The notes under the pieces: model-generated | Told to the model about the DNA's origin: nothing | Databases searched by the model: none | What the model saw: the letters and a program-made list of their open reading frames with translations, nothing else | Made by a program: the position numbers and the translations under genes | Shown here: positions 1 to 64,000 of the stretch, piece after piece | How the letters are laid out: every line of letters starts with the position of its first letter | How positions within the stretch are numbered: the first letter of the stretch is position 1 | DNA from: Ostreococcus lucimarinus | Taxonomy: Eukaryota | Direction: 5' to 3' (one strand) | Length of the DNA stretch: 64,000 bases | Assembly (NCBI GenBank): GCA_000092065.1 | Contig: CP000600.1

Positions 1-91
1 TCAACGCATGAAACCGGACAAACGGAGAACAGCCGAACCGCGGACGCGATCGCCCCGATCGCGCGCCGCGCCGTCTCTTTGCGCCTCTTAA

Positions 92-1125
<1,034 letters not shown>

Positions 1126-1334
1126 ACGGACGGCGCCTTCGGTGGCTCGTATTCCATTTGTCATATCATCGAGAGCTAGTCTCGTGAACGCTCGAACGCG
1201 TCCTCGATCGTCGTCTCGCCCTCGCCCGCACGCACATTCGCCGCGAGCGATCAATCGCGCTACCGCTGCGCGGCCCAGCCGCGCGACCCCTCGCGACTTT
1301 TCCGTCTGTCCGCCGCACTCGCCGACGCGTCGCG

Positions 1335-1700
1335 ATGCGCCGTCGCGTCGGCGTCGATCCCCCCGTCCCCGTTCTCATGGCTCGCGCCCTCGCCGATCGC
1401 GCCCTCGGTGCCGTGCGCGTGACGTGTTCCGTGCGCGGTCTCGACGCCGTCGCGCGCGCTCACGGTAGCGCGCTCGCGTCGTGCGACGTCGTCGATCGAG
1501 ATTTGCCGCGCCCGGTGCGATGCGCCGACGACGACGAATCACGCGCGGCGACGTCGCGCGCGGACGCGGTGGCGCGTGAGCGCGCGGTGGTGAGCGCGAG
1601 CGACGCGCCGCTGTACGCGCGGAGAAAGTGGAAGGCACCGATGCGGCTCGACGTCGAGGTGGGCGCGAGTCTGGGCGACATCGAAAGCGCGAGCGCGTGA
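1335..1700 (+). CDS. hypothetical small protein (121 aa), ATG verified
   Basis: ATG at 1335 followed by an open frame to 1700; Arg/Ala-rich; no recognisable domain. Sits between RPS8 and a convergent minus-strand gene, followed by an AT-rich spacer 1701-1778. Could be a GC-artefact ORF. Confidence 0.2.
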   Translation: MRRRVGVDPPVPVLMARALADRALGAVRVTCSVRGLDAVARAHGSALASCDVVDRDLPRPVRCADDDESRAATSRADAVARERAVVSASDAPLYARRKWKAPMRLDVEVGASLGDIESASA

Positions 1701-1778
1701 GTCAGAGTAGTCAAAAGGACATACAGTAGCTTCGTTCGTATTAATAGGACGAAATAGTTAGTGCATCACGATGCCAAA

Positions 1779-4013
1779 TTATGCGCCGCAGTCGACGGCG
1801 CGCAAGGATGCGGACATCTCGGCCGCCAAATCAAACTTGAATCCGCCCAATCCGTATCCTTCGGCGGCGAAATTGGAGGCGATGTACATGAAGCTTCGCA
1901 CGTTCCATTTCGCCGAGCCGTCGTACGCCATGGAATCGCTCGTCTGAAGATCAGTCGCGACTCGAATATGACTGACGTATCCAGCTGCGATGACTTCAGC
2001 GTTCACGGCGTTGTCGTCTCCGAGGGTGATGGCGACGCGAATCATCTTGAAATACACGTGCTCGACAACAATGAAGAGCCAATCTTTTCTCGTCTTGGAC
2101 GGGCCTGAGTACCCGGAAACGGTGTCCTTTAGGGCGAACGCCTTTCCAAACATGCAGTTGGAAGAGTGGATCGATCTACCGCACATGACACCGTTCTTCA
2201 AGATGAGGCGGCGCACATCCATATCTTCGCCCCATGCGCCCGGGGCAAGAATCATTTGCGGAGACGTCAAAAAGTTTGGCTCGAACAAGACGTTGTGACC
2301 TGTCGGTGGAGCATCGCCGAGAGACAGTTTCGTGTATTCCATGCGAGTGAGTGACGCGGTAAACGCGGTCGTCTCCACGCCTTGCTCGTAGAAAGACGGA
2401 ATGTCGTACCTGGCTGTGTTGCAGTATTGTCGTCCGCAGCCGGTGCCGCTGATTTGCCCAACGTTAGAAGTACCGTATTCGTAACCGGCGCCGGATCGCA
2501 GCGTGTAACGGCGCTTGCCAGAGATCCAAGCCGAAGCCCGTCCGCTCGCGGGATCACGACGAATGGTTATCTGGACCATTTTTATGTAAGCGCGGTAGTA
2601 ATCGCTCGCGGCGATGATCCATTTTTGTTCACTTTTTGAACCGGCATCTTGGCGGAATGTTTCCGCTCGTCCACTCGGATTCATGACCGTCTCACTCGTA
2701 GAATATAATAAGGCGGAAGCCATATTGATGAGACGTGCGTCGTCCACCAAACCAAGATCCATGGGATCGGCCTCAGACGTTCCAGGTTCACCCGTGAACG
2801 GCTGTCGACAGTAGGCTTCGTCCACGTAGTCCTCGGGACACACGCTATCGCAGTCGCCAAAGACGGCTCCGATCGTTGATTGACCCCGATTGAGCGTCAC
2901 GACGCGATTGAAGAACTCCCCATACCGCTGAACGCAACTCTCTCGGCGCAGGGTGGTGCTTGCGCCGATGTCTTTGTAAGAATTCCCCGCGGCGTTCTCA
3001 AGTTCAAAGCCGTATTCGAAATCCACATGCGATGTTGTCACTTCGTATCCGTAGAGTCCGTCCGAAAGTTCCTTGCGTTCCATCTTAATGCGGTTTTTTT
3101 TGGTGAAGAATTTATCTGACTCGAAATTGTGCCTGACGATGTACGCCGCCTTGGGCGCGGAAAACCAGAATTCTCCGCCGGCGACTTTCACTTCCCGTGT
3201 CTTGCACTGCGTATATAATTTGAAAGTGATCGGGTCACGATCAGGAGCTCTCTCGTGCGCGTTTGGGAGAGGCGCCAGAAACGTGTGTCTGCCGTTTACG
3301 ACGTGCCCACGCCAAACATCTTGCTCGCCCAAAGCCGCCGCCGACGCCATCATCGCTCGCTCGACATCCGAGTATCCACGCGGAAACAGTTTCGCACCGA
3401 GTCGAGACGTCGAATTCGTCGAATTCGTCGATGCCTGCGTCGTATCGAGTTCATTTCCTACGACTTCATGTCCTTGAATCTCCTCGTCCGTTCGTTCGCC
3501 GGTTGCCTGGTAGTCGCTTGAGCACTCCGCCTTCAACTTTGCGTTGATCTTCGTCGTCCAGAGTTCGTCGTCCATCGTCGCGTGCGTCGCGTCTTCGCCG
3601 ACATTCGTCGCGCACAGCACCTTTCGTCGCTCGTTAAAATCAACCTTTCCGAAGCAATCGCACTTTGCGAAGCAATCGCTCGCCGAGACCGAGTTCACCG
3701 TCTCGCACGTCCCCGTGCCGTTCGCGAGCCTCGCAACCGCCTCGCGCGTCGGTCCCGCTTCGCACGCCGCCAGGCACGGCACGTCCGCCAGTTGCGACAG
3801 CTGACCCCCTGACACTTCGCCCAGTCGCGCGCGCGCGTCGCCGACGCCTCGCGACGCCATCATCGCGCACGCGACGCCGAAAACGCCGAGCGCACCGCTC
3901 AGAATCGCGCCGAGTCGGCGTCCCGTCGCGCCGTGCGCCGCCGTCGCGCGCGCCGGAGGCGCGCGCAGCAGCGGTGTGCTTTCGCACTCGGGCGCCATGC
4001 CCTCGAGCGCCAT
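1779..4013 (-). CDS. hypothetical type II membrane (signal-anchor) protein with a large cysteine-containing lumenal/extracellular domain
   Basis: Long ORF 1779-4139. The track start is GTG; the first ATG codons are at 4013 and 3998 (MALEGMAPECE...). A hydrophobic anchor LGAILSGALGVFGVACAMM follows a short basic N-terminus, then a ~700-aa domain with no family I can name. Confidence 0.45.
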   Translation of the reverse strand: MALEGMAPECESTPLLRAPPARATAAHGATGRRLGAILSGALGVFGVACAMMASRGVGDARARLGEVSGGQLSQLADVPCLAACEAGPTREAVARLANGTGTCETVNSVSASDCFAKCDCFGKVDFNERRKVLCATNVGEDATHATMDDELWTTKINAKLKAECSSDYQATGERTDEEIQGHEVVGNELDTTQASTNSTNSTSRLGAKLFPRGYSDVERAMMASAAALGEQDVWRGHVVNGRHTFLAPLPNAHERAPDRDPITFKLYTQCKTREVKVAGGEFWFSAPKAAYIVRHNFESDKFFTKKNRIKMERKELSDGLYGYEVTTSHVDFEYGFELENAAGNSYKDIGASTTLRRESCVQRYGEFFNRVVTLNRGQSTIGAVFGDCDSVCPEDYVDEAYCRQPFTGEPGTSEADPMDLGLVDDARLINMASALLYSTSETVMNPSGRAETFRQDAGSKSEQKWIIAASDYYRAYIKMVQITIRRDPASGRASAWISGKRRYTLRSGAGYEYGTSNVGQISGTGCGRQYCNTARYDIPSFYEQGVETTAFTASLTRMEYTKLSLGDAPPTGHNVLFEPNFLTSPQMILAPGAWGEDMDVRRLILKNGVMCGRSIHSSNCMFGKAFALKDTVSGYSGPSKTRKDWLFIVVEHVYFKMIRVAITLGDDNAVNAEVIAAGYVSHIRVATDLQTSDSMAYDGSAKWNVRSFMYIASNFAAEGYGLGGFKFDLAAEMSASLRAVDCGA

Positions 4014-4165
4014 GCCCGCCGCGCGCGCCGCGCGCGCCGCGAGTCGGCGAGTCGGCGAGCGCGAGAGTGAAAGCAGGATGTTGGCGACGCGAGTGCGGGA
4101 CTGTTGGCGCACGCACTCGGTAGTTTGGTTCTGTTTCACGTACGCGTGCGTCGATTTCCCGAAGG

Positions 4166-5581
4166 CTAGTAGCTAAGATTTTTCAGGGTCGTGACAAACT
4201 TGGGAAACTTTTCGAACAGGGCGACGGAACAGTGCTCGCGGTCTGTGACAGAGGTGGAGACTCGATCGAAGGCGGAGGCGCCGGAGAGCGACTTGCATTT
4301 TCCCAAGGCTTCCGCCACCGCGCGGCGGTTGAGAATGCCGTTTTCGTACATCCCGAAGAGCGTGAGCACGAACATTTTGAAGAACTCGTCGCTAACTTTC
4401 AGTTTATCGCCATGCACGCGCACGAACGCTTCGCATAGCGAGGGGGCTTCGTAATCCGCGACGCAGCGAAATTTCATCGCGACGTCGTTCCAAGCCTCCA
4501 TGAATGACAGTTCCTCGGTGCTAAAATCCACGAACTCTTCCATGAAGCGTTTGCTTTCCATGATTTCTACGGGAATCAAGTTCTCATCGTCAGAATCTTG
4601 CTCTGGAATCTCTGACATCTCGACGAATGACCTCGAATTGTAAAACGGTCCAAGTGGTTTCTTTGGCGGTTTTGGTTTTGGTTTCGTCGCGGCGGCGCTC
4701 GCCGCCCCATTCGCGTTCTTCTTGCATACCATCGGCTTGAAAGGTAACGCCGCGATTCTTCTCCGTTCTTCTTCTTGCGCGCGTTTGCGCTTCTCTAATT
4801 TTACACGATCGTAGTGATCATCATTCGGCACCGCGCGCCAAACCACCCGCGGCGGCGGCGCCGCTCGCACGTCTCGCTCGTACAACGCGTCGAGCTCCGC
4901 CTTGGTCACTCTCTCTCTAAATACCTCCCTCTTCGACCGTTTCCCTCGATAAAACGAAAACTCCTTATCATTTGCCGTCTGAATATCCGTCTGCGACCGC
5001 AACACGAAGCTCCTATCCGCGGTAAAATTCTCCCCCTTTGGATAAATTCGCACGATGGCTCGCCGTCCCTCCCGTCTCGCGCTGTACCTAAACAAATCAT
5101 GCGACGCCCTCAGGTGCGTCATCAACCCCCGCAAGCCGACGCACACGCATTTACACATATTACACCCGTATCCTCGCACTCTGACTCTCGTCGTGCATCG
5201 ATCGTACTCGTACGTCGTCTCGTATTTTTCCGCGAGTTCGCGTTCGCGCGCCGCCGCGCCGCGCGCCCGCGCGCTTCCTCGCTCATCCCTCGACCCCGCG
5301 CTCGCGCGTTCGACGTGATAACTCAGATTCCGTCGCAAGAACACCTGCCTCGGCGACCGTCGATCGCGAAACTCGCCGTAGACGCTGATCGCGCCCGTGT
5401 ACGTCGCGAAACGCGCGTCCGGCTCGCTCTCCGAGTCCCCGAAACAATCGCTCTCCACGGGCGAGCTCACGGGGTATTCGTCCACGTCGTCCGCGCCCGC
5501 GCTCGCCGACTTGTAGTCCGGTCGCAGCGCGCGACCGTCGAACGTTTTCGACGTCGACGGCGTGTACGCGCTCGGCGCCAT
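4166..5581 (-). CDS. Polycomb PRC2 subunit Su(z)12/EMF2-like (C2H2 zinc finger + VEFS-box)
   Basis: C2H2-like finger YGCNMCKCVCVGLRGLMTHLRASHDLFRY. C-terminal VEFS-box pattern SDDE..FVDFSTEELSFMEAWNDV..CEAF..HG..L...F....L.......R. The track start 5608 is TTG; the first ATG is at 5581. Upstream exons are possible because the protein is short for Su(z)12. Confidence 0.6.
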   Translation of the reverse strand: MAPSAYTPSTSKTFDGRALRPDYKSASAGADDVDEYPVSSPVESDCFGDSESEPDARFATYTGAISVYGEFRDRRSPRQVFLRRNLSYHVERASAGSRDERGSARARGAAARERELAEKYETTYEYDRCTTRVRVRGYGCNMCKCVCVGLRGLMTHLRASHDLFRYSARREGRRAIVRIYPKGENFTADRSFVLRSQTDIQTANDKEFSFYRGKRSKREVFRERVTKAELDALYERDVRAAPPPRVVWRAVPNDDHYDRVKLEKRKRAQEEERRRIAALPFKPMVCKKNANGAASAAATKPKPKPPKKPLGPFYNSRSFVEMSEIPEQDSDDENLIPVEIMESKRFMEEFVDFSTEELSFMEAWNDVAMKFRCVADYEAPSLCEAFVRVHGDKLKVSDEFFKMFVLTLFGMYENGILNRRAVAEALGKCKSLSGASAFDRVSTSVTDREHCSVALFEKFPKFVTTLKNLSY

Positions 5582-5767
5582 GATTGATTTGAAGTTGGCG
5601 TCAAACAATGCGGCACTTCATCGCGCTCGCCCGCGTCGCGCGCGTCGTTTTTCGTCCGCGCGCGCGTCGCGCGACCGCATCGAGGCGTTCACGAGGCGCG
5701 CGACCGATCGCGCGCGCCGCGAAGCGCGTCTGCGAAGCGCGAGAGAACGAGAAGCGCGATTAGTTTG

Positions 5768-6763
5768 ATGGATTGGCGTCGAGCCGACGGTTTCGAAACG
5801 ACGCGGCGTCGCGGCGACGGCGCGACGCGCGCGGCGCCGGCGACGACGTCGCCGGAGACGATGCGATTGGTGTACGCGGACGTCGGCCCGCTGAGCGCGC
5901 GGACGTCGGCGGCGCACGTGAGAGAAATATTCAACGCGGCGAGCGCGACGGTGACGAGCGAGGCGCGCGCGACGAACGGAAGCGCGAGGGAAGGGCGAGC
6001 GCGCGCGTCGAACGCGACGCGAACGTACTTCGCGAGGGTTGGATTCGCGAGCGAGGGCGAACGGGAGCGGGCGATGGCGCGGATGGATGGTGGGGAGATC
6101 GACGGACGAACGGTGCGGCGCGGCGGCGGCGGCGGCGAGCGGTTCGGGAAGGACGCGATGAGCGACGGGGGGCGAAGACGCGAGGAACACGATCGCGCGC
6201 GACCGCGAAACGACGGGCTCGGTGGGCGACGGGACGATCGCGATCGCGACGGTGGCGTGGAGTCGCGTTTCGGCGGCGGCGAGCGTTCGCGAAGGTCTCG
6301 CTCGCGGTCTCCGCCGCGCGGCGATCGCTTCGCGCGCGCGTCGAGACGCGATGAAACCACCGGGCATCGCGACCGTGGCAGATTCAGCGGTGGTTCGCGC
6401 GCGAACGCCGGGCGTGGACGCCGGTCGCCCGCGCCGCCTCGTCGAAGGTCGCGATCGAGGTCGCCGTCTCGTCGCCGCGACGAACGACCGCGCAGTCCCG
6501 GCGCCGGTCGCGATCGAAAACGCCACCGCCGACGATCGAGATCCTCGTCGAGATCTTTAGACGACGATCGTCGCCACCGCGACGCGCGCGATGGGCGCGA
6601 CGGTGGTCGAAGGCGTCGCCGAGACGGTCGAAGACGCCGCGACCGTTCGCTTTCCAGCTCGCTCGAAAGCCGCAGCGACTCGTCCTCGCCGGACGCATCG
6701 CCTAGACGTCACCGCCGCGACGGCGGCGGTCGCTCGCGCCACCGCGCGTCACCTATGCGTTAA
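5768..6763 (+). CDS. SR-like splicing factor (degenerate RRM + RS domain)
   Basis: ATG at 5768 (track start 5765 is TTG). N-terminal RRM-like segment (RLVYADVGPL...RTYFARVGFASEGERERAMARMDGGEIDGRTVR) followed by Arg/Ser dipeptide runs RSRSRSPPRG...RRRSRSRSPSRRRD...HRRRSRSSSRS. The antisense ORF 5618-6526 is likely a GC/RS-repeat artefact. Confidence 0.45.
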   Translation: MDWRRADGFETTRRRGDGATRAAPATTSPETMRLVYADVGPLSARTSAAHVREIFNAASATVTSEARATNGSAREGRARASNATRTYFARVGFASEGERERAMARMDGGEIDGRTVRRGGGGGERFGKDAMSDGGRRREEHDRARPRNDGLGGRRDDRDRDGGVESRFGGGERSRRSRSRSPPRGDRFARASRRDETTGHRDRGRFSGGSRANAGRGRRSPAPPRRRSRSRSPSRRRDERPRSPGAGRDRKRHRRRSRSSSRSLDDDRRHRDARDGRDGGRRRRRDGRRRRDRSLSSSLESRSDSSSPDASPRRHRRDGGGRSRHRASPMR

Positions 6764-6939
6764 TAGCACACGTTTCTTTCAGCGCGCGCGCGTCGACCGA
6801 ACCGTCGCGACGACGTCCCGTCTCGTCGACTCGCGCGCGCGCGCGAAAACCAACAGACGCAAACCGTCGTCACACCCAGTCGCGCGCGTCGACGGCGCGC
6901 TCGTCGCCGCCGCTCGATCGCGAACGCGCAGCGCGCGCG

Positions 6940-7959
6940 ATGCCACCCGTGGACGCCAGAGACGACGTCGTCGAAGCCGCCGCCGGCACGCTCGGCGCGT
7001 TATTAGCGCTCGTGACCACGTACCCACTCATCACCCTGAACACGCGACAACACGTCACGCGACGCCGCGAACGCGACGGCGACGACGGCGACGACGCGCC
7101 GAGCACGTCCTCGCTTTCGTCCATGTACGACGGCATCGAACCCGCGCTGGTCGGGACGGCGTGCAGCCAAGCGGTGTACAACTACTGGTACTCGCGCGCG
7201 AACGGGACGTATCGAGCGAGACGCGGAAGGGACGCCACGGGGGCGGCGAGCTTGGCGATCGCGTCGTTCGCGGGATGCGTGAACGTGCTGATGACGCTGC
7301 CGATATGGACGATCGTGACGAAGATGCAAGCGGACGTGCGAAGGCGAGAGAACGATCGGGATGACGGGGAGGAGGCGGCGTCGGTCGAGCGGGACGTCGA
7401 CGCGGAGACGGCGGCGGCGAAGCTACGATCGGCGACGAGTGAAGGAGGGAAGAAAAACGGAGATCAAAACGGGAGCGGGAAGAAGAAACGTTCGTTCTTC
7501 GACATCGCGCGCGAGGTGGTACGGGATGGTGGCGTGTGCGGATTATGGCAAGGGTTGACCCCGTCGCTCGTCATGGTGGCGAATCCCGCGTTGCAGTACG
7601 CGTTTTACGAAACCGTCGCCAAGTGGAGGCTCAAACGCGATCGTAAAACGACGTTAAGCGCGCCTGAAATTTTTGTATTCGGCGCGTGCGCCAAATTTGG
7701 CGCCACGATGTTAACCTACCCCTTGATGGTCGTCAAATCTCGTCTCCAAGTCGTCTCCAAAGACATGGCGGACGACCGCATGCGCTACCGCGGCACAGCG
7801 CACGCCGTCCGATGCATGGCAGCCGAGGAAGGTTTGGGCGTTTTTTACAAGGGCATCGAAACCAAGCTGACACAGACCATCCTAGCCGCCGCGTTGATGT
7901 TCACCGTGAAGGAGAAGCTCGCCGAGAGCGTCTACGCCGCGCGTCGCGTCCTCGTCTAG
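6940..7959 (+). CDS. mitochondrial/peroxisomal solute carrier family (SLC25) protein
   Basis: ATG verified at 6940. Three carrier repeats with signature-like TYPLITLNTRQH and LTYPLMVVKSRLQ; six predicted TM segments; basic loop with KKKRSFFDIAREVVRDGGVCGLWQGL. Confidence 0.8.
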   Translation: MPPVDARDDVVEAAAGTLGALLALVTTYPLITLNTRQHVTRRRERDGDDGDDAPSTSSLSSMYDGIEPALVGTACSQAVYNYWYSRANGTYRARRGRDATGAASLAIASFAGCVNVLMTLPIWTIVTKMQADVRRRENDRDDGEEAASVERDVDAETAAAKLRSATSEGGKKNGDQNGSGKKKRSFFDIAREVVRDGGVCGLWQGLTPSLVMVANPALQYAFYETVAKWRLKRDRKTTLSAPEIFVFGACAKFGATMLTYPLMVVKSRLQVVSKDMADDRMRYRGTAHAVRCMAAEEGLGVFYKGIETKLTQTILAAALMFTVKEKLAESVYAARRVLV

Positions 7960-8045
7960 CTGATCTTCATCAGTGCGCTGTAATATTACAAGAAAGACAT
8001 GAATGAATGAAAGAAATGAATGCACGTTTGCCCTCGTCATCGTCG

Positions 8046-8813
8046 CTAAAACCATTCCTGAAAGTCTATCGGAGCGTCGCACGCCGGGCACGTGTCGTCT
8101 CGCGACTGCACCGCCAAGTACTCTTGCCACTCCAAAATGCACGCCAAGTGGAAGTGGTGTCCACATCGAAGCGTTATCTTCGGATTCTCGGCCTCGTATT
8201 CCTCGAAACACGTCGGACAGGAGTTATCGTAATCTTCCGTCTCACTCCTGTGCGACTTTCTCGGCTCGCGCTCGCTCGATTTAATCCGCGCGAACTCGCG
8301 CTTAATCTCCGTCAAGTTGACCCCTCGCACGTCCGCCGTACTGAGACTCACGCTCGCCGCGCGTCGATGACCGATCGCGTCCTCATCCCTCGACATCATT
8401 TTTTCACCGTCACCGCTCGCCAATTCTCTCGCCGATCCACCGTTCGCGTCCTCCGCGCTCCCCTTGGCTCGCTCGACTTTCGCCTCGCGTCCCCGTCCCG
8501 TGCCGTCTCCCTCTCTTCGCATCATCCTCGACGCCCTCGGCGGCGCGCTCGTCGATCGCGCGTGTCCGTACGCCATCAGCGCATCGTCCGCGAGCGCGCC
8601 GTCGCTCCGTTTCGCGTGTTCACGCAGCAAATACGAGGAATCGAGCGCGCAGAGTTCGGCGCTTTCGGTCGTCGTCGTCGTCGTCGCGCTCGCGTCGTCG
8701 GCGCGCGCGTAGCCGCGCTCGGCGCGTCGGTCGAGCGCGTCGTCGTCGTCGTCGTCGTCGTAGCGCGTTCGCGCGCGAGGCGCGACGACGTCGTCGTCGC
8801 CGCAGCACCACAT
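8046..8813 (-). CDS. RING-H2 zinc-finger protein (probable E3 ubiquitin ligase)
   Basis: ATG verified at 8813. C-terminal RING-H2: CPTCFEEY...RCGHHFHLACILEW...CPAC. The acidic/poly-Asp N-terminal region is encoded by (GTC)n runs. Confidence 0.7.
   Translation of the reverse strand: MWCCGDDDVVAPRARTRYDDDDDDDALDRRAERGYARADDASATTTTTTESAELCALDSSYLLREHAKRSDGALADDALMAYGHARSTSAPPRASRMMRREGDGTGRGREAKVERAKGSAEDANGGSARELASGDGEKMMSRDEDAIGHRRAASVSLSTADVRGVNLTEIKREFARIKSSEREPRKSHRSETEDYDNSCPTCFEEYEAENPKITLRCGHHFHLACILEWQEYLAVQSRDDTCPACDAPIDFQEWF
8665..8760. repeat. (GTC)n trinucleotide runs within RING gene coding region
   Basis: tcgtcgtcgtcgtcgtcg at 8677-8697 and 8744-8760 on the plus strand; these encode poly-Thr/poly-Asp in the minus-strand protein. 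Confidence 0.8.
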
Positions 8814-8948
8814 CGCCGACGGAATGTGACGCGTCGACCGGAGAAGACGCCTCGAAATCGAGCGCGAGAGAAGAGACGCGCGTCGGTCGAGGAGCGATGA
8901 CGCGCGCGACGTCGAGACGGTGCGATCGATGCGATGCGTTCAGTGAGA

Positions 8949-10220
8949 TCACAATGGGGCGAAGAACAAGTCCGGGGACAGGAACGCGCGCTGGGCGACG
9001 ACGCCGAGGGCGAGCAGGACGCCGTGGACGACGTGATAGCGCACGGCTAAATACTTGGTGTAGAACAGGTCTTCGATCGCGCCGGCGTCGGCGCGGTCTT
9101 GAGCGAAATCGACGATGTGCCGAGCGAGGGGGTAGGTGATGATTAAGCCGAAGACGGCGGTGTAGGGAAGCCAACCGGCGGCGGCGAGGGTGGCGATGGT
9201 GGCGTAGTGCGCGCCGATGAGGTTGTCGGCGACGAGGAGGGCTCCGGGTAAACCGAGGCGAACGACGGGACTGAGCTTGCCCGCCGCGCGATCGCCTTGC
9301 TCTTGATGGAAGTGTGAGGTGAACAGAATGAACGCCGTCGTGCATCCGAGCAAGATGGCGACGCTGGCCACGATGGCTGGGACGGTGACCGCCGCGCCGC
9401 CGGCGGCTTTTCCCGCCATGGCGATGTAAAACGCGACCGTCGCCAAAGGCCCGAACGCGGTGAAACAAAGCGGCTCGCCTAATCCTTTATACGATAACCT
9501 GAACGGCGGTCCTTGGTACGCGTATCCGAGCGCCACCGCCGCGACGAGCGCGCGCCACGACGTCGGATTCCCGCTCGCCTCGCACGCGCTCCACAACGCC
9601 GCGGCGCCGCCGACGAGACACCCGATCGCGATCGCGTGCACCGCGCGCACATTTCCATCCATCAATCGCACGATCGATTCCGGTTTCCTCGCGTCGACGT
9701 TCGTCTCCGAATCGAACGCGTCGTTTGACAAATTCAACCACGCGACGGTCGCCGTCGCCCCCGCGGCGAGCGTCCCCGCGTGCCTCCAATCCACGAATCC
9801 AAACTGACAATACGTCAACGCCGCCGCGCACAACAGCGGTATCCACGCCACGGCGTACATCGGCAGCTTCACCGCGCGCCACCACAACTCCAACCCGCGA
9901 TTCGCCGCCGCCTTCGTCGCCGCGCGTCTCGCCCGCGCCGCCTCCTCGTCGAAGCTCTCTCCCGCGCCCAGCGCGCCCGCGCGCGACGTCCGCGTCGCGA
10001 TTTCTTTCCCTCCCTCTCCCCTCGCGCGCCCGTTTTCCCTCGCGCGTCGCGCGCGCGCCTGGAATTCCCATCGCTCGCCGCCGCCGCCGATTCTCGTCGC
10101 GCGCCGTTCGACGTCCCGCGTCGTCGCGCGCCCGCGTCGCGATCGATCGGCGCGGACGCGGTCGACGCGCGCCGCGCATCGCGCCGCGCTCGCGCGTCGC
10201 GTCGCGCTCGCGATCCGCAT
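8949..10220 (-). CDS. menA: UbiA-family prenyltransferase, 1,4-dihydroxy-2-naphthoate phytyltransferase-like (MenA/ABC4, phylloquinone pathway)
   Basis: Multi-TM protein with LWWRAVKLPMY start of the UbiA fold and the Asp-rich motif NLSNDAFDSETNVD characteristic of MenA. The N-terminus MRIASATRRASAARCAARVDRVRAD looks like a plastid transit peptide. An ATG at 10220 was chosen; an upstream ATG at 10367 is also in frame. Confidence 0.65.
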   Translation of the reverse strand: MRIASATRRASAARCAARVDRVRADRSRRGRATTRDVERRATRIGGGGERWEFQARARRARENGRARGEGGKEIATRTSRAGALGAGESFDEEAARARRAATKAAANRGLELWWRAVKLPMYAVAWIPLLCAAALTYCQFGFVDWRHAGTLAAGATATVAWLNLSNDAFDSETNVDARKPESIVRLMDGNVRAVHAIAIGCLVGGAAALWSACEASGNPTSWRALVAAVALGYAYQGPPFRLSYKGLGEPLCFTAFGPLATVAFYIAMAGKAAGGAAVTVPAIVASVAILLGCTTAFILFTSHFHQEQGDRAAGKLSPVVRLGLPGALLVADNLIGAHYATIATLAAAGWLPYTAVFGLIITYPLARHIVDFAQDRADAGAIEDLFYTKYLAVRYHVVHGVLLALGVVAQRAFLSPDLFFAPL

Positions 10221-10779
10221 CGCGTCGACGTGTCGCGGCGACGACGCGGCCGACGATTCGATCGGTCGGTCCCCTGGATATCGTCTATTTGACGTCTCAC
10301 TGAAACACCATACGAAAATATTCGGACATCCGGTACTATCCAGAAAAGTCGCGCGAAACGTGCGCATCGTGCGATGCGTGAAGCCGATCTATATAGAGCG
10401 CGCGCGCGATAAATCGTCGACGCGCCGCGGCGCTTCCGAAGCGCCGCGGCGTCGCCGGCGCGAGTCGGCGTCGCGCGACGCGCGCGCGCGCGAGCGCCGA
10501 CGGCGCGTCGCGAACGCCGCGTCGCGTCGATGTCGCGCGCGTCGCGCGTCGCGCGCGTCGCGATGCGCGACGTCGCGCGCGCGATGACGGGACGCGACGT
10601 CGCGTCGACGGGACGCGCGCGCGGCGCGACGACGACGGCGGCGACGGCGCGGGCGGCGCGCGACGCGATCGGGGGGACGGGGCGGTGCGCGAGCGCGGGC
10701 GCGACGGTGGCGCGGACGCGCGCGCGCGAGCGGGCGGGGACGGGATGGCGGGCGTTCGAGCGCGCGAGGGGGACGACGA

Positions 10780-10822
10780 GCGCGAGCGCGAGCGCGAGCG
10801 CGAGCGCGAGCGCGAGCGCGGC
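10780..10822. repeat. (GCGAGC)7 hexanucleotide microsatellite
   Basis: gcgagcgcgagcgcgagcgcgagcgcgagcgcgagcgcg read directly; lies just upstream of the ATG at 10839. Confidence 0.9.
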
Positions 10823-10838
10823 GACGGCGACGGACGCG

Positions 10839-11660
10839 ATGCGGCGCGTGAACGCGTTCATGGTGCGCGAACGCGAGATTCGAGTGTTCCCGGGGGCGCG
10901 GGGACGCGTCGCGACGTCGCTCTCGTCGGTGGCCGGGCACGTGAGTTTTTTGCTGTTGGGATACAGTTACATGACGAGCGATTTGTTGACGCTGAGGGCG
11001 CTCGCGGTCGGTGGATTGAGCGCGGCGGTCGTGTTTCAGTATTTTCGCGACGTTCCGCTGTGGTTGCCGATTCGCTGGAACGCGCTGTTCGTCGCGATTA
11101 ACGTGTTTTGGGTGGCGAAGTTGTACTACGACGAATACAACGCGGAACACTGGTGCACGACGGAGGAACGATCGCTGTACGATCGACACTTCTCTCACAT
11201 GGCGCTGAATTCGTTCAGAACGCTGTTGAAGCACGGGAAGTGGCGCGACATCGAGCGCGGATTCGAGTTCACGAAGGAGGGGAAGATGAACGAAAACGTG
11301 CACGTGCTGATCGACGGCTCGGCGGAGGTTTACGTCGGCGGGAAATCCGTCAACTCCATCGATGCCGGATCGTTCATCGGAGAAATGAGTTTAATGCGTT
11401 CGATCGCGGGATCGAACGCGAAGAAGCAATCCAAACGTCCGCGCGCGGCGAGCGCCACCGTCGTCGCCGCCGAACGCTGCAGAGTGTTTTCTTGGGACGA
11501 CGGAGAGTTGCGACAGCTCATCCAACAGAACGAACAAATCAAGAGCGGCGTGCAAGCCGCTTTCGGGGTTGGACTCGCTGAAAAGCTACTCACGACGCGC
11601 GTGATGAGCACGAAGGTGTTTGCGCAAGAACCGCAACGCGTCAGTCACGCGCTCGCGTGA
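10839..11660 (+). CDS. membrane protein with C-terminal cyclic-nucleotide-binding (cNMP) domain; Popeye-like architecture
   Basis: ATG verified at 10839. Two or three hydrophobic helices (VSFLLLGYSYM..LTLRALAVGGLSAAVVF; LWLPIRWNALFVAINVFWVAKLYY). Then a cNMP-binding-like domain (VHVLIDGSAEVYVGG...SIDAGSFIGEMSLM...ATVVAAERCRVFSWDDGEL). Confidence 0.55.
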   Translation: MRRVNAFMVREREIRVFPGARGRVATSLSSVAGHVSFLLLGYSYMTSDLLTLRALAVGGLSAAVVFQYFRDVPLWLPIRWNALFVAINVFWVAKLYYDEYNAEHWCTTEERSLYDRHFSHMALNSFRTLLKHGKWRDIERGFEFTKEGKMNENVHVLIDGSAEVYVGGKSVNSIDAGSFIGEMSLMRSIAGSNAKKQSKRPRAASATVVAAERCRVFSWDDGELRQLIQQNEQIKSGVQAAFGVGLAEKLLTTRVMSTKVFAQEPQRVSHALA

Positions 11661-11825
11661 GCGACGAAATTATTCGCGCCGCCGCTGTACAACGATATTT
11701 TTCTGGCGATTTTGTACCAACACGCCACGACACGACGCCACGACGAGAGCGACTTCTTACGATTAGTGCTTGCTATACGACTAAAACCTCTCTAACTACG
11801 ACTACCGGTACTACGAACGAATATT

Positions 11826-12446
11826 TCACGTGATGGCGCACCCGAGCCGCAACTTCGGCGGCGGTTGAAACTCGCCGTAGCCTCCCTCGCCGCAGGGAGT
11901 CAGCTTACCCACGCGAAACCTTTCCCAAATCCCTCTCGCTCTAGAACTATGCATCTCTAAATCTTCGGTGTTATCGCGCGCCATCGCGCGCAGTATCGGC
12001 GCCGGTCCGCTCGGGTGCGTCTTTAAAAACTCCGTCGCGTCGAACACGTCGCCCCGCGCGACGAGCATCGCCCTTCCTCGCGCCCTTCCTCGCCGCACCG
12101 CGCACGTCGTCCACGACCCATCGCTCACGCTCGTCTCTCCGCGCCCGTACGTCGCTCGACACGTCGCGCACGTCCAATCGTCGTCGTCGCCGCCTCGCGC
12201 GTCGTCCCCCTCGCCGCCAACCCTCGCGCGCGTCCCGCGTCCGCGCTCTTCGTCTTCCGTCAGCGCGTGCGCCGCCCGCGCGTGCTGCACCGCCAACGCC
12301 CGCGCCCGCGCGTCCTCGCTCGAGTCCTCGGCCGTCCACGCGCGCTCCCGCGTCGGTTTCACGTCCAATCGCGCCGCCGCTTCAACGGCCGTGTTATCCC
12401 TTCTCGACGCCACCGCGCGCGCGCGCGCGCGCGCCAGCGTCCCCAT
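11826..12446 (-). CDS. cytochrome b5-like heme-binding domain protein
   Basis: C-terminal cyt-b5 signature DVFDATEFLKTHPSGPAPILRAMARDNTEDLEMHSS (HPGG-like ... H). A candidate ATG at 12446 was verified. Upstream there is a possible zinc-ribbon WTCATC...C. The start is uncertain because GC-rich ORF 11826-12833 extends further. Confidence 0.4.
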   Translation of the reverse strand: MGTLARARARAVASRRDNTAVEAAARLDVKPTRERAWTAEDSSEDARARALAVQHARAAHALTEDEERGRGTRARVGGEGDDARGGDDDDWTCATCRATYGRGETSVSDGSWTTCAVRRGRARGRAMLVARGDVFDATEFLKTHPSGPAPILRAMARDNTEDLEMHSSRARGIWERFRVGKLTPCGEGGYGEFQPPPKLRLGCAIT

Positions 12447-12588
12447 CGCGCGCCGCGCGTTCGCCCTCGACTTTCGCCGCGCGTTCGCGCCGCGCGCGTC
12501 GCGTCGCGACGCCGCCGCGACGCGAGCGCGCGTCTCGAAGTGCCGCGGCGATTCCATTCGCGTCAGAGCGTCGCGCGCGACGCGCGCC

Positions 12589-13446
12589 ATGCGTCGCGCC
12601 GTCGCGTCGTCGGCGACGACGCTCGCGCGTCGCGCGTACCGCGCCGAGGCCTCGCCCGCGGACCGCGCGAGGGCGCTCGCGCTGAGCGCGCCGCTCGGGT
12701 TCGTCGCCGGCGCGTTCGGCGCGTGCGTCGGCGTCGGCGGCGGCGCGCTGATCGCGCCCGTCGTCGCGAGCGCGGCCAAGACGGTGCCGCAGCGCGTCGT
12801 GAGCGGGACGTCGCTCGTCGCCGTCGTCGGCACGGCGAGCGCGAGCGCGGGGACGTTCGCGCGGGAGGGGCTGACGGATCACGCGGCGGCGGCGCTCCTG
12901 GGCGGCGCGGCGACGCTGAGCGCGCCGCTGGGCGCGCGAATGACGGCGAGGGTGGACTGCGCGGCGCTGCGTCGAACGCTGGCGTGGTTCTTGGCGGGCG
13001 CGGCGCCGATGGTGCCGCTGAAGGCGGTGGCGTTTCGCGCGAGGGAGAGCGGCGAGGGAGGGAAGGAAAAGTTTGACGCGGCGGCGTCGGCGCCGACGCT
13101 CGTCGCGGTGGGAGCGACGGCGGGATTCGCGAGCGGGTTGCTCGGGATCGGCGGTGGAACGCTCGTGACGCCGTTGCTGGCGCTGGTGTCGCCGTTGCCG
13201 CAAGCCGCGGTGCTCGGGACGTCGTTGTTGGCGATGCTTCCGCCGTCCGTCGTCGCGCTCGGGACGCATTATAGGATGGGAAACGTGGACCCGCGCATGG
13301 GCGCCGCGCTCGCGGTCGGCACGGCGTTGGGCGGCGCGTTCGGGAGCTCGTTCGCGGTCGACGCCCCGCGGGGGGCGCTCGAGGCGGTGTTCTTCTTCGG
13401 GATGCTGTTCCTGTCCAACAGGACTTTTCGATCGCTCAGAAAATAG
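12589..13446 (+). CDS. TauE/SafE (DUF81) family anion/sulfite exporter-like membrane protein
   Basis: ATG verified at 12589, in frame with ORF 11968-13446. Two copies of the GxxxGxGGGxL.xP motif (LGFVAGAFGACVGVGGGALIAPVV and TAGFASGLLGIGGGTLVTPLL). The N-terminus MRRAVASSATTLARRAYRAEASPADRARA is transit-peptide-like. Confidence 0.65.
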   Translation: MRRAVASSATTLARRAYRAEASPADRARALALSAPLGFVAGAFGACVGVGGGALIAPVVASAAKTVPQRVVSGTSLVAVVGTASASAGTFAREGLTDHAAAALLGGAATLSAPLGARMTARVDCAALRRTLAWFLAGAAPMVPLKAVAFRARESGEGGKEKFDAAASAPTLVAVGATAGFASGLLGIGGGTLVTPLLALVSPLPQAAVLGTSLLAMLPPSVVALGTHYRMGNVDPRMGAALAVGTALGGAFGSSFAVDAPRGALEAVFFFGMLFLSNRTFRSLRK

Positions 13447-13525
13447 CGCGAAAGAAACGTCGCGATGGTCGCGAGGTTTGGCTACTAGTCGTTGTATTGC
13501 TACCGTATAGTCGCTATTGTTTTGT

Positions 13526-15250
13526 TCAAATGTCTCCAGAGTCGCGAAACATGGCCACCGCGGCGGCGGTGGACGCGCGGCGCGCGCGGCGCGTCTCCGG
13601 CGACTTCTTCCGCGCCGTCGTCGGTTTCGGGGGCGATCCCGGCGGCGGCGGCGGCTGTTCGACGCCGGGAATGCGAGGCGGAAGACCGCCAGGCTTGGGC
13701 GCAGCGGCTGGCGAAGCGAGCGTGTTCGCCGCTTCTTCCGCCTTCCACTCCGCCATCAACTTTGCCTGCAGTTCCTCCGCGGAAGTCGGCCAACGGTGCG
13801 CTTCTTCGCGTTCTCGCTCTTCTTCTCGTTCTCGTTGCTGGCGCGCGCGCTCGTGCCGATGCGGTCGTCGTCGACTCGCGCCGTCGCCGTCGCGCCAGTT
13901 TCGATCGCCGCGCACGATTTTCTCGTCCCATTTACGCGCGTTCGCCATCTGGTACTCGTGTATCTTAATGTGCTCTTCAAGCCATTCCTCGTACTCTTCG
14001 TTCGTCTCCCGCTGCCCGGGCTGCCAACCCGGCGGCTTTTGATACACTCGTCCGGGCGTCCAAGTCTTCGACGGCACGTCGCCTTCCCAAACGCTCCGAC
14101 CACCTATGAGTCTGACGTCGTGCATCACTTCGTCAAAGTTTCCGATCAGTTCACCGAGCTTATTGAACGGCTCGGGCGCGCGCTGACGAAGTTTGAAGAA
14201 TAAATGCCCCGCCGCCGTGACGCGATCCTCGGGCATGGGCTTGACGCGGACTTCTCTCGTGACGGGATCGAAGTGCATCACACGTCCCTGATAATACTCA
14301 CCGCTCACGCCGGGCGTGGGATGGCGTAATTTGTACGCGATAAAATCCGATCTCTTGAGCGTCGTCGCAGTCGGGAACTCCCGCACTTCGTCGTCCGGCA
14401 ACTCGCTCCGGAAGACGTTGAGTTCCCACGCCCCGGCGCCGGATTCGCGAACATCTCGCCGAAACTGATCTCTCTTTGCCAAAATTCTGGCCGCATCGCT
14501 CTCCGGATCGGGCACATACGGCGTGCTGATGTGCACGTAATCCCCCGCGCGCTTTGGTTTCGGTTTCGCGTCGTAATCCGGCAAAGGCTCGGGCGCGTAC
14601 GTCGTCTTCTTCCGCCGTCTTTCCTCCGCCCGTCCCGCCTCACAGTTTTCCTCATCCGTACTATCGCTCACCACTTGTAAATCCTCCAACGTATCAAATT
14701 CTACGCGTCGTTTCGCGCGTTTATTACTCTTCCGCTTCGCGCTCCGACTCCGCTTCGTCGACGCGCCGCCGTCGTCGCCCAATCGAAGCGTCCTCGCGCC
14801 TTCCTCCTCTCCATCGCTCACCGCCGGCGCCAACGGTCGATGCTCGCTCTGGAATATCTCCCCGATCGCTCGCGGCGAGGCGCGCGCGTCCGCGCGCCTC
14901 CCCGCGTCCGCGCGTCGTCTCGCTCGCACCACGTCGTCGTCCCGCACCACGTCCCTCGCCAAGCACTCGTCCAGCAATTCGTACCCATCGATCTCCAGCC
15001 TCACCTCGGACGCGTCGAAAGCGTCCTCCGCGAGCAGACCGCGCGCGCGAAACGCGCCGGCGATGCGCGCGCGGACGTCGCGAACGAATTCACGCTCGTG
15101 GATTGGCCACAGGAAGCGCTTGAAACCGAGCGCGGTGACGCGCGCGTCGTCGCCGGCGTCCACTTCGACGCGCGCGCGCGTCGTGGACGACGGCGACGAC
15201 GCGCGCGCGAGCTCGGCGGACGCGCTCGGGACGACGGCGCGATCGGACAT
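13526..15250 (-). CDS. coilin-like Cajal-body protein
   Basis: ATG verified at 15250 (MSDRAV...). The N-terminal region resembles the coilin self-association domain (VRLEIDGYELLDECLARDVVRDDDVVRARR). A basic/NLS middle follows. The C-terminal Tudor-like segment FPTATTLKRSDFIAYKLRHPTPGVSGEYYQGRVMHFDPVTREVRVKPMPE aligns with the coilin C-terminus ([42 protein letters not shown]). Confidence 0.55.
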   Translation of the reverse strand: MSDRAVVPSASAELARASSPSSTTRARVEVDAGDDARVTALGFKRFLWPIHEREFVRDVRARIAGAFRARGLLAEDAFDASEVRLEIDGYELLDECLARDVVRDDDVVRARRRADAGRRADARASPRAIGEIFQSEHRPLAPAVSDGEEEGARTLRLGDDGGASTKRSRSAKRKSNKRAKRRVEFDTLEDLQVVSDSTDEENCEAGRAEERRRKKTTYAPEPLPDYDAKPKPKRAGDYVHISTPYVPDPESDAARILAKRDQFRRDVRESGAGAWELNVFRSELPDDEVREFPTATTLKRSDFIAYKLRHPTPGVSGEYYQGRVMHFDPVTREVRVKPMPEDRVTAAGHLFFKLRQRAPEPFNKLGELIGNFDEVMHDVRLIGGRSVWEGDVPSKTWTPGRVYQKPPGWQPGQRETNEEYEEWLEEHIKIHEYQMANARKWDEKIVRGDRNWRDGDGASRRRPHRHERARQQREREEEREREEAHRWPTSAEELQAKLMAEWKAEEAANTLASPAAAPKPGGLPPRIPGVEQPPPPPGSPPKPTTARKKSPETRRARRASTAAAVAMFRDSGDI

Positions 15251-15288
15251 CGGCGCGTTGTGCGGCGGCGGCCGGCGGGCGAGCTTTG

Positions 15289-16299
15289 TTACAAACAGTA
15301 CGGATACCACAGTTCAACGACGGAATCGGCGCCGTACCAACGAGTCGGTTTCGTCGGGCCGTGGTACACGCCGGGCAAGATGACGTGTTCAGAGCCCGTC
15401 AGGGCGTGGGCGGTGTCGATCGGGGTGACGCCGTCGCCGCGGACGTCGGCTCTTCCGCAGTTGGCGGCGTACGAAACTCCGATCGTGAACGCTTCCCAAG
15501 CGGCGCGCACGCGATCGACGAGCGGTCGCTTGGTGTCACTCCTATCGCACAGCGCGTCAAAGAGCTCGAAATTCGCCGAGCCGCGGGCGTAATCACCGAC
15601 GACGTCGACGTATCGCACGTCGGCGCGATACGCGCCCGGATAATAATAATTCGTAAACGCGAGCGACGACCCTCGCGCGTCGTCCGGCATCGACTCGCTC
15701 TCCCCCGGTCTATTCTCTCTCACGCGACCGAACGGATACTTCTCCAAGCTCCCGTGCGGCGCGCCGAGCGTGATCAACGCGTCCACGAATCGCGCGCCGT
15801 CGTACGGCGCTTCGCCGCGATACGCCCGCGCGTCGCCCAAATACAACCGCCCCAACCACCCTCCCGCGCTGTGTCCGACCAAGCACACCCTCTCACCGCC
15901 ATCCCTCGCCGCCTCTCGCGCGCACGCGTCGACGACGTCTAAAATCTCCTCGAACGAACCGCCGCGCAGCGTCCCGAACCACATCTCTCGCTTCACCGGC
16001 GCGACGCGCACGCGCGCGTCGTCCCCGATCGCTCGCGCCAGCGCGCGCGCGACGCCCTCGTACGCGTCGCTCCCGGTCAAAAATCCCGGCACGACGACGA
16101 CCCGACGCCCGCGCGCGCGCGCCGCTCGCGCCGCGCCGCGCGCCGCTCGCGCCGCGCCGCGCGAAGCTGCAGATATTTCGAGCGGCGCGAACGACGTCGC
16201 GCGTCGTCCGCGCCCGCGCGTCGCCGCGCGCGCCGCCGACGACGCGCGCCATCGACGCGGCGTATTTTTAACGCGCGTCCGCGCGAGCCGCGACGCCAT
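15289..16299 (-). CDS. alpha/beta-hydrolase (GHSAGG nucleophile motif), probably organelle-targeted
   Basis: VVVPGF...VCLVGHSAGGWLGRLYL lipase/esterase-type nucleophile elbow. Candidate ATG at 16299 (MASRLARTRVKN...) is transit-peptide-like. The ORF extends to ATG 16383, which overlaps the Sar1 start in a CCATGG palindrome, so the shorter model is preferred. Contains a 22-nt tandem repeat at 16119-16163. Confidence 0.55.
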   Translation of the reverse strand: MASRLARTRVKNTPRRWRASSAARAATRGRGRRATSFAPLEISAASRGAARAARGAARAARARGRRVVVVPGFLTGSDAYEGVARALARAIGDDARVRVAPVKREMWFGTLRGGSFEEILDVVDACAREAARDGGERVCLVGHSAGGWLGRLYLGDARAYRGEAPYDGARFVDALITLGAPHGSLEKYPFGRVRENRPGESESMPDDARGSSLAFTNYYYPGAYRADVRYVDVVGDYARGSANFELFDALCDRSDTKRPLVDRVRAAWEAFTIGVSYAANCGRADVRGDGVTPIDTAHALTGSEHVILPGVYHGPTKPTRWYGADSVVELWYPYCL

Positions 16300-16381
16300 T
16301 CGCGCCGTCGAGTCGCGGTCGAGGCGTCGTCTCGCGTCGACGACGCGACGCGCGGCGCGCGCGGGCGCGGCACAACGCGCC

Positions 16382-17116
16382 ATGGTGTTCTTCTTCGACT
16401 GGTTCTACGACGTCCTCGCCAGTCTCGGGCTGTGGCAGAAGAATGCGAAGATACTGTTTTTGGTGCGTCGTTTGAGCGTGCGAGACGGCGCGCGCGCGCG
16501 TCGCGGCGCGCGAAAACGACGGAAAAGATGAAGATCGCGACGCAACGGGCCGCGACGAAAGTCGACGGATTTCGTGTGACTGACGCGCGCGCGAACGGTT
16601 TTAACGCACGCGCAGGGGTTAGATAACGCGGGGAAAACGACATTGATGCACATGCTCAAGGATGAACGATTGGCGCAGCATCAGCCGACGCAGTACCCGA
16701 CGAGCGAGGAGTTGTCGATCGGGCAGATCCGGTTCAAGGCGTTTGATTTGGGCGGACACGAAGTCGCGCGACGCGTGTGGAAGGATTACTACGCCAAGGT
16801 GGATGCGATCGTGTTTCTCGTCGATGCGGTGGATAAGGAGCGGTTCATGGAGAGTAAGAAGGAGCTCGATTCTTTGCTCGGCGATGATTCGCTCGGGAAC
16901 GTGCCGTTTTTGATTTTGGGGAATAAGATTGACATTCCGCACGCGGCGAGCGAGGAGGAGTTACGACACTGCTTGGGATTGACGAATTACACCACGGGGA
17001 AGGGTAAGGTGAACTTGGAGAACACGAACATGCGACCGATTGAAGTTTTCATGTGCTCCGTCGTTCGTCGCATGGGATACGCCGAGGGTTTCAGATGGGT
17101 CAGCCAGTACATCTGA
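16382..17116 (+). CDS. SAR1: small GTPase Sar1 (COPII); exons 16382-16462 and 16616-17116, intron 16463-16615
   Basis: Exon 1 [27 protein letters not shown] joins exon 2 [48 protein letters not shown]...GNKIDIP...[21 protein letters not shown]. Donor GTGCGT at 16463, acceptor CAG at 16613-16615, ACTGAC branch motif at ~16578; near-identical to Sar1 of plants and animals; stop TGA 17114-17116. Confidence 0.9.
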
Positions 17117-17315
17117 GAGTTTTTAGCGCATCTAATTTAGCCGCGGCGCCTCAAACGCGACGCAAATTGTATTGAAAGACGACAGCATCATCATCGGCTA
17201 AATGAGCGAAATGATTTGAAACAAAATCATGGTGTGTGAACATTGCAAATTTCGTAATTCATCGTGCTGATGAGTGATATAAATGAACAGAGTAAAGCGC
17301 GCGCGTTTCAAAAAC

Positions 17316-18743
17316 TCACAGAGACTGCGTGTACTTGCCTTCAGCCTTCTCGAAACCGATGGTCGGGAATTGCGTGGCGAACTCCTCGACATCCTTGGTC
17401 AGTTGCGTGAGCTCCGGCCACTCCTTGGACTCGAGCGCGGCGCGGAAGTCCTTGAGCTTGGTGCCTTCAGACTTGGACTTGACGTCTTGCGCGATTTTGA
17501 TGCCGCGAACGATGAACTCGGCGACTTGTTCAAAATCCTTCTCGGTGAAACCACGCGAGGTCAACGCCGGAGTACCGATGCGCAAACCACCCGGCACCAT
17601 GGCAGAAACGTCACCCGGGACGGTGTTCTTGTTGCACGCGATGTGCGCGAGCTCCAAGACGCGCTCGACGCGAGAGCCGTCGACGCCCATCGGGCGCAAG
17701 TCGAGCAAAGCGAGATGGTTATCCGTACCCCCAGACACAAGCTTGATACCGTGTTGGACGAGGCGGTTCGCCATGGCTTGCATGTTGCTCATGACTTGCC
17801 TTTGGTAAGCCTTGAACTCCGGGCTAGCCGCTTGCTTGAGCGCCACCGCGAGACCGGCGATGGTGTGGTTGTGGGGACCCCCTTGGAGACCCGGGAAGAC
17901 GGCGAAATCAATCTTGCTCTCCAAATCGTACATGATCGGGTTGCCTTTCTTATCCTTGCCCTTCTCACCCTTACGGTAGAAGATCATCGCACCACGCGGG
18001 CCTCGGAGAGACTTGTGCGTGGTCGTGGTGACGACATCGGCGTAGTCGAACGGCGACGGCACCTCGCCCGCGGCGACCAAACCGGAAATGTGCGCCATGT
18101 CGGCGAGCAAGATGGCGTTGGAGTTGTCCGCAATCTTGCGCATTCGCGGGTAATCGTACAAACGCGCGTAGGCGGACGCACCGGCGACGATCAACTTCGG
18201 GCGAACCAAAGCCGCAGTCTTTTCGCACGCGTCGTAGTCAATCAAGCCGGTGGACTCGTCCAAGCGGTACGGCACGGAAGTGAAAAAGATGGACGTCGCA
18301 CTAATCTTCTTCGTGTCGGTTTGGTAACCGTGCGACAAGTGACCACCGTGCGGCAAATCGAGCGCCATGATCTTATCGTGCGGCTGCAAAAGCGCGGTGT
18401 ACACCTGGAAGTTCGCGGGCGAACCCGAGAGCGACTGCACGTTCACCCCCCACTTCGCCGGGTCCAGGTTGAACGCCTTGAGCGCGCGCTCTTGGCACAT
18501 CGACTCAGCCATATCGATGAACTCGTTACCACCGTAATAACGCGCTCCCGGGTAACCCTCAGAGTACTTGTTCGTCATGATGGACCCCACGGCGTCCATC
18601 ACCGACTTCGACACGAAATTTTCCGAAGGAATGAGTTCGAGCCCCTTCCACTGTCGCGCCTTTTCCCGCTCGATGATCTCCGACATCTCCGGATCGACCT
18701 CTTCGATCGGTTTATTGATAATTTCCGGCCACTGCGCGCGCAT
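17316..18743 (-). CDS. SHMT: serine hydroxymethyltransferase (cytosolic-type)
   Basis: Full-length match: PLP-binding region [48 protein letters not shown]. The first track M (18746) is GTG; ATG at 18743. The ~2-kb plus-strand ORF antisense to this gene (start of 17283-20345) is an artefact. Confidence 0.9.
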
Positions 18744-19319
18744 CACCCGTCGTCAGTCGTCTTCCCGCGTCGTCCTCGCGCGTCGTCCTCCTCCGTCCCG
18801 CGCCTCGCGTCCCGCTCGATCCCCCACTCTTCTCTTCTCACGCACCGTCACGTTCGCGTGCGTCGCGCGAATCTTCGCGTATTCATCCGCGTTGCTCGTC
18901 GCGCCTCCTGCGCCCTGCGGCACGGCCTGCGTCGCGTTCGTCGCGCGCGTCGCGTCGTCGTCAGTCTTCTCGCTCGAGACGTCATCGTTCGCGCGTCGCG
19001 TTCGTCGCGCGCGTCGGTCGTCGCTCGGTCGCTCGCGCACCGCGAATTGACGCGCGACGGACGTGGAGACGGACGCGCGTCGCGCGCATCGTCGCGCGAT
19101 CGTTCGGGCGGCGGCGTGCATCGCGCGCGCGGGTGTGCGGCGCGTCGCGCAGGCCCCCTCGGCGACGTTGGTGGGCGTTTCTATGGACAAACAGTGAGGA
19201 TGTATGTGAATTCGGACATTCGGCACCCGTCGGACGTTATCCGTCGCGCCGCGACGCCGACGCGAGTCGACGACGCCGCGCCTCCGGCGCGCGCGACGGA
19301 TCGAGCGAACGACGCCGCG

Positions 19320-20345
19320 ATGACCGCGATGACGCGCGTCGCGACGCCGACGCGCGTCGCGACGCCGGCGCGCGACGCGACGAAACGAACGACGCGATGC
19401 CGATGGCTGACGCGACCGCGCGACGACGACGCGCGACGACGCGTCGCGACGAACGCGGGGAACGGACGGTTCATCGTGGGAGGAAATTGGAAGTGTAACG
19501 GCACGCGCGCGTCGGTGAAGACGCTGATCGAGGAGCTGAACGCGGGAGAGCTGAGGGACGTGGACGTCGTCGTGGCGCCGCCGTTTTTGTTCTTGGACGA
19601 GGCGACGGAGACGTTGAAGGCGCCGTACGAGGTCGCGGCGCAGAATTGCTGGGTCGAGCCGGGTTTGGTGGATCCGACGCATCATTACGATAGCGATACG
19701 GGGGCGTTCACGGGGGAGGTGAGCGCGGAGATGTTGGAGGATTTACGAATTCCTTGGGTGATTCTCGGGCACAGCGAACGGAGAAATCTCTTCAACGAAT
19801 CGAACGAGTTCGTGGGGAAGAAGGTGGCGCACGCGCGGTTTCACGGCTTGTCCGTGATCGTGTGCGTCGGAGAAACGCTGGAGGAGCGAGAGAGCGGAAA
19901 GACGATGGATGTGATTTTCGCTCAGCTCAAAGCCGTGGCGACGGAGATCGACGACAAGGAGCACTCCAGCTGGGGATCGCAAGTCGTCATCGCGTACGAG
20001 CCGATTTGGGCGATCGGGACTGGCAAGGTGGCCACGCCCGAGCAAGTTCAAGACGTGCACGCGAAGATTCGTCAGTGGCTGGCGGATAACGTCAGCGAAG
20101 AGGTGGCCAAGGCGACGCGCATTCAGTACGGGGGGTCGGTCAACGCCGGCAACTGCTCCGAATTGGCTCGTCTGAGCGATATCGACGGGTTCTTGGTCGG
20201 CGGCGCGTCGCTCAAGGGTGACGATTTCGTGAAGATTTGCAACACGAGCGCGGTGCACTACAAGGCAATCGGACGCAAGCCCAGATCTGGCTCGGTCGTG
20301 ACGTACTCGTTCGACGAAGACGGCGAGCTCCTCGAGACGAAGTAA
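19320..20345 (+). CDS. TPI: triosephosphate isomerase with N-terminal transit-peptide-like extension and unusual 27-aa C-terminal tail
   Basis: ATG verified at 19320. [50 protein letters not shown] precedes [11 protein letters not shown]...[18 protein letters not shown]...[11 protein letters not shown]...[10 protein letters not shown] (TIM catalytic K, H, E present). An extra C-terminal segment [26 protein letters not shown] follows. Confidence 0.85.
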
Positions 20346-20412
20346 TAATTCGGCGGCGCGACGCGGTGTGATGTAACGCAATATCTCGTACGTTTACCGC
20401 TAATCTACGAAA

Positions 20413-22644
20413 CTATCCTATTCTAGCTAGGCACTCCGCTCGAAGCGGAGTTTCACTAAACAGCGCACCGATGAAACCGCGAACTTCGCTCGCGGTAAAA
20501 CCGACTTTCTGCAACGATCCGCGCTCCCAGCTCGTCGCGATGTCGCGAAGAGGCGCGCTGAGCATGACGCCGAGCTCTCGAACTTTTTGCCATTCCGGGC
20601 CGACGGCTCGTAAGAGCGCGCGAATCGCGTCTTCGTCGCCCTTCTTGCCCACTAACCCTTCGCTCGCGAACGCGACGCCGATAATCTCCGTCAAAGCTTC
20701 TGATTCCTCCACCGAGATGTCCTCCATGGAGAGGATTTCGAGCGTCACGCGTCTCGCGTAGTGCAGCGCCAACTCGGCCGCGTCTTGCGTTCCGATGGGA
20801 TCGGGCAAGACATACATGCTCGTCGTACCCACGCGGTGGATCACGTGTCGCGCGCGCGCGATGGATTTGACGATGTCTTCTTTCACCTGAACTTCCGCCG
20901 AGCGCAAAAACCCAGACGCGACGTCGAGCGCGGCGTGCAATTCGCGCAGCGCTCGATTATTGGCCTCCGCACGAGTAGCGTCACCTAACGCTCTCAAAGG
21001 CTCGACGGGCCAAATGAGCGCAGGCGTACGACCGATCTGTCGCTCTAACGCCACGCCGCGCGCGAACACGCTCGCGCTGAAGCGATTCGCCAGATGGTGA
21101 CAATCGTTGTAAAACACGAGCGAAGCGGCGTGAATTGTCTTCAATTGTTCTCCCCGCGCGGCGATGACGCAGGCGCGAAACAAATCTAGACAATCCGCGG
21201 CGGCGGCGGCTAAGCTCGCTGACGCCCGGTGGGCGTGCGGATCGAGCTCGGTCGCCGATTGAAGCACGTCGTCGACGTGCGCCGCGAGTAAATCCGTCGC
21301 CTTGCTCACGGTGCGGGGCGCGCCGTCGAGAAGATTGTTTGCGCCTTTCGACGTCTCAGTTTCCTCGCCCGTCCCGCGGCCTACGCCACGCGTTTTCGCA
21401 TCGCCCAAAGTTCGAACGATGGTCTGATCGTCACTCAACGCGAGCTCGCGCGCCCGCGCGAGCACCGCGGCGCGGCGCGTCTCCGCCTCGCGCATCTCCG
21501 TCGCGAGCGCCTCGGCTTCGAGCGGGCCCAAAGCGCCGCCCGCGTACGACGCCGCGCCGTCCGACGGCGGAGGCACGAATCCGCAATTCGAAGCCACGAC
21601 TTCGACCGCGCACGTTCGATCGATCGCGCGCTCGCTCGGTCGCGCGCTCAACCAAGCGTTCACGCACGTCTTCGCGATGTCTCCCCACGCCTCGACGCCG
21701 ACGGCTTTCGCGACGTCTTCGCTCGGCAACTTACTTCTGATCCACCTCAACGCCGTCTCGAGCGAGGCTTGCGCGCTGTCGTCGTCCACGCTTTTCGTCG
21801 TCGCGGTTTCGTACCGCAGCGAATCGCCGCCGTCTTCTTCGACGACTTTGACGACGCTCTTCGCCCCCGCGCGAATCATCGGCGCTAAAAACTCATCCAC
21901 CAGCGCCCTGGCCACGATGGACGTCCTCAGACGCGTCTCATCCGCGCTAATCTCCGCCAAACGCTCGCACGCGCGTCTCAACCGCGCGGCGTCGATGGAA
22001 ACCCGCGACGACCCCTCGAAGACGACGCTCGCGCTCACCTCTTCGTCCACGACGCGTCGAACGCGCTCGACGACGCGCTCGCACGTCGCTCGCGCCTCGT
22101 CGTCCACGCCCCGATCGTCGTCGCTCTCCGCGTCTTCCTCCTCCGCCTCGCCGCGCAGGATCACGTTCGCCGCGCTCGCCGCCCTCGCCGCTTCGCCGAG
22201 ATTCATCGTCCCGAGCGCGTCCTCCGCGTCCCGCTCCCGCGCCTTCGCGCTCGCCCTCTCCCGCGCCGTCCTCCGCGCCCGCGCCGCGTCTTCCCGCGCC
22301 GCCGCCGCCTCTTCCCACGCCCTCGCGCTTCTCGCGCACGCCTCGATCGCGTCGATCGCCGCCTCGCTCGCCCCGCTCGCGCGCGCGTCCCGCGCGAGCG
22401 CCTCCGCGTCGCGCCGCGCGTCTCCCGCCGCGTCCTCGGCGCGTCGTCCTCGCCGCGTCTCGCGCGCGCGCGCCGCGATCGCCAGCAGCGCGCGTCCGCG
22501 TCGCGCGTTCGCCGCGTCGCTCGCGTCGCGCGCGACCGCGTCGCACGCGCGCGCGACGTCGACGAGCGCGACGCGCGCGCCGTCGTCGCCGCGCGATTCC
22601 GCGAGCGCCGTCGCGGCGTCGTCGACGGTCGTCCAGCGCGGCAT
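20413..22644 (-). CDS. ZW10: ZW10 (Dsl1/RZZ complex) homolog
   Basis: C-terminus AIRALLRAVGPEWQKVRELGVMLSAPLRDIATSWERGSLQKVGFTASEVRGFIGALFSETPLRAECLARIG aligns with the ZW10 C-terminus (...[31 protein letters not shown]). Internal AASLVFYNDCHHLANRF resembles ZW10 AAIHHNNCMYIAHHL; N-terminal coiled-coil region. The track start 22800 is GTG; ATG at 22644. Confidence 0.6.
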   Translation of the reverse strand: MPRWTTVDDAATALAESRGDDGARVALVDVARACDAVARDASDAANARRGRALLAIAARARETRRGRRAEDAAGDARRDAEALARDARASGASEAAIDAIEACARSARAWEEAAAAREDAARARRTARERASAKARERDAEDALGTMNLGEAARAASAANVILRGEAEEEDAESDDDRGVDDEARATCERVVERVRRVVDEEVSASVVFEGSSRVSIDAARLRRACERLAEISADETRLRTSIVARALVDEFLAPMIRAGAKSVVKVVEEDGGDSLRYETATTKSVDDDSAQASLETALRWIRSKLPSEDVAKAVGVEAWGDIAKTCVNAWLSARPSERAIDRTCAVEVVASNCGFVPPPSDGAASYAGGALGPLEAEALATEMREAETRRAAVLARARELALSDDQTIVRTLGDAKTRGVGRGTGEETETSKGANNLLDGAPRTVSKATDLLAAHVDDVLQSATELDPHAHRASASLAAAAADCLDLFRACVIAARGEQLKTIHAASLVFYNDCHHLANRFSASVFARGVALERQIGRTPALIWPVEPLRALGDATRAEANNRALRELHAALDVASGFLRSAEVQVKEDIVKSIARARHVIHRVGTTSMYVLPDPIGTQDAAELALHYARRVTLEILSMEDISVEESEALTEIIGVAFASEGLVGKKGDEDAIRALLRAVGPEWQKVRELGVMLSAPLRDIATSWERGSLQKVGFTASEVRGFIGALFSETPLRAECLARIG

Positions 22645-22891
22645 GTCGGACCCGGACGTCGACGCGATTCGCGCGACGTCGCGGCGATCGCGCGCGACGC
22701 CGCGCGTCGCGAAGCGTCGACGAGCGCCGTCGCGCGAATCGACGGCGAATGCGCGTGGTGGGTATTCACGGACAATCGGGTATGCAGTCCAGTTATACAC
22801 ATAATATATATTTATGACACACTCGACCGCGATGTACCGACGTTATGTATACGAAAAAGGCACGGCGACGACGCGCGCCGCGAGTCCGTGA

Positions 22892-23542
22892 TTATACGTC
22901 GACTTTTGCGGGCGCCTGTTGGACGTAGATGACTTGCGGCTGCTGCGGCCGCGTCGCCACGGCGGTGGCGATGAGCTGGTCGCGTCGGTACGCGAAGCAC
23001 CCGCACCGCCCACAGTAGCAGCACGAGACGATGAGCAACGTCAGGCCGACGACGGTACCAATGATGATGCCCGCGATCGCGCCACCGTCTGGTTTACAGC
23101 AGTCGTCACCGCAGCATACGTTTTGGCCGCCCGTGTACATACTGCACCATTTACCGCCTTTTTTGTGGAGTGGTGGGCACCCGTGGGCGCCGTCCCAGCA
23201 TTTGGCTCCATTGGCAACTTCCGTGGCGATTTCTGTTCCACACGAGGTGTAACTGGAAATTGTGTCCGTACACTTGGACGGGCACGATTGGTCGATCGAG
23301 TTGCCATACGGTGGCGGTCCCGCGCTGCACCCGAAACAGTCTGAGCACACACTGACCGTCACGCCGTTGTAGGTCCCGGTGTTGTAACAGAACTCTTCGC
23401 TCGATGCCCAGGGGTTCGCGCTCGCGTAGCCGCTCGAAACAACGCAGTCGGTGTGGGTTGAACACGTGTCGCCCGCGTCCGCGCGCGCGGTGTGCGCGAC
23501 GGCGAGGCCGAAAACGAACGGTACGAGGAGGTTCTTAAACAT
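22892..23542 (-). CDS. cysteine-rich type I membrane protein (signal peptide, Cys-rich ectodomain, single TM, short tail)
   Basis: ATG at 23542. MFKNLLVPFVFGLAVAHTARA signal peptide; ~130-aa ectodomain with more than 20 Cys; TM AIAGIIIGTVVGLTLLIVSCCYC near the C-terminus; Gln-Pro tail. Confidence 0.5.
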   Translation of the reverse strand: MFKNLLVPFVFGLAVAHTARADAGDTCSTHTDCVVSSGYASANPWASSEEFCYNTGTYNGVTVSVCSDCFGCSAGPPPYGNSIDQSCPSKCTDTISSYTSCGTEIATEVANGAKCWDGAHGCPPLHKKGGKWCSMYTGGQNVCCGDDCCKPDGGAIAGIIIGTVVGLTLLIVSCCYCGRCGCFAYRRDQLIATAVATRPQQPQVIYVQQAPAKVDV

Positions 23543-23739
23543 CTTTGGCGTGGGTTTATCTCGCAAAAGGATTTCAGCGAGGCTTGAGGTGCGCCGCAAA
23601 GTGAGGCCCGGAGATCCGGGGATCCTCCGCAGCCCCGCGGGCGTGTGTGTGCCTGGCGTGTGCCCTTCGCGGTCGGTCGGACGAGGGGCCCGTTGGCGCC
23701 CCGCGGGTTTGTGTGCCAGCCCCAGGGTTTAGGGGTTAG

Positions 23740-24420
23740 GATCGGACATATGGAAACTCACTAATTAGCCGCATGACCTCATACATTAAGTTATTTATAT
23801 CTAGTCATCGCGCGAAATGGCGTGGGTAAATTACCGTACAGTAATTTACCCCCGGAACCGCTTGCGACTTGCGACAGATGGTGTATTGTATGCGATTGTA
23901 TTACAATATATTTTTATATATTTGGATATGCTTTAATAGATATTAAATATCATACGACATACGTGAATGATAAAAAGTTGCTTCACGGATGCGTGCCATG
24001 TGAAGGCTGGACCTCCAGTCCGAGGTGGATGACCATGAATCATGAACCGTGAACAGTAGAGTCGCACCTTTTCTCTACACACGATTCGTCTCTCATTCAT
24101 TGTAAGGAGTAGGCAAAGCTTCGCGCCTCATATAGCAGGAGGACATCCAGTCTGCGGGCGGTGACCAGGCTAATGCCTCCTTAGCATGTCGCCTGACTCC
24201 TGGCGCTATGTGTGTTGTCAATTCGTTCAAATCACTAGTACATTTCGGTGTGTCGAACTCATCACGCGTGTCACTTTTTTTTTCCACCAACACGCAGAAG
24301 GCACATACAGGGTTTAGTGGATCTACTCTGTCTGAGACGACTCTGCATTGGAGACCCACATTGAAGAGCTTATCCTCGTTTAATTTCTTGCACACTTTGT
24401 TGAATGCCTCGACCATTTGT
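23740..24420. other. AT-rich compositional island (~40% GC within a ~68% GC background)
   Basis: Direct read: runs such as tatttttatatatttggatatgctttaatagatattaaatatcatacg. Includes the palindrome at 23824-23851 and is flanked at 23706-23727 by a telomere-like motif. It overlaps the 3' half of ORF 24093-24740. Confidence 0.85.
23824..23851. repeat. 28-bp near-perfect palindrome gggtaaattac cgtaca gtaatttaccc (11-bp perfect arms)
   Basis: Arms gggtaaattac and gtaatttaccc are exact reverse complements around a GTAC core; read directly. Confidence 0.9.
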
Positions 24421-24740
24421 GGCGGCGGCCACCTGACGTCCTCGACGCCGGCGCCACAGCATATAGGAAGCCTGGGCCACCCCCCCATGGCCTTCAGTGC
24501 GCCGTTCAAGATATCCACAATCTCGGTCGCCAGCGGTGAGTTTTTCGACCAATCTGAGTCACGGGGACGCGCGGGGGCGGTCGTGGTGCCGTGGTGTACG
24601 TTCCACACGGGGTCTCCCGTCAGCAGGGGACTGTTGAACCATTGGCGCGCGCGATCGCCCTTCCATGAAGTGACGTCACAGCGAAGAACCGCGAGCAGGT
24701 CGGCGTGATAGTACGTTGGGGTGCTCTGCGCACAACCCAT
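24093..24740 (-). CDS. hypothetical protein with N-terminal MGCxxS myristoylation/palmitoylation motif
   Basis: ATG verified at 24740 (MGCAQSTPTYY...). The 215-codon frame stays open through ~330 bp of AT-rich sequence, which is unlikely by chance at 40% GC. No recognisable domain. An opposite-strand ORF 24208-24708 is also open. Confidence 0.4.
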   Translation of the reverse strand: MGCAQSTPTYYHADLLAVLRCDVTSWKGDRARQWFNSPLLTGDPVWNVHHGTTTAPARPRDSDWSKNSPLATEIVDILNGALKAMGGWPRLPICCGAGVEDVRWPPPQMVEAFNKVCKKLNEDKLFNVGLQCRVVSDRVDPLNPVCAFCVLVEKKSDTRDEFDTPKCTSDLNELTTHIAPGVRRHAKEALAWSPPADWMSSCYMRREALPTPYNE

Positions 24741-25227
24741 GGCGCGCGTCGTCGTGACGTGCGATCGAGATCGAGACCCCGGCCCGTTCGCGCGGCGATG
24801 GATCCGGCGGGACGTGATATTTTTACCGTAGGGGTCATGACTCGTCGTTCGGAGTACGCTGTGCTATTTACGCACGATCGATCGATCGACGCGCGTGGTA
24901 ATACTAATACGCGTACGTTAAATACGAGTCACCGCGCGTCGCACGCCTAAAGAAAGACCCGCGCCGAATCCGATTCGACGCGCGCGGCGACGACGCGTCG
25001 CCACGTCAGCGCCGCGCGACGCGTCGCCACACCGCGACGATTCGCGCGTCGCGCGCGCCGTGTCTTCGCGACATAACGCGTCGCGCGTCGAAGAACGTCG
25101 ACACGACGCGTCGATCGACGCGCGGCGCGCGCGGCGCGACGCGACGATCGCGTGCGGAGGCGCGGCGAGCGGATAACGCGACGACGGGGACGCGCGAAAA
25201 AGCGACGCAAAAAGCGACGCGCGAGCG

Positions 25228-25674
25228 ATGGAGGCGCGAATGCGCGCGACGCGCGCGCGAACGGACGACGCGCGGAGCGATGGGGTGGCGAGGAACGATT
25301 CGTACTACGCGAGCGCGTATAACGCGCCGCGGGCGAGCGAGGGAGGTTCGGACGCGCGACGGGGCGACGCGCGCGCGAGGTGGGGTTTGCGCGGCTTCGT
25401 GCCGCCGGCGCACTTGCGCGTGGATGGGTACGCGTACGAGGGGGCGGAGGACAGCGCGAGCGGGAGCGCGAGGAGGAAGATGTTCGTGGCGCCGAGGACG
25501 ATCGAGGAGCACGAGGTGATGTTCGTGAACGACGGGATGGGCGGGGACGCGGACGAGCGCGAGCACGGCGTCGCGGTGACGCGCGAGGACGCGCTCGCGC
25601 GGCGCGTGACGGGGAACATGAGCAGTCGGCCGAGTTGGACGGCGATGCACGCGTGCGGGGACATCGCGGTGTGA
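25228..25674 (+). CDS. hypothetical protein (148 aa), ATG verified
   Basis: ATG at 25228; Arg/Asp/Ala-rich; no domain recognised. Followed by the hairpin at 25739-25774. Confidence 0.25.
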   Translation: MEARMRATRARTDDARSDGVARNDSYYASAYNAPRASEGGSDARRGDARARWGLRGFVPPAHLRVDGYAYEGAEDSASGSARRKMFVAPRTIEEHEVMFVNDGMGGDADEREHGVAVTREDALARRVTGNMSSRPSWTAMHACGDIAV

Positions 25675-25738
25675 GCGCGCGATGCGTTCGAGCGGCGAGA
25701 GTGCGTATTTAGTGAGCTTTTTTGGCTTCATTCTTTGC

Positions 25739-25790
25739 CCCCGAGGGCGCCGAGGCGTCGACGCGCCCTCGGGGCGCCCTTTTATTATTC
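25739..25790. terminator. 12-bp-stem GC hairpin (ccccgagggcgc / gcgccctcgggg) followed by T-rich run, between convergent genes
   Basis: Exact inverted repeat at 25739-25750 and 25763-25774 with a 12-nt loop containing a GTCGAC palindrome; then cgcccttttattattc. AATAAA-like element at ~25858. Lies in the convergent 3' region of 25228-25674 (+) and 25870-26814 (-). Confidence 0.4.
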
Positions 25791-25869
25791 ATCTGTAAAA
25801 TGTACACCGACGATTTTCGAGATTTTCGCGTCCCATCGCGTCGAACGAGGGCGAAAACAATAAAATAAT

Positions 25870-26814
25870 TTATTCCCACACCACGGTGAGCTGTCCGCAC
25901 CGCGGTGGGTCCGGCACGGCGTCTCTCGCCGCCGCGGCGAATTTCTTTTGCATCGCCGCGAGCGCGTCGCCGGCGCGAACGATCGCGCCGCCTGATTTCT
26001 TTCCCTTGTTCGCCGTCGCGCCGTCGCCGCCGAATAACACGCGTTCTGTGGCCATGTACGCCTGAAACTCGTTCACCACGACCTCGCGCACGGACACGTC
26101 GTAACGAAGCTCGCGAAGAAAGTCGACCCAAATCGCGCGCTCCTCGTCCCCGAGCGCGTCGCCGCGATAAAATTCGTAGCACCAACTCGCATAATTTTCC
26201 CTGGCGTACCACAGCCCGTGCATGGCTTCGTGTAAAAGCGCATCCTGGACCTCGCGCGCGTCTCCGCTCGCGCACACGGCGATGACGCACGTCTCCGGAA
26301 CGACGCTCTCCTCGTCGTCGTCTTCGCCGTCGTATTCGCACCACCCTCCGCGCCCCATCGCGCTTTCGCTCACCTCCACCGCGCCATCCTCATTCCTCCG
26401 AAGCGCTCCGCACCGCACCAGCGCCTCGACGACCGCTTCTTCGTCCTCCCAGCACCCGCCCTCGCGCCGCGCCGCCGCGTAAAACGCGCACACCTCCCGC
26501 GCGCGCGCGTTGTGTCCGCTGTAATTCGCCACCCCGCCCCTCGCGCCGCTCGGCAGCGCGTCCGCGATTTTCCCGCGCCACTCCGGGTCCTCGATGAACA
26601 TCGAAAGTCGTCCCAGCGCCCGTCGCTGCGTCGCGGCGTCGCGAAACGTCAGCAAGAGCACTTTTTCATTCTCCAACCACCGCGCGACGCGCACGGCGTC
26701 TCGCGACGCGCTCGCGCGCGCGTGCGACGCGTGACGCGCGCGCGAGGGCGTCAACGACGCGACGTAGGCGTCGAGATCGATCTCGGGCGCGTCGACGCCT
26801 CGAAACCGTCCCAT
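25870..26814 (-). CDS. hypothetical protein with HExxH motif (possible zinc metallopeptidase-like)
   Basis: ATG verified at 26814; contains ALLHEAMHGLWYARENY (HEAMH); acidic stretch EYDGEDDDEESVV; no further family assignment. Confidence 0.45.
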   Translation of the reverse strand: MGRFRGVDAPEIDLDAYVASLTPSRARHASHARASASRDAVRVARWLENEKVLLLTFRDAATQRRALGRLSMFIEDPEWRGKIADALPSGARGGVANYSGHNARAREVCAFYAAARREGGCWEDEEAVVEALVRCGALRRNEDGAVEVSESAMGRGGWCEYDGEDDDEESVVPETCVIAVCASGDAREVQDALLHEAMHGLWYARENYASWCYEFYRGDALGDEERAIWVDFLRELRYDVSVREVVVNEFQAYMATERVLFGGDGATANKGKKSGGAIVRAGDALAAMQKKFAAAARDAVPDPPRCGQLTVVWE

Positions 26815-26916
26815 GGGCGCGGGCGAACCGTCACTTTGTGCCGCAATTTCCTCGCCGCGTCTCGTCGACGCGCGCGCCTCTTCCGTCCCGTCGACGGGCC
26901 GCGTGAGAACTTAAAC

Positions 26917-28176
26917 ATGTCTGCCGCGTCGTGCGCGACGCGCGCGCGCGCGAGCGCGCGCGGGGACGGCGCGCGGGGGGCGCGAAGATTCGCGACGCGT
27001 TCCAGGGTATGTTTTTCGACGCGGCGACGCGGCGCCGAGGGCGCGCGCGCGGGATCGAGCGCGCGCGGCGAACGACGATGTCGTCGCGATGCGCCGCGCG
27101 CGCGGGTCGCGCGCGACGGTGGCGCGCGCGCGAACGCGCGGGCGTCGGACTAGGTTTTGAACGCGGCGCGGCGACGACGCGCCGAGGCGCGGGGAATACG
27201 ATTGGAGACGGCGCGCGATCGACGGAAAGCGCGAGACTGACGAGCGGGTTCGCGATCGCAGACTTCAACCGCGCATCGCGCGCGCGCGATCGCGCTGAGC
27301 GCGGAACAGGAGAGCGATAATCAAACGCGCGTCAAGGTGCTGTCGGAGGCGTTGCCGTATTTGCAACGCTTCGCGGGGCAAACCGTGGTGGTCAAGTACG
27401 GCGGCGCGGCGATGAAGTCCGAGGAACTGAAGGCGGCGGTGATTCGTGATGTGGTGTTGCTGTCGACGGTGGGCATTCGGCCGGTGCTCGTGCACGGGGG
27501 TGGGCCAGAGATTAACGCGATGCTGAACAGGGTCGGCGTCGAGGCGAAGTTCTTAAACGGGCTGCGAGTCACCGACGCGCAGACGATGGAAATCGTCGAG
27601 CAGGTGCTCACGGGTAAGGTGAACAAGTCCATCGTGAGCTTGATTTCGTGCGCAGGCGGGAAAGCTGTCGGGATCTGCGGCAAGGATGGGAATTTATTGC
27701 GCGGCGTGGTGAAGAGCGAGGAGTTGGGTTTCGTCGGCGACGTGACGCAGGTGGACACGCGGTTGATTCGTGAACTCGTGAATGTGGGGTACATTCCCGT
27801 CGTCGCCACTGTCGCCATGGATGCAGACGGTCAGGCGCTTAACGTGAACGCGGATACCGCGGCTGGTGCAATCGCGGCCAAGCTCGGGGCGGAGAAGCTC
27901 ATCTTGATGACGGACGTTCCGGGCGTGTGCACCGATAAGGATGATCCCAACACTTTGATTCGCGAGCTGACCATGAAGGAGACGGAAGAAGCCATCGCGA
28001 AGGGTGTGATTGCGGGAGGCATGATTCCCAAAGTCGAATGTTGCATGACCAGCATCACGAACGGCGTGAAGAGCGCGCACATCATCGACGGTCGCGCCAA
28101 GCACAGCCTACTCCTCGAAATTCTCACCGACACCGGCGTCGGCACCGTCATCACTTCCCCCGTCGTCGCCGTATAA
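26917..28176 (+). CDS. argB: N-acetylglutamate kinase (ArgB), plastid-targeted; exons 26917-27006 and 27262-28176, intron 27007-27261
   Basis: Exon 2 [52 protein letters not shown]...[15 protein letters not shown]...[29 protein letters not shown] is full-length ArgB. It has no in-frame ATG (the track start 27337 is GTG) and is bounded upstream by TGA at 27238. Exon 1 [30 protein letters not shown] (ATG 26917) ends at donor GTATGT (27007). Acceptor GCAG at 27258-27261 keeps the frame; ACTGAC lies at ~27234. Confidence 0.8.
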
Positions 28177-28269
28177 TATTTTGTAATGAAAATATTATCA
28201 CAATCACCTATACCGAACTAAGCTACAAGCTACGTGTCTAACATCGAGCGCGAGGCGACTCTGGCGTCT

Positions 28270-29349
28270 TCATCGCTGCGCGTGACGAAGTCGGCGTTCG
28301 CGCGATTCGAATGAGTCACACTCGCATGCGCGCCGTCTGAAGTTGTCCTCATCCAAGCGCGCTCGCTCTGTTTGATCACGGCAGCTCGTGCAACAGTACA
28401 CGGTATCGCCGCAGCGCTCGCACGCGATGAGGATGACGTGACACGACTTTCCGACGCACTTTGAAATTCGACCACTCGCGTCGCCGCATCCGTCGCACCA
28501 AGACGTCGATGGTAAGTCTTGACCGACAGGAGTCGAACCGCGCGCGTCGAAAACATAATTGGAGCCCTTGAATAAACCGTCACGTTCGTTTATTCCAGAC
28601 TTGGCGTACGCCACGATGCCGCCGGCTAGTTTACGAACGGTCCTCGGCCGCGAGCCCTCGGGTAGCCGCGTCGTCAAATACGTCGCCACCTTTTCGCACC
28701 GTACGCCTCCGGTGCAGAAAATATACAGGTCCTTATCCTTGATTTCTCTCTCGAGCACGCCATCGCGTGCCAGCCACTCCTTGAACTGCGAAAACCGGCG
28801 AATGGGCGCGCAAGTGCTGCCGAAAAAATGGCCAAGGCGGCTCTCGTAGAAATTTCGAACGTCCAATAAACTCGACTTCGTCGTATCTCGCGATCGAACC
28901 TCCGCCGCCCATTCCTCAGGCGTCAAACTTTGCACGCATTCTCCATCCACGCCCAAGTTCACTTCACCGAACGGACACAACTCGTCGACGACGCGCACGC
29001 TCAGCGTCTCGAAACAGTGCGCGCACCCCGGTTCGAGCTTATAGTCTACCCCGTACAGCGCCTGCTCGAGATCTGGCTCGCGCTCTAGAAACGACAAAAA
29101 TGCATTCATCGTCGTCGCATCGCTCGCAGCCGCAGTGGCGTTGATTCCCTCGCGCGCGAGACGGATTTTACCAGTCACTTCGGCTGGGGACAAAGTCGAC
29201 GCGAAATCGAGAATGCGACGCGCGACCGACGCTGGATCGCGTATAAGAGTGTACGAATAAAATAAAGCCACCACACCGCATCCACGGCAATCGCATCGCA
29301 AGCGAAAAGCGTCAGATTGGCCTCGAGGAGTCCGCCGTTTGTTGAGCAT
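28270..29349 (-). CDS. trhO: rhodanese-domain protein of the UPF0176/TrhO (tRNA uridine-34 hydroxylase, YceA) family with C-terminal Cys-rich extension
   Basis: VALFYSYTLIRDPASVARRILDFASTLSP...REGINATAAAS N-terminal TrhO-like region; rhodanese active-site loop DLYIFCTGGVRCEKVATYL; C-terminal CDGCGD...CVGKSCHV...CERCGDTVYCCTSCRD (8+ Cys). The track start 29376 is GTG; ATG at 29349. Confidence 0.65.
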   Translation of the reverse strand: MLNKRRTPRGQSDAFRLRCDCRGCGVVALFYSYTLIRDPASVARRILDFASTLSPAEVTGKIRLAREGINATAAASDATTMNAFLSFLEREPDLEQALYGVDYKLEPGCAHCFETLSVRVVDELCPFGEVNLGVDGECVQSLTPEEWAAEVRSRDTTKSSLLDVRNFYESRLGHFFGSTCAPIRRFSQFKEWLARDGVLEREIKDKDLYIFCTGGVRCEKVATYLTTRLPEGSRPRTVRKLAGGIVAYAKSGINERDGLFKGSNYVFDARGSTPVGQDLPSTSWCDGCGDASGRISKCVGKSCHVILIACERCGDTVYCCTSCRDQTERARLDEDNFRRRACECDSFESRERRLRHAQR

Positions 29350-29417
29350 CACCGCCGCGCACTGAAGTCGGGACACGCCGGCGACGACGGCTTGCGCGTC
29401 GCTTCATTTCATTCGTT

Positions 29418-31883
29418 TTACAATTCTTCTACGTACGCCGCGGCGCCGAGTTCTAAGGGTTCGACCGCGACGGCTGCAGTTGGATGATTATCAGATTCGT
29501 GCATCGCGCGAGCGGCGGCGATGCGTCGAGCGGTGGGATCTTGGAAAACCTCGCCGTCTTGGAATTCCTCGCGAAGCGCGGCTCTTGTCCAAATCGCGCC
29601 GAGGAGGAGACGCCAGTGCAGGCAGGCTTCTTTGTATACCTTGGCCTCGATCGCGAGTCGGCGCGTTTCTTCGGCTTCTTCGTGTTTCGAGAGTAAGTCG
29701 TCTTTGAATTCTTCGCAGACGACGATACCGTTGAAGACGGGGAGCGTCTTGCCGCCGGCTTTGTACTCGAAACCGACGAGCGCGGGGGCATAGTCAATAC
29801 TCATCGATTTGGCGGTTTTTGCGATTCGCGGCAAGTTCACGTGCACGGTTCCCGGTGGTGGTAATGCATTACCGTACAAATCGACGTTTCCGCGATCGTT
29901 CTTCGGCACAAGACCGCCCACGGCGGCTGGAGGCGTCCAAGGTTCGGTTTGCCATTCGCCGTAGAGCGCAACGTCGCCGGGAATTCTCTGCGGATCGTCC
30001 GGACAATCGTCGTGCTCGGACATCGAGACGCGCCACTCTTCTGAGTCTAAGCGTTCTTTTGATCCTTCCGCTTGCGTCATGAACCAGCCTTCGCGCGCGC
30101 GCGTGAGAGCCTTGACGCGCGCCTGAGACGCTCTGCTGTGAATCTTGCGCACGGGCGAGTTCATCAACGTGTCGATGACGCGTCTTCTGCACTCGCTCTT
30201 CCAGCGCTCGGCGCTCTTCAACTCCTTCACACACGATCTCGGAAATACTGGTTCGCCGGCGATGAGACCTTTCACGGGATGTCGAGGGTGAATGCACTGT
30301 GATCGCGACAAAAAGCGCTCGACGACCCAGAGCGGATGATTTTTAATCTCAGTCATCGTCCCGGGCACGCGCTCTTTCGAGCTTCTCACGTCCATCTCGA
30401 ATAACTCTGTGGCATCAGCCGTTTCTACGACTTTCCGCAGCTCGGGTGAGGCATCGCGCGCGATCGCGTCGCGATGGATTCTTTCGACGTGCTCTGTGAT
30501 TTTCTCCCACCACTTCCAATCTGGCGTGCGGTGGTGCAATGCCTGTGAAAACGCCGCGGAGTACTTGCGTGTGACATCACGCGCGCCCGAATCGGCGTAA
30601 AACGCCACGACGTACGGCATAGACGACGTCGCATCCGCAGTCGTGCCACGTTTGCGATTGCCAAAAATAATCTCTGGAGCGTCCACCGATGCTCGCGTCG
30701 TCGGCACAACGCTCACCCAGCGAGCGTTTCCTTTGTCATTTGATTCCGCATCGTGTCGCGCGCACAACACCTCGCACCAGTGTCGGACAAGTCCTTCGCG
30801 ACGTCGCACAGTCTCTAACGGCAGTGGCTTAGGTGTATGCAGCACGCCCATGGATTCGAGTTTCGCTGCGCTCGCGCGAACCGGCACTGGCTCGAGCGAC
30901 GACACTACGCGACACATCAAACCCAAACCTTGACACAACGCCGCGAACAGCGCCGCGCACTCTTCTTCACTTATTTCAGTGCGACCTCGAAGCGCCCAAA
31001 GCGACGCAAGTCTTGCGGCGATACCACACGCGCTGCCTGTCGCGCCGGCGCTCGCGCGATGCATCGCCGCTCGAAACGCTAAGCGACGCCATCGAGCGTC
31101 CTTCACCGCCTTTTTCGCGCCTAAAACGTCATCACCATCGATCGCGATCGGCGGTGCTGTCGCATCGGCAAACCAATCTACTAATCTCGCCAGCGCACTC
31201 ACCTCAACCGTCGCCGTCGTAGTCGTGCACGCGTCCACCAACCGCCGCGGCGCGCACGACGTCACGAGCGCTCGCAAAATCTCGCTCGACGCCGCCGCCC
31301 GCACCAACCTACCGCGAGCCACTAAGCACATCACGTGCGTATGATGCGTCTCCAACAAATTCCTCCGCTCATCATCGCTCAATCGACGCGATTTCTTTTT
31401 CTTCTTCGTCGTCGACGCGTCGCCGCCGCCGCTCGCTCGCCCCACGTTTTCCGGCGCATCCTCCAACCCCACGCGTTCCTCCGGTTCAACGTCCGGGACG
31501 TACGCTCCGTAGTCACGCTCATCATCGACGTCATCCCACTCCTCTTCGCTGCTCTCGGCGTTCGTTTTCGCGTCGACGCCGCACGCGCCGACGTCGTCGT
31601 CCGTCGCCGCCGTCGACCCGTCGCCGCGCGCGAACGGCAGCGCCACTCCGAGCTGCGCCGCGATGGACGCCGCCGACCGCCCAGGGATCGTTCGCCGCGC
31701 CTCTGCGTCGTCGTTGACGCGCGCGCGCGCCGTCGTCGTCGCGTTTCCTTCCGCCAGCTGTGCTTTGTCATCGTCCCTTCGTCGACGCTTCTCGCGCTTC
31801 TCCAGCGTCGCCTCGACCGCACGCTTGGACGACGATCGCAGTGACGTCGCGTCGGCGCGGCGCGCCGCGTCCGCGTCTCGCAT
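29418..31883 (-). CDS. XPC: XPC/Rad4 nucleotide-excision-repair damage-recognition protein
   Basis: Rad4 beta-hairpin domains align closely: KNHPLWVVERFLSRSQCIHP...GDVALYGEWQTEPWTPPAAVGGLVPKNDRGNVDLYGNALPPPGTVHVNLP...IDYAPALVGFEYKAGGKTLPVFNGIVVCEEFKDDL (compare human XPC ...[30 protein letters not shown]...GYIVCEEFKDVL). The track start 32018 is TTG; the first ATG is at 31883. Confidence 0.85.
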   Translation of the reverse strand: MRDADAARRADATSLRSSSKRAVEATLEKREKRRRRDDDKAQLAEGNATTTARARVNDDAEARRTIPGRSAASIAAQLGVALPFARGDGSTAATDDDVGACGVDAKTNAESSEEEWDDVDDERDYGAYVPDVEPEERVGLEDAPENVGRASGGGDASTTKKKKKSRRLSDDERRNLLETHHTHVMCLVARGRLVRAAASSEILRALVTSCAPRRLVDACTTTTATVEVSALARLVDWFADATAPPIAIDGDDVLGAKKAVKDARWRRLAFRAAMHRASAGATGSACGIAARLASLWALRGRTEISEEECAALFAALCQGLGLMCRVVSSLEPVPVRASAAKLESMGVLHTPKPLPLETVRRREGLVRHWCEVLCARHDAESNDKGNARWVSVVPTTRASVDAPEIIFGNRKRGTTADATSSMPYVVAFYADSGARDVTRKYSAAFSQALHHRTPDWKWWEKITEHVERIHRDAIARDASPELRKVVETADATELFEMDVRSSKERVPGTMTEIKNHPLWVVERFLSRSQCIHPRHPVKGLIAGEPVFPRSCVKELKSAERWKSECRRRVIDTLMNSPVRKIHSRASQARVKALTRAREGWFMTQAEGSKERLDSEEWRVSMSEHDDCPDDPQRIPGDVALYGEWQTEPWTPPAAVGGLVPKNDRGNVDLYGNALPPPGTVHVNLPRIAKTAKSMSIDYAPALVGFEYKAGGKTLPVFNGIVVCEEFKDDLLSKHEEAEETRRLAIEAKVYKEACLHWRLLLGAIWTRAALREEFQDGEVFQDPTARRIAAARAMHESDNHPTAAVAVEPLELGAAAYVEEL

Positions 31884-32170
31884 GACGCCGAAGCTTACGA
31901 CGACATGGAGCGGCACAAAGTGCCGCGTCGCGCGCAAAAGTTTTCTCTCTTCGCTCGCGCGCGCGGGACGCGCGCGACGCGCGCGACGCGCGCGAGATAT
32001 TTTTCTGCGCGCGCTCAAGTCTCGCGCGTCGTTCTCACGCGCGCGCGCGCTCGGGAAGGCTTGGATTGGAGACTCTCGTCGGTTCGCGTCGCCGAAGTCG
32101 CGACGACGAGCGAGCGTCGACGTCGATCGAACGGTTTTCGCCGCGCCGCGCCGCGCGCGAGGTCACGAAG

Positions 32171-33547
32171 ATGTCTCGAGATGATCGAGATTTGAATTCG
32201 TCGCGCGCGAACCGCGCGTTGCGCGCGCGTGAGGAGGCGGTCGTGAAACGTTGGAAGTCGCCGGATCGCGCGCCGCCGGCGCGCGCGGCGGCGGCGCTTC
32301 GAACGCTGCGACCGATCCCGTTTCGCCCGTTCGGCGCGATGTCGTTTTGCGATAAGGCATTCTCGTGCGCGTGGCTCGCGGATGATCTGGCGTTGATCGG
32401 GACGAAGGATAATCGGTTGTTTGAGTTGGAGATCGATCGACGAGGGCGTCGAGACGCGTGGCGCGAGATCGAACTCGGAAGGGAGGACGCGTACACGAGG
32501 AACCGGGCGATGGAGATCGCCGCGCAATGGGTGAGCCGACACACGCCGCAGGCGTTACGAGCGATCAACGTTTCTCCGCCGTTCTTGGCCGGTCCCTATG
32601 GGCACGGCGCGGTTCGCGCCGCCGCTTCGAGACGGGGCGGCGCCCACGCGTGTTCGGTGAGCTCGACTCGAGAGCACATCGTGTGTAGCGGTGGTCCATC
32701 ACACAACATCGTTGGGTTCCGTCGAGACGAGGAGACGGAATGTCTCGTGCCTAGAATGGCATTTTCTGGGCACGACGACGTCGTGTTCGACGTTGGCTTC
32801 ATCGGACGAGACGCGATGGCGTCGGCGTCGCGCGACTGCACGGTGAAAGTCTGGCAGCTTCCTAAGAGTCCTAGCTACGACGAGATAAGAATCACTCCAA
32901 GTGGTTCGGTGCACCCGATCGGAGAGTGCACGCAGAACGAACGCGTGCGTGGCGTCAAGGTTGTTGATCGATGTCCCGCTCGTCATCTTGCGACGTGCAC
33001 GTCGAGCGGACACGTACTTCAGCTCGACGCAGAGACGCTTTCGCTCGTACACAGTGGATATCAGTGTCGAGGATATCTCGAAACTTGCTGCCTCGCCACC
33101 GATGGCCAAATCGTCGCCGTCGGTTCTCGCACGCACATTGGTTTCGTGGACTTTCGATCAAAAAACTTTTACGCCTCCGTAGCGCTACCATACGGCGATA
33201 CCAACAGCACGCGCAGTCTTAGTTTCCATGAGGGCGGCAATCTACTCACAATTGGCGGCGGTCGAGGATTGATTTCGTTTTACGACGTTCGCATGCGAAA
33301 ATATCTCGTCGATAACGGTCGAGGTCGGGTGCGCCAGCTCTTCAACAACCAATATTGCGTCCCCTTTGCAGACAACGGGATCTTCGAGGATGAGCACGAT
33401 GACGACTTTTACGACATTGAGATTCGCGATTACTGTTTGCCAGCAATCTTTGCGCATCAGTGGGACCCGAGTGGAACACGTTTGCTCTGCGCCGGTGGGC
33501 CGCTTCAGTCGATGCTACACGGCTTCTTTGTGGGCGTGTGGAGTTAG
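32171..33547 (+). CDS. DCAF12: DCAF12-like WD40 protein (DDB1-CUL4 associated factor 12 / WDR40 family)
   Basis: ATG verified at 32171. C-terminus DYCLPAIFAHQWDPSGTRLLCAGGPLQSMLHGFFVGVWS matches DCAF12 ...[35 protein letters not shown]. N-terminal KAFSCAWLADDLALIGTKDNRLFELEI resembles DCAF12 [27 protein letters not shown]; WD repeats (SGHDDVVFDV...DCTVKVWQL). Confidence 0.8.
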   Translation: MSRDDRDLNSSRANRALRAREEAVVKRWKSPDRAPPARAAAALRTLRPIPFRPFGAMSFCDKAFSCAWLADDLALIGTKDNRLFELEIDRRGRRDAWREIELGREDAYTRNRAMEIAAQWVSRHTPQALRAINVSPPFLAGPYGHGAVRAAASRRGGAHACSVSSTREHIVCSGGPSHNIVGFRRDEETECLVPRMAFSGHDDVVFDVGFIGRDAMASASRDCTVKVWQLPKSPSYDEIRITPSGSVHPIGECTQNERVRGVKVVDRCPARHLATCTSSGHVLQLDAETLSLVHSGYQCRGYLETCCLATDGQIVAVGSRTHIGFVDFRSKNFYASVALPYGDTNSTRSLSFHEGGNLLTIGGGRGLISFYDVRMRKYLVDNGRGRVRQLFNNQYCVPFADNGIFEDEHDDDFYDIEIRDYCLPAIFAHQWDPSGTRLLCAGGPLQSMLHGFFVGVWS

Positions 33548-33567
33548 TTGCTCCAGATGTCGACGCA

Positions 33568-34271
33568 TGTCGTCCCGACGGCACGCCATCTCACCCGTGC
33601 GGCGTAATGGAGATCAGGCGACGTCTCGAACCGCGGTCGGCTCGAGCGAATCGACGTCGTGCCCCGTGTGCGGCGTCGACTTGAATGGTGTCTCGTTCGA
33701 TGCGCGCTCGCGCCACGCAGCCACGTGCGCCGAGACGCTCTCACAGCTCGACCACGTCACGCAAGAGGACGGCAACGACGAATTTGACGATGATTTGATC
33801 GCGCTCGTGGACGAGATTGACCGGAAACGAGAGTTGGAAGCGGCGAAAAAGGCGTCTCGAGCCACAACGTCGGGCTCAGCGTCGGCGATTCAGGATGGAG
33901 AAACCGTCGAGCGTTGGCTCCATCGCATTGGTTACGCGCCGTACTACCATCCTTTGTACGTCAAGGAAGAATTGCTCGACGTAGAAATCGCAAAGGAGTG
34001 TTCAGCGATGGATTTGATGTCCGTTGGCGTTGACGCAGAAGATGCAAGAGCGTTGGCGCACTGCGGCGGCGCGCCGCCGGACACCATCGCGAACGTCCCA
34101 CAAACGACAACCGTCCCGCGCACGCGATCAGCGATGCAACGTGCACGCGAAATCGCGGTCGCGAACGACGATTCGCTGTGGGCTGTCGCTCGTGGCGCCG
34201 AAAATCGCGGCCGCGGCGAGTCGCTCCCTTCCATCGAACGCTTCACGCGCGCGAAAACGACAGAGCGTTGA
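33568..34271 (+). CDS. hypothetical protein with UBZ/Rad18-like C2HC zinc finger and SAM-like domain
   Basis: ATG verified at 33568. CPVCGVDLNGVSFDARSRHAATCAE (C-x2-C-x12-H-x3-C). Later ETVERWLHRIGYAPYYHPLYVKEELLDVEIAKECSAMDLMSVGVDAEDARALAHCG is SAM-like. No confident family. Confidence 0.4.
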
Positions 34272-34428
34272 TTCACCTCCGTTGGACGTCGAAACATTCA
34301 TTCATCAGACATAGCCATAGAACTTCTTAGCGCACGCACGGCACATTGCAATCACACGATCCGAAATTCTTTCCGCGCGCGCGTCGCAGTTCTTTCGTCC
34401 CGCACTTCGCGACTCGCGAGCGGTCGCC

Positions 34429-35515
34429 ATGGCGGACGCTATGCGTGCCATGCTCGATCAGCTCATGGGCACCGAGCGCGACGTCCCTCTCGATCAACGC
34501 ACCGGCCGTTCGAGGCATTACTCGGTGCGTGCGACGCCGCGCGACCGTTGTCCCGCTCTCTTTCTGAAGATTTCTCAAGCCTTCAGTGACTGACTTTTCC
34601 GCGTGGTTCTCGACTCAGGACGCGGACGTGTGCAAATACTACATCTGTGGGTTCGACGTGACGTGTTTCAAGAACACAAAGTCCGACGCGGACGTCCTGC
34701 GGTGCGTGGGAGCGGAGGCGCAGGAAAAAGTTCGGGACGACGGCGCGCGAGAGGCGTTTCGACTCGCGCCCGAGGCTGAAAAGGCGAAATGTGGGTACGA
34801 AATGGACACGAAGATGGTGTTAGATCGGATGATTCGCGAGTGCGATCGGAGGATCGAGCGCGGGATGGTGCGAGCGAGGGCGGAGAAGGAGGAGGCGATG
34901 GTCAAGATGGCGACGAGCGCCGACGCTGATACGTTGAGGTTGTTAGAGGTGAAGATGGAGGAAAGCGCAGCGAAGGCGGAGAAATTGGGCGAGGAAGGCG
35001 ACGTCGACGGCGCCGAGGCAGAGTTGGCGCATTTAGAGACGTTTGAGCAGCGCGCGAAAGAGGTTAAGGCGAAGATGGATAGTATGGACGCGTATCGATT
35101 GACCGAGCCGTGTCCGGTGAGCGGGACGTTGTTGTGCAACACCGACACCGAGGAGCGTCGACAAGAGCATTTGATGGGTAAACAATACACTGGATGGACC
35201 CACATTCGTAAACTGCGCGACGAGCTCGCGGCGCGGTTGGCCAAGTACGAAGAGGCGGGATTCGCCATCGGTGGGCGGAGCGGCGGCGACGGGCGCGACA
35301 GAAAGCGCCGATCGCGTTCGCCCGATCGCGATCGCTCGTACAGACCGCGCGATAATCGCGACCGTGAATACGGGCGCGGTGATAGAGATACGTACCGAGG
35401 GGGTGGTGATAGGAGGTACGAGCCGTACCGCGACGACCGACGCCGGGGCGACGATCGACGTTCGTATGATCGCAGAGACGACAGGCGTAGGGACGATCGA
35501 TATAGATACTACTAA
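34429..35515 (+). CDS. LUC7: U1 snRNP protein LUC7-like; exons 34429-34524 and 34619-35515, intron 34525-34618
   Basis: Exon 1 MADAMRAMLDQLMGTERDVPLDQRTGRSRHYS matches the LUC7 N-terminus (MSAAQMRAMLDQLMGT...). Donor GTGCGT at 34525, acceptor CTCAG at 34614-34618, GACTGAC branch motif upstream. Exon 2 DADVCKYYICGFDVTC (zinc finger 1) ... RLTEPCPVSGTLLCNTDTEERRQEHLMGKQYTGWTHIRKLRDEL (zinc finger 2) followed by an RD/RS-rich tail. Confidence 0.8.
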
Positions 35516-35545
35516 TACTTTGAGTTGACGCGTGACAATTATTTG

Positions 35546-37009
35546 CTAATGTTCTAAGCTAGCGCGCCGATGGACGTAAATCTCGGGCTTCGTCTTGACG
35601 CGCAACACAGATGGTGCGCTCTTCACGTCGACGGCCAATCCTGCGTACCCGTCCGCGACGAATGCCACCTCGTACCCTGGAACGTGCTCGTGCGCGTTGA
35701 GTAAATAATCGAACCCATGATCGGCGAAAGCACTGACGCTCAAACCCTCAGTCTTACTGTACGACCAACCCGACGACGCGCTCGCGGCTTCGCCGAAGCG
35801 GCTCACGCCCGTCATCGCCGCCGGAACGTCCACGTGTACGCTTCCAGGCCTAGGGGCGACGTTCGCGTCGTGATGGAGGCGATGAAACGCCACACCACCA
35901 GGATAATTGACCGATGACGCCGCGGTGAACACGCAGACGAGCGCGAGACTTGTGAACAAAAGACCCGCGGCGATGACTGCGACGAGCGGCCGCTTGCGCC
36001 GATTATTCCAGACGCGAGACAAAGTCGTCGCCGCGGCGACGTTGAACAGCGGTAGCGTCGGGAATATGAAGCGCAACTCCTTGTGTGGCAAAAAGCTATA
36101 CATACCAACGTAGAAGAGCGCCGCGAACATGATCGGGCGCGCGCGACGCTCGATGAAGACGGACATCAACGCCAGCGGATACGCGCACAACAAGCTCTTC
36201 GGCAGCGCCGACGAAAAGTACCAATGCCAAGGCGACGTCCCCCACTCCGAGCTCTTGTTCAAGGCGGTGTTAAAATACAACACCGCACCTTCAGGCCACA
36301 CGAGTCGTCCCCAAAACCACGAATCCACGAGCGTGGACGTCGCGATCGTCAGCAACGCGACGACCGATCCGAGCCCGACGGCGCGCGGCGCCGAAATCAA
36401 CCCGCTCGCGAGCATGTGCAATCCCATCGGTGCGAGCAACAAAACCACGTCGCATCGCAGTAAAAACGTCGCCACGGTGATATAAATCACAGCCTCGCGC
36501 ACGTCTGTCCTCTCACGCGACCGCGTGCTCCGAATCCACGCCCCGCATCCCCGAAGCGTCGCCGCGAGCGCGAAGACGTTCATCAAAGGCCGCGACGCGT
36601 AAAACCACATGTGAAACTCACACAGCGACACGATCGCCACCAACGCCCCGACGACGTCCCCGAACGCGTATTTCACGTCTCCTCTAAATTTCGCGTGCGA
36701 GCGCGCGAGCGCGACCCCTAACGCTCCCCGCGCCGCGCCTCGCGCCGCCGCCTTCGTCTCCCCCGTCCCCCGTACCGCCCTCCAGACCGCCCACGGCCCT
36801 CGCGCGAGCGCCGCGAGCGCCAACGACGCGATCGCCGTTCGCGGCACCACGCCCGGGAACGCCCTGTGGTCGTACGACGCGACGTCGAGGCCGAGAAACA
36901 TGAAATCGTGCGTCGCTTGCAGCGCAAAAGATTCTTCAACTTTGCAATACGGCGCCGTGTACGCGTGCGCGAGCGCCGTCATCGCGCACGCGACGTCGTA
37001 CGCGTCCAT
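35546..37009 (-). CDS. ALG12: dolichyl-P-Man:Man7GlcNAc2-PP-Dol alpha-1,6-mannosyltransferase (ALG12, GT22)
   Basis: ATG verified at 37009. YTAPYCKVEESFALQATHDFMF..YDHRAFPGVVPRT; LVWPEGAVLYFNTALNKSSEWGTSPWHWYFSSALP; PHKELRFIFP; NYPGGVAFHRLH. All are close matches to human/yeast ALG12. Confidence 0.85.
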   Translation of the reverse strand: MDAYDVACAMTALAHAYTAPYCKVEESFALQATHDFMFLGLDVASYDHRAFPGVVPRTAIASLALAALARGPWAVWRAVRGTGETKAAARGAARGALGVALARSHAKFRGDVKYAFGDVVGALVAIVSLCEFHMWFYASRPLMNVFALAATLRGCGAWIRSTRSRERTDVREAVIYITVATFLLRCDVVLLLAPMGLHMLASGLISAPRAVGLGSVVALLTIATSTLVDSWFWGRLVWPEGAVLYFNTALNKSSEWGTSPWHWYFSSALPKSLLCAYPLALMSVFIERRARPIMFAALFYVGMYSFLPHKELRFIFPTLPLFNVAAATTLSRVWNNRRKRPLVAVIAAGLLFTSLALVCVFTAASSVNYPGGVAFHRLHHDANVAPRPGSVHVDVPAAMTGVSRFGEAASASSGWSYSKTEGLSVSAFADHGFDYLLNAHEHVPGYEVAFVADGYAGLAVDVKSAPSVLRVKTKPEIYVHRRASLEH

Positions 37010-37165
37010 CGCGCGCGCGTCGCCGCGTCGAATCGACGCGATCGCGCGTCCGCGCGTCGCGTTTTGCGTCGAAAGTTTTCAACAGAATGCAATCCGTCAC
37101 AGCTCGACGCGGCGACGCGTCGTCGACGCGCGCGCGGACGCGCGCGCGACGGCGCGGTGGACGCG

Positions 37166-39262
37166 ATGACGGGAATCGACGTCCTGAGCTTCGCGGAACG
37201 CCTCGCGACGGACGCCGACGCCGACGCCGACGCGCCGACGCTCGAAGAAACGCTCGAACTCTGCGCGAGCGACGTGCGAGAGAAGAAACTCGTCGGCGCG
37301 CTGCTCGCGACCAAGGTGCTGGCGCGCGTCGCCGAGCGGCAGCGCGCGTCGACGTGCGATGCGATCGCGAAGGCGCTGGGCGCGAAGTTTTTGAACGCGC
37401 TGCTGAAACCGGCGGCGGCGGACGCCGACGCGGAGTCGAGACTCGACGCGACGATGCGAACGTCGCTGGGCCTGAGCGTGTGCTCGGCGCTGTGCCAGAG
37501 CGATGCGTTCGCGTCGTCGAAAACGATGGCGTTTTGGGTGCCGACGTTTGAAAAATGCGCGGGGAGAGTGGCGAGGAGCGGGTTTGAGGATTTGTGCGAC
37601 GAAGCGGCGGCGGATGCGTTGGAATGCGCGTTCGCGCACGTCATCGCGAAGAGTAAATTGGCGGAAGCGGCGAGTGCGGGCGAGGGGGAGGCTGTTGAAG
37701 TGCGCTTGCGCGTGCCCGAAGGAACGGTGTTGGCGGCGAAGGAGGCGCTGAGGGAGGGGAAGTTGTGTAAGTTGTCCGCCGTGGCGATGGACGTTTTCGA
37801 CTACTCGATGTGTAGTGAGTTCTTGAATGAGCAGTCGGTAGATTCGGTGGAGATTGTGTCGTCGTTGGAGATTTTGCCGCAAATTTGCAAGATCATGCGC
37901 GAGGCTGCCGGGTCGGAGTTGCAGCTGCGCGCGATGACGGTGTTGCACCATTTGTACACATTTTTCTTGCCTCTTCCACCAGAGGCGCCGCGCCGAGACG
38001 TGTTTCAAAGTGGCATTGAGCGCGCGAATCAGGATATTTTAGAAGCGATGTGGGTCGTCTTAAACTCGCGAACGCCTAGACTTATGCGCTTCTATGCGCT
38101 GGACATCACGGCGCTCGCATCGAATGTGGTCAACACGAAGAAGGGAGCCCCGAACGCTGACAATTTTTTACCGTGGCTCCTCGCGATTGACGCCCAGCCA
38201 CCACCGGTGGTTCTAGCGGGAGCCGTGAGTGCTGGCGCCACGAAAAAAGTTCCGAGCTTGTTGGCACTCATAGTGGAGCTAGTTCGAGTGGAGATCAGCG
38301 TCGCTTTGCACGGCCTGAGCGATGCGACAAAGGGCGTGGATGTGATGGCAGAACTCGGTTTTGGGAGCGCGATGCGCTTATACAGTGAAATCATGATCAC
38401 GATAAGTGTGATCGTATCGCAAGTTCTGAGTGAAGATGGCGAAATCACCGAGCGCGGGAAAACGCTCTTGAAGGACGAGATGGGTCGATTGAGCATTCAA
38501 GAGTTGATGCGGATCGAGGCAACGAACAGAGACATCGTGAACACCATGCTCGAGGCGTTTGAAGACACGGAGACGCGAGAGATTTTCAGCGTGGAAACTC
38601 GTCAAGGTTTGATGCAGGCGATTATGTTCAATTGGGCTGAATCTCCGTCCACTTGGCAGTCGCGATTCGCGAGGTTGATGCCGTATTGGTTTGGTGAAAT
38701 GCTCGAGCTCGACGCGCGACGCGTCGAAAGCCCGTTAGAGCTCGATGCCATAAAGATGTCGCGCACGATCGGCTTCATCCACGGTTTCATGTCGATCATC
38801 GAAGACGTCGAAGGGGTGGAGTTGTTGATTGAGAGCAAGTTCTTATCGATGTTCTCCGACGTGTACGTCGCCCATGCTTCGAAGCGAATCGACGCCGCAG
38901 AGTCGTATGAAACTTCGGTTTATTTGAGTACTTGCTTGCGCGCGATCACCGAGTCGATCGACACGCTCGCGAAAGCGACGAGTTCAGCAGACTCACCGAT
39001 CCACGCGTTACGCGCATCTTTCATCGAATCGATGGAACTGATGCACAAGCGCGTGCGCGACAGTTACCTCGAGCGCTTACCGGAATCGATGCGAGAAAAG
39101 AGCAACGTCGACGAGTACGTTGTCGGCGAAAATGGTGAACGCTTTAGCGTGGCGGAGAAGGCATACGCGGAGGAGGTACACGCCGTTTTAAAAAAGCGTG
39201 GAGTCTTCGCCGGTGACGACGCTCACCTCGACAGCGTCACGCGCGGCTTCGAGAAGCTTTAA
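37166..39262 (+). CDS. NCDN: neurochondrin (NCDN) family protein
   Basis: ATG verified at 37166. N-terminal TLEETLELCASDVREKKLVGALLATKVLARVAERQRASTCDAIAKALGAKFLNALL aligns with NCDN [53 protein letters not shown]; ~700-aa helical (ARM/HEAT-like) protein of similar length. Confidence 0.55.
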   Translation: MTGIDVLSFAERLATDADADADAPTLEETLELCASDVREKKLVGALLATKVLARVAERQRASTCDAIAKALGAKFLNALLKPAAADADAESRLDATMRTSLGLSVCSALCQSDAFASSKTMAFWVPTFEKCAGRVARSGFEDLCDEAAADALECAFAHVIAKSKLAEAASAGEGEAVEVRLRVPEGTVLAAKEALREGKLCKLSAVAMDVFDYSMCSEFLNEQSVDSVEIVSSLEILPQICKIMREAAGSELQLRAMTVLHHLYTFFLPLPPEAPRRDVFQSGIERANQDILEAMWVVLNSRTPRLMRFYALDITALASNVVNTKKGAPNADNFLPWLLAIDAQPPPVVLAGAVSAGATKKVPSLLALIVELVRVEISVALHGLSDATKGVDVMAELGFGSAMRLYSEIMITISVIVSQVLSEDGEITERGKTLLKDEMGRLSIQELMRIEATNRDIVNTMLEAFEDTETREIFSVETRQGLMQAIMFNWAESPSTWQSRFARLMPYWFGEMLELDARRVESPLELDAIKMSRTIGFIHGFMSIIEDVEGVELLIESKFLSMFSDVYVAHASKRIDAAESYETSVYLSTCLRAITESIDTLAKATSSADSPIHALRASFIESMELMHKRVRDSYLERLPESMREKSNVDEYVVGENGERFSVAEKAYAEEVHAVLKKRGVFAGDDAHLDSVTRGFEKL

Positions 39263-39400
39263 CCTCGTCGTCTGAGTTTCGTCGTTTCCATCGTTTGTTC
39301 TACAAGCGTACAACGCGTTCGTGTGGTAAGGGTAGCGTACATTTGGTTGAAAAATCCGTAAAAATCGTCATCATCGTCGTCGTCGTCGTCGGCGGCATCG

Positions 39401-39991
39401 TCAATCGGCGCCGAAGACGGGCGCGTGCGAGCCGCGCGCCGACTTCCCCTTTGGCTTCGCTCGCACGGATTTGTAAAACGCCCGCATCGCCTCCTTATCG
39501 CTCAAATCCACCGGCGCCACCACGTCCCCGACCCCGGCCGCCCGTCCACGCAGCGCCCCACTCCCCGCCAAATTCTCTTCCTTCCACCTCGCCAGCATCT
39601 CCTCTCTCTTCTTCACCTTCGCCTCCCGTCTCGCCACTTCCTCCGCCGTCGGCCCGTCCTCCGGCTTCGCCGCCAGGTACGCGTTCTTCCAGCTCTTCTT
39701 ATCCTTCGGCGCCTTCCCCGGAAACGCCGGCGCCATCCCGGGCTCGTACCACGCCTCCGCGTACCTCGGCCACCACAATTCATCGCAATCCACCATCTTC
39801 TTATACGCGCACCCTCGCCTCGAGCACGCGCACCGGTCGCTCGTCTCCGACAGCGCCCTCGCGCTCGCGTCCCGCAGCAGCTCGATCACCGACGCCTTCG
39901 TCACCGCGCCCGTGAGTTTCGGATCCAGCAGCGTCTCGAGCGGACACTCCGCGTCGACCGAGCTCGACGACGCCTCGTCGCCGCTCGACAT
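39401..39991 (-). CDS. hypothetical small protein (196 aa), basic C-terminal half
   Basis: ATG verified at 39991 (MSSGDEASSSS...); CACSRRGCAYKKMVDCDELWWPRYAEAWYEPG; lysine-rich tail. No family assigned. Confidence 0.3.
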   Translation of the reverse strand: MSSGDEASSSSVDAECPLETLLDPKLTGAVTKASVIELLRDASARALSETSDRCACSRRGCAYKKMVDCDELWWPRYAEAWYEPGMAPAFPGKAPKDKKSWKNAYLAAKPEDGPTAEEVARREAKVKKREEMLARWKEENLAGSGALRGRAAGVGDVVAPVDLSDKEAMRAFYKSVRAKPKGKSARGSHAPVFGAD

Positions 39992-40511
39992 CGTCTTCGC
40001 GCGCGCTCGACGTCGTCGTCACCGCGCGCGCGTCTTCGTCCGTTCGCGCGATCCCTCGCCGTTCGTCGCGTCGCGCGGCGCGCTCGCGCGCGAAAGCGCG
40101 ATCACGCGCGCCGGATGATTTTTTCGCGTCGGTTCGCGCGCGCGAGGGCGTTCTCGCGGTCGCGCGTCGCGGTGCGCCGCGCCGAATCGTCCGTCGCGCG
40201 CGCCGCGTCGGCGGCGATCGCTCGATCGCGCGCACCGTCGAACCTTCGCTCGAGGGTCGTCGTCGCGGGTACATGCGCACATCGAGGTTCGACGCGTCGA
40301 CGCCGCGATCGATCGATCGATCGACGTCGCGATCGCGCGTCGCGCGCGTCGCACACGCGCGCGTCGTCGCGCGCGGCGGACGCGTCGTCGACGCGATCGA
40401 GCGAACGAGCGGGCGTCGAGCGCGTTCGCGCGCGCGTCGACCGCGCGACGCGTCGACGCGCGCGCGCGGCGCGTCGCGCGCGACGGAAGAGGGTCGGGAC
40501 GTCACCGCGCG

Positions 40512-42458
40512 ATGCGCGGCGACGTCGCGGCGTCGACGTCGCGGTGCGCGCGCGCGGCGGGACGCGCGCGTGCTCGCGATGGGAATCGCGCGTCGAGCGC
40601 GTGCGCGCGGCGGTTGGGGGCGAAACGACGCGACGGGGGCGGGAAGGGAAGGGACGCGACGAGGCGACGCGCGCTCGCGGATTTCGCCGACGTCGCGGAG
40701 CGGGCGACGCGCGTCGCGTCGGATCACGACGCGCTCGGCGCGGTGTGGCGAGCGCGCGCGATGGGATTCACGGAGGGTTTTGAGATGCCGACGGTGGTGA
40801 TGGACGCGACGGCGCGGTCGTTCGAGGCGCTGGCGCCGAGGATCGACGCGGAGAGCGGGGTGACGCCGCTGAGCTTTGTGAAGCGCGCGGTGGAGCTGGC
40901 GCAGGACGCGATGGGATTGCTGAACGGTGAACGGCAGGAGACGGCGCTGCCGACGGGGGAGGTGGTGAGGGCGCTGGAGGATCCGGTGTATTTCGTGGAG
41001 AACATCGCGAACACGATATCGAGGGAGGCGGAGGCGGGGGCGATCATCGACGACCAGGAGTGGACCAAGGTGCTGAAATCCGTCGACGTCGACATCGGGT
41101 TGTTGCTCGCGTCTGTGGTGCTCATCGTGCCGCTGTTCAATCGCTTGAAGGTGAGCCCGGTTTTAGGGTTTTTGGGGATCGGTTTGGTGCTCAATCGCGC
41201 GGGATTGTTCATCGAGAATCAAGAGGTGGATCAGTTTTGCGAGCTCGGGATTCAGTTTTTGCTGTTTGAGATGGGTTTGGAGTTGTCGTCGAAGAAATTG
41301 AGCGGTTTGGCCAAGTACGCGTTCGGTCTCGGGCTCACGCAAGTGCTGTTCGTGAACTTGGCTTTCGCTTCCGCGCTCTTACCCGCGGGTGAGGCGCTCG
41401 GGACGAAGGTTTTGGAGTTTATCCAGCCCGGAAACGACGAAATGTTGCAAGTGAGCTCGGTTTTGGAAGCCGTCGTCATCGGTTTCGCGCTGTCGCTCTC
41501 GTCCTCGGCGTTCGGTTTGCAGCTCCTGGCCGATCGTAAGATGTTGACCACGAAATTCGGCACCGCGAGCCTGGGAGTGCTGCTGTTCCAGGATTTGGCG
41601 GTCGTGCCGTTCATCATCTTGTTGCCGGTGTTGCAGTCGTTCAAGAGCGGCGGCGCCGACGGCGGCGTCGACGTTCCCATCCTCGCCGCGGGTGGTGCGA
41701 CGTCTTTCCTCGATCTCGGGGTCTTAGCGTTCGGTGGTCGACAACTCACTCTGCTCGGCTTCCGCGCCATCTGCAGAGAAAATTGTACGAACGACGTCTT
41801 CGTCGCCATGTCGCTGTTGGTGCTCTTTGGATTTAGCTTCGCCACGAGCGCGATTGGATTTTCCGATTCTTTGGGCGCGTTTCTCGCGGGGATCATCCTC
41901 GCCGATACGCCGTACTCGCACACAATCATTCGCGAGCTTCAAGCGTTCAAAGGTTTATTCTTATCTTTGTTCTTTGTCACCATCGGTACCACGATTGACT
42001 TTCCGCTATTCCTCGACCTTTGGCCGATCGCGCTCGCCATGACGCTTACGCTGATGGCGAGCAAGACGGCCGTCATCACCGCTCTCGGTCCAGCGGTCGG
42101 TTTAACCTGGCGCGAAGCACTCGTCGCGGGGGCTTTTCTGTGTCAAGGCGGCGAATTCGCTTTCGTGATTTTCGGTCAAGCCACCTCTGGGTCGACGGGT
42201 TCGCTCTTCCCGATGGGATTGGACGAGCTTTTGGTCATCGTCGTCATCTTGTCCATGGCGCTCACGCCGTTGGCCGTCGACGCGGCGTTGGCCATCGCAG
42301 GTGCAGATTTTATGACGCCTGAGGCGACGGAGGACGAAGACGCGATCGACGTCGCGATTCAAGTCGAGGGGAACATGGAAGCGCTCGACATTGCGCGCAT
42401 GGGGAGCGATCGCATGGGCCAGTCGGTGGACGAGAGCGCGGACGGGGACAAGGTTTAA
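40512..42458 (+). CDS. KEA: K+ efflux antiporter (KEA/Kef, CPA2 family) with N-terminal soluble/transit region
   Basis: ATG verified at 40512. About 12 TM helices with the Na+/H+ exchanger fold (LLASVVLIVPLF..SPVLGFLGIGLVLN..QFLLFEMGLELS...LGVLLFQDLAVVPFIILLP...FLAGIILADTPY...GEFAFVIFGQA); acidic C-terminal tail. Confidence 0.8.
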   Translation: MRGDVAASTSRCARAAGRARARDGNRASSACARRLGAKRRDGGGKGRDATRRRALADFADVAERATRVASDHDALGAVWRARAMGFTEGFEMPTVVMDATARSFEALAPRIDAESGVTPLSFVKRAVELAQDAMGLLNGERQETALPTGEVVRALEDPVYFVENIANTISREAEAGAIIDDQEWTKVLKSVDVDIGLLLASVVLIVPLFNRLKVSPVLGFLGIGLVLNRAGLFIENQEVDQFCELGIQFLLFEMGLELSSKKLSGLAKYAFGLGLTQVLFVNLAFASALLPAGEALGTKVLEFIQPGNDEMLQVSSVLEAVVIGFALSLSSSAFGLQLLADRKMLTTKFGTASLGVLLFQDLAVVPFIILLPVLQSFKSGGADGGVDVPILAAGGATSFLDLGVLAFGGRQLTLLGFRAICRENCTNDVFVAMSLLVLFGFSFATSAIGFSDSLGAFLAGIILADTPYSHTIIRELQAFKGLFLSLFFVTIGTTIDFPLFLDLWPIALAMTLTLMASKTAVITALGPAVGLTWREALVAGAFLCQGGEFAFVIFGQATSGSTGSLFPMGLDELLVIVVILSMALTPLAVDAALAIAGADFMTPEATEDEDAIDVAIQVEGNMEALDIARMGSDRMGQSVDESADGDKV

Positions 42459-42559
42459 ATTATTCATCATCAAACGTAACTTCATGTTGTAGATTAGGAT
42501 ATTATAGAGAAAGTTCGTACAAGTGGTTAATACAATACAAACGGCATAATTCGACAACG

Positions 42560-43570
42560 CTACGCGCTCTCCGATTCCATGGACGAATTTTGCGCCGCGT
42601 AATCGAGGGTCGAGTTTTCCAGAGACGCCTCCATCTCCGCGATCTCGCGCTCGAGTTTTTCAACCTCCTCTGGAGATAAGTTACCAAGATCGCTCGACGC
42701 ATCGGTGGACTCGTCGCCGTCGTCCTCGTCGCCGTCGCTCGTCCGGATGAACGCGTGCAAGTCTCTGTTTTCGCGCTGCAACCGTTTGTTCTCGTGCGTC
42801 AGGGAAGACTTTTCACTCATCAACGCCTCCACCTGCGCGCGAAGCTGATCGACGAGCGCCACCATCTCCGGACTCGCTTTCGCCTCGCGCGCGACTTGTC
42901 GTTTCTGAAGAGCCAAGTTTTGACGCTTCAATTCCTCCGCGAGGCGCGTCGTCTCCCGCTCGCGCGCCTTCGCCGCGGCGACCTCTCGCCGCAACGCCTC
43001 CATCTCCAACGCGCTCGAATCGTCGTCCCGCGTCCCGAACGTCATCGCTCGCGGCGTTACGGGTACGTTTTCTTTCCCCGTCGGCGCTCTCGCGTTCGTC
43101 GTCGTAAACTTCGTTCTCGTCCATCCCTCGTCGTCGTCCTTCTTCCCGTCGTTCGCGTCCCACGAATCCGCCGCGCGGTCGAACACCTCCCCCAGATAAC
43201 TCGCCCCTCGCGTCAGCGCCGACACCGCCGCCGACGTCGCCCCGATCGATTTCACGATCATCGCGTCGATCGCGTCGTCCACCGCGCCCAGCGCGACCTC
43301 CGGCGTCGCCGTCGCGCCTCCGCGGCTTCGCGTCTTGCTCGGCGACCCGTCGTCGCGCGCGCGTCGCGTCTTCCCTCTCGCCCCGCCCCACGCGCTGTCC
43401 AGCGCCGCGCGCTGGAGCGCGTCGCCGTCGCGGCGTTTCTCACGCGTCGTCGTCCGCGACGCGAACCATCCGTCGTCGTCGTCGTCGCGTCGCGTCGTCG
43501 GCGTGCGATGCGTCGTTCGGCGTTCGTACCCCTCCGGCGTCATCATCGCGCTCGCGCCGCCTCGTCGCAT
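42560..43570 (-). CDS. hypothetical coiled-coil protein
   Basis: C-terminal heptad-rich region (ALRREVAAAKARERETTRLAEELKRQNLALQKRQVAREAKASPEMVALVDQLRAQVEALMSEKSSLTHENKRLQRENRDLHAF). A candidate ATG at 43570 was chosen because the ORF's upstream 210 codons overlap the Kazal gene on the other strand. Confidence 0.3.
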   Translation of the reverse strand: MRRGGASAMMTPEGYERRTTHRTPTTRRDDDDDGWFASRTTTREKRRDGDALQRAALDSAWGGARGKTRRARDDGSPSKTRSRGGATATPEVALGAVDDAIDAMIVKSIGATSAAVSALTRGASYLGEVFDRAADSWDANDGKKDDDEGWTRTKFTTTNARAPTGKENVPVTPRAMTFGTRDDDSSALEMEALRREVAAAKARERETTRLAEELKRQNLALQKRQVAREAKASPEMVALVDQLRAQVEALMSEKSSLTHENKRLQRENRDLHAFIRTSDGDEDDGDESTDASSDLGNLSPEEVEKLEREIAEMEASLENSTLDYAAQNSSMESESA

Positions 43571-43778
43571 CGCTTTCGGGGCTCGCGTTCGGCGCGCGCT
43601 TTCGGCTCGATCGCGCGGTTCGTCCTCGCGCGCTTCCCGCGCGTCGCGCGCGCGCGTCGCGATGCGTCGCCGCGCGCGCGCGTCGACGGACGTTGACGGG
43701 TGACGTTTCAAACACGGATCTCGAGATACGAAACGTCGTTCGTTCGTCGGGACGTCGACGCGAGAGGCGGACGCGTCG

Positions 43779-44249
43779 ATGTCGACGTCGACGGCGCTGA
43801 AACTGCTGGCGCTGCTGCTCGCGAGCGTCGCGCGCGACGCGCGGAGCGCGCGCGCGACGCCGGCGCCGGTGCGCGCGCTGGCGCCGATGGCGGTGGCGGC
43901 GGGGGCGGGAGACGGCGTCGCGAACGCGCTGGACGCGTGCCGGGCGCGGTGCGGCGACGAGGCGTTCGCGCCGGTGTGCGCGGCGAACGGGGCGGCGACG
44001 TACGCGAATAAATGTTGGGCGAACTGTGCGTTCGCGAGCGGACTGCTCGGGAGCGGCGCGCGCGTGAATTTCGTGGTGGACGGCGCGTGCGCGAATCCGA
44101 CGCGGTTTCGAAATCCCTCGTTCGCGTGCGCGACGGCGTGCGCGCAGGTGTACGAACCCGTGTGCGGCGAGAACGGGGTTTCGTACTCGAACGGGTGCAT
44201 CGCGGAGTGTTCAGGCGTGAGATACGTGCGCGGGTCGTGTCACGCGTGA
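43779..44249 (+). CDS. secreted double Kazal-type serine protease inhibitor
   Basis: ATG verified at 43779. Signal peptide MSTSTALKLLALLLASVARDARSA. Two Kazal motifs: CRARCGDEAFAPVCAANGAATYANKCWANCA and CATACAQVYEPVCGENGVSYSNGCIAECSG (C..PVCG..G.TY.N.C). Confidence 0.7.
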   Translation: MSTSTALKLLALLLASVARDARSARATPAPVRALAPMAVAAGAGDGVANALDACRARCGDEAFAPVCAANGAATYANKCWANCAFASGLLGSGARVNFVVDGACANPTRFRNPSFACATACAQVYEPVCGENGVSYSNGCIAECSGVRYVRGSCHA

Positions 44250-44312
44250 GCGCGGGCGCGATGACTTTTGTGATTACGAGGCGTTCGCGTTTACGAGGTC
44301 TCGAGGCGGACG

Positions 44313-45377
44313 CTACGGCTTAAACCGCCACGTCTTGACCGTTCCGTCGTCCGAGGCGGACATCAGGAGGGATGAATCGTGCGGAGACCACTGGACGTCG
44401 TTCACGTCGTCGTCGTGCGCGTTTTCCACGGTCACTATCTCTCGCCAAGTTCCATCAATCTCGGCGTACAGGCGAATGGAATTATCGCCCCCCCCCGCGG
44501 CGACGACGCCGTTCTTCCCCCACGAGCAGCTCAGCACCGCGCGATCGTGCCCGCACGCGAACCGCGCGCCGAACTCTAACTCCGTGTCACAAAACCCACG
44601 CCCGTTCCACACGATCAGCGCCCCATCGCCGCCGCACGTGACGCATCTCGTCCCCCGCGATCCGTCGTCCAGCGCTCGCGGCTCAAAGCTCGCGCACCAA
44701 ACCGTCCCCTCGTGTCCCTCCCCGTGCGCGCCGTCTTCCCCCCCCAGCACCTGCGCGCACGACCAGTCGTCCCCATCCGCGTCCTCTCTCCACACTCGCA
44801 CGCTCTCGTCGTAACTCACGCTCACCAGCACGTCCTCCGTCGGATGCCACGTCACTCGCTTGACGTCGCCGCCGTGTCCGTGCAGCGCCGCCGCGCACTC
44901 GAACTCCTCATCTCCGTACCGCTCCCACACCCACACCGTCCGATCGCGTCCGCACGTCGCCAGCAACGATCCCGACCGCGACCACGCGCACGATTTCACC
45001 TCGCTCTCGTGTCCCTCGACCGCGCACGCGCGCGTCCACCGCTCGTCGTCGCCGTCGCCGCCGCCGTCGCCGCCGCCGTCGCCGTCCTCGCCCCGTCCCT
45101 CGCGTCGGTGCACCGTCGTCGCGCCGTCGAACGACGCGACGGCGACGAGGCGTCCGCACGGCGACACCGCGCACGCGCGCGCCGCGCGGTCGCACTTTTC
45201 GAGCGTCTCGACGACGCGCCAGTTTCGACGCGTCGACGCGTCGGCGCGCACGCGCGCCGTCGCGCCCGAGGATTCGCACGCGAACGCGACGCCGGCGCGC
45301 GAGGGGTCGTGCGCGACCGCCCAGACCGCGCGCGGCCGGCGCAGGACGACGGCGTCGGCGTCCAGCGCGGGCGCCAT
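44313..45377 (-). CDS. CIAO1: cytosolic Fe-S assembly WD40 protein CIAO1/Cia1
   Basis: ATG at 45377. VEGHESEVKSCAWSRSGSLLATCGRDRTVWVWE...EFECAAALHGHGGDVKRVTWHPTEDVLVSVSYDESVRVWRED..DDWSCAQVL.GHEGTVWCASF...LLMSASDDGTVKTWRFKP parallels human CIAO1 repeat by repeat. Confidence 0.85.
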   Translation of the reverse strand: MAPALDADAVVLRRPRAVWAVAHDPSRAGVAFACESSGATARVRADASTRRNWRVVETLEKCDRAARACAVSPCGRLVAVASFDGATTVHRREGRGEDGDGGGDGGGDGDDERWTRACAVEGHESEVKSCAWSRSGSLLATCGRDRTVWVWERYGDEEFECAAALHGHGGDVKRVTWHPTEDVLVSVSYDESVRVWREDADGDDWSCAQVLGGEDGAHGEGHEGTVWCASFEPRALDDGSRGTRCVTCGGDGALIVWNGRGFCDTELEFGARFACGHDRAVLSCSWGKNGVVAAGGGDNSIRLYAEIDGTWREIVTVENAHDDDVNDVQWSPHDSSLLMSASDDGTVKTWRFKP

Positions 45378-45575
45378 GCCGAGAGATCGACGCGCGACGA
45401 CGAGTGCGGCACATCGCGACGCCGAGACGGCGTCGACGCGACGCGCGAGACGACGACGACGCGCGCGAAACATTCGCCCTCGTCGCGACGCGCACAGAGC
45501 GACGGACGCGCGCGGAGCGACGCGCACAGAGCGCGCGAGAGATTTGAATTTTAAATCATCGCGCAGCGCGGAAAG

Positions 45576-46346
45576 ATGACGGCGACGACGACGCCGGACG
45601 ACGCGATGGAGGACGCGCGTCCGTCGCGCGACCGCGGCGCGCGCGTCGCGGAGTTGCGGGCGTCGTTCGAGAGCGCGCTGCGGGCGTGCGCGGAGCCGCC
45701 GACGGCGCAGGTGGGTGGACGCGAGACGACGCGGTGGTTCCCCCGCGCGCGACGCGCGCGCGGATGAGGAAAGGAGACGCGCGAGGCGTCGCGAAGGCGC
45801 GAGGCGAGCGAGCGACGAGAGACGATGGAGGACTGACTCGCGATGCGATCGATCGGCGCGTCGGCGCAGGAATTCATACGCGCGTTTCCGGGGTTGAATC
45901 CGGCGCACCACGCGGCGCTGTACGACGCGTACGCCGAGGCGTTGAGATCCGTGGGGCGACACGCCGAGGAGGAATTCGAGGCGATCTGCGAGGAAGAGAG
46001 CGTGGAGGCGCGATTGAATGCGATCGATGCGCTGTGCGCGGAGCGAGGGGTGATGGATCTGGACGTCGCGTCGAACGCGGCGCGCGTGGCGTACTCGGGA
46101 AAGTCGCCGGATGAGGTGGCGCGGAACACGCGCGCCGAGGCGAAGCGAAAGGAGGCGGAGACGCTGCGCGAGGAGGCGGCGGCGCTCGAGATGGCGGCGC
46201 AGGAGACGATCGCCGCGTTAGAGGCGAAGCGCGAGGCGGTTCGGGCGGCGGCGACCGGGCTGAAGACTGGCACGCAGGGCGGCGACGTCGTGCAAGACGC
46301 GTCGACGCGGTGGGCGGCGCGAGCGCCGCAGCCGCTCAAGTCTTGA
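45576..46346 (+). CDS. NNF1: NNF1/PMF1-like kinetochore (MIS12-complex) protein; exons 45576-45710 and 45870-46346, intron 45711-45869
   Basis: Exon 1 ...RVAELRASFESALRACAEPPTAQ ends at donor GTGGGT (45711). Acceptor GCGCAG at 45864-45869 with GACTGAC upstream. Exon 2 EFIRAFPGLNPAHHAALYDAYAEALRSVGRHAEEEFEAICEEESVEARLNAIDALCAE is similar to PMF1 FTDCYKCFYQLQPAMTQQIYDKFIAQLQTSIREEISDIKEEGNLEAVLNALDKIVEE; C-terminal coiled coil. The single-exon alternative 45843-46346 is also possible. Confidence 0.5.
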
Positions 46347-46414
46347 TCTAGTTTCAAATATTGTAACAATGTTTCCTACCTCCCTATCACTATCGCTAAT
46401 ACCGACTGATGCGG

Positions 46415-47509
46415 CTACAGCTTCGAGTCGCTCGCCGCGGCGAAGTACGAAGTCGCGTCGACGGCGGGCATCCATCCTCCGGGCGGCGGCGCGCCGACTT
46501 TGTCGATCAACACCGCCTCGACGCCGCGTCGGAAATCCGGGGCGTGGATGAACTTGACGATGAGAGCGTTGTCCATCGCTAAAACCCACTCCAGCGATTT
46601 CCCTCGCGATCGCCGCATGAGCTCTAAGGACACGCCCAGGCTCGTCGGCGACGCCTTGGCGACGCTCTCTCGGCACTCCGCGAAAAACGCTCGCTCCGCC
46701 TCGCTCTCCGCCGCGTCTTCTTTTCGCGCGATCTCGCGCGTGATATCATCCAGCGACATGGCGTCGTTCCCGAACACCTCGTCGATCATCGCGCGCCCGC
46801 GTTCGCTGGTCAAGTACGACGTCGCCGCCGGTTCGTCCCGCTCGCCGCTCGCCGCCGCGCGCGCTAAATCCTCCACGCTCGCCCCGCGCTCGAGCGCGTT
46901 CACGCGTTTCTCCGTCTCTCGATCCCAAACCTCCATCGTGACGTAATGCGTGGCGAGTCCGATGCGCTTGCAATCGATCCCTCGAACGCGCGCCCCCGTG
47001 AGGCTCAGGCACGTCGCGTACGCGTGCCCGCACAGCGCGTTCAAAAACCATCCCGCGCCCACGTCCGGGTACAGCCCGATCGCGCACTCCGGCATCGCAA
47101 ACACCGTCGCATCCGTCGCGACGCGCACGGGACAATAACAACTCAACCCCGCGCCGCCGCCCATGACGACGCCGTTCCACACGCACGCGCTCGGCTTGCG
47201 CAGCGCGTGCAGCGCCGCGTTCAGCGCGAACTCCCGATCGAAGAACGCGATCGCGCCGTCGACGTCGCCGCGAACCACCATTTCGCGAACGGCGCGAACG
47301 TCGCCGCCGGCGCAGAACGCGCGCGAGCCGTGGCCTCGCAGGAGGTAGCACGCCGCGGCGTCGTCGCGCTCGGCGCGCTGGAACAATTCGTGCAAACGCT
47401 CCACGGCGTCGCGGTTGAGGGCGTTGAGCGCGCGCGGGCGATCGATGGTGACGTGCACGACGTTGTTTACGAGCGTCGCGCGCACGGGCTCGGGCTCGGG
47501 CTCGGACAT
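46415..47509 (-). CDS. HIBCH: 3-hydroxyisobutyryl-CoA hydrolase-like (crotonase/enoyl-CoA hydratase superfamily)
   Basis: ATG verified at 47509. CAGGDVRAV..FFDREFALNAALHALRKPSACVWNGVVMGGGAGLSCYCPVRVATDATVFAMPECAIGLYPDVGAGWFL is the HIBCH/CHY1 signature; C-terminal helical domain. Confidence 0.8.
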   Translation of the reverse strand: MSEPEPEPVRATLVNNVVHVTIDRPRALNALNRDAVERLHELFQRAERDDAAACYLLRGHGSRAFCAGGDVRAVREMVVRGDVDGAIAFFDREFALNAALHALRKPSACVWNGVVMGGGAGLSCYCPVRVATDATVFAMPECAIGLYPDVGAGWFLNALCGHAYATCLSLTGARVRGIDCKRIGLATHYVTMEVWDRETEKRVNALERGASVEDLARAAASGERDEPAATSYLTSERGRAMIDEVFGNDAMSLDDITREIARKEDAAESEAERAFFAECRESVAKASPTSLGVSLELMRRSRGKSLEWVLAMDNALIVKFIHAPDFRRGVEAVLIDKVGAPPPGGWMPAVDATSYFAAASDSKL

Positions 47510-47615
47510 CGCGCGCGTCGACGTGCGGACGGGCGGCGGGGCGCGCCCGGGGCCTTGGCGCGCGGGACGGGACGGGACGGCGACGACGCGCGAACGGCAC
47601 GGTTGCGATGAATGA

Positions 47616-50600
47616 TTAAAAGGCGCGCTTGGGGCGCTTCCTCAAGATGCGAGCGACGGGAGGCCGTGGACTCGGTTCGTCGCCGTCGCTGTCGCCGTCG
47701 GTGTCGAAATCAAAGGTGTGCTTGAGGGGAGAAAAGTCGGCGCGATCGCGCTCGGCTTTGGCGCGCTTCTTGGCGTCAGACGTGGGGATCTTGGACGTGA
47801 GCGCGATGAGCGGACCGGGAACTGGATTCACCGCCAAAGTGAGCGGATCGTTTGCGGCCACGCTCGGCATGGCGTGGAGCTCGTTCGCGCACATCATCTT
47901 GCGCTTCTTCGTTCGCTCGCCAGCGTTCGTCGTCGTCGTCGTCGTCGTCGCGGTGAGGTCTGATTTGGACGAGGAATGCGGCGGTGGGTTTTCCACGGGC
48001 GATGCGTCGTGCGTCGTGGGAGAAGGTTCCGATGAAGTGCGCTCGGCGGTTTCTTCCGTTTGCACGGCGGTTTCAGGCTCGTCAAAATCGTACGTTTGCA
48101 CGGCAATTTCGCGCCGCGGAGACTCACCAAAGTCGTCCGTCTGCACGGCGATTTCGCGCCGCGGCGATGCCGATACCGTTGGCTGTTTCGCTGACGCAGT
48201 GTATTCCGTCTGTGTTTGGACATCCTTCATCGGGGTTGAGGACTTCGATTGCGGCGAAGTCGCCTTCTCCATCTGAGCGTTCCCCTTCGTCGACTTGATA
48301 ATCGGTGCCGGACTCTGCACCTCGATTTCGTCCGTATCGACGTCGGGGTCGGCGTCCGGCACCAAGGTACCTTGGATCGATTCCTCTCGGTCATCGATGA
48401 CTGTGGTTTGTTCTTCCTCGCCGACTGTGATTTGTTCTTCTTCCTCGCCGACTGTGGTTTGTTCTTCTTCCTCGCCGACTGTGATTTGTTCTTCTTCCTC
48501 GACGGGTTCGATTTGATCTTCGTCTTCCTCGACGGGTTCGATTTGATCTTCGTCTTCCTCGACGGGTTCGATTTGATCTTCGTCTTCCTCGACGGGGACG
48601 ATTTGTTGCTCCGTCACCTCGATTGACTCTTCTTCATTCGCCTCCATCTCCGGCGCCGCGGGCGCTTCTGCGGGCATGTGTATCTGTAGAGGGAATTCAT
48701 CTAAACCAACATTGATACCATCGTCCGCAGCTTTGATCGCATCGGTAATAGCCGGACTTAAGACGGGCGGTTTCGTCAACTGGAAAGGAAGCGCACCGAT
48801 TTCTGAGAGCGCAATCAGCTTCTTTGCCTTTTCCGCCCTGGAGAGCGGCTCGCGAGCCTCTGAGCCAAGGATGAGACTCGTCACCGTCATGTGTGAATGC
48901 GCGAGTTTCACGTCTGGCGAGATCACAGTGAACATCGAAGGTTTCGCAACGCGTGCTCTAAATTCCGGCATGACTTGTTTCTTCACGTAAGGACTCATAC
49001 ACGTCAAGCATGCTTGCATGGCGTCTTCGCTCGCGATGAGAATGTAGGGCGTATAAAATTTCTCAATTTCTTTCGTCGCCTTTTCGATGATGAGATCATT
49101 CATCGTGCACGCTGTATGGGATATAGCGTTAATCACGTCCGTCATCATCGCCCTGACACCCTCCGGTGGCGGCACTTCAGTGGTCTCGTCCAACGGATGG
49201 AAGGCGCACATCAAACCAGCGGTGACTGACTTGAGTTGTCGATTTATCTCGATTTGAATGTTCTTCGTACATTCGAGCCAAAGACGCGTGGTACTCTCCC
49301 CAGCAACTTTCGCTGAATTCATGTACGCATATCTATGCGCCGGGCTCAACTTGAATTTAGTTAGCGCTAAATTGAAGAGCGCTCGCATCATGGCGCGCTT
49401 CGGATCATCTTCGGGGCCTGCGAGACTCGCAATCTGATTTTTCACCAAAGCGCCAAACATCAATTCGCCAGTACTTTGATCAGAGACGAGAGAGTGACAC
49501 CAAGCAGCATTGACACTCTCACAGACTTGGAATAATAATCCTCGAGGCTTTTGCGGCGTGTTTTTTCCGTTAAAGTTGAAGTAGAAAGTTGCCTCCAAGA
49601 CCTTTCCAAAGTAATCCACCGCCTCGATGATAAATCCACGCACGTCTGCTGGCGTTCGAATGTCATGGATGCGTTCCTCAGGCCTTAAATTTTTCGTCAA
49701 GACCTCACGCACGACTGCCGCGCGACCGTGCTTGATGGCATGAATATCAAGCGGCTCCATGGCTACTTTCATCGAGACCGCGATGACGCGAGTGCAAAAC
49801 TGGTGCGCTAGTTCATACACTCTTCTCGCCGCATAAGCGCCACCTTCGCCTAATCTGAACTCGATATCATCGTAAAATCCACGAAGAGAATCATCAGAAC
49901 ACGTTGGAAGCGCACAAAGCGGTTCGGCGGCGACGCAGAAAGCCTTGAGTACGTCGTGGACTCGTCGCGTCACGCGGCGCATCGCCTTCAACTGTCTTGC
50001 CCGCTTGAGCTCCTCCAGAGTGGCGTTCAAAGAACCATGACCGGTGATACTCTGCACATCAAACTTTTCAGGGTCCAAAACTTTGGCCCAAGACAGACGA
50101 AACTCGAGGAACTTCCAAGCTACCGCAATTACGGCGTTGGCTGTCTGCTTGAGCTCGCGAACACTTCCGGTTTGATCCATCAACATCTTCAGCAACTCGG
50201 CGCGGCGGACCGTGGCTATCTCTACTGTGTTTTCGTTGATGACTCGATCGATCGCCCATTGAATCTCTTCGTCCACTGGCGGGAAATCTTTTGCAAGTTC
50301 TTCCACGCTGACATCTCTACCGAGTTTACGCTTTAACAATGCGCTCGCACGTTTCAAAGTTGTCGCTGTGCTTCCCCAAATACGATCACCTTGAACGGCA
50401 TTTATGAAACGTCTAGTTGCTGGTCGAATCGCCAGTTGCTGCAAAAATCCACTTTTATGAAGCGACCGCACAATATCGCCCGTGACTTCACGCGAGTCGC
50501 CAAGGCAAATAACGGCGGCAGCGTTGCGCAAAGCGGCGACGAGATGCCTGTCTCGAGCGGGATCGGAATCGCCCGCACCGGGCGCATCGATCAGAACTAA

Positions 50601-52004
50601 ACCACGCTTTTGCGGTGGAACTGGGATATCTATCCGGACTTCACGCAGTAACCCCCAACACGACGATGGAATGTGCGTTTGAGTGAACACGGTGTGCTTC
50701 GTCGCTCTCAAAGCGCGCTGAAACGTACGTTCGTCAGTATAATCTATTGGTTCGTCAGGTTTGCCGTTTTTGTTTCTGTCGGTTTTGTACTCGAACTCAA
50801 CGCGCTTGCCTAACCGTTCGATATACTCGGCTGGAATTGCCACGTCGCTCTCGTCCAAGTCAGCGAGCGTCGATATGTTCGGGTCAAGCCCGACCATGGC
50901 GCACGCCACCCTGAGCACCGACGGTAATCCGTAGCCATCGTCTGGAACCGCTTCCCCTTCCTTCGGCTTCGTCCTAAAATCTAAAAGCGTAGTTTCTTCC
51001 AAACCTCGAGCCTTGAGCTCCTTTTTCACGTACGATTCGGCGTAAAAGCCTAAGCCCTTGCGAGCCGATTCGATTGCCCGCGCTTGGCGCACCGCGTACT
51101 GGAGCGCGTGCACGTGTTGCTTGACGACATCCTCGCTAAAGTACACCAAACTCACTCTGAAGGCGTCGGATGTTCTCACAGAAGACGCCACGGACGTCGT
51201 GTCCATGACATCACCCTCTGGGAGCAAAAACGGCGGCGGTCTCGCATTTTTGAGTCTGGGATCGTTCTCCAAAAAATCCTTCAACGTCGTGGGCGGCGGC
51301 GGGAACTTCTTCTTTCGCACCGGAATCTCATACGCCGCGATCGCCGCGTCGTACTTCTGACGCTTCGCTTCCTCGGCCGCTTTCTTCGCCGCCTCCTTAT
51401 CGCGCGCCTCCTGATGCTCCTTGTACAAGACGTAACTCGGCTTGACTTTCTGCCCCTTCTTCTGCGCCTTCTTCGCCGCCTCCTTGAGCTTTTCCTTGCG
51501 AATCGCGTCCGCCTCCGAATCCTTGAACGCATCCCCCCGTATCTCTCTTCCTCGCATGTGTCTCGGCATGTACACCGCCGCGCTCGTGTCTCGATCCAAC
51601 GGCGGCGGCGGCGCGAACGCGCTCGCGTTCGCGTCCAACGCCGCCCCCCCCTCGTCCTCCCAATCGTCCTCCATCGCTCGCGCTTTATCCTCCTCCGCCT
51701 CCTCCGCGCGTTCATCGTGATCTCGCATCTTCGTCAGCGTCAGTTTCCCGTTCGCGCCGCCAGTTCCGACCCTTCCTCGCGCGTCGCCTCGACTCGCCAG
51801 CTCCCGCAGCAGCCCGTTCAGCACGTGACTCTTCCCCACCCCCGACCGCCCCAGCGCCACGACTCGCAGCGGCGCCGACGTCGCGCGTTCGTATTCCTCC
51901 ATCGCCCGCGTCGTCTCCTCCACCAGCCGTCGTCGCGCGCTCTCCGGCACGACGTACGTCGACCCCGGCGCGTCGAGCGTCGCCGCGCGTCCGTGCGACA
52001 GCAT
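47616..52004 (-). CDS. giant P-loop GTPase (dynamin-like G1/G3 motifs) with long low-complexity insert and acidic tandem-repeat C-terminal region
   Basis: ALGRSGVGKSHVLNGLL (GxxxxGKS) and VLIDAPGAGDSD (DxxG) are separated by a ~440-aa Lys/Glu/Ala-rich insert. After the G-domain comes a long helical region, then EEDEDQIEPV x3, GEEEEQ(T/I)TV x4 and REIAVQT repeats, then a basic tail. The candidate ATG at 52004 (MLSHGRAATLD) was verified; the upstream ATG 52313 would leave only 21 bp to the divergent TTC1 start. The first ~290 codons of track ORF 47616-53195 are antisense to TTC1 and were rejected. Confidence 0.5.
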   Translation of the reverse strand: MLSHGRAATLDAPGSTYVVPESARRRLVEETTRAMEEYERATSAPLRVVALGRSGVGKSHVLNGLLRELASRGDARGRVGTGGANGKLTLTKMRDHDERAEEAEEDKARAMEDDWEDEGGAALDANASAFAPPPPLDRDTSAAVYMPRHMRGREIRGDAFKDSEADAIRKEKLKEAAKKAQKKGQKVKPSYVLYKEHQEARDKEAAKKAAEEAKRQKYDAAIAAYEIPVRKKKFPPPPTTLKDFLENDPRLKNARPPPFLLPEGDVMDTTSVASSVRTSDAFRVSLVYFSEDVVKQHVHALQYAVRQARAIESARKGLGFYAESYVKKELKARGLEETTLLDFRTKPKEGEAVPDDGYGLPSVLRVACAMVGLDPNISTLADLDESDVAIPAEYIERLGKRVEFEYKTDRNKNGKPDEPIDYTDERTFQRALRATKHTVFTQTHIPSSCWGLLREVRIDIPVPPQKRGLVLIDAPGAGDSDPARDRHLVAALRNAAAVICLGDSREVTGDIVRSLHKSGFLQQLAIRPATRRFINAVQGDRIWGSTATTLKRASALLKRKLGRDVSVEELAKDFPPVDEEIQWAIDRVINENTVEIATVRRAELLKMLMDQTGSVRELKQTANAVIAVAWKFLEFRLSWAKVLDPEKFDVQSITGHGSLNATLEELKRARQLKAMRRVTRRVHDVLKAFCVAAEPLCALPTCSDDSLRGFYDDIEFRLGEGGAYAARRVYELAHQFCTRVIAVSMKVAMEPLDIHAIKHGRAAVVREVLTKNLRPEERIHDIRTPADVRGFIIEAVDYFGKVLEATFYFNFNGKNTPQKPRGLLFQVCESVNAAWCHSLVSDQSTGELMFGALVKNQIASLAGPEDDPKRAMMRALFNLALTKFKLSPAHRYAYMNSAKVAGESTTRLWLECTKNIQIEINRQLKSVTAGLMCAFHPLDETTEVPPPEGVRAMMTDVINAISHTACTMNDLIIEKATKEIEKFYTPYILIASEDAMQACLTCMSPYVKKQVMPEFRARVAKPSMFTVISPDVKLAHSHMTVTSLILGSEAREPLSRAEKAKKLIALSEIGALPFQLTKPPVLSPAITDAIKAADDGINVGLDEFPLQIHMPAEAPAAPEMEANEEESIEVTEQQIVPVEEDEDQIEPVEEDEDQIEPVEEDEDQIEPVEEEEQITVGEEEEQTTVGEEEEQITVGEEEQTTVIDDREESIQGTLVPDADPDVDTDEIEVQSPAPIIKSTKGNAQMEKATSPQSKSSTPMKDVQTQTEYTASAKQPTVSASPRREIAVQTDDFGESPRREIAVQTYDFDEPETAVQTEETAERTSSEPSPTTHDASPVENPPPHSSSKSDLTATTTTTTTNAGERTKKRKMMCANELHAMPSVAANDPLTLAVNPVPGPLIALTSKIPTSDAKKRAKAERDRADFSPLKHTFDFDTDGDSDGDEPSPRPPVARILRKRPKRAF
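48085..48621. repeat. nested coding tandem repeats (48-nt x2; 27-nt x4; 30-nt x3-4)
   Basis: ccgactgtg(a/g)tttgttcttcttcctcg x3 (plus a variant copy at 48394) from 48394-48501; acgggttcgatttgatcttcgtcttcctcg x3 at 48502-48591 plus a degenerate copy; acggc(a/g)atttcgcgccgcgg... x2 at ~48085-48180. Confidence 0.85.
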
Positions 52005-52334
52005 CAGCTCCCGCGTCGACCGCAGCGCGTCGTGCAGCGCGCCCGTCTGCGCGTCGAAACAAAAAGCGCGGCGTTTACGGTCAGTCGCGAAGTTCGTCGT
52101 TCCGCGCGCGTCGTCGTTCCGCGCGCGTCGCGACGATTTCATTTCATTTTCGCGCGCTTCGATTCGCGTTCGACGCACCCGCACGACGCGCAGCGCGGCG
52201 TCGACGGCGTCGGCGTCCGTCAGGTCCCCGCACGCGCTCTCCGCGTGCCGCGCGAGCGAGCGCGCGCGGCGCTCGGCGCGCGCGGCGTCGGAATCATCGG
52301 ATTCGTCGCGCATCGCCGCACAGTGCCGCGCGCG

Positions 52335-53060
52335 ATGGTCGCGCTCGTCGACGCGGACGACGCGCGCGGCGCGACGGACGCGCGCGACGACGACGGCGAC
52401 GCGCGCGACGCGCGCGGCGACGCGCGCGACGCGGCGGCGCGGCGGCGCGATGGGAACGCGGCGTTCGCGCGGGGCGCGTACGCCGAGGCGTCGCGCGCGT
52501 ACACGGACGCGCTGACGCGCGCGCGCGGCGATGGGCGCGGCGACGCGCGCGAGGACGCTTTGGACGCGGGCGAGGACGCGGCGGGCGCGGCGCGCGGCGA
52601 CGGGGACGCGGCGACGTGTCTGGCGAATCGCGCGGCGTGTTGGTTGAAGCTGGAGCGATACGAGGACGCGGCGAGGGATTGCGACGAGGCGATCGCGATC
52701 GATGGGACGTACGCGAAGGCGTACGCGAGACGGGCGCGCGCGAGGGAGGCGCTCGGGGACGAGGAGGGGGCGCTGGAGGATTGGGAGAGGACGCGCGCGT
52801 TGGCGCCGAGGGACGCGACGGCGAGGGACGAGACGAGGCGACTGAAGCCGGTGGTGGAGCGGAAACGGGAAGAGATGAAGAGAGAGATGTTGGATAAGAT
52901 GAAGGATTTGGGGAACTCTTTGCTCGGGAACTTTGGGCTGAGTTTGGATAACTTCAAGGCGGAGAAGGACGCGACGACGGGGAGTTACTCGATTCACTTC
53001 GTCGACGAAAAGAAACGCTCGACGACTGGCGACGAGGACGACGAGGACGACGAGAACTGA
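52335..53060 (+). CDS. TTC1: TTC1-like tetratricopeptide-repeat protein
   Basis: ATG verified at 52335. TPRs (GNAAFARGAYAEASRAYTDAL...ATCLANRAACWLKLERYEDAARDCDEAIAIDGTYAKAYARRARAREALGDEEGALEDWERTRALAP). C-terminus KMKDLGNSLLGNFGLSLDNFKAEKDATTGSYSIHFV matches the TTC1 C-terminal motif (LGN..L..FGLST.NF....D..TGSYSI.FV). Confidence 0.7.
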   Translation: MVALVDADDARGATDARDDDGDARDARGDARDAAARRRDGNAAFARGAYAEASRAYTDALTRARGDGRGDAREDALDAGEDAAGAARGDGDAATCLANRAACWLKLERYEDAARDCDEAIAIDGTYAKAYARRARAREALGDEEGALEDWERTRALAPRDATARDETRRLKPVVERKREEMKREMLDKMKDLGNSLLGNFGLSLDNFKAEKDATTGSYSIHFVDEKKRSTTGDEDDEDDEN

Positions 53061-53136
53061 GCTCGCGCGCGCGGTGCGCTCGCTATAGCTATTAAAATTG
53101 TCACACGCGCGCGCTCGAGCGTCGCGAGAGTCTAGT

Positions 53137-53850
53137 CTAATCGCCGTCGCGTTCGAGTCCGCCGCGCAACGCGAGCTGTCGACACCGCTTTTCAAACGCT
53201 TGAATCTGCGACCTCGCGACGTCGTCGAAGACCACGCTCACCGCCGCGGCGTGCATGGGATCTTTAACTTCAAAATCAATCTCGAAATCCACGATGACGC
53301 CCTCGGCGGGTAATCCCGTGACCGGGTCTTCGTCCTCGTCGTCGTCGAGCGGCGAAAATTTCCACGTCGTCGTCATCGACCGAAACAACCCGCTCGACAC
53401 GCTCGTCGCCGTCACGCGCTCCGGTCGCGCGCACGTCACCGCGCTCGTGTACTTCTCGTTGAATAATTTAAACCCAATCTCCAAATCCGCCTCAAAGTAT
53501 TCCTCCCCTCGCGCCAGCGCCTCGCGTTCGCGTTCGCGTCCCCATCGCTCTCGCGGCGTCCGCCTCGCCCCCGCGCAGAACGGCACGAACGCCGCGTAAC
53601 TGTCCACGTCCGCCACCGCGTCGCACAGCGCGTCTCGCGCGATCCCCTTGACGATTCGTCGCGCCGAGAACCGTCGCCGCGCGCCCTCGTCGCCGTCGCC
53701 GTCGCCGTTTCGCCCGTCGCCGTCGTCACCGCGCGTCGCCACCTCCCGCGCGCGTCCGAGCGTCGCGCCGGGCGTCGCGCGGGTCGGCCCCACGGCGCGC
53801 GTCGCGCGCGTCGCCGCCTCCCGCGCGCGCCTCGCGAGCGCGCGCGACAT
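53137..53850 (-). CDS. COQ10: coenzyme Q-binding protein COQ10 (START/SRPBCC fold), mitochondrial
   Basis: FSARRIVKGIARDALCDAVADVDSYAAFVPFCAGAR...YFEADLEIGFKLFNEKYTSAVTC...TTWKFSPL...GVIVDFEIDFEVKDPMHAAAVSVVFDDVARSQIQAFEKRCRQL. The track start 53964 is GTG; ATG at 53850 precedes a presequence-like MSRALARRAREAATRATRAV. Confidence 0.7.
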   Translation of the reverse strand: MSRALARRAREAATRATRAVGPTRATPGATLGRAREVATRGDDGDGRNGDGDGDEGARRRFSARRIVKGIARDALCDAVADVDSYAAFVPFCAGARRTPRERWGREREREALARGEEYFEADLEIGFKLFNEKYTSAVTCARPERVTATSVSSGLFRSMTTTWKFSPLDDDEDEDPVTGLPAEGVIVDFEIDFEVKDPMHAAAVSVVFDDVARSQIQAFEKRCRQLALRGGLERDGD

Positions 53851-54035
53851 CGCCGCGCCGCGCTCTGACGCGACGCGCGCGACGCGCGCGTGCGCCGAGT
53901 CCGACCGACCTCTCGTCCGGACTGTTTGCGCATACACCCGCGCGACCGACCGCACGGTTCGCACTGTTTGCCCCGCCGCGATGGGGCATCGCGATCGGGG
54001 CGCGCGCGCGCGATCGCGACACTCCCGCGCGCACG

Positions 54036-55180
54036 ATGTTCACGCTCTCCACCACCCTCGCGCACGCCGCCGTCAAGGCGAACGTCAAGGCGACGCGTAA
54101 ATCGCAATCGCGCCGAGGCGCCGTCAAGGTCGCCGCGCAGGCGCCCGACGCGTCGAGCCGTCGCGAAGCCATGAGTCTCATCGCGGTGCGTCCGAACGCG
54201 ACGACGCGATCGAGCGCGCGATGCGCGCGCCCGCGCGCGACGCGCGACGCGCGGGACGACGCGGGACGACGCGGGACGACGCGCGGAATTATTGTCGAGC
54301 GAACCGGCGCGCGAGGGCGCGGAGAGACGCGCGCGCGACGCGTCGAGGACGCGACGCGCGCGACATCATCCAACGAGATACTGACGATCGCGCGGCGTGC
54401 GGTTTCATCGAACGCAGGGCGCGACGACGCTCGCGATGTCCAAGCCGGCGTTCGCGGCGTACGGTGACTCGGCGAACGTTTTCGGCGGCGTGTCGAACCC
54501 GACCGGTGCGTGCGCGCGCGAGGCGCGAGGCGCGCGCGAGGCGCGCGCGAGGCGCGAGCGATCGTATCGACCCGAGATACGATTCGCGCGTGATCCGGGA
54601 CCGATGGGTCGTGATGTCGTGTGGGTAAACAGTGAGACTGACGAGACGCGCTACTTTCGCGAATGCAGGTTTCGTCCCGTACGCCGGCGACGGCTTCGCG
54701 TTCTTGTTGCCGAGCAAGTACAACCCGAGCAAGGAACGCCCGTTCCCGAACACGGAGTGCTATTTCGAGGATAACTTTGACCAAGTGACGAACATTTCCG
54801 TAATCGCCGAAAAAGCCGAAAAGGGGAGCATCGACGCGTACGGCAAGCCGGAGCAATTCTTGGAAAAGCTTGGGTACTTATTGGGCGTGCAATCGTACGC
54901 CGGGCAAACCCGCTCCGAAGGGGGGTTCGCGGCGAACAAGGTTTCCACCGCCGCCGTGCTCGACGTGTACACGCGCGAAAACAAGGGCAAGACGTACTAC
55001 CAATACGAAATTCTCACGCGCACCGCGGACGGCGACGAAGGCGGACGCCACCAGTTGATCACCGCCACCGTGAGTGATGGGAACTTGTACATCATGAAGC
55101 TTCAATCGGGTGACAAGCGTTGGTTCAAGGGTCAAGAGCGCGACCTTCGCACCGCGATGAACTCGTTCACCGTGGCGTAA
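54036..55180 (+). CDS. psbP: photosystem II oxygen-evolving complex 23-kDa protein PsbP; exons 54036-54185, 54418-54505, 54669-55180
   Basis: Exon 1 MFTLSTTLAHAAVKANVKATRKSQSRRGAVKVAAQAPDASSRREAMSLIA: stromal transit peptide plus twin-arginine signal. Exon 2 GATTLAMSKPAFA|AYGDSANVFGGVSNPT(G): hydrophobic core, AxA cleavage site, mature N-terminus. Exon 3 FVPYAGDGFAFLLPSKYNPSKE...YLLGVQSYAGQTRSEGGF...YYQYEILTRTADGDEGGRHQLITATVSDGNLYIMKLQSGDKRWFKG...FTVA is near-identical to plant PsbP. Both donors are GTGCGT (54186, 54506); acceptors are CGCAG (54413-54417) and TGCAG (54664-54668) with ACTGAC branch motifs; split codon G|GT joins exons 2 and 3. Confidence 0.9.
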
Positions 55181-55267
55181 GCGAGCGCGCCGCTCGCCGC
55201 GCCCGCCACACACATATAGTTCCGCGACGTTTTAAACGCGAAGCAACCATAGCACGTGTTATGAAAG

Positions 55268-56668
55268 ATGAACATCACCACACCGCGCCGCGCCGCGCCG
55301 TCGCTTCGCGCGCGCGCGCACCGCCCGCCGCGCCCTGACCGCGCGCTCGCCATGCGCGCGTCCCCGCGCGCGCTCGGAAAGTTGAAACCGCGCGACGTCG
55401 CGCTGCTCGATTCGATCCTCTCTCGCGTGCACGCGTCGATGCCGGCGCGTTCCGAGGCCGCGACGGCGGGCGCGCGCGAAGAGTACGTCGTCGGACTGTC
55501 CGGAGGCGTCGACAGCGCCGTCGCCGCGTGGGCGCTCGAGCGGTGCGGCGCGCGCGCGACGGCGACGCTCATGAGAAACTGGGACGCCCGGGACGAGGAC
55601 GCGGCGACGGATTGCTCGCACAGGGACGACCTGAAGTCGGCGAGAGCGATCGCAGAAAAATTGAATCTGAGATTTATCGAAAGCGATTTCACGAGAGAGT
55701 ACTGGCACGAGGTGTTCGAACCGTACGTCGAGGCGTTCGAGAGCGGGGCGACGCCGAACCCGGATTTGGAGTGTAACCGCCGCGTAAAGTTTGGCGCGTT
55801 GTTGAGACGGGCGATGGAGGATTTGGGAGGGCGGTATCTCGCCACCGGGCACTACGCGAGGATCGATCGAGACGTCGACGAGGGCGCGCCGCCGCGGTTA
55901 CTGCGAGGGATCGATCAGACGAAGGATCAGTCGTACTTTTTGGCGTCGGTGCGCGGCGAGGCGTTGCGAAGCGCGTGCTTTCCGCTCGGCGCGGTGTTCA
56001 AGTCAGAGACGCGCGAGGCGGCGCGGATTCTCGGGTTCGATTGCGCCGATAGACGATCGAGCGCGGGGATCTGTTTCATCGGTCGCAGGCCGTTCGGGGA
56101 GTTTATCGGTGAGTACATCACGCCAAGCGAGGGCGCGTTCGTGGACGCGGAGACGGCGCGTCCGGTGCCGGGCGCGGCGCCGCATCGAGGATTGGCGTCG
56201 TACACCGTCGGACAGCGCGCAAAAATAGGCGGTGCGCCAAAACCTTGGTTTGTCGTCGGGAAGAACGTCGCCGCAAACGTCGTGTACGTCGCAAAAGGTG
56301 CTGAGCACGACGCGTTGTATTCCACTCGCGCCGCGTTGGCGGATGAGTTTTGGATTTCCAATCGACGGCCTACGAGCGACGACGGATCGAGTTCCGTTCG
56401 CCTGCTCGCGAAAACGCGCTACGCCTCGTCACTCACTCCAGTGACGCTATCGGTCGCGAGCGACGACGAGACGTTCACGAAATCGAGGTTTTCTTCCTCG
56501 TTCGTCCCGCGCGTCGAATCGTCGCCGCTCCGCGCGACGTTCGACCGTCCCGAACGCGCCGTCACCCCAGGTCAGGCTTTGGTGCTCTACGACGGCGACG
56601 TGTGCTTGGGCGGTGGCGTCATCGAACACGTCGGCGTAACCGAGTTCGAGGCGCGCGCCGCGTCTTAG
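55268..56668 (+). CDS. mnmA: tRNA-specific 2-thiouridylase MnmA/TRMU
   Basis: ATG verified at 55268. PP-loop VVGLSGGVDSAVAAWAL; CSHRDDL...GHYAR...KDQSYFL motifs; C-terminal tRNA-binding beta-barrel. The N-terminus is presequence-like; the start could instead be the ATG at ~55352 (MRASPRALGK). Confidence 0.85.
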   Translation: MNITTPRRAAPSLRARAHRPPRPDRALAMRASPRALGKLKPRDVALLDSILSRVHASMPARSEAATAGAREEYVVGLSGGVDSAVAAWALERCGARATATLMRNWDARDEDAATDCSHRDDLKSARAIAEKLNLRFIESDFTREYWHEVFEPYVEAFESGATPNPDLECNRRVKFGALLRRAMEDLGGRYLATGHYARIDRDVDEGAPPRLLRGIDQTKDQSYFLASVRGEALRSACFPLGAVFKSETREAARILGFDCADRRSSAGICFIGRRPFGEFIGEYITPSEGAFVDAETARPVPGAAPHRGLASYTVGQRAKIGGAPKPWFVVGKNVAANVVYVAKGAEHDALYSTRAALADEFWISNRRPTSDDGSSSVRLLAKTRYASSLTPVTLSVASDDETFTKSRFSSSFVPRVESSPLRATFDRPERAVTPGQALVLYDGDVCLGGGVIEHVGVTEFEARAAS

Positions 56669-56748
56669 TTTCTAGCCCACATTTAGTCAAACGTAGCCGC
56701 CGTCCCAACTGTCCCGTCGGCGTCACACCGCGCCTCGCGCCGTCGAGG

Positions 56749-57894
56749 ATGCCCGCGATCCTCGACCACATCTTCGAGTTCGTCGGCCGACTCACGCCGA
56801 AGCGTAGCGATAAGCGCTTCTTCGCGGTGGACGCTTGGGGGAATTTGGACCTCGCCCGCGACGTGCACGCGCAGTCTTTGACGTATTTCCACTCAAAGTC
56901 AAAGCCGCCCGTCGACGCGACTTTACGTCGCGACACCGCGTGTGATATCGCGTGGGCGCCGCCTTCGGTGGACGCAGATTACGGCGATGGCGTCGTGCGC
57001 CAAGACGCGACTTTTGTGAGTCCGTTCGCGGATGCGTTGCCGGAGGAGTCGCGTTTGGTGCGTTTCGCGCGTTTGCGTCCGGGAGCGCCGCCGGCGAGCG
57101 GGACGGATGGTGCGGCGAGCGCGGTGAAGCGCGTCGCGGTGCTGCTTCCGTGCACGGGAGACGTAGACGAATGGTTCAGACGATCGATCGCGCGAGAGTT
57201 ACTGACGAATGGTGTGGAGTGCGTGATACCGACCATCGCGTATTACGGCGAGCGCAAGCCGGCGAGGCAGTGGCGACACGTATTGCGAAGCGTCGCCGAC
57301 GCGAAGATTCAGCTGAGTGTGACGCCGGTGGAGATGATGATGCTTTGTATGGCGTTGGATGAAGAAGCGAAACGAGACGGGCACGCGAGCGTCGATTTGT
57401 GCTTGGCTGGGGTGTCGCTGGGCGGGACGATGAGCGCGTTGACCGCGCTGGCGATGGCCAAGGCGCGCGGCGATGCCGAGAACAACGTCGTCGTCTGTTG
57501 TGTTGCCGCCGCGAACGATTGCACGCCGTACGTCGAAGGAAGCATCGAAACTAGATTAGCTTGGGAAGTGCTTTGTGAATCGGGCGAGGCGGACGGGGCG
57601 ACACCCATGAGTAAGGAACGGTGTAAAACTATTTTGCTCGACGTGTTGAAAGAATTGGACATGAGTAATCTCGTCGTCGAAAACGCCGTAAAGGGCGCGG
57701 TTTGCGTGACCGCGAGGGAAGACCGCTTCGTCGGCGCTGGAGATGCGATCGCGAAGACACTACAAACTATGGTGACGACCGCTGAAGGGTTCATTCGCGA
57801 AGACTTCGACGGCGGACATTTACAATTTTTATTCGGCAACAAATCCTCCATTGCGCCGAATATTCAAAGAGCATTCGATCTCATGAGAGCGTAG
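56749..57894 (+). CDS. alpha/beta-hydrolase family protein (ABHD18/DUF2048-like)
   Basis: ATG verified at 56749 (MPAILDHIFEF...). LCLAGVSLGGTMSALTALAM nucleophile region; length and order of motifs resemble the ABHD18 family; assignment tentative. Confidence 0.5.
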   Translation: MPAILDHIFEFVGRLTPKRSDKRFFAVDAWGNLDLARDVHAQSLTYFHSKSKPPVDATLRRDTACDIAWAPPSVDADYGDGVVRQDATFVSPFADALPEESRLVRFARLRPGAPPASGTDGAASAVKRVAVLLPCTGDVDEWFRRSIARELLTNGVECVIPTIAYYGERKPARQWRHVLRSVADAKIQLSVTPVEMMMLCMALDEEAKRDGHASVDLCLAGVSLGGTMSALTALAMAKARGDAENNVVVCCVAAANDCTPYVEGSIETRLAWEVLCESGEADGATPMSKERCKTILLDVLKELDMSNLVVENAVKGAVCVTAREDRFVGAGDAIAKTLQTMVTTAEGFIREDFDGGHLQFLFGNKSSIAPNIQRAFDLMRA

Positions 57895-57959
57895 CAAGTT
57901 TCTTGAATGAATGTAATTTACAAAAGAATCGATGAATGGATGCTTGTGATCGTGCGTTG

Positions 57960-59642
57960 TCAACCGTCGGTAAACTTACCTATCCACACGAGCGCGCCGA
58001 ACGCGATTCGCCTAGCCCATTTCCGTTTTCGACCTTGCGGGCGTTCGGCGGTGCGCTCGTCGAAGGATTCATCGTCGCTCGATTCCGTCGCCCGTCGAGA
58101 CGCCGCTGACGCGGAGTTCGGGTCAACGAGTTCAACAAGCAGCTTCAACACTTTGCCGATCCTCCTTCGGACTCTTTGGCGTTTATTCAACCCATTTCGT
58201 CCACTGAAGAGATACTCGCGACTGGAATCTGTCGGAGCAAAGTGAAGCTTGTTGGCGACGTCCTCGGCGTCGAGTGGAGGCGACCCCGCGCGCGATCCCG
58301 CTGTCGCATCTTCGCCTTCATCGTCGCTCTGCGGCACACTCGTTCGTCCGGTTCGGAATGATCTCGTGTGCGGCACCTCGCGCGTCGCCGGCGGCGCGGG
58401 AATGGCGTCGTAATTCTTCATGCGAGCATTCGCTCGCACGCGACGCTGCAACTCGCTATTGAACGTCGCCATGTATGCGTCTAGTCCTTTTGCCGCAGCC
58501 ATGTGAGCGAGTCTCGGTGGCACGCCGGGATCTTCGTAATAAATGGATACGTACTGACTGCCTTTGACTTCGTCGTTCTTTCCCACCATGATGGCGCTGT
58601 ACATGGATTTGACGTCCACCGCGCGCGCTCCCATCATCTGTTGAAGCTTGTTCTTCGCCGAAACCGCGGACGGTGATTCCAACGCGTCGCGACAAATGCA
58701 TGTCGCCATCTCATTTTTCTTATCGTACCACATCCGACGAGAGACGAGATAATCACGAGGTGCCATGAGACGAGGGTATTTCAACCGCCAATACACCACG
58801 TCTTGCGCGGTGAACTCCTTCTCCTTGTTCTCGGCGTCTTCGCGTTCAACGCACGTCGGGTGCAACGTCGTGCTATCCCACGCTTGACGTCCCAACAAAT
58901 CCGTCTGTGCGTGGAACAATATTTCCGCGGGTACCCCAGCCGCTAAGACTTCCGTGCGGAATTTCGCGAGTCCCTTCTTCATCATGCGCTTGTCCTCGGC
59001 GGAGACGCCGCGAAGCATCCTGTACGTGCAGCATCCCACGCGTCCGCTGGCGATGACGTCCCAGTCACCCTCATCGTTCGCCACCGCAGTCGCAAATGCT
59101 TCGTAATCCTTATTCGTCACCCTATCACGCACGTCATCGGCTAAGTCCCTCGGCCCTTCGTTCGCCACGAGATCGTCGTCCCATCCTCGGTCCACCGCTC
59201 GACGCGTGACGCCCGAGTAAAACGCTTTCAGCGTCCACACCGGCGCGCCCAGCGCGGCGCCCAGCGCCCAGCGCATCAAGCTAAAGAACAACTTAATCGC
59301 CAACAACGCCACGCGATCCGGCGGCGGCGTATTCTTATCCATCCGCAACCCTATGAACAGCGCCTTGTACGCCAACGAAGTCGCCCACATGGCCAACACG
59401 CACAGCGACATCGTCCTCGGGGACATCTCTCCCTTTCGCACGCGCACCGCGAGCGCACCGACCACCGTCGCGCACGCGCTTTCGCACCAACTCAAAGTCG
59501 CGACCGCACCGTCCCCATCGTTCGCCGCGCTCGTCTCCTCCTGCGCCGGTTTCCCGTCCCTCGACCGCCGCCGCCGCCGCCGCGGCGCGTCCCCAAGCGT
59601 CTCCGCGCTGTCTTCGAGCTCCACCGCCCCCGCGCGCGTCAT
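57960..59642 (-). CDS. START (StAR-related lipid-transfer) domain protein with N-terminal transmembrane segments
   Basis: ATG verified at 59642. Three hydrophobic helices near the N-terminus. START-like core EFTAQDVVYWRLKYPRLMAPRDYLVSRRMWYDKKNEMATCICRDAL...VKGSQYVSIYYEDPG...GLDAYMATFNSEL. Confidence 0.6.
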   Translation of the reverse strand: MTRAGAVELEDSAETLGDAPRRRRRRSRDGKPAQEETSAANDGDGAVATLSWCESACATVVGALAVRVRKGEMSPRTMSLCVLAMWATSLAYKALFIGLRMDKNTPPPDRVALLAIKLFFSLMRWALGAALGAPVWTLKAFYSGVTRRAVDRGWDDDLVANEGPRDLADDVRDRVTNKDYEAFATAVANDEGDWDVIASGRVGCCTYRMLRGVSAEDKRMMKKGLAKFRTEVLAAGVPAEILFHAQTDLLGRQAWDSTTLHPTCVEREDAENKEKEFTAQDVVYWRLKYPRLMAPRDYLVSRRMWYDKKNEMATCICRDALESPSAVSAKNKLQQMMGARAVDVKSMYSAIMVGKNDEVKGSQYVSIYYEDPGVPPRLAHMAAAKGLDAYMATFNSELQRRVRANARMKNYDAIPAPPATREVPHTRSFRTGRTSVPQSDDEGEDATAGSRAGSPPLDAEDVANKLHFAPTDSSREYLFSGRNGLNKRQRVRRRIGKVLKLLVELVDPNSASAASRRATESSDDESFDERTAERPQGRKRKWARRIAFGALVWIGKFTDG

Positions 59643-59993
59643 CGTCGCCGCGCGCGTGCCGTCGACCGCACCGAACGATCGCCCCGCGAGCGTCGACGCG
59701 CGCTCGACGCGCGCCGAGGCTCACGCGCGCGGCGCGCGGCGTCGACGCGCGCGCTGACTCAGCGTCCCAAAGGTCAACCTTTCGCGCGCGCGCCCCGCGC
59801 GACGCCCCGCGCGCGCGTCTCGACGCGATTCGTCGGGACGAAACGATGCGCGCGCGTTCGCCGCGTTCGCGCGCGTCGCGCGTCGCGTCGCGCGCGCGAT
59901 CGCGCGCGAGCGTGTGCGGGGACGCGATAAGATGGACGGGGCTTTATTATCCAGGAGGCACTTTTTCCGCGGTGCGCGCGCGTCGGAGGTCGG

Positions 59994-60213
59994 CGCGACG
60001 CGCGCGGCGGTCGAACGCGGCGAAAACGCGCGTTCGGATGGTGATGGGTTTAATGGTTTAATCACTACTCAGTAATCGTCGAAGCGCGACGCGCGCGGCG
60101 GTCGAACGCGGTGAAAACGCGCGTTCGGATGGCGACGGGTTTAATTACTACTCGTTCTCGACGGTCTTCCCCGAGCGACGATCGGTCTCAATAATCGTCG
60201 AAGTTCTTGATGT
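59994..60213. repeat. tandem ~90-bp direct duplication (two copies, second with 8-bp deletion) spanning the 3' end of the ICT1-like gene
   Basis: Copy A 59994-60084 and copy B 60084-60213 share gcgcgacgcgcgcggcggtcgaacgcgg(c/t)gaaaacgcgcgttcggatgg(t/c)ga(t/c)gggtttaat...taatcgtcgaag. Copy B supplies the last codons (FDDY-stop) of the minus-strand ORF ending at 60188. Confidence 0.85.
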
Positions 60214-61120
60214 TCTTCCCCGACCGTCGCTCCGTTTTCTTTTGCGAGGTCTGTTTCTTGTCTTGTAAGCGCCGTCGGTTGCCCTTCTCCACGTTGGCTT
60301 GAAGTTTCTTCTTCTTCCGCTTGTCCGATTGACTCCCCGGGAGCTTGGCGGCGCGATTTATGTAACTCTGAAGCTTTTCTAGCGCGTCGTCTACGTTTTG
60401 ACTCTGCGTGCGGTGACGCGTGCTGTTTACCACGAGCTCGCCGTTTGAGTTGACGCGATTCTTCTCCGCCACGACGAGTCGATCCGCGCACCACTGCGGC
60501 AACCACCCCGCGGCGACCGCCCCGGCGACGTCCAACCGCATATCGACTTTAGTATTCACTTTATTCACGTTTTGCCCCCCCGCGCCGCCCGATCGCGCGA
60601 AGGAGACGACGACGTCGTCCTTCGTCACCGGTCGCGGCGGCGTCGTGTCCGCCCCCTTCGGCGGTAGCGGTAACTCGTCCCGTATCCTCGGTCCCGCGAT
60701 TCCGCGCAGCGCGTCTTTCGACGATTTCGTCGTCCCGTCTCCGTCGTCGCCGAACGCGTCGTCGTCGTCGTCGTCGTCGTCTTCCTCGTCCGCCCACGGG
60801 TCGTCGTCGTCGTCGTCGTCGTCGTACAGTTCGTCGTCGTAATTCATCCCTCGCGCCGCGCTCATCCCTCGTCTCGCGCGCGGCGCCGACGCGCCGACTC
60901 GCGACGTCGCGCGCGTCGAAACCGAATCCAAATCCCTCGTTCGAGCCACCGCCGCGACGCCTCGCGGTCGTTTCGACGCCATCCGCGCGTGCGCGACGAC
61001 GGGTTTACTCTCGCACAATCCGCGCGCGCCGCGCCCGAGCGCGAGGCGCGCCGCGCGCGCGAGCATCGCGCGCGAGAGTGCGGTCCCGGTGTCCCGATGC
61101 CTCGACGCGCTCGCCCGCAT
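60188..61120 (-). CDS. ICT1: peptidyl-tRNA hydrolase ICT1/RF-1-domain protein (mitoribosomal L58-like) with poly-Asp insert
   Basis: RF-1 domain GGQ loop: SFARSGGAGGQNVNKVNTKVDMR; basic C-terminal tail KRKKKKLQANVEKGNRRRL. Acidic NYDDELYDDDDDDDDPWADEEDDDDDDDDA encoded by (GTC)n on the plus strand. The track start 61123 is GTG; ATG at 61120. The start may be later (MASKRPRG) given the divergent neighbour 55 bp away. Confidence 0.65.
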   Translation of the reverse strand: MRASASRHRDTGTALSRAMLARAARLALGRGARGLCESKPVVAHARMASKRPRGVAAVARTRDLDSVSTRATSRVGASAPRARRGMSAARGMNYDDELYDDDDDDDDPWADEEDDDDDDDDAFGDDGDGTTKSSKDALRGIAGPRIRDELPLPPKGADTTPPRPVTKDDVVVSFARSGGAGGQNVNKVNTKVDMRLDVAGAVAAGWLPQWCADRLVVAEKNRVNSNGELVVNSTRHRTQSQNVDDALEKLQSYINRAAKLPGSQSDKRKKKKLQANVEKGNRRRLQDKKQTSQKKTERRSGKNIKNFDDY

Positions 61121-61175
61121 CACCCCGCGCGCGCGCGTCCTCGCGCGTCGCGCGCGCCGCCGGATATCGCGCGCG

Positions 61176-62294
61176 ATGTTCGCGCGCGCGATGGCGCGCC
61201 GCGCGGCGTCGCGGATCGCGCGCGCGACGCGGTGCGATGGAATCTATGCGCGCGCGCTCGAATTCGCGGTCGGTCGTCGCGGCGTCGCGATGGGAACGCG
61301 CGCCGCGCGCGACGCGCGAGACGCCGGACGGCGACGCGCGGTCGACGACGCGCGACGCGCGATCGGCGACGACGCGCGCGAGGCCGAGGCGGCGCGCTCG
61401 CGCGTGGTGTTCGAGGAGGAGGTGCTGCCGGCGCTGCGCGCGTTTTACGCCGAGCGAGGACACCTGAACGTGCCGCGCGCGTACGTCGTCCCGAGCGACG
61501 CGCCGGCGGCGATCGCGGGAATGAAGCTCGGAAATCGAGTGGATCGGATTCGCTACCGAGGAGACTTCGTGAAGGGGAGCGAGGAGAGGATGAAGGCGCT
61601 GGACGCCGTCGGCGAGGCGACTGGGGAGACGTTTGCGTGGGACGGCGAGGATTGGGTGTTTTATAAGCAAATCATCCCGTGTTTGAGGTATTACATCAAG
61701 GAACACGGACACGGGAACGTGCCGATGGCGTACGAGACGCCGCGGGACGCGCGGGCGTATTCGAGCGCGAACGCGCTGAAGACGTACAACATGGGATTCG
61801 CGCTCGGAAAGCGCGTCAACGATATTCGAGCCAAGGGAACGTTCGTCGAGGGGCGACCCGATCGTTTCGACGCGCTGTCGAAGATGCAATTCGTGTGGGA
61901 CGACGAGGAATTCAATTGGTCGCAGCGCTTGATTCCGGCGCTGCAGCTTTACGAGCAAGTGCACGGGCACCTGAACGTGCCCAGCGCGTACGCGGTGCCG
62001 GCCAAGATGCCGTGTCCGTTCGGCGTCGCCCGTCCCGTCGTCGTTCGCAGAGACCTCGTCGGTTTCGAACTCGGCAGCGCGGTGGCGCAGATCAGACACT
62101 GGCGATTTCAGCGTCCCGGCACGTCCGAGGGCGCGGCGAGAAGTCGCGTTCGACAGCTCGACCGGCTCTCGCCGCTCGGCTTTCCGTGGGACGTCGCCGA
62201 GTGGGAACGCAGGGCGCGCGTCCTCAAGCGCGTGCGTCGTCGACGCGTCGACGCGCGCCTCGCGTCCGACGCCGCAGCGTCCTCGAGCGTCTAA
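61176..62294 (+). CDS. helicase-associated (HA) domain triple-repeat protein with organellar presequence
   Basis: The track start 61089 is GTG; ATG verified at 61176. Three HA-domain-like repeats: LPALRAFYAERGHLNVPRAYVVP...GMKLGNRVDRIR; CLRYYIKEHGHGNVPMAYETP...GFALGKRVNDIR; IPALQLYEQVHGHLNVPSAYAVP...GFELGSAVAQIR. Confidence 0.55.
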   Translation: MFARAMARRAASRIARATRCDGIYARALEFAVGRRGVAMGTRAARDARDAGRRRAVDDARRAIGDDAREAEAARSRVVFEEEVLPALRAFYAERGHLNVPRAYVVPSDAPAAIAGMKLGNRVDRIRYRGDFVKGSEERMKALDAVGEATGETFAWDGEDWVFYKQIIPCLRYYIKEHGHGNVPMAYETPRDARAYSSANALKTYNMGFALGKRVNDIRAKGTFVEGRPDRFDALSKMQFVWDDEEFNWSQRLIPALQLYEQVHGHLNVPSAYAVPAKMPCPFGVARPVVVRRDLVGFELGSAVAQIRHWRFQRPGTSEGAARSRVRQLDRLSPLGFPWDVAEWERRARVLKRVRRRRVDARLASDAAASSSV

Positions 62295-62537
62295 GTAGCC
62301 CGATGTCATCACACTAGCTAGCCCGGTGTCACCGCGCAGCCAGACCCGCGAAAAAAGCAAAAACGCGGCGACCCCGATGCGCCGCACATCCACGCGCGCG
62401 CGCGCGTTCTGACCGCGCGCGATCGCCGCGACGCGCACGCGCGTCGCGCGCATCGCGTTCGGTCGCCGCGCGGTCGCGAGGACGCCTCGGCGCGACGCGC
62501 GGACGTCGGATAATCGCGCCGATTCTCAACACCAATC

Positions 62538-64000
62538 ATGGACGCCCCGATGGATGGCGCCGTGGAAGCCGTCGAAACCACGGGATGGTTCCTCGCGCTC
62601 GCGCTCACGCACGCACCGATGATGGTGTTCACGCTGTACGCGTCGCTGACGATCGTCGAGCGCGCGCTGGGGAGCAAAAGGGGCAAGGTGAAGGAAAAGC
62701 CGCCGGCGCGAGAGGCGCCGCCGTACGTGTGCGTGCAGTTGCCGATGTACAACGAGCCGGCGTGCGCGAAACGGGCGATCGACGCGGCGTGTCTGCTGCA
62801 TTGGCCGCAAGATTTGATAGAGATACAGGTCTTGGACGATAGCTCGGACGGGACGGAGGATGTGGTGGACGACGCGTGCGCGGAGTGGCGGGAACGCGGG
62901 GTGGTGTGCAACGCGCTGCGAGCGAGCGCGGTGCTGAGAGGGAAATCGAGACAGACGAAGGCGGCGGCGTTGGAGTACGGTCGCGCGCGGACTTCGGCCG
63001 ATTTGATTGTGGTTTTAGACGCCGACGCGGTGGTTGAGGAGGATTATTTAGCGAAGATTGTGCCGTATTTCTACGACGAGCGAGGCGAGCGAAGGAGCGA
63101 GGTGGCGGTGGTGCAGCCAGACGTGACGTTTAAGAATTCGTCGCAAAACTTCTTGACGATGCATCAGGCGTTTAAGATGGAAGCAGACGCGATTGTAGGG
63201 AACAGGGCGTACATTCGCGCGTTTGGGTGCGCGCTGCGGGCGGGAAGCGGGGCGATTTGGAGCGCCGCCGCGCTTCGCGGCGTCGGTGGTTGGGACGTAA
63301 ACATGCTCGCGCTGGAAGGGACGGATATGTCCATGCGCACGCGCATGGCTGGGTACAGTGGGAAAGCGGCGGCGAACGTCATCATAGAAACCGAGCTCCC
63401 GTCGACGCTAAGCGCGTACAAAAGTCAACAGTTACGATGGATGTGGGCGTGGGCGTATTTAGCCAAGCGACACTTGGCTAGCGTGTTGTTCAATTCGTTC
63501 AACGGCGTGACCTCGGACATTGGTATCGGGGTTTTGAACGGGAACGTCGCTCGCTTGTGGTTTGCGCTCACAATCGTGCGTCCGGCGCAATGGTTGCTCC
63601 TCGCCGTGTGGTTATTACTCCTCCCTGAGCTCATTTTCGACGGCATGTGGCTCGGCAACGCCCAGCACGTGATTCACGGCGCCGTTTGGTTGTACTTTTT
63701 ACCCCTGTTGCTCATCTTGAAGGCGGATACGTTCGCGATGTCTGATGTAGAAGGTAAAGTTCGCTCGCCCCCGAAGTCCACGGGCGAGGCGATGAGCACG
63801 ATGCGCACGACGTTGCGCAAACTGAGCTGGATCGGCCCGCACGCGTGCGTGTCGCTCGGCATGATCGCCGTGTACTGCACCGGATACGTGCGCGGCATTT
63901 TCGGTTCCACCTACCCTTCCTTCGACGCCCCCGTGAGTCAGCTGCGCACGCCAAAGCTTGGAAATGGCGACGTCGAGCTGAGCGAAGCCGATCGCGGCGC
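62538..64000 (+). CDS. CSLA: processive family-2 glycosyltransferase, cellulose-synthase-like A/C type (mannan/glucomannan synthase-like); 3' partial at window edge
   Basis: ATG verified at 62538; open to the window end, so it is not in the ORF track. Motifs in order: VCVQLPMYNE, IQVLDDSSDGT, VLDADAV, LEGTDMSMRTRMAGY, QQLRWMW (QxxRW), then additional TM helices. Strong similarity to CslA (QIPMFNE...VQVLDDSTD...DADF...QQHRW). Confidence 0.8.
   Translation, partial: MDAPMDGAVEAVETTGWFLALALTHAPMMVFTLYASLTIVERALGSKRGKVKEKPPAREAPPYVCVQLPMYNEPACAKRAIDAACLLHWPQDLIEIQVLDDSSDGTEDVVDDACAEWRERGVVCNALRASAVLRGKSRQTKAAALEYGRARTSADLIVVLDADAVVEEDYLAKIVPYFYDERGERRSEVAVVQPDVTFKNSSQNFLTMHQAFKMEADAIVGNRAYIRAFGCALRAGSGAIWSAAALRGVGGWDVNMLALEGTDMSMRTRMAGYSGKAAANVIIETELPSTLSAYKSQQLRWMWAWAYLAKRHLASVLFNSFNGVTSDIGIGVLNGNVARLWFALTIVRPAQWLLLAVWLLLLPELIFDGMWLGNAQHVIHGAVWLYFLPLLLILKADTFAMSDVEGKVRSPPKSTGEAMSTMRTTLRKLSWIGPHACVSLGMIAVYCTGYVRGIFGSTYPSFDAPVSQLRTPKLGNGDVELSEADRG

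Follow-up and report, generated by a model that had tools for sequence, protein, structure and literature searches.

A composite AT-rich island in an Ostreococcus lucimarinus chromosome with a predicted one-armed fold-back repeat

Ostreococcus, which belongs to the green-alga order Mamiellales, is among the smallest free-living eukaryotes. The window analysed here is a stretch of 64,000 nucleotides from O. lucimarinus (assembly GCA_000092065.1, contig CP000600.1), in which an AT-rich island at 23740-24420 begins upstream of one minus-strand gene (gene A) and ends within a second (gene B). The features of the locus are collected in Table 1. The gene A product has a signal peptide, many cysteines and one transmembrane segment, and gene B shares a 90%-identity cluster with XP_001422751.1 of O. 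lucimarinus CCE9901. Pfam searches of the local ORFs returned domains in the neighbouring ZW10 gene only. Both genes are part of a 20-kb gene order (LUC7, WD40, Rad4, rhodanese, amino-acid kinase, gene B, gene A, ZW10, TIM, SHMT and Arf) that is common to at least ten long metagenome contigs at 96.5-99.9% nucleotide identity. Taken together, the protein matches of genes A and B and this gene order indicate that the window is ordinary O. lucimarinus nuclear DNA. The island locus itself is fixed, with 99-99.9% identity in 13 metagenome copies and two variable sites within the island. Patchy presence, which the first-pass annotation of this DNA had proposed looking for at orthologous loci, is not what is found, as 13 of 13 metagenome copies of the locus carry the island.

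Table 1. Features of the island and its surroundings, in coordinates of the 64-kb window
Feature	Position	Strand	Description
Gene A	22892-23542	-	216-aa protein, exactly XP_001422750.1; the repeat points at it
Dispersed repeat (island part)	about 23580-23855	-	palindrome, AT-rich arm, telomere-like and Z boxes
Leader module	23582-23631	-	contains ...CTCACTTTGCGGCGCACCTCAAGC...; common to a subset of repeat copies
GC-rich Z boxes	23632-23717	-	CACAAACCCGCGGGGCGCCAACGGGCCCC at 23686-23717, second copy at 23632-23653, CTCGTCCGACCGACCG between
Telomere-like (telo-box-like) boxes	23721-23740	-	CCTAACCCCTAAACCCTGGGG in gene A sense
AT-rich arm	23741-23820	-	holds TATA-like TTAATGTATG; ends in TCCATATGTCCGAT
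Central palindrome of repeat	23821-23854	.	perfect core 23824-23851
Gene B 3′ flank (island part)	23856-24092	-	AT-rich, as 3′ flanks elsewhere in the window (32-41% GC)
AT-rich spacer	23856-24033	-	39% GC; taken as putative gene B 3′ UTR and terminator region
Y box	24034-24056	-	CTGTTCACGGTTCATGATTCATG; just 3′ of the gene B stop codon
Gene B	24093-24740	-	ORF; 215-aa protein starting MGC; XP_001422751.1 / A4SBC3 cluster
Gene B coding tail (island part)	24093-24420	-	conserved C-terminal half
T9 run (A9 in coding sense)	24275-24283	-	GAA AAA AAA AGT within gene B, encoding E-K-K-S
Module U	24804-24857	.	dispersed intergenic module; 94% identity over 54 nt to L036 1031-1084

The island has a GC content of 44.2%, and the whole window one of 63.1%. 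Among all 681-bp windows in the 64 kb the minimum (0.442) lies at 23724, with the first percentile at 0.499, and the core of the island (23900-23999) falls to 27% GC. The AT-rich island is thus real and is the lowest stretch of its length in the window, but its GC content is higher than the ~40% claimed for it in the first-pass annotation, and that of the window is below the ~68% claimed for the host. The description of the island as isolated is true only at the scale of 0.3-0.7 kb. At the 100-bp scale the window contains eight dips below 40% GC, of which the dip in the island is the deepest (22%) and the widest, and the seven others are smaller.

Coding sequence makes up the right half of the island. 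The ORF that had been seen running into the AT-rich DNA is gene B, and its 3′ half lies entirely within the island. Homologues of gene B form 66 clusters, most of them full-length at 36-47% identity, and the invariant or nearly invariant residues fall within G86-E215, which is the part encoded by the AT-rich 24093-24420. Conserved motifs include GGWP, KVCKK.N..KLF.MGLQCR, V.VEK, WSPP..WM and P.NE. By homology, the AT-rich C-terminal half is the best-conserved part of a real cellular gene family of Mamiellales. Gene B encodes a small, probably N-acylated protein and belongs to a Mamiellales-specific multi-copy family of ~50% GC, one member of which, in a relative, adjoins the Exo70 and peptide deformylase genes. 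The run of nine T reported in the first-pass annotation is present at 24275-24283 and encodes the invariant V-E-K-K-S of this protein (V150, V152, E153 and K154 are invariant in the family); the paralogue contigs L012, L016 and L017 have A8 at this site and a frameshift. The two halves of gene B differ in GC content at third codon positions (5′ half, 0.745; 3′ half, 0.42); in the neighbouring genes this value is 0.75-0.81. The same gradient is present in L016, the closest gene B relative, and more distant members have ~50% GC throughout. This indicates that the low GC of the gene B tail is an inherited trait of the gene family and not a foreign graft.

A gap of 550 bp separates the stop codon of gene B (24093) from the ATG of gene A (23542). 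Its two sides differ in composition, with 39% GC at 23856-24035 beside the gene B 3′ end and 68% at 23543-23720 beside the gene A 5′ end. On a crude coding map of the window, gaps between convergent genes (3′-3′) have 32-41% GC and gaps between divergent genes (5′-5′) have 68-79% GC. The gap between genes B and A obeys this window-wide rule of AT-rich 3′ flanks and GC-rich 5′ flanks. The AT-rich spacer 3′ of gene B lies outside the coverage of the repeat profile described below, and its part at 23856-23985 is lineage-specific, with no match in the other fetched loci except L016, which matches up to 23986. A 76-aa ORF inside the spacer (23822-24052) has no Pfam match and was taken as spurious. 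The Y box at the gene B end of the spacer is also found in relatives ~130 nt upstream of the gene (L012 at 371 and 1281, L018 at 251 and 1166, L016 at 668 and 1450). Comparison of contigs placed further pieces of the window spacer upstream of gene B relatives, and one of these pieces holds the palindrome and the telomere-like motif.

The left part of the island is of a different kind. The palindrome noted in the first pass is exact, consisting of GGGTAAATTAC (23824-23834), the hexamer CGTACA and GTAATTTACCC (23841-23851), and can be extended to 17+17 nt at 88% complementarity. Folded as DNA it reaches -10.3 kcal/mol (z = -2.5), and by our own arithmetic an 11-bp perfect inverted repeat with a loop of at most 6 nt is expected by chance about 0.001 times per 680 bp. 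The telomere-like border motif is likewise confirmed, as GGGTTTAGGGGTTAGG at 23725-23740; GGGTTTAGGG occurs once in 64 kb, against an expectation of 0.02. As judged by similarity to other loci, the palindrome and this telomere-like border are two parts of one repeat unit, and ~280 bp of the window (about 23580-23855) belong to a dispersed family of fold-back repeats, as a copy with a single arm. The window copy would be built, in order, of the palindrome, the AT-rich arm with its TATA-like box, TCCATATGTCCGAT, the telomere-like boxes, the GC-rich Z boxes and a leader. A repeat profile made with the window copy left out (nhmmer) matches 23665-23859 on the minus strand with E=3.6e-57. The same profile found no further repeat copy in the 64 kb and no second arm in the spacer, its only opposite-strand match being the palindrome; the window copy retains the palindrome and ~13 nt of the second arm only. 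The Z boxes are a direct repeat within the window and are conserved across the family. The leader module has matches of 76-97% in L021, L036, L059, L043, L046, L065 and L072. The earlier suggestion of a transposon or MITE remnant thus holds for about 280 bp (23580-23855) and fails for the remainder of the island, which is gene tail and 3′ flank. A 13-nt direct repeat, CAGGGTTTAG(G/T)GG (at 23723 and 24308), was considered as a target-site duplication and rejected, with its second copy inside the gene B coding sequence; its length is near the chance expectation for 1.2 kb (own arithmetic).

The repeat family was collected by searching a metagenome collection for the exact 19-mer TCCATATGYCCGAYYYTAA, which yielded 64 loci; this sampling makes the conservation of that box a built-in result and the copy number a minimum estimate. 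Of these loci, ~30 share 70-94% identity over 110-290 bp with window 23666-23855, and the repeat is seen in at least 14 distinct gene contexts. The family consensus comprises, in order, the palindrome CCCGGGGGTAAATTACTGTACAGTAATTTACCCCCGGG, an arm of ~85 nt with TTAATATATG, then GGCTAAATAGTGAGGCTCCATATGTCCGAT, the telomere-like boxes with the consensus CCTAAACCCTAAACCCTA, and GGGGCTGGCACACACACCCGCGGGGCGCCAACGGGCCCCTCGTCCGACCGACCG. One copy, L035, lies beside genes for the exact O. lucimarinus proteins XP_001420871 and XP_001420875, so the repeat is dispersed within O. lucimarinus too, at no fewer than two loci, in addition to the many loci of its relatives. The accession series of L035 differs from that of the window, and L035 is apparently on a different O. 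lucimarinus chromosome. Here too the lowest-GC 681-bp stretch of the locus (42%) abuts the repeat copy. Complete fold-backs are found in L012, L078 and L070; L012 spans ~200 bp, with arms at 29-60/203-234 and 73-108/155-190 around the central palindrome. In L070, L075 and L027 the repeat occurs twice on one contig, 0.25-3.4 kb apart. A flanking direct repeat that could be a target duplication was seen in L012 only (14 nt, GAC[G/C]CTAAACCCTA), and the searches of the family found no transposase partner, defined termini or consistent target-site duplication. No clean empty site was seen among the loci, in which structural variants adjoin the repeat in L036 relative to the window, in L067 and in L008. 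The possibility that the telomere-like boxes derive from a subtelomere or interstitial telomere array was rejected, given that there are at most two to three units, always at the same place in the repeat, with no arrays in any locus. The literature searched, which covered Ostreococcus centromeres, telo-boxes, MITEs and motif strings, contained no prior description of the repeat family.

The position of the repeat relative to genes is regular. In all of the at least 14 distinct contexts with enough flank, the first sizeable ORF beyond the Z boxes lies on the same strand as the repeat, starting 118-351 nt from the TCCATATG box (213 nt for the gene A ATG). The retrieval pattern is blind to strand, so this sense-orientation bias is not a search artefact. 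Most copies also have a TATA-like box (TTAATGTATG in the window) at the constant position -31 relative to the TCCATATG box. Most of the downstream genes are orphans, and they bear no relation to one another; among them are gene A, two gene B paralogue types, genes for a metallothionein-like 52-aa peptide, a DUF285 surface-type protein and a DUF305 protein, and several whose products have no Pfam match. These downstream ORFs are mechanical calls; ten were looked up, and for seven of them the collection contains a predicted protein. A further locus, L086 (46% GC), which was reached via MMETSP-extended proteins, is without the repeat, and its long upstream 'ORF' is a read-through of another gene's reverse strand.

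The simplest and most likely reading of this arrangement, based on sequence features, is that the repeat is a portable core promoter and 5′ leader, with its telomere-like boxes in a telo-box-like position. From its position, orientation and TATA-like box, the window copy would supply the core promoter and 5′ leader of gene A. With a transcription start expected ~25-30 nt downstream of the TATA-like box, the 5′ UTR would include both the telomere-like and the Z boxes. The repeat would have spread as a non-autonomous fold-back (MITE-like) element or descend from one. Overall, we consider it likely that three adjacent AT-rich pieces together form the 0.7-kb trough, namely the gene B tail, its 3′ flank and a one-armed fold-back repeat that is a putative promoter and leader of gene A.

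The same repeat could instead be a functionless relic, a decayed fold-back or MITE copy whose position upstream of genes reflects insertion preference or survival in gene-poor gaps. The dispersal of the family, its inverted arms, its non-coding full-length fold-backs and its many truncated copies are all compatible with such decay, as are the other dispersed AT-rich modules shared by the flanks of the repeat loci. Against this reading, the repeat is oriented toward the downstream ORF in every one of the at least 14 distinct contexts, and both the distance and the position of the TATA-like box are fixed. In addition, the arm and Z boxes retain 80-94% similarity, in contrast to the unrelated sequence beyond the palindrome, and the island is nearly invariant in the population. 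We therefore regard an inert relic as unlikely.

The palindrome also appears to act as a boundary. In a comparison of 15 copies, pairing holds in 84.6% of cells and 8 of 16 pairs have changed on both sides (as in GCGCTTAGATTAC/GTAATCTAAGCGC in L046), with a covariation score of 0.198 compared with 0.086 for shuffles, none of 500 shuffles reaching the observed value. These compensatory changes suggest that the symmetry of the palindrome is kept or regenerated, through selection for a hairpin or cruciform or through repeated fold-back copying. Four independent copies (L021, L027, L035 and L065) are broken within 2 nt of the palindrome centre, which is its loop. In L063, the stretch that runs from the palindrome as far as the gene A ATG matches the window at 94% identity, and the sequence on the other side of the palindrome is unrelated. 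L036 has module U immediately next to the palindrome and a partial second arm, whereas in the window ~940 bp (spacer, gene B and a short leader) lie between the palindrome and module U, a module also present in L043, L065, L081 and L039. The closest gene B relatives, L016 and L017 (84-88% nucleotide identity), have different neighbours on both sides. Together, the comparisons with L063, L036 and L016/L017 indicate that the island marks a lineage-specific junction of two accessory-gene units at the repeat. The palindrome may be a fragile or recombinogenic boundary where, in this lineage, the units of gene B (about 23865-24803) and gene A came together.

Structural variation in the population is found close to these features. 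A Z-box indel at about 23649-23665 is present in L002, L005 and L008, and in haplotype L008 this indel is the switch point to a gene A allele of 75% nucleotide and 69% protein identity, with 99.5% identity in the adjacent 2 kb. Further haplotypes diverge in structure immediately 3′ of gene A (at 22883) and immediately 5′ of gene B (at 24860), where they carry other dispersed AT-rich modules. It is tempting to speculate that Ostreococcus has a eukaryotic 'gene cassette' system with the palindrome-bounded repeat as its junction element, though we hold this to be distinctly improbable. Under such a system, the palindrome and Z boxes would be the sites at which orphan genes encoding surface or cysteine-rich proteins are inserted, exchanged or replaced, and these genes would have a single portable promoter and leader with telomere-like boxes in common. 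The divergent gene A allele that switches in the Z boxes within near-identical flanks fits this picture, as do the placement of the gene B unit between the palindrome and module U and the methyltransferase-bearing AT-rich DNA that abuts the broken palindrome in L035. If true, it would mean strain-specific gene repertoires on ordinary chromosomes.

A short centromere-like element, in which an AT-rich palindrome site would recruit CENH3 roughly once per chromosome, was another candidate of the first-pass annotation, and is very unlikely. The island is the deepest AT trough in the 64 kb, a comparable trough accompanies the repeat copy at the second O. lucimarinus locus, apparently on another chromosome, and the literature searched contained no mapped Ostreococcus centromeres. 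Against a centromere, half of the island is conserved coding sequence and the remainder abuts a gene start, the truly AT-rich core extends over only ~180 bp at 39% GC, and AT dips are general at 3′ gene flanks in the window. Moreover, the repeat can occur twice within 0.25-3.4 kb (L070, L075 and L027) and keeps a strict sense relation to downstream ORFs.

We give still less weight to a small-RNA gene of the telomerase-RNA type, in which an snRNA-type promoter would precede a telomere-template-like sequence. The repeat does have a TATA-like box followed 45-60 nt later by CCTAAACCCTAAACC, an arrangement that resembles the screen for 'TR-like loci' reported previously (PMC8287931), which listed six such loci in O. 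lucimarinus, none with telomerase-RNA homology. However, the upstream sequence element of O. lucimarinus, which precedes the TATA box and has the consensus CCCRTAA (PMC8287931), was found where expected in just 2 of the 34 arms, and both O. lucimarinus copies lack it. Searches for known RNA genes with Rfam (22500-25500 at E up to 10, and the whole window at the gathering score) and ARAGORN gave nothing relevant, and the many family copies are each followed by a protein-coding ORF.

The last and least probable origin, a fragment of ~40% GC prasinovirus DNA integrated in the host chromosome as the first-pass annotation had suggested, draws on composition only (44% vs 63% GC) at this locus and on an AT-rich segment at a different locus (L035) with DNA-methyltransferase-like ORFs of a type common in algal viruses, and is effectively excluded as far as sequence comparison can decide: the gene B family profile and gene A have no relatives in IMG/VR, the three repeat motifs have 0-2 matches to viral contigs, all confined to the motif and attributable to chance, the gene B model has no viral fold match (best E=0.25, TM <0.3), the coding half belongs to a conserved cellular family, and the locus is fixed in 13 population copies with two variable sites in the island.

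The island is real but composite and largely ordinary, and the repeat would be a modest addition to repeat-derived regulatory DNA. With the candidacies for a viral insert and a centromere not upheld, a false lead is removed. What remains of interest is a palindrome that keeps its symmetry together with telomere-like boxes, placed in sense upstream of many unrelated, mostly orphan genes. If the repeat is a portable promoter, it may offer a compact cis-element for Ostreococcus genetic engineering, and may shed light on the wiring and reshuffling of accessory genes on ordinary chromosomes, though it would still be an incremental example.

Several known systems resemble the repeat in part. Like gene-proximal MITEs and fold-back elements, such as the plant Tourist and Stowaway MITEs and the Drosophila FB elements, it is short (200-350 bp), non-coding and AT-rich, its full members are almost entirely inverted repeat, and the family is dispersed at many gene-proximal sites with many truncated copies. 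Unlike them, it lacks a found transposase partner, defined termini and a consistent target-site duplication, its copies are strictly in sense toward the next gene, and the window copy is one-armed. Its outer parts are also asymmetric: one side carries the telomere-like and Z boxes, and in L012, L078 and L056 the opposite side has a different end. A second comparison is with the plant promoters and 5′ leaders that contain a telo-box (AAACCCTAA) and are bound by TRB-type Myb proteins. The repeat is similar in that short interstitial telomere units precede the ATG close to where transcription presumably starts, and the genome, likewise of the green lineage, has CCCTAAA telomeres. In contrast to a telo-box, which is an isolated motif, these boxes lie within a homologous cassette of 200-300 bp that is copied between unrelated genes, and the genes are mostly orphans or encode cysteine-rich or membrane proteins and not the translation machinery.

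Promoters derived from transposable elements, for example solo LTRs that drive neighbouring genes, have been discussed for O. tauri (PMC5082852). The repeat is likewise dispersed, directional (a TATA-like box and then a leader), and upstream of and in sense with host genes. It differs from solo LTRs in having no TG...CA ends, primer-binding site or internal region, and in that its boundary is a palindrome and some of its members are fold-backs. Finally, the low-GC accessory compartment of the Mamiellales consists of the big and small outlier chromosomes (PMC13390643, PMC5082852). The locus resembles these in its repeats and orphan genes, in being structurally polymorphic between strains and in having less GC than the core genome. 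It differs in lying outside the outlier chromosomes, as a 2-kb patch in an ordinary region of 63% GC that is flanked by housekeeping genes (ZW10, TIM, SHMT and Rad4).

One natural haplotype, represented by the metagenome locus L008, carries a gene A allele that shares only 75% nucleotide and 69% protein identity with that of the window, while its neighbouring 2 kb is 99.5% identical. The switch from divergent to near-identical sequence falls at an indel of ~16 bp in the Z boxes, the GC-rich boxes of the dispersed fold-back repeat. Together, the divergent allele, the near-identical flank and the position of the switch point suggest, from sequence comparison, that the cysteine-rich surface protein encoded by gene A may be subject to balancing selection or cassette-like replacement. 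At five other loci (L043, L046, L065, L072 and L059), two unrelated ORFs downstream of the repeat have their first 20 codons in common (MMSTREKKTRTRAVRIRGAD) and then diverge. Given this shared start, the cassette common to these loci may extend into a first coding segment or an upstream ORF.

Natural populations are also structurally polymorphic at two positions bordering gene A and gene B (Table). In L008, L050 and L069, divergence from the window begins directly 3′ of gene A, and this side of the gene is occupied by other dispersed AT-rich modules. L067 departs from the window 5′ of the dispersed intergenic module U, and carries a module that contains two GGGTTTAG units and resembles part of L036.

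Table. Coordinates of the features discussed.
Feature	Window	Other locus
Gene A and leader, divergent allele	22892-23665	L008 11185-11814
Near-identical neighbouring 2 kb	23666-25666	L008
Switch point	~23649-23665	L008
Polymorphic position, gene A side	22883	L008, L050, L069
Polymorphic position, module U side	24860	L067
Module resembling that of L067		L036 1085-1180
Gene B	24093-24740	
Gene B leader	24741-24790	L086 350-386
Gene B A9 run (T9 on plus strand)	24275-24283	
Example convergent 3′-3′ gaps	17117-17282; 42459-42559; 57895-57959	
AT-rich stretch and methyltransferase-like ORFs		L035 12800-14400

Immediately 5′ of the gene B ATG lies a leader of the form (TCTCGA)n-CACGTCAC-ACGA, which appears in over-extended gene calls as the in-frame peptide SISISRHVTTK. 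The (TCTCGA)n leader is conserved at the nucleotide level throughout the gene B family, including one 46% GC contig (L086) that we take, by composition alone, to represent another Mamiellales lineage. Within gene B, GC at third codon positions falls sharply from 0.745 to 0.42, a gradient that is also present in the closest relative L016 and absent from more distant paralogues. One candidate cause is GC-biased gene conversion acting from the 5′ end. The A9 run of gene B is A8 in three contigs of relatives (L012, L016 and L017), which shifts the reading frame, and a G run is likewise changed in L016 and L017. These changes are either homopolymer assembly errors or the mark of frameshift-prone or pseudogene copies.

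Across the whole window, intergenic composition follows a regular pattern, with convergent 3′-3′ gaps at 32-41% GC and divergent 5′-5′ gaps at 68-79%.

At L035, which holds the second O. lucimarinus copy of the repeat, an AT-rich stretch with internal repeats adjoins the truncated palindrome of that copy; this stretch and the ORFs beyond it could be foreign or mobile DNA. The ORFs resemble DNA methyltransferases, with a DPPY motif and a weak match to the C5-methylase family PF00145.

Follow-up and report, generated by a model that had tools for sequence, protein, structure and literature searches.

An Ostreococcus lucimarinus gene of a fast-evolving, uncharacterised family, with a predicted lipid anchor and a probably relocating low-GC unit

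Introduction

Few eukaryotic phototrophs of the sea are as abundant as Ostreococcus and its relatives, whose fast-evolving accessory genes are thought to influence resistance to viruses. Proteins that start with Met-Gly-Cys and have serine at position 6 carry the classical two-signal (myristoyl plus S-acyl) membrane anchor. Lck, Fyn, G-alpha-i, plant CBL1 and some CPKs begin in this way, as does the product of the gene described here (MGCAQS), but its family contains no kinase, GTPase or EF-hand domain and shows no homology to these proteins past the first six residues. A second group of interest is that of the accessory subunits of palmitoyltransferases, known best from animals and fungi; in one of them, GCP16, the loop cysteines after the first long helix are S-acylated. 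GCP16/GOLGA7 plays this part for the palmitoyltransferase ZDHHC9, and Erf4 does so for Erf2 (PMC5364179).

We analysed a 64,000-nucleotide stretch of Ostreococcus lucimarinus DNA (the window), in which the minus strand at 24093-24740 holds a 215-codon ATG-to-stop ORF in the list of open reading frames. We are fairly confident of the overall picture, namely that the ORF is a genuine gene, that it belongs to an uncharacterised family which evolves fast, that its product is probably anchored by fatty acids, and that its drop in GC reflects a low-GC unit of about 1 kb, found at different sites in related genomes, rather than a chimera. The features are collected in Table 1, and metagenome contigs and loci are denoted by L numbers.

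Table 1. Features in and around the gene (positions in the window)
Feature	Position	Strand	Evidence
Protein-coding gene, single exon, 215 aa	24093..24740	-	ORF list, identity, homologues, alignment A1
MGCAQS, codons 1-6; candidate N-myristoylation (Gly2, Ser6) and S-acylation (Cys3) site	24723..24740	-	Family conservation
G7 homopolymer, codons for Met-Gly-Gly-Trp	24480..24486	-	Frameshifts in metagenome contigs
Cys94-Cys95, candidate internal S-acylation site	24456..24461	-	Cys in loop in 104/104 members
A9 homopolymer, GTG GAA AAA AAA AGT = VEKKS, invariant VEK block	24275..24283	-
AT-rich 3' flank, probable 3' UTR, 39.6% GC	23871..24092	-	89% alignment with L009, L010
Conserved 5' element abutting ATG: (TCTCGA)2, GCACGTCACGACGACGCGCGCC, ATG	24741..24780	-	Invariant block in relatives
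Upstream element A, ..ACTCCGAACGACGAGTCATGACC.., AAAAATATC at 24814-24827	24804..24860	-	Conserved in other family loci
Conserved non-coding element B	23660..23870	-	75-92% matches beside different genes
Neighbour gene, 216-aa Cys-rich protein	22892..23542	-	Translation; called genes in L072-L078
166-codon ORF, shadow of the real gene	24208..24708	+	No Pfam match; frame not kept open

Results

The minus-strand ORF is a real gene of an orphan family

The product of the ORF is identical at 215/215 residues to XP_001422751.1 (UniRef A4SBC3; P0067), which is annotated as 'predicted protein' of O. lucimarinus CCE9901. This identity marks the window as nuclear DNA of that alga or of a strain nearly identical to it. 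The protein is annotated already, yet uncharacterised, and a literature search by its accession gave no match. A word-indexed search returned 66 homologous clusters (E 1e-148 to 1e-12), most of them with 100% query coverage and with identities of 36-58%. A profile that included distant members raised the family to at least 124 clusters, and an exhaustive HMM search of 1.84 billion protein representatives gave only 38 matches. These homologues bear out the preliminary description, which had judged the ORF probably coding from the openness of its frame. Stops make up about 5% of random codons at 48% GC, and by our own arithmetic an open run of 110 codons has P ~0.004, indicating that the openness exceeds chance; the homology is the decisive evidence for coding status. 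Together, these sequence comparisons show that 24093-24740 is a real, unspliced (intronless) O. lucimarinus gene.

The preliminary description had also named the opposite-strand ORF at 24208-24708 as the possible expressed gene. This ORF does exist, and its length (166 codons, with 190 stop-free in O. lucimarinus) is what speaks for expression from that strand, or for a non-coding region with chance ORFs. Its product has no homologues and no Pfam match, however, and the frame is broken in most relatives, the longest open stretch across 36 family genes being 48-190 codons (median 103). All homology lies in the minus-strand frame, whose codon phase the conservation follows. We regard 24208-24708 as a shadow ORF, and the chance that it is the expressed gene, or that the region is non-coding, is close to nil.

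Beyond O. lucimarinus, family members come from marine metagenomes and from one MMETSP transcriptome, in which the transcript holds a complete ORF. Among the listed family clusters, none except the window's own has a UniRef, nr or named-genome source, and none, including eight that were looked up, has a functional name, again with the window's own cluster excepted. No Pfam match was obtained for the window protein (E up to 1) or for 33 members (E up to 10). A sequence profile search of the PDB with the family returned only NDUFB10 at E ~0.1, which we took as noise, and Foldseek against the PDB gave nothing useful for the family model. Tandem family copies occur on contigs L016, L039 and L044, and L065 holds a truncated copy capped by true telomere repeats.

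In O. lucimarinus the gene is single copy and internal on a long contig. The locus is stable in O. lucimarinus-type populations, where eight contigs of 55-546 kb have the same neighbours: the gene sits between 148-aa and 216-aa genes, with amino-acid kinase, ZW10-like and triose-phosphate isomerase genes in the flanks. In the contig collection the exact protein XP_001422751.1 appears in 697 index blocks, and the gene is a concrete and very abundant example of a fast-evolving accessory gene. The 216-aa neighbour has a signal peptide and a C-terminal membrane segment, and contigs L007 and L008 part from the window at 22883, just beyond its stop codon. We compared this neighbour with a Cys-rich protein of L043; the similarity was not significant.

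The fall in GC is a family trait

According to the preliminary description, the C-terminal half of the protein is encoded inside a 40%-GC island. The fall in GC was confirmed, as codons 1-108 have 64% GC (GC3 0.73) and codons 109-215 have 48% GC (GC3 0.52), with GC3 sinking as far as 0.43-0.47 over codons 136-195, against 0.74-0.81 in three genes nearby. The figure of 40% did not hold. The truly AT-rich stretch (36-43% GC) lies at ~23775-24075, almost wholly past the stop codon.

This intragenic shift (GC 0.64 to 0.48, GC3 0.73 to 0.52) is genuine and is the argument for a chimeric or recently acquired 3' region, as had been proposed, in which codons ~100-215 would be a recent gain from foreign DNA rich in AT, joined to a 5' half that is native. 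The family alignment speaks against such an event. Alignment A1 consists of a single uninterrupted frame in which variable stretches separate conserved blocks (residues 1-16, 61-89, 107-134, 150-160, 190-201 and 212-215), and the homologues with 36-58% identity are collinear over 100% of the protein. Four of the six conserved blocks (NKVCKKxNxxKLFxxGLQCR, VLVEKK, LAWSPPxDWM and PYNE) lie in the low-GC 3' half, which contradicts a recently acquired 3' end, and distant relatives retain both halves. Moreover, most family genes have higher GC3 on the 5' side (typically 0.55-0.60) than on the 3' side (typically 0.43-0.50). A fusion is therefore very improbable, and the 'chimeric gene' flag can be dropped.

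The 5'-to-3' fall in GC3 is a family trait that is exaggerated in O. lucimarinus. We also considered whether the shift separates host-like variable segments from family-like conserved ones, and rejected this: conserved columns have a GC3 of 0.66 and variable ones 0.60, indicating that the gradient is positional. The foreign-looking composition belongs to the whole gene unit, not to its 3' half.

The N-terminus and an internal cysteine loop predict a lipid anchor

The N-terminus was counted in 126 members with a recognisable N-terminal block. Gly2 is present in 126/126, a number to be read with the search pattern, which itself demanded Met-Gly; it is also nearly invariant in alignment A1. Ser6 is found in 123/126. 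The N-myristoylation pattern (PROSITE PS00008-type at the N-terminus, G-{EDRKHPFYW}-x-x-[STAGCN]-{P}) directly follows Met1 in 119/126 members, and the window protein (MGCAQST) fits it. In dually acylated N-termini a cysteine stands beside the myristoylated glycine, at position 3 or sometimes at 4-6. Cys3, which the window protein has, is present in 87/126 members and a cysteine at position 3 or 4 in 89/126, leaving ~30% with neither; the adjacent acylation cysteine is thus frequent, not universal. The MG start is retained in distant relatives (e.g. MGQCFCKP... and MGHCVSKP...). The MGC acylation consensus noted in the preliminary description is therefore conserved as a signal.

A second candidate site lies in the loop that joins the end of the GGWP helix to the PPQMVEAF helix. 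A cysteine follows GGWP in this loop in 104/104 members, and the two cysteines of the Cys94-Cys95 pair vary little or not at all even among the most distant relatives.

The conserved N-terminus, together with what is known of N-myristoyltransferase substrates and two-signal anchors, predicts a myristoyl plus S-acyl anchor on the cytosolic face, and the product is very probably a lipid-anchored membrane protein. In the proposed sequence of events, Met1 would be removed and N-myristoyltransferase would acylate Gly2 during translation. The weak myristoyl anchor would allow the protein to reach a membrane, where a DHHC enzyme would then S-acylate Cys3 and probably also the invariant Cys94-Cys95 loop, resulting in stable binding to the cytosolic face of that membrane.

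Conserved elements upstream of the start codon

The region directly upstream of the ATG has the general form (TCTCGA)n followed by TCACGTCACRACGAAGYGCRCC. A 26-nt block in it, CACGTCAC.ACGA.G.GC.CCATGGGT, is invariant in 27/27 distinct loci and is far more conserved than the protein. The full 5' element occurs once in the window, where 0 occurrences are expected. Its 14-nt core, TCACGTCACRACGA, was found in 29/70 loci and, in ~260 kb, only upstream of family start codons; the window's own strain has a variant of this core. An AT-rich, TATA-like sequence lies just upstream of the 5' element in many loci. The 5' element yielded no consensus RNA structure and no covariation. It is probably a core promoter with a short leader and start context.

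Element A, farther upstream, has 89-96% matches in L020, L021, L028 and L040. It also marks a contig breakpoint, in that L006 diverges from the window upstream of 24860.

The gene lies in a low-GC unit that recurs in unrelated flanks

When the window was compared with L009 and L010, which represent a related species with unrelated flanks, an 89% match was found only over 24809-23871 and homology ended beyond; the encoded proteins are 83% and 81% identical to that of the window over the best-matching segment. This unit of ~0.94 kb, which comprises the 5' element, the CDS and the AT-rich 3' flank, has 53% GC vs 63% GC for the window. L042/L043 and L045 are 96% identical across 843 nt only and their flanks are unrelated, with the L045 unit forming an island of 0.41-0.52 GC inside DNA of 0.62-0.74 GC. 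Contigs of one Ostreococcus-like species part from each other precisely at two UP1 direct repeats (CTGTTCAYGGTTCATGATTCA) that enclose the unit. Short UP1 direct repeats bracket the unit in other family loci; the window has the downstream copy only, a UP1-like repeat at 24033-24056 in the 3' flank, which is the core of the 'AT-rich island'. No flanking gene of the window was found beside other family members outside the same species.

Family genes have GC of 0.45-0.53 and GC3 of 0.47-0.62, while the flanks of their loci have GC of 0.42-0.69 and the neighbouring genes GC3 of 0.34-0.84; where loci are called different genera, this is judged from flank GC only. Identical residues share the same codon in 81% of cases vs 35% expected from each gene's own usage. 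At conserved positions in 36 distinct genes, the codon was the same in 36/36 and 33/33 (AGA), 36/36 (CTC), 34/34 (CTT), 33/33 (TTG) and 36/36 (AAA) cases. Between the window gene and every other member, dS is 0.46-0.92. Dual coding with the antisense ORF was rejected as the cause of this codon conservation, because the antisense frame is not kept open. Since the composition and codons of the unit are kept whatever the host GC, and its neighbours are unrelated, we read it as a relocated cassette. On these comparisons we lean towards a self-contained gene cassette that was relocated by recombination or horizontal transfer, and the metagenome contigs make its mobility likely. In O. lucimarinus the cassette would now be fixed between housekeeping genes. 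The cassette results further indicate that the 'AT-rich island' is made up of the 3' part of the cassette and the adjacent element B.

An old, vertically inherited resident could also be envisaged, in which nucleotide selection maintains the low GC, the codons and the 5' element, and ordinary synteny loss accounts for the different neighbours. Such a history agrees with the stability of the locus within O. lucimarinus-type populations, the strong sequence constraint on the 5' element and the ordinary purifying selection in one clade (L001/L056-L059, dN/dS 0.02-0.2). Nor were transposon-type ends seen: inspection by eye of the L043/L045 junctions, the one pair read, revealed no terminal inverted repeats, target-site duplication or terminal hairpin. 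On the other hand, synonymous conservation is gene-wide and includes six-fold sites (AGA 36/36, CTC 36/36), and dS stays at 0.46-0.92 despite flank GC of 0.42-0.69. Near-identical cassettes in unrelated flanks are likewise difficult to explain by vertical descent, and no other annotated reference proteome has a member among the listed clusters. We consider purely vertical residence rather unlikely. No empty site was found for the cassette. A second 'MGC' ORF that abuts the L045 cassette was discarded as spurious, being Arg/Pro-rich.

Instead of a cellular cassette, the gene could come from a DNA virus or a virus-like integrating element of picoalgae, with the protein acting in infection or defence. 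The host-independent GC of ~50% would suit such an origin, the hotspot variation described below fits an arms race, and some loci have viral- or mobile-looking neighbours, namely a Pox_A32-like ATPase (L041) and an EcoRI-like adenine methylase (L043), along with weak GIY-YIG matches in L026 and L021. All of these Pfam matches are below the curated cut-offs, however, and other loci have cellular neighbours (peptide deformylase, thymidine kinase, RPS18, CemA and a CBS-domain protein). Furthermore, scans of IMG/VR with the family profile, the 5' element and the L041 ATPase gave no confirmed relative of any of the three in 2.9 million contigs. A viral origin is accordingly improbable, and relocation of a gene cassette remains our preferred explanation.

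A telomerase RNA reading of element B is unsupported

Element B, which abuts the unit on its 3' side, has matches of 75-92% in L005, L013, L015, L025, L028-L031 and L036, and its 3' part also follows the stop codons of family and other genes. It contains a perfect palindrome with 11-bp arms (23824-23851), TATAAATA (23790-23799), a conserved leader (23742-23770), the telomere-like CCTAACCCCTAAACCCTGGGG (23720-23740) and a GC-rich R motif (23690-23707), of which a second, R-like copy lies outside the element at 23632-23653. CCCTAAACCC in element B occurs once in the window, with 0 expected.

Plant-type telomerase RNA genes have a Pol III type-3 promoter, and the consensus of its USE in O. lucimarinus is CCCRTAA (Fajkus et al. 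2021, PMC8287931). Like these genes, element B has a TATA-like box ~55 nt upstream of CCCTAAACCC and a T-run downstream, and CCCTAAACCC could template TTTAGGG repeats. At the threshold of at least 1.5 telomere repeats for a telomerase template, CCCCTAAACCCT is present in the window. In contrast, no CCCRTAA USE was found in 23560-23900, the folding of element B was no better than that of shuffled sequences (z-score -0.49), and Rfam over 23300-25100 gave only sub-threshold noise in a CG-rich stretch (24916-25093) and no match to element B. The telomere-like template is lost in the L028, L030 and L015 copies. Without a USE, an Rfam match or a fold signal, and with the template lost in several copies, the reading of element B as a telomerase RNA gene is unsupported, and we rejected it.

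Rapid amino-acid change and homopolymer length variants

Gene-wide dN/dS has a median of 0.78 and reaches 2.1 in close pairs, and in another species the CDSs of two alleles are separated by 8 substitutions, every one of them non-synonymous. Among 23 nearly identical alleles from populations, almost all differences are confined to a few multi-state hotspots, one of which has five dipeptide states, and these states are shuffled combinatorially. In alleles of the L015 clade the hotspots occupy positions 94-95, 131-139 and 176-183, which by eye correspond approximately to residues 100-105, 136-148 and 160-189 of the window protein. Mosaic combinations of N- and C-termini are also visible in the alignment (P0012 with P0020, P0040 with P0050). 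By our placement on the alignments, these hotspots lie within loops that the structural model predicts, suggesting that loops around a conserved core evolve very fast.

Two homopolymers in the CDS vary in length among contigs. Frameshifts at the G7 run occur in metagenome contigs L011, L012 and L066 and may be assembly errors. The A9 run is one of only two A/T runs of at least 7 in the 64 kb and is retained in ~20/36 family genes. Alleles with A8 (L004, L005 and L013) are frameshifted with the downstream frame intact, and the A9 allele of L079 is in frame.

A tentative likeness of the predicted fold to palmitoyltransferase accessory subunits

Two AlphaFold2 runs, with 33 and then 95 sequences, gave pLDDT of 66 and 72.5 and pTM of 0.69 and 0.72, respectively, and the core was predicted with confidence at residues ~60-155 and 165-205. 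The conserved part of the model at ~60-155 (helix, Cys loop, helix, beta-hairpin) appears to resemble GCP16/GOLGA7 and Erf4 the most. Like GCP16, the family has cysteine in the loop after the first long helix (104/104 members).

Profile comparisons were less favourable. The Pfam model of Erf4 (PF10256) matched neither the window protein (E up to 1) nor 33 members (E up to 10), and hhalign against GOLGA7 gave probabilities of 0.2% and 0.06%, which is a weak test because the vertebrate profile was shallow (12 sequences). In the only local hhalign alignment, the ELVDxLNxALKAMGG helix lies opposite residues 44-69 of GCP16, the last of which is Cys69. The link to GCP16/GOLGA7 is a tentative lead, not family membership. 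A lipid-anchored adaptor or cofactor of an S-acyltransferase is a possible function on the basis of the model, and we offer it as a guess. The family differs from GCP16/Erf4 in having a myristoylation signal at its N-terminus, insertions that are long and variable, and a C-terminal extension that is conserved (LAWSPPxDWM...PYNE). Its hypervariability and patchy distribution are also an odd fit for a housekeeping enzyme cofactor.

Discussion

The family combines four unusual traits: a lipid-anchor signal, codon conservation together with rapid amino-acid change, a host-independent composition, and a lineage-specific genomic address. The codon conservation, the hotspot variation and the cassette-like placement were deduced from metagenome contigs. 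If the likeness to GCP16/Erf4 is true, the green lineage would have, in this family, a divergent relative of those palmitoyltransferase subunits. A cassette that truly moves would amount to a new, small vehicle for gene flow in picoalgae. Should both ideas fail, the gene encodes an ordinary lineage-specific membrane protein.

The pieces could also be assembled into a more far-reaching proposal, in which a promoter-carrying cassette of ~1 kb, spreading among marine picoalgae (possibly via viruses or virus-like integrating elements) and encoding a lipid-anchored GCP16-like protein whose surface loops are under diversifying selection and whose expression is switched by A9/G7 length changes, forms a eukaryotic contingency locus, probably in an arms race between alga and virus. 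We regard this combination as speculative and quite improbable. It can be judged against the subtelomeric var and VSG families and the phase-variable surface genes of bacteria. Unlike var and VSG genes, the O. lucimarinus gene is single copy and internal on its contig, and its product is predicted to be lipid-anchored at the cytosolic face rather than exposed as a surface antigen. In contrast to phase-variable contingency genes, it is at most a candidate for phase variation. As in the var, VSG and bacterial surface families, however, a conserved scaffold carries mosaic variable blocks. The family further shares with contingency families an excess of non-synonymous changes, a conserved upstream element, tandem copies, a telomere-capped copy (L065) and homopolymer length variants that shift the reading frame.

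Modules shared between small genes

Element B, the conserved stretch downstream of the family gene (the orphan gene encoding the 215-aa MGCAQS protein), contains a palindrome (GGGTAAATTAC/GTAATTTACCC), TATAAATA together with a leader, a telomere-like motif (CCCTAAACCC) and the GC-rich R motif, CCCGCGGGGCGCCAACGG, of which a second copy lies at 23632-23653. Copies of element B at other loci adjoin differing genes. A second small gene, whose 174-aa product has a membrane segment and Pro-Glu repeats, has the palindrome, the leader and the upstream module UP2 in common with the family gene, as well as a 3′ module composed of the telomere-like and R motifs. Element B looks like either a promoter module joined to a 3′ module without coding sequence, or a small RNA gene. 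Telomerase RNA was tested as a candidate identity for element B and was not supported. Upstream of the family gene, a CG-rich stretch gave only sub-threshold matches in Rfam, and probably just mirrors the (CGN)n-like composition of the O. lucimarinus genome.

Features at the family gene and at related loci (L-numbers, metagenome contigs bearing family members)
Feature	Location	Strand	Description
Element B	window 23660-23870	minus	non-coding, conserved, ~190 nt
CG-rich stretch	window 24970-25093		holds a number of inverted repeats, none perfect (complementarity 70-81% across arms of 30 nt)
A9 homopolymer	window 24275-24283		coding; kept across family
G7 homopolymer	window 24480-24486		coding; kept across family
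Second small gene	L015 250-1040; also listed, L079 1230-1305	minus (L015)	174 aa, start MYDSVE...
Family-gene copies	L016 96-1567; L039 1-135; L044 1362-1389		tandem head-to-tail, or second start directly after first copy
Telomere junction	L065 1-120		true telomere repeats (CCCTAAA), ~5, abutting truncated family gene
Pox_A32-like ATPase	L041 2000-4318		Pfam score below curated cut-off
EcoRI-like adenine methylase	L043 3337-3807		Pfam score below curated cut-off
GIY-YIG	L026 3727-4296; L021 1530-2027		weak matches; Pfam scores below curated cut-offs

Variation in copy number, reading frame and position

Because tandem copies occur in some contigs, some genomes have arrays of the family gene rather than a single copy. 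Within the coding sequence, A8 alleles (L004, L005 and L013) are frameshifted, yet the frame downstream is intact; the A9 allele of L079, 99% identical to A8 sequence, is in frame. At the G7 run, L011, L012 and L066 are frameshifted. Three explanations could account for these length variants: phase variation, slippage during transcription, or errors in assembly.

Among near-identical contigs (99.5-99.9%), L006 loses its match to the window upstream of 24860, and L007 and L008 lose theirs downstream of 22883. These breakpoints are structural variants flanking a two-gene block, which consists of the family gene and its neighbour encoding a 216-aa protein. The alternative sequence in L008 bears a further R motif.

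Telomeric and mobile-looking surroundings

In L065, the family gene is cut off at approximately residue 90 and fused directly to telomere repeats; the copy seems to be located where a chromosome end has healed. L006, L015, L018, L022, L042 and L064 also have telomere-like motifs, all short, close to their family genes. Some family members adjoin genes with a viral or mobile appearance, which are embedded in low-GC stretches of several kb. Besides those listed in the table, they include what is probably a cytosine methyltransferase, an assignment made solely by visual inspection.

Follow-up and report, generated by a model that had tools for sequence, protein, structure and literature searches.

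A probable, highly divergent dynamin-superfamily protein of Ostreococcus lucimarinus with a charged module ahead of switch I

Dynamin-superfamily proteins are the standard engines of membrane fission and fusion, with G domains that are compact in the neighbourhood of switch I. Ostreococcus has one of the smallest genomes among free-living eukaryotes, in which retained genes are usually functional. One very long reading frame in Ostreococcus lucimarinus encodes a protein with a P-loop and a dynamin-like DxxG motif in which 415 residues separate the G1 Lys from the G3 Asp. Is this one gene or an artefact of gene calling, does its product belong to the dynamin superfamily, and where in the cell might it work? 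We address these questions for the frame as it occurs in the window, a stretch of 64,000 nucleotides from contig CP000600.1.

Gene model and locus

Exact-sequence look-up identified 47616-52004, minus strand, as precisely the NCBI coding sequence of XP_001422760.1 of O. lucimarinus CCE9901 (ABP01077.1; UniProt A4SBE0), annotated 'predicted protein', so that the coordinates of the original prediction proved exact. The list of open reading frames gives one continuous open frame across this interval, a complete single-exon coding sequence of 1462 codons plus stop, and a relative that is 89% identical (P0002) begins at the same Met. Upstream lies a divergent intergenic region of 330 bp (52005-52334), shared with a TPR gene on the plus strand (52335-53060) and delimited from candidate start codons, the TPR start, orthologue alignment and gene order. 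The minus-strand frame is open throughout this region, protein-level conservation is absent from it, and the orthologues have no N-terminal extension upstream of the annotated start. The search for orthologues yielded 15 syntenic ones, all full length, with cores about 50% identical overall and all sharing the gene order TPR gene, this gene (X), enoyl-CoA hydratase and Nnf1.

The family is tiny and confined to green algae, being found in Ostreococcus and close relatives, two environmental lineages and Chlorokybus, which agrees with the original suggestion of a lineage-restricted, very large GTPase of dynamin kind. When 1.84 billion representatives were searched exhaustively with a profile, just 34 matched, P0026, P0042 and P0043 among them; a word-index search with the mixed G-domain alignment returned only nine P0043-like proteins, and one with the Chlorokybus protein nothing other than itself. 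A prasinovirus origin is unsupported because no relative was found among IMG/VR viral contigs. Literature searches, by accession and through dynamin surveys mentioning Ostreococcus or Chlorokybus, returned nothing on this GTPase family and no expression, localisation or biochemical data on the protein.

A G domain enlarged ahead of switch I

The G1 P-loop, GRSGVGKSHV, occupies residues 52-61 (51822-51851, minus strand, as are all features below) and is followed by helix α1, while G3 or switch II, LIDAPGAGD, occupies residues 471-479 (50568-50594); motif position and alignment place both where the original prediction had put them. Within G1, GRSGVGKS (residues 52-59, fitting the pattern GxxxxGK[ST]) is invariant in the 15 orthologues, and GxxGxGKS..LN in 17 aligned sequences, genuine Dynamin_N proteins included. 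The DxxG of G3 is DAPG (residues 473-476), its D-x-P-G again invariant in the 17 aligned sequences. Alignment with Dynamin_N relatives locates switch I (G2), PFLLPEGDVMDTTSVASSV, at residues 258-276 (51177-51233), where it pairs with LLPHDSGSAVTTSV of P0042 and LLPSGGVGPLTG of P0132-type proteins; the Thr of its DTTSV is invariant in 17 sequences and matches the switch-I Thr of these relatives, and the segment is 88% identical among orthologues. G4 is degenerate: INAVQGD (residues 534-540; 50385-50405), placed by alignment, by spacing and by its position at the end of a β-strand predicted by AF2, keeps of the consensus [N/T]KxD the Asp alone (NAVQGD). It aligns with TKLD, THAD or TVCD of relatives, 16 of the 17 aligned sequences retain its Asp, the G3-to-G4 spacing of 67 aa compares with 66-69 in relatives, and the G3-G4 region is 88% identical among orthologues. 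With neither the N/T nor the K present in this G4, specificity for guanine, and indeed catalysis itself, must be regarded as uncertain.

Two intervals depart from the usual spacing. From the G2 Thr to the G3 Asp there are 203 aa rather than the approximately 150 of relatives, a segment some 53 residues longer. The conserved part within it (residues 277-470; 50595-51176), defined from alignments A1 and A4, spacing and the second AF2 model, consists of a β2-β3 hairpin, a long helix and an extra acidic loop of about 50 aa (insert B), and includes the conserved blocks LRVACAMVGLDPN, RLGKRVEFEY and CWGLLREVRIDIP. The other interval, from the G1 Lys to the G2 Thr, measures 212 aa, where Dynamin_N relatives have 22-24. 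Insert A (51234-51788), located between α1 and switch I, is marked as a true insertion by spacing, composition, AF2 models, identity and dN/dS and, relative to other dynamin-type proteins, amounts to only about 185-190 residues (73-257). According to AF2 and composition, its elements are a disordered acidic stretch, a short strand, a pair of long helices rich in Lys, Glu and Ala (predicted at about residues 158-183 and 189-224, with a net charge of +11) and a Pro-rich linker. The whole is rich in Ala, Lys and Glu and 41% charged, rising to 48% in the K/E-rich core (residues 151-235; 51300-51554), so the charged stretch originally noticed between G1 and G3 is real. Its description as a low-complexity insert of ~440 aa does not hold, since about 210 of the 415 residues in the gap are well-conserved, folded G-domain sequence that includes switch I, and the insertion itself is conserved and partly helical.

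Could the charged segment nonetheless be an unrecognised intron, or the junction of two merged genes, one for a small P-loop protein and one for a large helical protein, as the original prediction had allowed? GC-rich and stop-poor, Ostreococcus DNA invites the suspicion, with its long spurious open frames (here the frame continues open for 1.2 kb ahead of the true start codon) and frequent long antisense ORFs, and the segment is compositionally biased. However, it is in frame and without a stop codon, and its dN/dS is 0.34, falling to 0.18 in the K/E core, at a dS of 0.12-0.15 (0.41 for the whole gene), a substitution pattern by which the insert sequence is under purifying selection. Among divergent orthologues its identity is 42-54%, compared with 35-37% for the stalk; switch I, without which the G domain is incomplete, lies downstream of it, and a protein with G1 only would not be functional; and the order G1-insert-G2-G3 recurs in three remoter eukaryotic relatives, P0021, P0026 and P0027 of Chlorokybus. 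For intervening sequence that is in frame, constrained and kept at 44-54% identity in 15 syntenic orthologues, we reject both intron and gene fusion as extremely improbable: the locus is one real, intron-free gene for a GTPase-like protein.

Placement among dynamin-type proteins

Searches of Pfam, NCBIfam, PADLOC and PDB sequences yielded no match to the window protein at curated thresholds, and Dynamin_N (PF00350) does not match it even at E ≤ 1; at threshold the family, known as a mere 'predicted protein', is invisible to Pfam. Dynamin_N matches over G3 appear below threshold in 11 of the 15 orthologues (the best reaching 21.6 bits, with the cut-off at 27), and P0026, P0042 and P0043 pass the Pfam threshold with 29.7, 59.6 and 39.1 bits, respectively. 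When profile A4 was compared with the PDB, it matched Campylobacter jejuni DLP1 with an E of 9e-7 over both G1 and G3, and IniA with an E of 7e-4, values to be read in the light of the bacterial Dynamin_N sequences included in A4 and in the AF2 alignment, by which both could lean to that fold. A first AF2 run on 8 orthologues gave a poor G domain (pLDDT <50) and no Foldseek match at E ≤ 1e-3; model 2 reached a pLDDT of 73.9 and a pTM of 0.71. The fold of the enlarged G domain is closest to solved G domains of the dynamin superfamily, and a helical stalk or bundle follows it, as in members of that superfamily.

We consider it likely that the protein is a highly divergent dynamin-superfamily member, closest to the bacterial-DLP/mitofusin-type proteins in sequence and fold, a confidence that applies jointly to an intron-free gene, a divergent soluble dynamin-superfamily protein, the insert, and the mechanism and target proposed below. 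The original prediction rightly kept the protein out of the classical dynamin, atlastin, mitofusin and IRG subfamilies, and was too cautious in declaring it unplaceable, since it adjoins the bacterial-DLP/mitofusin-type members. Membership of the atlastin/GBP or IRG families was rejected, their characteristic G domains being neither recognised by sequence nor obtained as the best fold match. The dynamin fold would tolerate, and conserve over long periods, a structured charged module of ~190 residues before switch I.

Two other accounts of the nucleotide-binding domain deserve consideration. One would make the protein a P-loop NTPase of another class (a STAND/AAA ATPase, or a TRAFAC protein of AIG1/Toc, septin or Era-like type) joined to helical repeats, its dynamin likeness being superficial. 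In keeping with this, its Pfam matches are weak and confined to the P-loop (AAA_16, nSTAND, and sub-threshold MMR_HSR1 and RsgA), and a profile built solely from orthologues found nothing in the PDB beyond noise at the P-loop (Toc34 and EngC, E ~0.3). Those matches, however, cover merely 25-50 residues around the P-loop, whereas the G3 region matches Dynamin_N, remoter members pass its threshold and the stalk matches those of Mx, OPA1 and SynDLP; a STAND/AAA ATPase was rejected on these grounds, and the broader proposal is very unlikely. The other account, of a pseudo-GTPase or nucleotide-gated scaffold that binds nucleotide without turnover, or uses ATP, and serves mainly as a helical acidic platform, is prompted by the degenerate G4 and by a switch I that the large insert displaces; it is somewhat less improbable but still unlikely, for the P-loop K/S, switch-I T and DxxG are invariant over a long divergence, the G4 Asp is nearly so, and the identity of the G3-G4 region among orthologues argues for retained chemistry.

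Helical region, acidic tail and possible site of action

Downstream of the G domain, some 550 aa of predicted helices form a stalk-like region (residues 561-1112; 48669-50324; pLDDT 70-93 for residues ~670-1060), followed by a C-terminal tail of 350 aa (residues 1113-1462; 47619-48668) that is acidic, with a net charge of -52, and disordered, as judged from composition, tandem repeats and a pLDDT <50. The >900 aa of helical sequence and acidic repeats originally described are therefore present, as two separate regions. The tail contains acidic tandem repeats (48399-48622), three copies of AVQT, two inside repeated SPRREIAVQT units, an FDFD motif, and the basic clusters KKRK and RKRPKR, which resemble nuclear localisation signals. 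At the corresponding place in the tails of 8 of the 15 orthologues, the basal ones, lies a GATA finger (PF00320; C-x2-C-x17/18-C-x2-C), with a best E of 3.7e-6 and a top score of 26.5 bits, slightly short of the 26.8 cut-off; the PF00320 search found none in the window protein or its nearest clade. Like the conserved module before switch I, the degenerate G4 and, in some lineages, the presence on the same polypeptide of a zinc finger of DNA-binding type are unusual. Hydrophobicity analysis of the whole protein revealed no membrane segment (highest 19-residue Kyte-Doolittle mean 1.33), and neither it nor Pfam detected a paddle or PH-like module in the window protein.

By analogy with dynamins, nucleotide binding would probably lead to G-domain dimerisation and hydrolysis, and these to movement of the helical stalk, and insert A, just upstream of switch I, would be well placed to gate the hydrolysis step or couple it to a partner. 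Where this might happen is the weakest step of the proposal. Most of the fold relatives (IniA, DLP1, SynDLP, mitofusins, OPA1 and EHD4) act on membranes, MxB-like stalks mediate oligomerisation, and the K/E helices of insert A could, with their positive charge, bind acidic lipids, so that a dynamin-type protein remodelling organelles or an envelope, in contact with the membrane through those helices or through partners, is a quite possible reading, if short of an even one. Against it stand the lack of a transmembrane segment, paddle or PH-like module, the NLS-like clusters, and a GATA-type finger that would be unexpected in a membrane enzyme; the tail points to the nucleus no less than to a membrane, and no direct support emerged for the membrane-remodelling role originally suggested. 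Because a membrane-inserting element is missing, NLS-like clusters are present and basal orthologues carry a GATA finger, the working site may instead be the nucleus or chromatin, a reading whose basis is short basic motifs plus a zinc finger absent from O. lucimarinus. In its full form we hold it only tentatively, and as rather doubtful: a dynamin-type mechanochemical GTPase that acts within the nucleus, on chromatin or DNA and not on membranes, with an ancestral GATA tether lost in the O. lucimarinus/O. tauri clade, and with insert A linking GTP hydrolysis to the binding of nucleic acid or a partner. If true, a dynamin-like engine would have taken on work away from membranes; Ostreococcus tauri, whose orthologue is OUS46061.1, is genetically tractable.

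Among known systems, human NUGGC (SLIP-GC), which we take to be a nuclear dynamin-family GTPase, would be a precedent for a nuclear G domain, as a functional analogy only and with no relationship claimed. Mitofusins and Fzo1, with the plant and algal FZL, have transmembrane segments and no insert ahead of switch I, whereas this protein has the insert, no transmembrane segments and no sequence match to the mitofusin family, so that its membership there is unsupported and orthology to mitofusin/FZL was rejected. For the helical region, the nearest known counterpart is the stalk of Mx, dynamin and OPA1-Mgm1. Closest among characterised proteins are the bacterial DLPs, namely IniA of Mycobacterium smegmatis (6j72), DLP1 of C. 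jejuni (5owv), SynDLP of Synechocystis (7zw6) and BDLP of Nostoc (2j68/2j69). DLP1 and IniA are the best PDB sequence matches of the A4 profile, and BDLP was the top Foldseek match to the whole core in the first AF2 run, in which no match attained E ≤ 1e-3. They resemble this protein in having long helical domains behind a large G domain, but have ~100-175 residues between G1 and G3 with switch I right after α1, instead of 415 with a 188-aa insert, a canonical or near-canonical G4 instead of the Asp only, and membrane-binding paddles or loops of which none was detected here; this protein is also twice their length and bears an acidic disordered tail. The nearest proteins that pass the Dynamin_N threshold, P0042 (757 aa) and those of P0043/P0132 type (436-651 aa), are probably prokaryotic, judging from size, composition and JGI annotation, and show weak similarity to LeoA/LeoBC; DUF7605, seen weakly in P0042, was detected in no member of the present family. 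They are much shorter, with a canonical TKLD or THAD G4 and neither insert A nor an acidic tail, yet they have in common with the Ostreococcus protein the switch I pattern LLP..G....T, the G3 pattern VD.PG.G, the SGFL helix and the spacing from G3 to G4.

The gene model and the segment between G1 and G3

On the minus strand, a single open frame extends from 53195 to 47616, of which 47616-52004 encodes 1462 residues beginning MLSHGR, identical by exact-sequence look-up to ABP01077.1 / XP_001422760.1 / UniProt A4SBE0 and named in the database only as 'predicted protein [Ostreococcus lucimarinus CCE9901]'. The span of the original prediction is that of this public single-exon gene model, XP_001422760.1, and the P-loop (G1, GRSGVGKSHV, 51822-51851, minus strand) and switch II (G3, LIDAPGAGD, 50568-50594, minus strand) recognised there are genuine. 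Metagenome gene callers choose a start 103 codons earlier, at 52313 (as in the related protein P0001). We take 52004 as the start because the 103-codon N-terminal extension was found in no orthologue in the orthologue alignment and would leave only ~21 bp to the start of the divergent TPR gene (52335). The GTPase frame stays open for ~1.2 kb beyond its real start (52005-53195, minus strand), as does the opposite-strand TPR-gene frame (51084-52334, plus strand), and these upstream extensions overlap one another; both over-long frames are stop-poor artefacts of GC-rich DNA, hence the callers' too-early start.

The proposal that the charged segment between G1 and G3 could be an intron, or the joint of two fused genes, is ruled out by the open frame, dN/dS, orthologue conservation and shared gene order. 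The segment keeps frame with zero stop codons and is constrained: relative to the 89%-identical relative at locus L002, dS is 0.12-0.15, and dN/dS is 0.18 in the Lys/Glu-rich core and 0.34 across residues 76-256, compared with 0.41 over the gene as a whole. A set of 5.8 billion clustered proteins yielded 15 homologues, all of them full length (44-91% identical); each retains the segment, in which the blocks PPPPLD, VYxPRHMRG and KVKPSYVLYK can be recognised, and among divergent lineages identity is higher in the insert (42-54%) than in the helical stalk (35-37%). The gene order TPR (divergent), GTPase, enoyl-CoA hydratase, Nnf1 is common to every orthologue examined. Comparative sequence evidence thus shows the locus to be one gene, conserved and constrained.

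A wider microsynteny block (~45500-53100), comprising PsbP, tRNA methyltransferase, polyketide-cyclase-like, TPR, GTPase, enoyl-CoA hydratase, Nnf1, WD40 and Kazal genes, is kept in all gene-bearing lineages (loci L001-L006), although the GTPase itself is only ~50% identical between lineages. Third-position GC is 0.64 in the GTPase gene overall and 0.47-0.61 mid-gene (48400-50650, CDS residues ~451-1200), against 0.86-0.89 in the flanking genes (46415-47509 and 52335-53060); the L002 relative shows the same dip (0.64 vs 0.78-0.85) and the L003 orthologue none (0.75 vs 0.76), with low expression, relaxed codon selection or local composition as possible causes. Neither tRNA genes nor Rfam families at gathering threshold were found across window positions 1-64000.

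A structured insert before switch I

Motif spacing was measured on A4, an alignment of 17 family members and Dynamin_N proteins; all 17 sequences have the G1 Lys, the switch-I Thr and the G3 Asp, and 16 have the G4 (guanine-specificity) Asp, the Chlorokybus row being apparently misaligned there. From G1 Lys to switch-I Thr the window protein has 212 aa against 22-24 in Dynamin_N relatives, from switch-I Thr to G3 Asp 203 against ~150, and from G3 to G4 67 against 66-69. Given this spacing and the alignment of switch I (PFLLPEGDVMDTTSV, 51177-51233, minus strand) to LLPHDSGSAVTTSV of the marginal relative P0042, insert A (residues 73-257, 51234-51788) is a true insertion of ~188 aa between helix α1 and switch I, and the G2-to-G3 portion is ~53 residues longer than in relatives. 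Eukaryotic relatives carry inserts of other lengths at this site (Lys-to-Thr 89 aa in P0021, 225 in P0026, 124 in P0027), which, as judged by alignment, is a variable hot spot in their clade. G4 is degenerate, with NAVQGD opposite TKLD, THAD and TVCD of relatives.

From orthologues alone, AlphaFold gave a poor model of the G domain and a better one of the helical region (pLDDT 70-93 at residues ~670-1060). The A4-based model of the N-terminal 681 residues reached a mean pLDDT of 73.9 and pTM of 0.71, and predicts in insert A an acidic disordered stretch, a short strand and two long Lys/Glu-rich helices (CDS residues ~158-183 and 189-224; pLDDT block means ~63-91), with the caveat that bacterial Dynamin_N sequences inside A4 may bias profile and model alike.

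The acidic tail and the zinc finger of the orthologues

The last 350 residues are disordered and acidic (net charge -52), with three AVQT motifs, two of them within repeated SPRREIAVQT units, and basic clusters KKRK and RKRPKR. Imperfect tandem acidic repeats at 48399-48622 (periods 27, 30, 54 and 60 nt) translate as (PVEEDEDQIE)n and (EEEQ[IT]TVGE)n; their number is probably polymorphic, since the environmental members of this protein's 90% cluster vary in length (1556-1576 aa) and P0001 departs from the window sequence here. Eight of the 15 orthologues (P0008-P0015) bear, at the equivalent place in the tail, a GATA-type finger, C-x2-C-x17/18-C-x2-C, scoring up to 26.5 bits against the Pfam PF00320 cut-off of 26.8 and sharing one ORF with the dynamin-like GTPase, as at residue 1353 of P0010 (L005:2368-7314) and residue 1213 of P0008 (L006:1554-6047). 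We know of no description of this combination in one protein. Comparison with PF00320 and the C-x2-C motif found no finger in the window protein's own tail, and the basal position of finger-bearing lineages in a rough neighbour-joining tree suggests that the clade of O. lucimarinus and O. tauri lost the finger.

Family placement and possible function

When 1.84 billion representative proteins were searched exhaustively with an HMMER profile, only 34 matched at E <= 1e-3. Beyond orthologues and their fragments, these comprise three longer, remoter relatives, namely P0021 (908 aa), P0026 (1005 aa, encoded on a compact, eukaryotic-type metagenomic contig) and P0027 (1308 aa, Chlorokybus atmophyticus, EukProt), and the marginal P0042 and P0043. 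The Pfam Dynamin_N cut-off (27 bits) is passed by P0026 (29.7), P0042 (59.6) and P0043 (39.1); the window protein falls short of it, with sub-threshold P-loop matches only, and 11 of 15 family members have sub-threshold Dynamin_N matches centred on G3. The algal family's closest relatives above threshold, P0043, P0129 and P0132-P0137, form an uncharacterised family of metagenomic Dynamin_N proteins, small in size (436-651 aa), in which G4 is a canonical TKLD, similarity to LeoA is weak and some members have a winged-helix-like N-terminal extension. No description of the window protein's own family was found in the searchable literature.

The window protein has a stalk and a dynamin-superfamily G domain in which G4 is degenerate and a structured, lineage-specific insert precedes switch I. 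It is without a membrane anchor: no transmembrane-like or paddle-like hydrophobic segment was found in it (top 19-residue Kyte-Doolittle mean 1.33). Mitofusin/FZL membership is not supported because a transmembrane segment is absent; atlastin/GBP and IRG membership also fails. By analogy with other superfamily members, nucleotide-driven G-domain dimerisation would move the stalk, and insert A, because it adjoins switch I, could regulate or couple that step. The basic clusters and the orthologues' zinc finger suggest, speculatively, that the protein may act in the nucleus or in association with chromatin; the membrane role of the original prediction is possible, and could be exerted through basic helices or partner proteins.

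The A4 profile matches C. jejuni DLP1 on both the G1 and G3 regions (E 9e-7) and IniA (E 7e-4). In the structure comparison, where helical bundles match promiscuously, IniA (15.9), C. jejuni DLP1 (15.8), Fzo1 (15.3), SynDLP (15.2; its minimal G domain 14.4), MFN2 (14.6), EHD4 (13.6) and OPA1 (13.4) score above the best generic GTPase (12.9). By its predicted fold the protein groups with the bacterial-DLP/mitofusin-type branch of the dynamin superfamily, whose manner of working it may share.
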